Source of the DNA: Candidatus Hydrogenedens sp.
Lineage (GTDB): Bacteria > Hydrogenedentota > Hydrogenedentia > Hydrogenedentales > Hydrogenedentaceae
Direction: 5' to 3'
Length of the DNA: 520 bases
Assembly: GCA_049968235.1 (NCBI GenBank)
Contig: JBMFRC010000063.1
Location: forward strand, 1 to 520
Shown: one piece after another, positions 1-520 of the stretch
How the letters are laid out: the number at the start of each line of letters is the position of its first letter
Position numbering within the stretch: the first letter of the stretch is position 1
Notes under the pieces: model-generated
The model's input: only the letters and a program-made list of their open reading frames with translations
The model's database searches: none
Told to the model about the DNA's origin: nothing
Made by a program: the position numbers and the translations under genes

Positions 1-32
1 CCATAAGATTACTGCTTTACCTTATTAAACAT

Positions 33-245
33 ATGAATTATAACGACCTTACAGTTTTTATTGATACTAAAAAGGTTTTAGAAGACTTAGGAATAAAAAA
101 AGCTACATATCACTTATGGAAGAAAAAGTTAATAAAAGAAGGATACATAGAAAAAGTAAATCCATATGTTTATAAAATAAAGCCTTACAGTTTTATAAAG
201 GGAAATATGAAAAACACTTTAGAAAACGAGATAGGATTAAATTAA
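33..245 (+). CDS. Small (70 aa), lysine-rich helix-turn-helix DNA-binding protein; excisionase/AlpA-like or plasmid/phage regulatory protein. The 5' end is uncertain and the frame is open to the window edge.
   Basis: Only ORF in the six-frame track. It runs from ATG at 33-35 to TAA at 243-245. Codon usage matches the local AT-rich composition (AAA, TTA, ATA, GAA; Trp as TGG). Residues about 13-35 (KKVLEDLGIKKATYHLWKKKLIKEGYI) fit a helix-turn-helix pattern of helix, G-containing turn and recognition helix, followed by a Y/K-rich wing-like segment (EKVNPYVYKIKPYSF). The protein is basic overall. There is no GGAGG-like RBS upstream, and no in-frame stop between position 3 and 33, so the gene may start upstream of the window. 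Confidence 0.6.
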   Translation: MNYNDLTVFIDTKKVLEDLGIKKATYHLWKKKLIKEGYIEKVNPYVYKIKPYSFIKGNMKNTLENEIGLN

Positions 246-265
246 GATTTTTTTTTGACAGTCAA
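236..265 (-). promoter_or_regulatory. Speculative minus-strand sigma70-like promoter: -35 TTGACT (plus coordinates 260-265), 18-bp spacer, -10 TTTAAT (plus coordinates 236-241). It would be antisense to the ORF.
   Basis: Hexamers read on the reverse complement, each matching consensus at 5 of 6 positions. In DNA this AT-rich such matches arise easily by chance. Confidence 0.15.
246..262 (+). repeat. Copy 1 of the recurring motif GAT-T(9)-GAC-AGT, overlapping the palindrome.
   Basis: gatttttttttgacagt. It shares the pattern GA + T-run + 2-3 nt + AGT with 377-391 and 481-494, and is followed by an A8 tract. Confidence 0.5.
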
Positions 266-271
266 AAAAAA
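249..271. repeat. Perfect palindrome TTTTTTTT-GAC-A-GTC-AAAAAAAA with 11-bp arms, placed 3 nt after the stop codon. Candidate dimeric operator; possibly a weak bidirectional A/U-rich hairpin.
   Basis: Read directly from the sequence: T249-T256, GAC 257-259, A260, GTC 261-263, A264-A271. The reverse complement of the left arm equals the right arm. The stem would be almost entirely A:T pairs. It contains TTGACA at 255-260. Confidence 0.7.
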
Positions 272-310
272 CGGCTTTTAGATGCTATAAAAGATAAAAT
301 AAAAAAATAA

Positions 311-373
311 AATAAAGTTTATCAATTATTTAATTAAGTTAATTAAAGTTAAAATAAGTAAAGAATTGATAAA
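311..373 (+). repeat. Direct repeat copy 1 (about 60 bp), bounded by 10-bp inverted termini TTTATCAATT (318-327) and AATTGATAAA (364-373) with a 36-bp spacer. Candidate iteron or protein-binding unit.
   Basis: Core 318-342 tttatcaattatttaattaagttaa matches 408-432 with 1 mismatch in 25. The flanking 343-370 matches 433-460 at 23 of 28 positions, with no gaps. The terminal inverted repeat is perfect over 10 bp. The internal 333-352 holds a roughly 10-bp tandem (ATTAAGTTAA / TTAAAGTTAA). Confidence 0.7.
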
Positions 374-392
374 AGAGATTTTTTTAATAGTG
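374..392 (+). repeat. Copy 2 of the T-run motif: AGAGATTTTTTTA-ATAGTG, followed by an A8 tract (393-400).
   Basis: The 13-bp string agagattttttta at 374-386 is identical to 478-490. The arrangement of T7, short spacer, then A8 mimics the palindrome at 249-271 but with a degenerate centre. Confidence 0.5.
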
Positions 393-399
393 AAAAAAA

Positions 400-461
400 A
401 ATAAATCTTTATCAATTATTTAGTTAAGTTAAATAAAGAAAAAATAAATAAAAAATTGATT
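400..461 (+). repeat. Direct repeat copy 2, in 90-bp register with copy 1. Termini TTTATCAATT (408-417) and AATTGAT (454-460), again with a 36-bp spacer.
   Basis: tttatcaattatttagttaagttaa at 408-432 against 318-342, with one A/G difference. Upstream, aataaa at 400-405 matches 311-316. The terminal inverted-repeat spacing is the same as in copy 1. A third partial core, tttatcaat, begins at 469-477; it forms a 6-bp-arm inverted repeat (ATTGAT 455-460 / ATCAAT 472-477, 11-bp spacer) with the right terminus of copy 2. Confidence 0.7.
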
Positions 462-477
462 TAAGTTATTTATCAAT

Positions 478-494
478 AGAGATTTTTTTACAGT
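478..494 (+). repeat. Copy 3 of the T-run motif: AGAGATTTTTTTA-CAGT, followed by (TA)7 instead of an A8 tract.
   Basis: agagattttttta at 478-490 is identical to 374-386. CAGT at 491-494 matches the CAGT at 259-262 in copy 1. Confidence 0.5.
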
Positions 495-507
495 ATATAT
501 ATATATA
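494..507. repeat. (TA)7 dinucleotide microsatellite.
   Basis: tatatatatatata read directly at 494-507, immediately after T-run motif copy 3 and 10 nt before an ATG at 518-520. Confidence 0.8.
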
Positions 508-520
508 AGATAAGAATATG

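What the first reader, a model, noticed from the sequence alone, without database searches (positions are those of the whole stretch)
246..494. Three phased copies of a GA-T(7-9)-NN-AGT motif, the first embedded in a perfect 23-bp palindrome, define a higher-order unit of about 104-131 bp
Copy 1 (246-262) is the left half of the perfect palindrome T8GAC-A-GTCA8. Copy 2 (374-392) keeps the T7 ... A8 symmetry but with a degenerate centre AATAGTG. Copy 3 (478-494) has identical 13-bp flanks to copy 2 (agagattttttta), but its A8 partner is replaced by (TA)7. Each motif is followed about 60 bp later by a TTATCAATT repeat unit, so the whole intergenic region is a decaying higher-order tandem: motif, A-tract, boxed repeat. 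The T-run/A-run pairs, with the long A-tracts at 264-271 and 393-400, would also give strong intrinsic curvature. This looks like an old tandem duplication of a regulatory module that is diverging, and the first palindromic copy is probably the functional operator.
Basis: seen in the sequence. Interest (0 to 1): 0.5.

Follow-up and report, generated by a model that had tools for sequence, protein, structure and literature searches.

The report
Conserved palindrome punctuating tiny RepL plasmids
The three T-run motifs are one intact and two decayed copies of a 23-base palindrome that is kept letter-for-letter at module boundaries in an undescribed family of very small (1.3-3 kb) RepL plasmids, at least one from a hot spring; it is real and probably functional, but it is not the operator of the neighbouring gene and its job is still unknown.

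Summary
The window is a whole 520-bp metagenomic contig. It holds the last 80 codons of a 134-aa RepL plasmid initiator plus 275 bp of 14%-GC non-coding DNA. The motif coordinates are correct. Copy 1 (248-271) is the intact element T8-9-GAC-N-GTC-A8. That element recurs exactly in at least 12 related plasmid contigs whose RepL C-termini are only 42-96% identical to the window's. It usually lies 0-12 nt after the repL stop, or just before the repL control region. A ~55-nt long form with the same ends occupies the same slots. Copy 2 aligns with the "palindrome + GGCTTTATCAAT" composite of relatives, and copy 3 with the palindrome that precedes the "TATATAAGATAAGA" leader; both have decayed. Only a 90-bp repeat register is significant inside the window. 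The 131 and 104 spacings are that register plus indels. The claimed "box 60 bp after each motif" and the curvature claim fail. The element does not change with RepL operator class, so it is not the RepL operator. It is not an intrinsic terminator, and no representative genome carries it as a multi-copy repeat. Best reading: a class-independent duplex-DNA boundary or origin-proximal site, easily melted or cruciform-prone, whose shared identity also serves as the crossover point for module shuffling. The mechanism is inferred, not shown.

The parts
3..245 (+). 3' part (80 codons + stop) of repL, a 134-aa RepL/pSN2-type plasmid replication initiator, truncated by the contig's left end
   Evidence: No in-frame stop upstream. 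PF05732 RepL 21.8 bits vs gathering score 20.3; HTH_36. 90-96% identical to full-length 134-aa RepL of L001-L003.
246..271 (.). Copy 1: intact family element GA-T9-GAC-A-GTC-A8 (perfect 23-bp palindrome 249-271), 2 nt after the repL stop
   Evidence: The same element lies 0-12 nt after the repL stop in L002, L025, L026, L027, L041, L042, L043. ssDNA hairpin -6.7 kcal/mol, z -3.0.
272..302 (+). Leader CGGCTTTTAGATGCTATAAAAGATAAAAT..., a shortened homologue of the leader CGGC..AAGATGGGGCTATATATAAAGATAAGATAGG that follows the element in L002 (136) and L026/L027 (long form)
   Evidence: Alignment A2; flank listing.
303..381 (+). First copy of the 90-bp direct repeat (A-rich stretch, TTTATCAAT box, TTA(A/G)TTAAGTTAA, inverted AATTGAT box, AGAGAT)
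   Evidence: D1, 79 nt, 81% identity to 393-471. Diagonal score 44 vs shuffle maximum 20.
393..471 (+). Second copy of the 90-bp direct repeat
318..332 (+). Box 1, TTTATCAATTATTTA. Homologue of the conserved TTTATTTATCAAyNACTTAGTTA box that precedes the RepL operators in every low-GC relative. Matches WATCAANNNNTTR.
359..373 (-). Inverted box (TATCAATTCTTTA on the - strand). With box 1 it forms an imperfect 56-bp palindrome, 318-373.
   Evidence: inverted score 24, P about 0.03; WATCAANNNNTTR hit at 371-.
374..401 (.). Copy 2: decayed element AGAGA-T7-AATAGTG-A9 (GAC to AAT, GTC to GTG). With 402-417 it is the homologue of the composite 'palindrome + (T/C)GGCTTTATCAAT' of L005, L041 and L043.
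   Evidence: Alignment A5. Hairpin only -3.7 kcal/mol.
408..422 (+). Box 2, TTTATCAATTATTTA
449..461 (-). Second inverted box (AATCAATTTTTTA on the - strand)
465..478 (+). 14-nt insertion relative to unit 1 (TTATTTATCAATAG). It creates a third, partial + box and turns the 90-bp register into 104.
   Evidence: Alignment A4.
478..494 (.). Copy 3: truncated element AGAGA-T7-ACAGT. The G of GAC, the C of GTC and the whole A-run are lost.
   Evidence: No hairpin (-0.1 kcal/mol).
494..520 (+). (TA)7 + AGATAAGAATATG: start of the leader that in L005 (462-481) runs on into CGATATCAATTTATCAATAACTTAG, the operators, the promoter and repL

Best explanation
WHAT IT IS (well supported). The window is part of a very small RepL plasmid. 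The three motifs are one intact and two decayed copies of a family-specific element, T7-10-GAC-N-GTC-A5-10 (short form, 21-25 bp). A long form has the same 11-13-bp inverted ends separated by a 31-34-nt, moderately conserved insert. Complete relatives carry 1-3 copies, all in one orientation. The copies separate three modules: (A) TTATCAAT box + RepL operators + promoter + repL; (B) a hairpin-rich region resembling a single-strand origin (sso-like); (C) direct AACCTCTTT repeats + a GC hairpin, with or without mob or primase genes. The window's 275 non-coding bases are three tandem, diverging 'heads' of module A (element, leader, box).

HOW IT WORKS (inferred; about 0.3-0.35 for this step). The intact palindrome acts on duplex DNA as a symmetric, almost pure A/T site that melts or extrudes easily. 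It would be recognised by something that does not change with RepL specificity, such as a host protein or the replication machinery. It lies next to IHF-consensus-like TTATCAAT boxes and Rep-binding repeats, an arrangement typical of origin-proximal regions. Because it is the only stretch of perfect identity shared by otherwise diverged plasmids, it is also where modules cross over. Such crossovers or slippage produced the window's array, after which redundant copies 2 and 3 decayed.
For: Identity and context: RepL domain. The whole contig is annotated 'RepL, partial'. Relatives are closed circles of 1336-3085 bp. Conservation: the exact element is in the window, L002 (x2), L005, L025, L026, L027, L032, L040, L041 (x2), L042, L043 (x2), and the long form in L001, L004, L025, L026/27 (x2), L040, L041, L043, although RepL C-termini are only 42-96% identical to the window's. 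Position: 13 of 25 copies lie 0-20 nt after a long ORF's stop, and 8 of 12 repL genes are followed by it. Short (L002 136) and long (L026 945 / L027 1176) forms occupy the same slot. Every closed circle has a long copy just upstream of the AACCTCTTT repeats. Mosaicism: 37 element pairs share a flank on one side only and 4 on both; for example, the same downstream module follows different upstream genes in L040, L041 and L039. Window copies 2 and 3 align to orthologous slots. Class independence: five operator classes against one invariant element. Boxes: 4 WATCAANNNNTTR hits vs 0.09 expected, 0/2000 shuffles; TTA follows ATCAA-N4 in essentially all conserved intergenic boxes but rarely elsewhere. 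Duplex rather than free hairpin: short-form RNA hairpin -5.1 kcal/mol at 37 C, -1.7 at 55 C, 0 at 70 C; a close relative comes from a hot spring.
Against: No experiment or covariation shows function; the stem never varies, so pairing is untested. L001, a closed circle, lacks any short copy, so short copies are dispensable. Several copies are visibly decaying (window copies 2 and 3, the L040 half copy, L002 1145). The element is absent from GC-richer RepL relatives L006-L024, so it is not essential to RepL replication in general. No binding factor is identified, and whether the host has IHF is unknown. One-sided flank similarity is inflated by purine-rich low complexity. The source temperature of the window's own sample is unknown. 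Frequent placement just after stop codons, or just before the ribosome-binding site of a co-directional gene, would fit an RNA-level role equally well.
Confidence: 0.45

Rival explanations
1. Dedicated recombination (cassette-junction) site. The inverted ends T8GAC/GTCA8 form a hairpin or duplex site cut and rejoined by a recombinase or an HUH relaxase, or act as a palindrome-stimulated template-switch point. Modules and cargo genes are inserted, exchanged or excised at it. The window would be the product of recombination between the post-repL copy and the pre-rep copy.
For: One-sided homology at the element. Short and long forms are allelic in one slot. Cargo or accessory genes are bracketed by copies: L040 half copy - orf307 - full copy, and L027 short - primase - long. 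The same palindrome + cargo junction follows a different upstream gene in L032 and L025. Conserved inverted ends with a variable centre resemble attC architecture (recalled). MobA/VirD2 HUH relaxases are encoded by L001, L025 and L040. The window order repL-element-leader is the predicted excision junction.
Against: No recombinase gene is present on any plasmid. L027, L041 and L043 have no relaxase either. A 1-nt centre leaves no room for a conventional 6-8-bp crossover region. 23 bp of shared identity could give the same pattern passively by homologous recombination. A different GC-containing hairpin next to mob looks like the oriT.
Confidence: 0.2
2. RNA-level element. It is transcribed as part of the repL mRNA, and the U8GACAGUCA8 hairpin acts as a 3'-end stabiliser, processing site or intercistronic attenuator, like REP hairpins in operons.
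For: 13 of 25 copies start 0-20 nt after a stop codon. In L025, L026, L027, L032 and L042 the element sits 4-20 nt upstream of the Shine-Dalgarno sequence of a co-directional gene with no promoter of its own, so it must be transcribed. The orientation is the same relative to repL in all but one copy. In the six long-form sequences aligned, the stem is extended by a U-G pair that is good only on the sense strand.
Against: The T-run precedes the stem on both strands and no T-run follows it, so it is not an intrinsic terminator (0 terminator-like sites). Canonical GC hairpin + T-run terminator-like sites exist elsewhere in the family. The short hairpin is weak (-5.1 kcal/mol at 37 C, about 0 at 70 C). 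About half of the copies do not follow an ORF. The L041/L043 long forms break the U-G pair.
Confidence: 0.15
3. One reading: copy 1 is the operator bound by the upstream HTH protein (RepL), and copies 2 and 3 are weaker operators.
For: The element is dyad-symmetric and adjacent to the gene. Its half-site CAGTCAAAA resembles the class-1 RepL operator half-site CAGTCTAAAA of L001-L003 and L025, the class to which the window's RepL belongs.
Against: The element is identical in plasmids whose operators are AGTTGCA-, ATTGTAA-, GTGTAA- or AGTAAA-type and whose RepL is 42-61% identical. The half-sites face the opposite way from the true operators. It lies downstream of the gene, not at the promoter. 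L001, with the same RepL class, lacks it after repL.
Confidence: 0.08
4. Archaeal-type bidirectional terminator. Oligo-T alone terminates archaeal RNA polymerase, and T8...A8 presents a T-run on both strands right after genes.
For: T7-10 immediately after stop codons. One copy sits on a contig that otherwise looks archaeal (L039).
Against: repL promoters are near-perfect bacterial sigma-70 promoters (12/12 in L027, 11/12 in L043). Strong GGAGG ribosome-binding sites are present. The accessory genes are a bacterial-type Zn-ribbon DnaG primase and a MobA relaxase. Downstream genes would be cut off from their only promoter. The L039 junction is at a 2.9x-coverage contig end and may be chimeric.
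Confidence: 0.05
5. Chance similarity of T-run-containing low-complexity segments in 14%-GC DNA, with no real element.
For: Within the window the 104 and 129/131 registers are not significant on their own (P about 0.08 and 0.3).
Against: The 23-25-mer recurs exactly in at least 12 independent related contigs at homologous positions. There were 0/2000 shuffles with 3 motif copies. The scan of 185,579 representative genomes returned only 12 single-copy matching stretches, 2 of them the same plasmid modules.
Confidence: 0.02

Closest known systems
pSN2-family (RepL, PF05732) small plasmids of staphylococci
   Same: Small winged-helix/HTH initiator of the RepL family. Among the smallest plasmids, cryptic, with hairpin-rich non-coding DNA. 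Replication and copy control are poorly understood (PMC5703833).
   Different: Only about 30% identity to any RepL in PLSDB. Some members carry MobA/VirD2 relaxases or a DnaG-like primase, whereas the review says no pSN2-family member is known to carry mobilisation functions. Found in metagenomes, at least one from a hot spring. No T8GACNGTCA8 element is reported for pSN2, and no paper in the held library discusses the sequence (the only match is an unrelated mouse study).
Iteron-plasmid basic replicons such as pSC101 (AT-rich region + IHF site + iterons + inverted-repeat operators + rep gene); recalled from general knowledge
   Same: Same order of parts upstream of the initiator gene: A/T-only element, WATCAANNNNTTR-like box, 2-3 Rep-class-specific palindromic repeats overlapping or abutting a sigma-70 promoter, then rep.
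   Different: The A/T element here is a perfect palindrome with a GACNGTC core and is repeated at other module boundaries. No DnaA box match better than 7/9. Theta vs rolling-circle mode is unknown. IHF in the host is unknown.
REP/BIME-type intergenic palindromes of enterobacterial chromosomes
   Same: Short imperfect-to-perfect palindromes placed just after stop codons or between genes of one operon. Multiple copies, transcribed, and sites of rearrangement.
   Different: REPs are GC-rich, chromosomal and present in hundreds of copies. This element is nearly pure A/T, plasmid-borne at 1-3 copies, and is single-copy in every representative genome that has it.
Integron attC sites
   Same: Conserved short inverted ends with a centre of variable length and sequence; mark boundaries of gene cassettes (long vs short form).
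   Different: No integrase anywhere in the plasmids. The ends are unrelated to RYYYAAC/GTTRRRY. No extrahelical-base signature was examined. Only two length classes exist.
Cruciform-forming A/T-rich palindromes in supercoiled plasmids (ColE1 inverted repeat; pT181 IRII at the rolling-circle origin); recalled
   Same: 11-bp perfect arms with a 1-3-nt centre embedded in A/T-rich DNA, the condition favouring extrusion; located beside a rep gene.
   Different: pT181 IRII carries the Rep nick site and is single-copy. Here up to three same-orientation copies per plasmid argue against a nick/termination site, and RepL has no HUH nuclease domain hit.

Membership tests
RepL/pSN2-type plasmid replicon (context of the finding) | Initiator matches PF05732 above Pfam's gathering score | tested here: met
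   Window fragment 21.8 bits vs 20.3; full-length L001 protein 32.4 bits.
RepL/pSN2-type plasmid replicon (context of the finding) | Small circular extrachromosomal molecule | tested here: inconclusive
   The window contig is not closed. Relatives L001, L025, L027, L041 and L043 have terminal overlaps implying circles of 1336-3085 bp.
RepL/pSN2-type plasmid replicon (context of the finding) | Rolling-circle dso and ssoA recognisable by similarity to other RCR plasmids | not tested
   Hairpin-rich sso-like module seen, but no comparison with pSN2 dso/ssoA sequences was possible here.
Intrinsic (Rho-independent) terminator | G+C-containing hairpin followed directly by a T-run on the transcribed strand | tested here: not met
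   0 terminator-like sites in the window. On both strands the T-run is 5' of the stem and an A-run follows.
Rep-specific operator/iteron | Sequence co-varies with initiator specificity class | tested here: not met
   Five operator classes, one invariant element.
Rep-specific operator/iteron | Located at or overlapping the rep promoter, or arrayed as direct repeats in the origin | tested here: not met
   It lies downstream of repL or more than 100 bp upstream of the promoter. The arrays next to promoters are the 18-bp palindromes.
Intrinsically curved DNA | A-tracts phased at about 10.5 bp | tested here: not met
   Power 1.36 at 10.8 bp vs shuffle mean 2.04 (74% of shuffles are higher). T-run and A-run centres are 15-15.5 bp apart, about 1.5 turns. 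No full curvature model was run.
REP/MITE-like dispersed host repeat | Many copies per host genome | tested here: not met
   The scan of 185,579 species genomes returned 12 matching stretches, each with a single copy. Caveat: the true host may not be represented.
IHF-binding site (for the TTATCAAT boxes) | Match to WATCAANNNNTTR (consensus recalled from memory) with conserved specified positions and variable N4 | tested here: met
   4 hits vs 0.09 expected. In conserved intergenic boxes ATCAA and TTA are fixed and the first two N vary. However, 'AC' at N3-N4 and GTTA beyond the consensus are also conserved.
IHF-binding site (for the TTATCAAT boxes) | Host encodes IHF and the protein bends the site | not testable with these tools
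   Host unknown; MAG assignments conflict.
Xer/dif-type or other tyrosine-recombinase core site | Two roughly 11-bp arms around a 6-8-bp central region, inner arm ends ATAA/TTAT-like | tested here: not met
   By inspection of the sequence: 11-bp arms around a 1-nt centre, or homopolymer arms around GACAGTC. No resemblance to dif consensus (recalled).
Integron attC | Associated integron integrase and R''/R' core sequences | tested here: not met
   Only RepL, relaxase, primase or unknown cargo ORFs on the closed circles; the ends are unrelated.
Rolling-circle double-strand origin (nick site in a hairpin) | Single initiation/termination site per replicon, cut by an HUH or Rep_trans nuclease | tested here: inconclusive
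   Up to 3 same-orientation copies per closed circle would cause premature termination. RepL shows no nuclease domain. The long form, single in L001, L025, L041 and L043, cannot be excluded.
Known RNA family | Match to an Rfam covariance model | tested here: not met
   Only two sub-threshold chance hits, none at the element; no tRNA.

The most novel reading that the evidence does not exclude
T8-GAC-N-GTC-A8 is a previously undescribed cassette-junction element. It would be a minimal hairpin or dyad site, in short and long allelic forms, at which modules (rep head, sso-like region, iteron region, cargo, primase, mob) are cut, joined and excised among ultra-small RepL plasmids. The window itself would be the junction of a rep-module-only circle of roughly 860 bp produced by recombination between two copies, which would rank among the smallest autonomous replicons.
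Probability: 0.2. Interest if true: 0.7.

Novelty: new variant of a known kind. Interest (0 to 1): 0.5.

Why it matters
RepL (pSN2-type) plasmids are the least understood of the classical small-plasmid families: their origin, copy control and even their replication mode are unclear (PMC5703833). This family offers closed replicons of 1.3-1.5 kb with a single gene. Every non-coding part of them is delimited by one invariant 23-bp palindrome, which gives a very clean system for assigning functions by deletion. If the element is a recombination or boundary signal, it would explain how such tiny plasmids swap replication, mobilisation and cargo modules. If it is an origin component, it defines a new origin architecture for a winged-helix initiator. 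Practically, the exact 23-mer is a specific probe for finding this plasmid family in metagenomes. The results also show that these contigs are mis-binned into unrelated MAGs.

Tried and rejected
(1) blastn of the window against PLSDB plasmids and INPHARED phages found no match. tblastn of RepL gave only about 30%-identity hits in PLSDB and none in phages.
(2) Exact-pattern scans of IMG/VR for the element found nothing.
(3) A protein-guided scan of GTDB genomes found nothing.
(4) Promoter readings were checked by eye in all copies: TTGACA in the palindrome as a -35, an extended -10 in the long form, and a reverse-strand TTGACC...TAnTAT. Spacings are wrong or inconsistent, and no site is predicted there.
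(5) Short peptide after the long form (ATGGCTACC...): not conserved, and absent in L001.
(6) Covariation in the long-form stem: none, because all 13 pairs are invariant or change on one side only. This is uninformative.
(7) DnaA-box reading of TTATCAAT: at best 7/9 to TTATCCACA (recalled consensus), so dropped.
(8) Primase CTG/GTC recognition-site idea: inconsistent between forms and strands, so dropped.
(9) Rfam and tRNA scans were negative.
(10) Literature searches for the sequence and for RepL + relaxase metagenomic plasmids found nothing relevant.
(11) The 29-aa and 20-aa minus-strand ORFs in the window are low-complexity read-through and were ignored.
Full report
1. WHAT THE WINDOW IS. 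The 520 bases are an entire public contig, deposited in a 'Candidatus Hydrogenedens' MAG with its only gene called 'RepL, partial'. The + strand frame 3..245 has no stop to the left. Its 80 residues match Pfam RepL (PF05732) at 21.8 bits against a gathering score of 20.3, and also match HTH_36 and a phage replication-initiator PHROG. Full-length 134-aa homologues that are 90-96% identical over these residues lie on contigs of 947-2090 bp. The 'upstream HTH protein' is therefore the C-terminal 60% of a plasmid replication initiator. Positions 246-520 (14% G+C) are plasmid non-coding DNA.

2. CHECK OF THE OBSERVATION. The coordinates of all three motifs, the perfect 23-bp palindrome 249-271, the identical 13-mers AGAGATTTTTTTA at 374 and 478, and the (TA)7 at 494-507 are as stated. 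The second A-run is A9, not A8. The motif GAT{7,9}N{1,3}AGT occurs three times; none of 2000 dinucleotide shuffles gave three copies.

The only register that beats shuffles is 90 bp (303-381 vs 393-471, 81% identity; score 44 vs a shuffle maximum of 20). The 104 and 129/131 registers are not individually significant. Alignment of the three units shows why: unit 2 lacks 41 nt present in unit 1 (the right half of the palindrome plus the leader) and has a 14-nt insertion.

The TTATCAAT boxes sit at 319, 409 and 470 (+) and 365/455 (-). They therefore lie 73 and 32 bp after copies 1 and 2, and 11 bp before copy 3. The '60 bp later' statement is wrong. Boxes 319(+) and 365(-) form an imperfect 56-bp palindrome.

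A-tracts are not helically phased, and the T-run and A-run centres are 1.5 turns apart, so the curvature claim is not supported.

3. THE ELEMENT IS REAL BECAUSE IT IS CONSERVED ELSEWHERE. A search with full-length RepL found 31 homologues, all on contigs of 0.5-5.5 kb. I fetched 43 loci. Terminal overlaps show closed circles of 1336 (L043), 1503 (L041), 2065 (L001), 2074 (L027) and 3085 bp (L025).

In the low-GC (25-33%) subclade the sequence T7-10-GAC-A-GTC-A5-10 recurs exactly in the window, L002 (twice), L005, L025, L026, L027, L032, L040, L041 (twice) and L043 (twice). L042 has a T at the centre.

A second, about 55-nt long form keeps the same ends (T8GAC...GTCA8, extended to a 13-bp stem in six of the sequences). 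It encloses 31-34 nt of moderately conserved sequence. It is present in L001, L004, L025, L026/L027 (twice), L040, L041 and L043.

RepL C-termini in these plasmids are only 42-96% identical to the window's. Yet the element starts 0-12 nt after the repL stop in 8 of 12 plasmids. Overall, 13 of 25 copies follow a long ORF within 20 nt. Short (L002 136) and long (L026 945 / L027 1176) forms precede the same leader, so they are allelic occupants of one slot.

The element is absent from GC-richer relatives L006-L024.

4. ANATOMY OF THE PLASMIDS. Closed circles have three non-coding or coding modules separated by the element.
- Module A: TTTATTTATCAAyNACTTAGTTA box, then 2-3 tandem 18-bp palindromes (not evident directly beside the L026/L027/L042 promoter), a near-consensus sigma-70 promoter (12/12 in L027, 11/12 in L043), GGAGG, and repL.
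- Module B: a hairpin-rich 'sso-like' stretch.
- Module C: 4-5 direct GGT-N5-AACCTCTTT repeats, followed by a GC-containing hairpin plus T-run (terminator-like or oriT-like).

After these come either a MobA/VirD2 relaxase (L001, L025, L040), a Zn-ribbon/Toprim primase (L026, L027), or nothing (L041, L043). Every closed circle has a long copy immediately before module C. L001 has no short copy, so short copies are facultative.

5. HOW THE WINDOW MAPS ONTO THIS.
- Copy 1 is the post-repL copy.
- 272-350 is a shortened homologue of the leader plus box that follows the element in L002, L026 and L027.
- Copy 2 plus 402-417 aligns to the composite 'palindrome + (T/C)GGCTTTATCAAT' of L005, L041 and L043, with GAC changed to AAT and GTC to GTG.
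- Copy 3 aligns to the palindrome before the 'TATATA(A)AGATAAGA' leader, but has lost its right half.
- The last 27 bases match L005 462-481, which continues into box, operators, promoter and repL.

Box copy number does vary among relatives, from 1-3 there to 5 in the window.

6. WHAT THE ELEMENT IS NOT.
(a) It is not the RepL operator. The palindromes next to the repL promoter fall into five classes: AGTCTAAAATTTTAGACT, GTGTAATTTTTTACAC, AGTTGCATTTTTGCAACT, ATTGTAATTTTTTACAAT and AGTAAAT(n)TTTACT. They differ between plasmids, while the element is invariant across all five.
(b) It is not an intrinsic terminator. On either strand the T-run precedes the stem and an A-run follows it, and canonical hairpin + T-run sites exist elsewhere in the family.
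(c) It is not a dispersed host repeat. The scan of 185,579 species genomes returned 12 stretches, each with one copy, and two of those (L032, L039) are the same plasmid modules.
(d) It is not a known RNA family.
(e) It is unlikely to be a rolling-circle nick site. Up to three same-orientation copies per circle would terminate replication prematurely, and RepL shows no nuclease domain. The single long copy cannot be excluded.
(f) It is a poor free hairpin. The short form gives -5.1 kcal/mol as RNA at 37 C and about 0 at 70 C. The close relative L003 comes from the Arkashin Schurf hot spring, Kamchatka (PMC8468003).

7. WHAT IT MOST LIKELY DOES. Shown: invariance across initiator classes and accessory gene sets; 1-3 co-oriented copies at module boundaries; two allelic forms; adjacency to IHF-consensus-like boxes (4 WATCAANNNNTTR matches vs 0.09 expected; conserved ATCAA/TTA columns) and to Rep-type repeats; and flank homology that usually extends on one side only (37 pairs vs 4, with a low-complexity caveat).

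Inferred: the element is read on duplex DNA as a symmetric, easily melted or extruded A/T site with a GACNGTC core, by something independent of RepL specificity. Being the one perfectly shared 23-25-mer, it is also where modules recombine. The 30-33-nt difference between the forms is about three helical turns, so the two half-sites stay on one face. This is inference only.

I put about 0.9 on the identity statement and about 0.3-0.35 on this mechanism. The rivals are a dedicated recombination/cassette site (0.2), an RNA-level hairpin (0.15), the RepL operator (0.08), an archaeal oligo-T terminator (0.05) and chance (0.02).

8. COMPARISON WITH KNOWN SYSTEMS AND NOVELTY. The replicon belongs to the RepL/pSN2 kind by its initiator. 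It is only about 30% identical to any RepL in PLSDB. Some members also carry mobilisation or primase genes, which is not reported for pSN2-family plasmids. The layout of module A works like iteron-plasmid basic replicons (recalled). The element resembles REP palindromes, attC sites and cruciform-forming origin palindromes in different respects, but fails a defining feature of each (see the membership table). No paper in the held library discusses the sequence. I rate it a new variant of a known kind (a plasmid cis-acting palindrome), in a new plasmid family, with interest 0.5: a clean, strongly conserved, unexplained element, but no demonstrated mechanism.

Noticed in passing
window 1-520 (whole contig); compare L043 1-1336: The order repL -> intact palindrome -> pre-rep leader/box differs from L002, L041 and L043, where the sso-like module follows the palindrome. 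It is what recombination between the post-repL and pre-rep copies would give: a rep-module-only circle of roughly 860 bp, or a tandem of rep heads. Both contig ends fall where the sequence becomes near-identical to co-occurring relatives, which would break a short-read assembly.
   Followed up: partly
L043 1-1455 (circle 1336 bp); L041 1-1603 (circle 1503 bp): Closed circles whose only gene is a 160-161-aa RepL, among the smallest natural replicons. Each has two short copies and one long copy of the element.
   Followed up: partly
about 60-180 nt upstream of repL in L001-L005, L025-L027, L040-L043: Five classes of 18-bp palindromic repeats AGT-NNN-W6-NNN-ACT, 2-3 copies each, that differ between plasmids. 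They are probable RepL operators or iterons, and suggest specificity or incompatibility groups. L002 and L025 carry remnants of a second class.
   Followed up: partly
L043 1040-1180; L025 2100-2230; L001 1300-1420; L027 950-1030: 4-5 direct repeats GGT-N5-AACCTCTTT, about 35-40 bp apart, immediately downstream of the long element. They are conserved across RepL classes and are candidate origin iterons.
   Followed up: no
L043 1205-1268; L027 1105-1136; L001 1478-1510; L025 2295-2335; L002 20-55: A GC-containing hairpin followed by a T-run. Its stem sequence differs between plasmids but stays complementary (GCATTGC/GCAATGC, TGCAAAGC/GCTTTGCA, GCATTGCC/GGCAATG). It lies just upstream of mob in L001 and L025 but is retained in mob-less L027 and L043, so it could be a terminator or an oriT. 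L043 also has CCCCCTTCGGGGG next to it.
   Followed up: partly
L008, L010-L014 just after repL; L002 990-1025; L025 1760-1795: A hairpin with an ATTAC-containing loop (TGGGAGGGATTACTCCCA in GC-rich relatives; ggaggagtattactcactcc in low-GC ones) is conserved directly downstream of repL across the wider family, unlike the T8GAC element.
   Followed up: no
L039 1-1123 (contig JBMFIJ010000006.1, 22.7 kb, Aenigmatarchaeota MAG): The element, the sso-like module and a long copy sit at the extreme end of a contig that otherwise encodes archaeal-looking genes (a Ku-like ORF and FlaI/FlaJ-like ORFs, judged by eye). The join runs through a Lys/Glu-rich low-complexity tail at 2.9x coverage. It is either a chimeric assembly or a genuine integration.
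   Followed up: partly
L025 893-1708; L032 80-516; probably L005 and L040 downstream ORFs: A cargo ORF built of repeated '..AIFD..G..IS.WFD.I' units has no Pfam match. It is always preceded by the short element plus a GGAGG site, and follows different upstream genes in different contigs.
   Followed up: no
L026 2-604 and L027 1965->835 (wraps the circle): Some family members replace the relaxase with a Zn-ribbon + Toprim DnaG-like primase, flanked by a short copy and a long copy of the element.
   Followed up: partly
window, L032, L039 (record titles): These tiny related contigs are binned into Hydrogenedens, Ratteibacteria and Aenigmatarchaeota MAGs respectively. The assignments contradict each other, so plasmid binning here is unreliable and the host is unknown.
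   Followed up: no
L040 1041-1065: A half copy of the element (GAATTCTA-ACAGTC-A8, T-run lost) lies after repL, and a full copy lies after the next ORF (2009). The cargo gene is therefore bracketed by a decayed copy and an intact copy.
   Followed up: no
L033 and L036 (goat-gut Clostridia MAGs), L034, L037, L030: The exact T8GACAGTCA8 23-mer also occurs once each in a few unrelated genomes, in L033/L036 directly after a GC hairpin. That seems more than chance would give for a 23-mer (my rough estimate, not computed). These are probably unrelated T-run/-35-like contexts and were not examined further.
   Followed up: no

What the first reader, a model, noticed from the sequence alone, without database searches (positions are those of the whole stretch)
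311..479. About 60-bp repeat units in 90-bp register, each capped by inverted TTTATCAATT / AATTGATAAA boxes exactly 36 bp apart
There are two near-identical units, with a 25-bp core at 24 of 25 matches and flanks at 23 of 28. A third unit starts at 469. Each unit carries perfect or near-perfect inverted terminal boxes at a fixed 36-bp spacing, so each unit presents two oppositely oriented copies of a TTATCAAT-type box. This array of oriented boxes at a fixed spacing is what iteron origins, parC/parS-like centromeres and integrase/Xis arm-site clusters look like, and it sits directly downstream of a small HTH protein gene that could bind it. The internal 10-bp tandem TTAAGTTAA / TTAAAGTTAA at about one helical turn is consistent with phased protein contacts or DNA bending. 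No named system matches these box sequences that I can recognise.
Basis: partly seen in the sequence, partly recalled or inferred. Interest (0 to 1): 0.6.

Follow-up and report, generated by a model that had tools for sequence, protein, structure and literature searches.

The report
Duplicated origin leader of RepL plasmid
The repeats are real but ordinary: they are worn-down tandem copies of the sequence beside the replication origin of a tiny hot-spring-type RepL plasmid, and they lack the sites its replication protein is predicted to bind.

Summary
The repeat is real: 303-381 and 393-471 are 81% identical, which no shuffle reached. TTATCAAT occurs four times against 0.07 expected. Two details fail. 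The box at 469 is out of the 90-bp register, and the "70-aa HTH gene" is the open-ended C-terminal 80 codons of a 134-aa RepL replication initiator.

About 90 metagenomic relatives were recovered, 19 of them closed circles of 1.1-4.8 kb. They share one layout: a conserved core (TATATATAAGATAAGA), a short leader, two inverted repeats 21-22 bp apart, a promoter, then repL. The inverted-repeat arms track the RepL recognition helix, so they are the likely RepL sites.

The window ends in that conserved core (495-516). The region 246-494 holds two to three G/C-depleted tandem copies of the close clade's own palindrome/core/box module. What survives best is a 13-bp box fitting the IHF consensus WATCAANNNNTTR, with four hits against 0.12 expected. 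The cognate RepL inverted repeat is absent.

Best reading: a duplicated origin leader acting as an AT-rich, bendable accessory flank of the origin. It is unlikely to be an iteron array and is not a centromere or an integrase arm-site cluster. Neutral decay and a single-strand origin remain live rivals. This is a new member of a known kind, of modest interest.

The parts
3..245 (+). C-terminal 80 codons plus stop of repL. The gene is cut by the contig end; full length in relatives is 134 aa.
   Evidence: The frame is open to the window's left edge. It is 96% identical to the 134-aa P0002. Pfam RepL scores 21.8 bits against a cut-off of 20.3 for the fragment, and 34.7 bits for P0002.
246..271 (.). 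'pal': the GA-T9-GACAGTC-A8 perfect palindrome placed directly after the repL stop codon.
   Evidence: Identical elements follow the repL stop in L090 843-868 and L002 944-967, and lie before the origin core in L005 392 and L002 136. L094 has three copies at module junctions. As an RNA hairpin it is weak: -5.1 kcal/mol, z -0.8.
284..301 (+). CR': a G-depleted copy of the conserved origin core (GCTATAAAAGATAAAATA), with its leader running on to box 1.
   Evidence: Window 283-345 aligns to the core-plus-box stretch of L093 and of L002. No shuffle out of 300 reached either score. The differences are mostly G-to-A changes and small deletions.
318..342 (+). Box 1: TTTATCAATTATTTAATTAAGTTAA. It contains TATCAATTATTTA at 320-332, which fits WATCAANNNNTTR.
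   Evidence: It is homologous to the box between the core and the inverted repeats in L002 209-234, L004, and L091-L094.
359..373 (-). Inverted box 1: TATCAATTCTTTA on the minus strand, which is AATTGATAAA at 364-373 on the plus strand.
   Evidence: It forms the base of the unit-1 hairpin in the single-strand fold.
375..401 (.). pal': a degenerate copy of the palindrome (GAGATTTTTTTAATAGTGAAAAAAAAA).
   Evidence: Repeat family D2 pairs 233-271 with 362-400 at 74% identity, and inverted repeat I4 pairs 247-270 with 379-402 at 83%.
408..432 (+). Box 2: TTTATCAATTATTTAGTTAAGTTAA, with the consensus hit at 410-422.
   Evidence: It matches L002 209-233 at 23 of 25.
449..463 (-). Inverted box 2: AATCAATTTTTTA on the minus strand, which is AATTGATTTA at 454-463 on the plus strand.
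469..478 (+). Box 3: TTTATCAATA. It is out of register and lacks the TTR part of the consensus.
479..494 (+). Half palindrome: GAGATTTTTTTACAGT, abutting the origin core.
   Evidence: Repeat family D5 pairs 371-386 with 475-490 at 15 of 16.
495..516 (+). CR: the intact family-wide conserved origin core (ATATATATATATAAGATAAGAA).
   Evidence: Exact 17-20-nt matches lie 125-208 bp upstream of repL in relatives whose RepL is only 40-50% identical. The stretch is contiguous with L005 460-480.

Best explanation
The window is a fragment of a very small RepL-type plasmid. The repeats fill the roughly 10% G+C stretch between the 3' end of repL and the plasmid's conserved origin core (CR, 495-516).

What it is (high confidence):
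- The stretch is two to three tandem, G/C-depleted duplicates of a module found in the close clade: palindrome, core, then box.
- The duplicates are bounded by copies of the T-run/GACAGTC/A-run palindrome.
- The copies lack the RepL-specific inverted repeats. They keep a 13-bp box that fits the IHF-type consensus WATCAANNNNTTR, present in both orientations.

What it does (inferred, lower confidence):
- It serves as an accessory, architectural and easily melted flank of the origin.
- A host IHF/HU-type bending protein, or simply the intrinsic bendability and low stability of the DNA, would help RepL open or nick the adjacent core. RepL itself would be bound at its own inverted repeats just beyond the window.
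- It is not a RepL iteron array, a partition centromere or a recombinase arm-site cluster.

Shown: the homology, the layout, the absence of cognate RepL sites and the consensus matches. Inferred: protein binding, origin function and mode of replication.
For: - The gene is RepL.
- A family-wide layout of core, leader with an ATCAA element, two inverted repeats, promoter and repL is seen in at least 23 loci. The inverted repeats sit 21-22 bp apart, and their arms track the RepL recognition helix across 26 loci.
- The window ends in the core.
- Window 283-345 is significantly homologous to the core-plus-box stretch of L093 and L002, with G-to-A decay; no shuffle out of 300 matched the score.
- Palindrome copies bound the units and also sit at module junctions in the closed circle L094.
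- The box sits beside the core in every close relative. Its variable positions fall mainly at the first two of the four N positions of the consensus.
- The IHF consensus, confirmed in the literature, hits 4 times in the window against 0.12 expected; no shuffle out of 200 reached that.
- Three of the only four C residues on the plus strand of 301-480 lie in ATCAA.
- No cognate AGTCTAA/TTAGACT site is present.
- G+C is 8-13% across 301-480.
- Published precedent: pHW126-like replicons, whose Rep is a distant relative of RepL, have a conserved region with the nick beside it, accessory repeats, and inverted-repeat operators bound most strongly by Rep.
Against: - The units are unique to this contig and are not conserved at this position in any relative.
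- The box is not significantly better conserved than its flanks between the two units: 2 differences in 33 columns against 7 in 35, p = 0.15.
- The IHF consensus was defined for enterobacteria and was tried only after the box had been seen. The host is unknown, and all the DNA here is AT-rich.
- The 520-nt contig ends inside the core, so the box, inverted repeats and promoter expected downstream are inferred from relatives, not seen.
- No binding or replication data exist for this plasmid family.
Confidence: 0.4

Rival explanations
1. Neutral relic. The units are decaying products of duplication, by slippage, recombination at the palindromes or aberrant rolling-circle termination. They have no sequence-specific function beyond being spacer DNA.
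For: - There is G-to-A decay and there are small deletions relative to intact modules.
- The inverted repeats are absent, and promoter-like sites are fewer than chance (2 against 4.1 expected).
- The units occur in no relative.
- Box and flank conservation do not differ significantly (p = 0.15).
- Relatives also carry tandem or partial extra modules: L002 has two, and L090 has a remnant.
Against: - All five ATCAA cores survive in a stretch that has lost almost every other C.
- Four of the five also keep the full 13-bp consensus.
- Very small plasmids are expected to shed useless DNA.
Confidence: 0.28
2. Single-strand origin (sso). If the plasmid replicates by rolling circle, the two imperfect palindromes fold in the displaced strand and prime lagging-strand synthesis. 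They lie just upstream of the double-strand origin, as in many rolling-circle plasmids.
For: - Each unit folds as a hairpin closed by the inverted boxes. For 300-495 on the plus strand the energy is -24.2 kcal/mol with z = -4.4, and no shuffle out of 200 folded as well.
- The position directly upstream of the candidate origin core matches the usual sso placement quoted.
- The window has none of the G/C-containing hairpins that the repL-only circles L093 and L094 carry.
- pSN2-type RepL plasmids are classed as rolling-circle plasmids with an ssoA.
Against: - The stems are almost pure A-T.
- The close relative L003 comes from a hot-spring metagenome, where such stems would be marginal.
- No ssoA CS-6 motif (TAGCG) is present, and there is no Rfam match.
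- The minus strand folds less distinctively (z = -2.4), and it is not known which strand would be displaced.
- The replication mode of RepL plasmids is unresolved.
- The hairpins are not conserved in relatives.
Confidence: 0.13
3. RepL-bound iteron or copy-control array. RepL binds the oriented boxes to initiate replication, handcuff origins or exert incompatibility.
For: - The array is adjacent to repL and to the origin core.
- The motif is strongly over-represented.
- pIGMS31 has iteron-like repeats that are needed for origin function and exert incompatibility.
Against: - The repeats that co-vary with RepL are the paired inverted repeats, not the box.
- The box is the same in plasmids with AGTCTAA, AGTGTAA, AGTTGCA, ATTGTAA and TGTGTAA inverted repeats.
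- The cognate inverted repeat is absent from the window.
- There are only two units, 90 bp apart, with boxes in mixed orientation.
Confidence: 0.1
4. Partition centromere (parC/parS-like) or integrase/Xis arm-site cluster.
For: Only the general look of oriented repeated boxes.
Against: - Closed relatives of 1.3-3.1 kb encode repL alone, repL plus a MobA/VirD2-like relaxase, or (L090) those two plus one ORF with no Pfam family. None has a par or int gene.
- No tRNA or attachment-site context is evident.
Confidence: 0.02
5. Assembly artefact: a chimeric or collapsed low-complexity contig.
For: The contig is 520 nt, comes from a metagenome-assembled genome, is extremely AT-rich and is cut at both ends.
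Against: The order repL, palindrome, origin core, and the individual elements, all have independent counterparts in contigs from other samples.
Confidence: 0.04

Closest known systems
pSN2-family RepL plasmids of staphylococci (Pfam PF05732)
   Same: - A small initiator with a helix-turn-helix region that matches the RepL model.
- Very small, mostly cryptic circular plasmids.
   Different: - No nucleotide similarity, and only one weak protein hit (31% identity) in PLSDB.
- The protein has 134 residues; the review puts pSN2-family RepL at about 18 kDa.
- Several members carry a relaxase, whereas pSN2 plasmids are said to have no mobilisation functions.
- The sources are thermal habitats, and no ssoA motif is present.
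pHW126-like replicons (pHW126, pIGRK, pIGMS31)
   Same: Their layout is a conserved region with the nick beside it, repeated accessory elements, and inverted-repeat operators directly before rep that Rep binds best. G+C is low, and the plasmids consist of rep plus mob. Here the layout is core, leader, paired inverted repeats, promoter and repL.
   Different: - Those plasmids have four 20-bp direct iterons; none occurs between the core and the inverted repeats in the relatives examined here.
- The window's repeats lie upstream of the core and are decayed copies of the module itself.
- Rep homology to pHW126 Rep was not tested. The literature reports only a distant relationship.
IHF sites in plasmid and chromosomal origins (E. 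coli consensus WATCAANNNNTTR)
   Same: - Four consensus matches lie in AT-rich DNA next to an origin core.
- The same consensus sits beside the core in relatives.
   Different: The host and its nucleoid proteins are unknown. No binding was tested. The consensus comes from enterobacteria.
pC194/pUB110-type double-strand origin
   Same: The origin core of L022 and the complement of the pC194 origin share AAGATAAGAAAG at 12 of 12 positions. The window's core matches at 10 of 12.
   Different: - The nick core CTTG/ATA is replaced by CTTATAT.
- RepL shows no His-hydrophobic-His (HUH) motif on reading the alignment and matches only RepL and helix-turn-helix families in Pfam.
- The resemblance was noticed after the fact.

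Membership tests
RepL-family plasmid replicon (PF05732) | The initiator matches the RepL profile above Pfam's gathering score. | tested here: met
   The window fragment scores 21.8 bits against a cut-off of 20.3. The 96%-identical full-length P0002 scores 34.7 bits.
RepL-family plasmid replicon (PF05732) | A small autonomous circular molecule. | tested here: inconclusive
   Nineteen relatives are closed circles of 1120-4769 bp. The window itself is an open 520-nt contig.
RepL-family plasmid replicon (PF05732) | Rolling-circle replication with a double-strand origin and an ssoA, as assigned to pSN2. | not testable with these tools
   The replication mode of RepL plasmids is itself unsettled in the literature.
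Iteron origin (pSC101 / R6K / Rep_3 type) | Three or more direct repeats of about 17-22 bp, in one orientation, roughly 22 bp apart. | tested here: not met
   There are two units 90 bp apart. The boxes are in mixed orientation, at 320(+), 359(-), 410(+) and 449(-).
Iteron origin (pSC101 / R6K / Rep_3 type) | The repeat sequence is specific to the plasmid's own initiator and co-varies with it. | tested here: not met
   The box is invariant across plasmids with different RepL helices. The paired inverted repeats are what co-vary. The cognate inverted repeat is absent from the window.
pHW126-like REP module | A conserved region upstream of rep, shared across the family. | tested here: met
   The TATATATA[AG]ATAAGA core lies 125-208 bp upstream of repL in at least 23 loci (352 bp in L002, which has two modules), and at window 495-516.
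pHW126-like REP module | Inverted-repeat operators directly before rep. | tested here: inconclusive
   They are present in relatives. That part of the replicon lies outside the window.
pHW126-like REP module | Four iteron-like direct repeats of about 20 bp within the minimal origin. | tested here: not met
   No such repeats occur between the core and the inverted repeats in the relatives read. The window's units are upstream of the core and are 80-90 nt long.
IHF binding site | A match to WATCAANNNNTTR. | tested here: met
   Four matches against 0.12 expected; no shuffle out of 200 reached that. The consensus was confirmed in the literature.
IHF binding site | The host encodes IHF, and the protein binds and bends the site. 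| not testable with these tools
   The host is unknown. The taxonomic labels of the bins carrying relatives are mutually inconsistent.
ssoA-type single-strand origin | An extensive imperfect palindrome in non-coding DNA upstream of the double-strand origin. | tested here: met
   The single-strand fold of 300-495 (plus strand) has z = -4.4.
ssoA-type single-strand origin | The conserved CS-6 (TAGCGT) and RSB motifs. | tested here: not met
   There is no TAGCG or CGCTA in the window.
Partition centromere (parC/parS) | Cognate partition genes (parA, parM or tubZ with an adaptor) on the same replicon. | tested here: not met
   Closed relatives encode repL alone, repL plus a relaxase, or those two plus one unassigned ORF.
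DnaA-box cluster | TTATCCACA-type 9-mers. | tested here: not met
   There is no exact match. By direct reading, the boxes TTATCAATT and TTATCAATA differ from the consensus at 3 and 2 positions.
pC194-type double-strand origin | The nick core CTTGATA together with an HUH-type Rep. | tested here: not met
   The core shares only the TTCTTATCTT part. No His-hydrophobic-His motif is seen in the RepL alignment, and Pfam gives only RepL and helix-turn-helix matches.

The most novel reading that the evidence does not exclude
The units are selected rather than decaying, and the contig is about 60% of a complete circle of roughly 0.83-0.87 kb that carries nothing but repL and its origin.

The size estimate adds the 520 nt of the window to about 310 nt for the missing leader and the 5' end of repL. 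That figure assumes the spacing from core to start codon seen in relatives.

In that case the array of four opposed architectural-protein sites and AT-rich hairpins would replace the G/C-hairpin and direct-repeat modules carried by the 1.3-1.5-kb relatives. The plasmid would then rank among the smallest autonomous replicons known.
Probability: 0.15. Interest if true: 0.55.

Novelty: new member of a known kind. Interest (0 to 1): 0.3.

Why it matters
On its own the repeat array is a lineage-specific duplication in a plasmid origin region, which is ordinary plasmid biology.

The wider value lies in the family that turned up around it. These are very small RepL plasmids, seen so far only in metagenomes, largely from thermal habitats. 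Several features make them useful:
- Closed circles go down to 1.1 kb.
- A sharply conserved origin core resembles part of the pC194 nick region.
- Paired inverted repeats track the initiator's recognition helix.

How RepL-type initiators, which lack the usual rolling-circle catalytic motifs, start replication is still unsettled. This family offers many natural variants for testing that, and possibly minimal replicons for vectors in thermophiles.

Tried and rejected
Searches that found nothing useful:
- blastn of the whole window against PLSDB plasmids and INPHARED phages gave no match.
- An exact 32-mer of unit 2 in one genome per species gave no match.
- Rfam at a permissive E-value gave only chance-level miRNA and CRISPR-repeat hits, none in the window.
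- The intrinsic-terminator scan found none, and promoter-like sites were fewer than in shuffles.
- A profile search of solved structures gave only chance-level hits.
- NCBIfam gave nothing for RepL.
- The review by Khan (1997), which might give the pSN2 origin sequence, is not held in the library.

Ideas tested and dropped:
- The palindrome as an RNA terminator hairpin: -5.1 kcal/mol, z -0.8, not distinctive.
- A DnaA-box reading and an ssoA CS-6 motif: both absent.
- A RepL half-site in the units: absent.
- Selective conservation of the boxes between the two units: not significant, p = 0.15.
- Folding at 50-70 C with DNA parameters gave non-monotonic energies, so I do not use those values.
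- The inverted boxes as relics of the -35 hexamer of a former repL promoter (ACTTGATAAG in L002 module A against AATTGATAAA here). This is possible, but at 10 of 14 matches it is too weak to claim.

Full report
**1. The observation**

The window is 19% G+C. Positions 301-480 are 8-13% G+C, so chance repeats are a real concern. The repeat nevertheless stands:
- Positions 303-381 and 393-471 are 81% identical over 79 nt at a spacing of 90.
- A gapped local alignment of the two halves scores 89, against a shuffle mean of 32 and a maximum of 62. No shuffle out of 300 reached it.
- The 25-nt core matches at 24 of 25.
- TTATCAAT occurs four times on the two strands, against 0.07 expected.
- The 36-nt gaps between TTTATCAATT and the inverted AATTGATAAA (AATTGATTTA in unit 2) are as described.

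Several points need correcting:
- The equal spacing follows from the units being ungapped copies of each other. It is not independent evidence.
- The box at 469-478 is 61 bp from box 2, not 90. It leads into GAGATTTTTTTACAGT, not into a third unit (family D5).
- The period-10 tandem is confined to unit 1.

**2. The neighbouring gene**

The "70-aa HTH gene" is open at the left edge of the window. Its 80 codons are 96% identical to the C-terminal part of 134-aa proteins that match Pfam RepL. The fragment scores 21.8 bits against a cut-off of 20.3, and full-length P0002 scores 34.7 bits.

The window is the whole of a 520-nt contig from a metagenome-assembled genome. NCBI labels its protein "replication/maintenance protein RepL, partial".

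**3. Relatives**

Four close contigs (85-96% RepL identity) and about 85 more distant ones (37-60%) were recovered.
- Nineteen are closed circles of 1120-4769 bp.
- L094 (1336 bp) and L093 (1503 bp) encode only RepL.
- L001 (2065 bp) adds a MobA/VirD2-like relaxase.
- L090 (3085 bp) adds the relaxase and one further ORF with no Pfam family.

The family is small, with 104 cluster representatives at E up to 1e-3 among 1.84 billion proteins. It is almost absent from PLSDB, where there is one hit at 31% identity.

The close relative L003 comes from SRR6344961, the Arkashin Schurf hot spring in Kamchatka. Many distant relatives carry bin labels of taxa typical of hot habitats, such as Desulfurococcales, Pyrodictiaceae and Desulfurobacterium. 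Those labels are mutually inconsistent, so the host is unknown.

**4. Family layout**

At least 23 loci share the same order of elements:
- a conserved core, (C)TATATATA[AG]ATAAGA;
- a 20-30-bp leader containing an ATCAA/TTGAT element;
- two tandem inverted repeats with T-rich centres;
- a sigma-70-like promoter, often overlapped by a further copy of the inverted repeat;
- a Shine-Dalgarno sequence and repL.

The core lies 125-208 bp before the start codon. The paired inverted repeats are 21-22 bp apart.

The arms of the inverted repeats differ between plasmids and track the RepL recognition-helix type across 26 loci. For example, KKATYHLWKKK goes with AGTCTAA, DKTTFYRWL with AGTTGCA, and SDRTYRNWIKD with CGGAAA. 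I infer that these inverted repeats are the RepL binding sites, serving both origin recognition and autoregulation.

This parallels the published pHW126/pIGMS31 module, whose Rep is a distant relative of RepL. That module has a conserved region with the mapped nick beside it, accessory repeats, and inverted repeats before rep that bind Rep most strongly.

**5. Where the finding sits**

The last 22 bases of the window (495-516) are the intact core. There are exact 17-20-nt matches in L022, L006, L008, L007, L084 and L086, and the stretch is contiguous with L005. The repeats therefore fill the interval between the repL stop codon and the origin core.

In the close clade, a perfect palindrome T8-9-GACAGTC-A8 ("pal") follows the repL stop and recurs before the core. 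A box, GTTTATTTATCAAT-YAC-TTAGTTA, lies between the core and the inverted repeats.

Window 283-345 aligns significantly to the core-plus-box stretch of L093 and of L002. No shuffle out of 300 reached either score. Most G residues are replaced by A, and there are small deletions.

The map of the window is:
- pal, 246-271
- decayed core, 284-301
- box 1, 318-342
- inverted box 1, 364-373
- decayed pal, 375-401
- box 2, 408-432
- inverted box 2, 454-463
- box 3, 469-478
- half pal, 479-494
- intact core, 495-516

Relatives show similar reshuffling. L002 carries two complete modules with different inverted repeats (AGTGTAA and AGTCTAA). L090 keeps a remnant of the first type.

**6. What the units keep and what they lack**

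They lack the inverted repeat predicted for this RepL. AGTCTAA-N4-TTAGACT has no match with up to 3 mismatches, and the half-site is not enriched.

They keep the box. It fits WATCAANNNNTTR, the IHF consensus (confirmed in the literature), four times: at 320 and 410 on the plus strand and at 359 and 449 on the minus strand. Only 0.12 hits are expected, and no shuffle out of 200 reached four.

The same consensus is met by the box beside the core in L001-L003, L005 and L090-L094. A second copy follows pal in L005, L093 and L094. The positions that vary between plasmids are mainly the first two of the four N positions.

Three of the four C residues on the plus strand of 301-480 are the C of ATCAA.

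Because the box stays the same while RepL and its inverted repeats change, it is more likely read by a host factor, or acts structurally, than by RepL.

Three caveats apply:
- The consensus was tried only after the box had been seen.
- The host is unknown.
- Box and flank conservation between the two units do not differ significantly (p = 0.15).

**7. Mechanism and rivals**

My best reading (about 0.4) is an accessory origin flank: very AT-rich, bendable DNA with four opposed sites for an architectural protein, immediately upstream of the core. It would assist opening or nicking of the core by RepL bound at its own inverted repeats just beyond the contig end.

- Neutral decay of a duplication (about 0.28) is hard to exclude, because the units are unique to this contig.
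- A single-strand origin (about 0.13) is suggested by the two hairpins (z = -4.4 on the plus strand) and by their position upstream of the candidate double-strand origin. Against it, the stems are almost pure A-T, there is no ssoA motif, and it is unsettled whether RepL plasmids replicate by rolling circle at all.
- RepL iterons (about 0.1) conflict with the co-variation data.
- A centromere or recombinase arm sites (about 0.02) have no supporting genes in any closed relative.

If replication is by rolling circle, two active cores in direct repeat would delete the interval between them, as shown for pHW126. That would fit the upstream copy being degraded. The degradation is only relative, though, because L001's own core also departs from the consensus.

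**8. Comparison with known systems, and novelty**

The protein is a member of the RepL family. The replicon layout works like a pHW126-type module, but it lacks that module's 20-bp direct iterons.

The origin core shares AAGATAAGAAAG, at 12 of 12 in L022 and 10 of 12 in the window, with the complement of the pC194 origin. It lacks the CTTGATA nick core. RepL shows no HUH motif on reading the alignment. I treat this resemblance as a lead only.

The repeat array is a lineage-specific duplication. The plasmid is a new member of a known kind. Interest is modest for the finding itself and somewhat higher for the family-wide origin layout found around it.

Noticed in passing
window 495-516, and 125-208 bp upstream of repL in relatives (e.g. 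L022 372-391, L008 503-519, L006 890-908, L084 2479-2496): TATATATA[AG]ATAAGA is the most conserved non-coding motif of the whole family. It persists where RepL identity is only 40-50%. It shares AAGATAAGAAAG with the complement of the pC194 double-strand origin. It is a candidate nick or unwinding site.
   Followed up: partly
window 246-271; L094 1-23, 733-755 and 941-994; L002 136 and 944; L005 392; L090 843 and 1994-2050: The T8-9-GACAGTC-A8 palindrome sits at every module junction in the close clade. A 'split' form also occurs, T8-GAC...about 30 nt...GGTC-A8. It does not co-vary with RepL and is a weak RNA hairpin. It may be a recombination or junction site. Its function is unexplained.
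   Followed up: partly
26 loci, region 40-180 bp upstream of repL: Paired inverted repeats 21-22 bp apart have arm sequences that track the RepL recognition-helix type. This is a natural specificity table for a winged-helix initiator.
   Followed up: yes
L002 168-300 and 346-470; L090 165-215: L002 carries two tandem origin-like modules with the same box but different inverted repeats (AGTGTAA and AGTCTAA). L090 keeps only a remnant of the first type.
   Followed up: partly
L094 1037-1188; L001 about 1310-1420; L090 about 2140-2230; L022 1-90 and 1361-1400: Three to four direct repeats, (A)TGGT..AACCTCTTT with a period of 32-43 bp, occur in the close clade. L022 has GATTGGTTGAGTTTGGTTTCACCTTTT instead. 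These are the genuinely iteron-like arrays of these plasmids, and the window has none of them.
   Followed up: partly
L001 929-965; L002 993-1030; L093 1364-1400; L094 780-815: A long hairpin (ACCAGAgGAG...CTCcTCTGGT) downstream of repL differs between plasmids on both arms while still pairing. A long-range stem GTCTTTCGGGCTTA / TAAGCCCGAAAGAC lies next to it. It is a candidate single-strand origin or small RNA. It has no Rfam match.
   Followed up: no
whole window, and circles L065, L008, L063, L094: The window runs from repL codon 55 to the origin core in 520 nt. If nothing else intervenes, the circle would be about 0.83-0.87 kb. The smallest closed relatives are 1120-1336 bp.
   Followed up: partly
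record titles of the window, L084-L088: These tiny plasmids are binned into unrelated genomes: Ca. Hydrogenedens, Desulfurococcales, Pyrodictiaceae, Nanopusillaceae and Desulfurobacterium. The bin labels therefore say nothing reliable about the host.
   Followed up: no
L090 893-1708; L005 1381-2299: A 271-aa ORF downstream of repL has many repeats of a ...I(S/Y)DWFD... motif and no Pfam family.
   Followed up: no
C-termini of P0006, P0008, P0015, P0016, P0021-P0023: Several RepL homologues carry a 25-30-residue Lys/Glu-rich tail (KKQKEREEKQ...KKKRKKK) that is absent from the window's lineage.
   Followed up: no
window 326-415, minus strand: A 29-codon TTG-start ORF (MIKIYFFFTIKK...) spans unit 1. 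It is most likely a by-product of AT-rich sequence.
   Followed up: no
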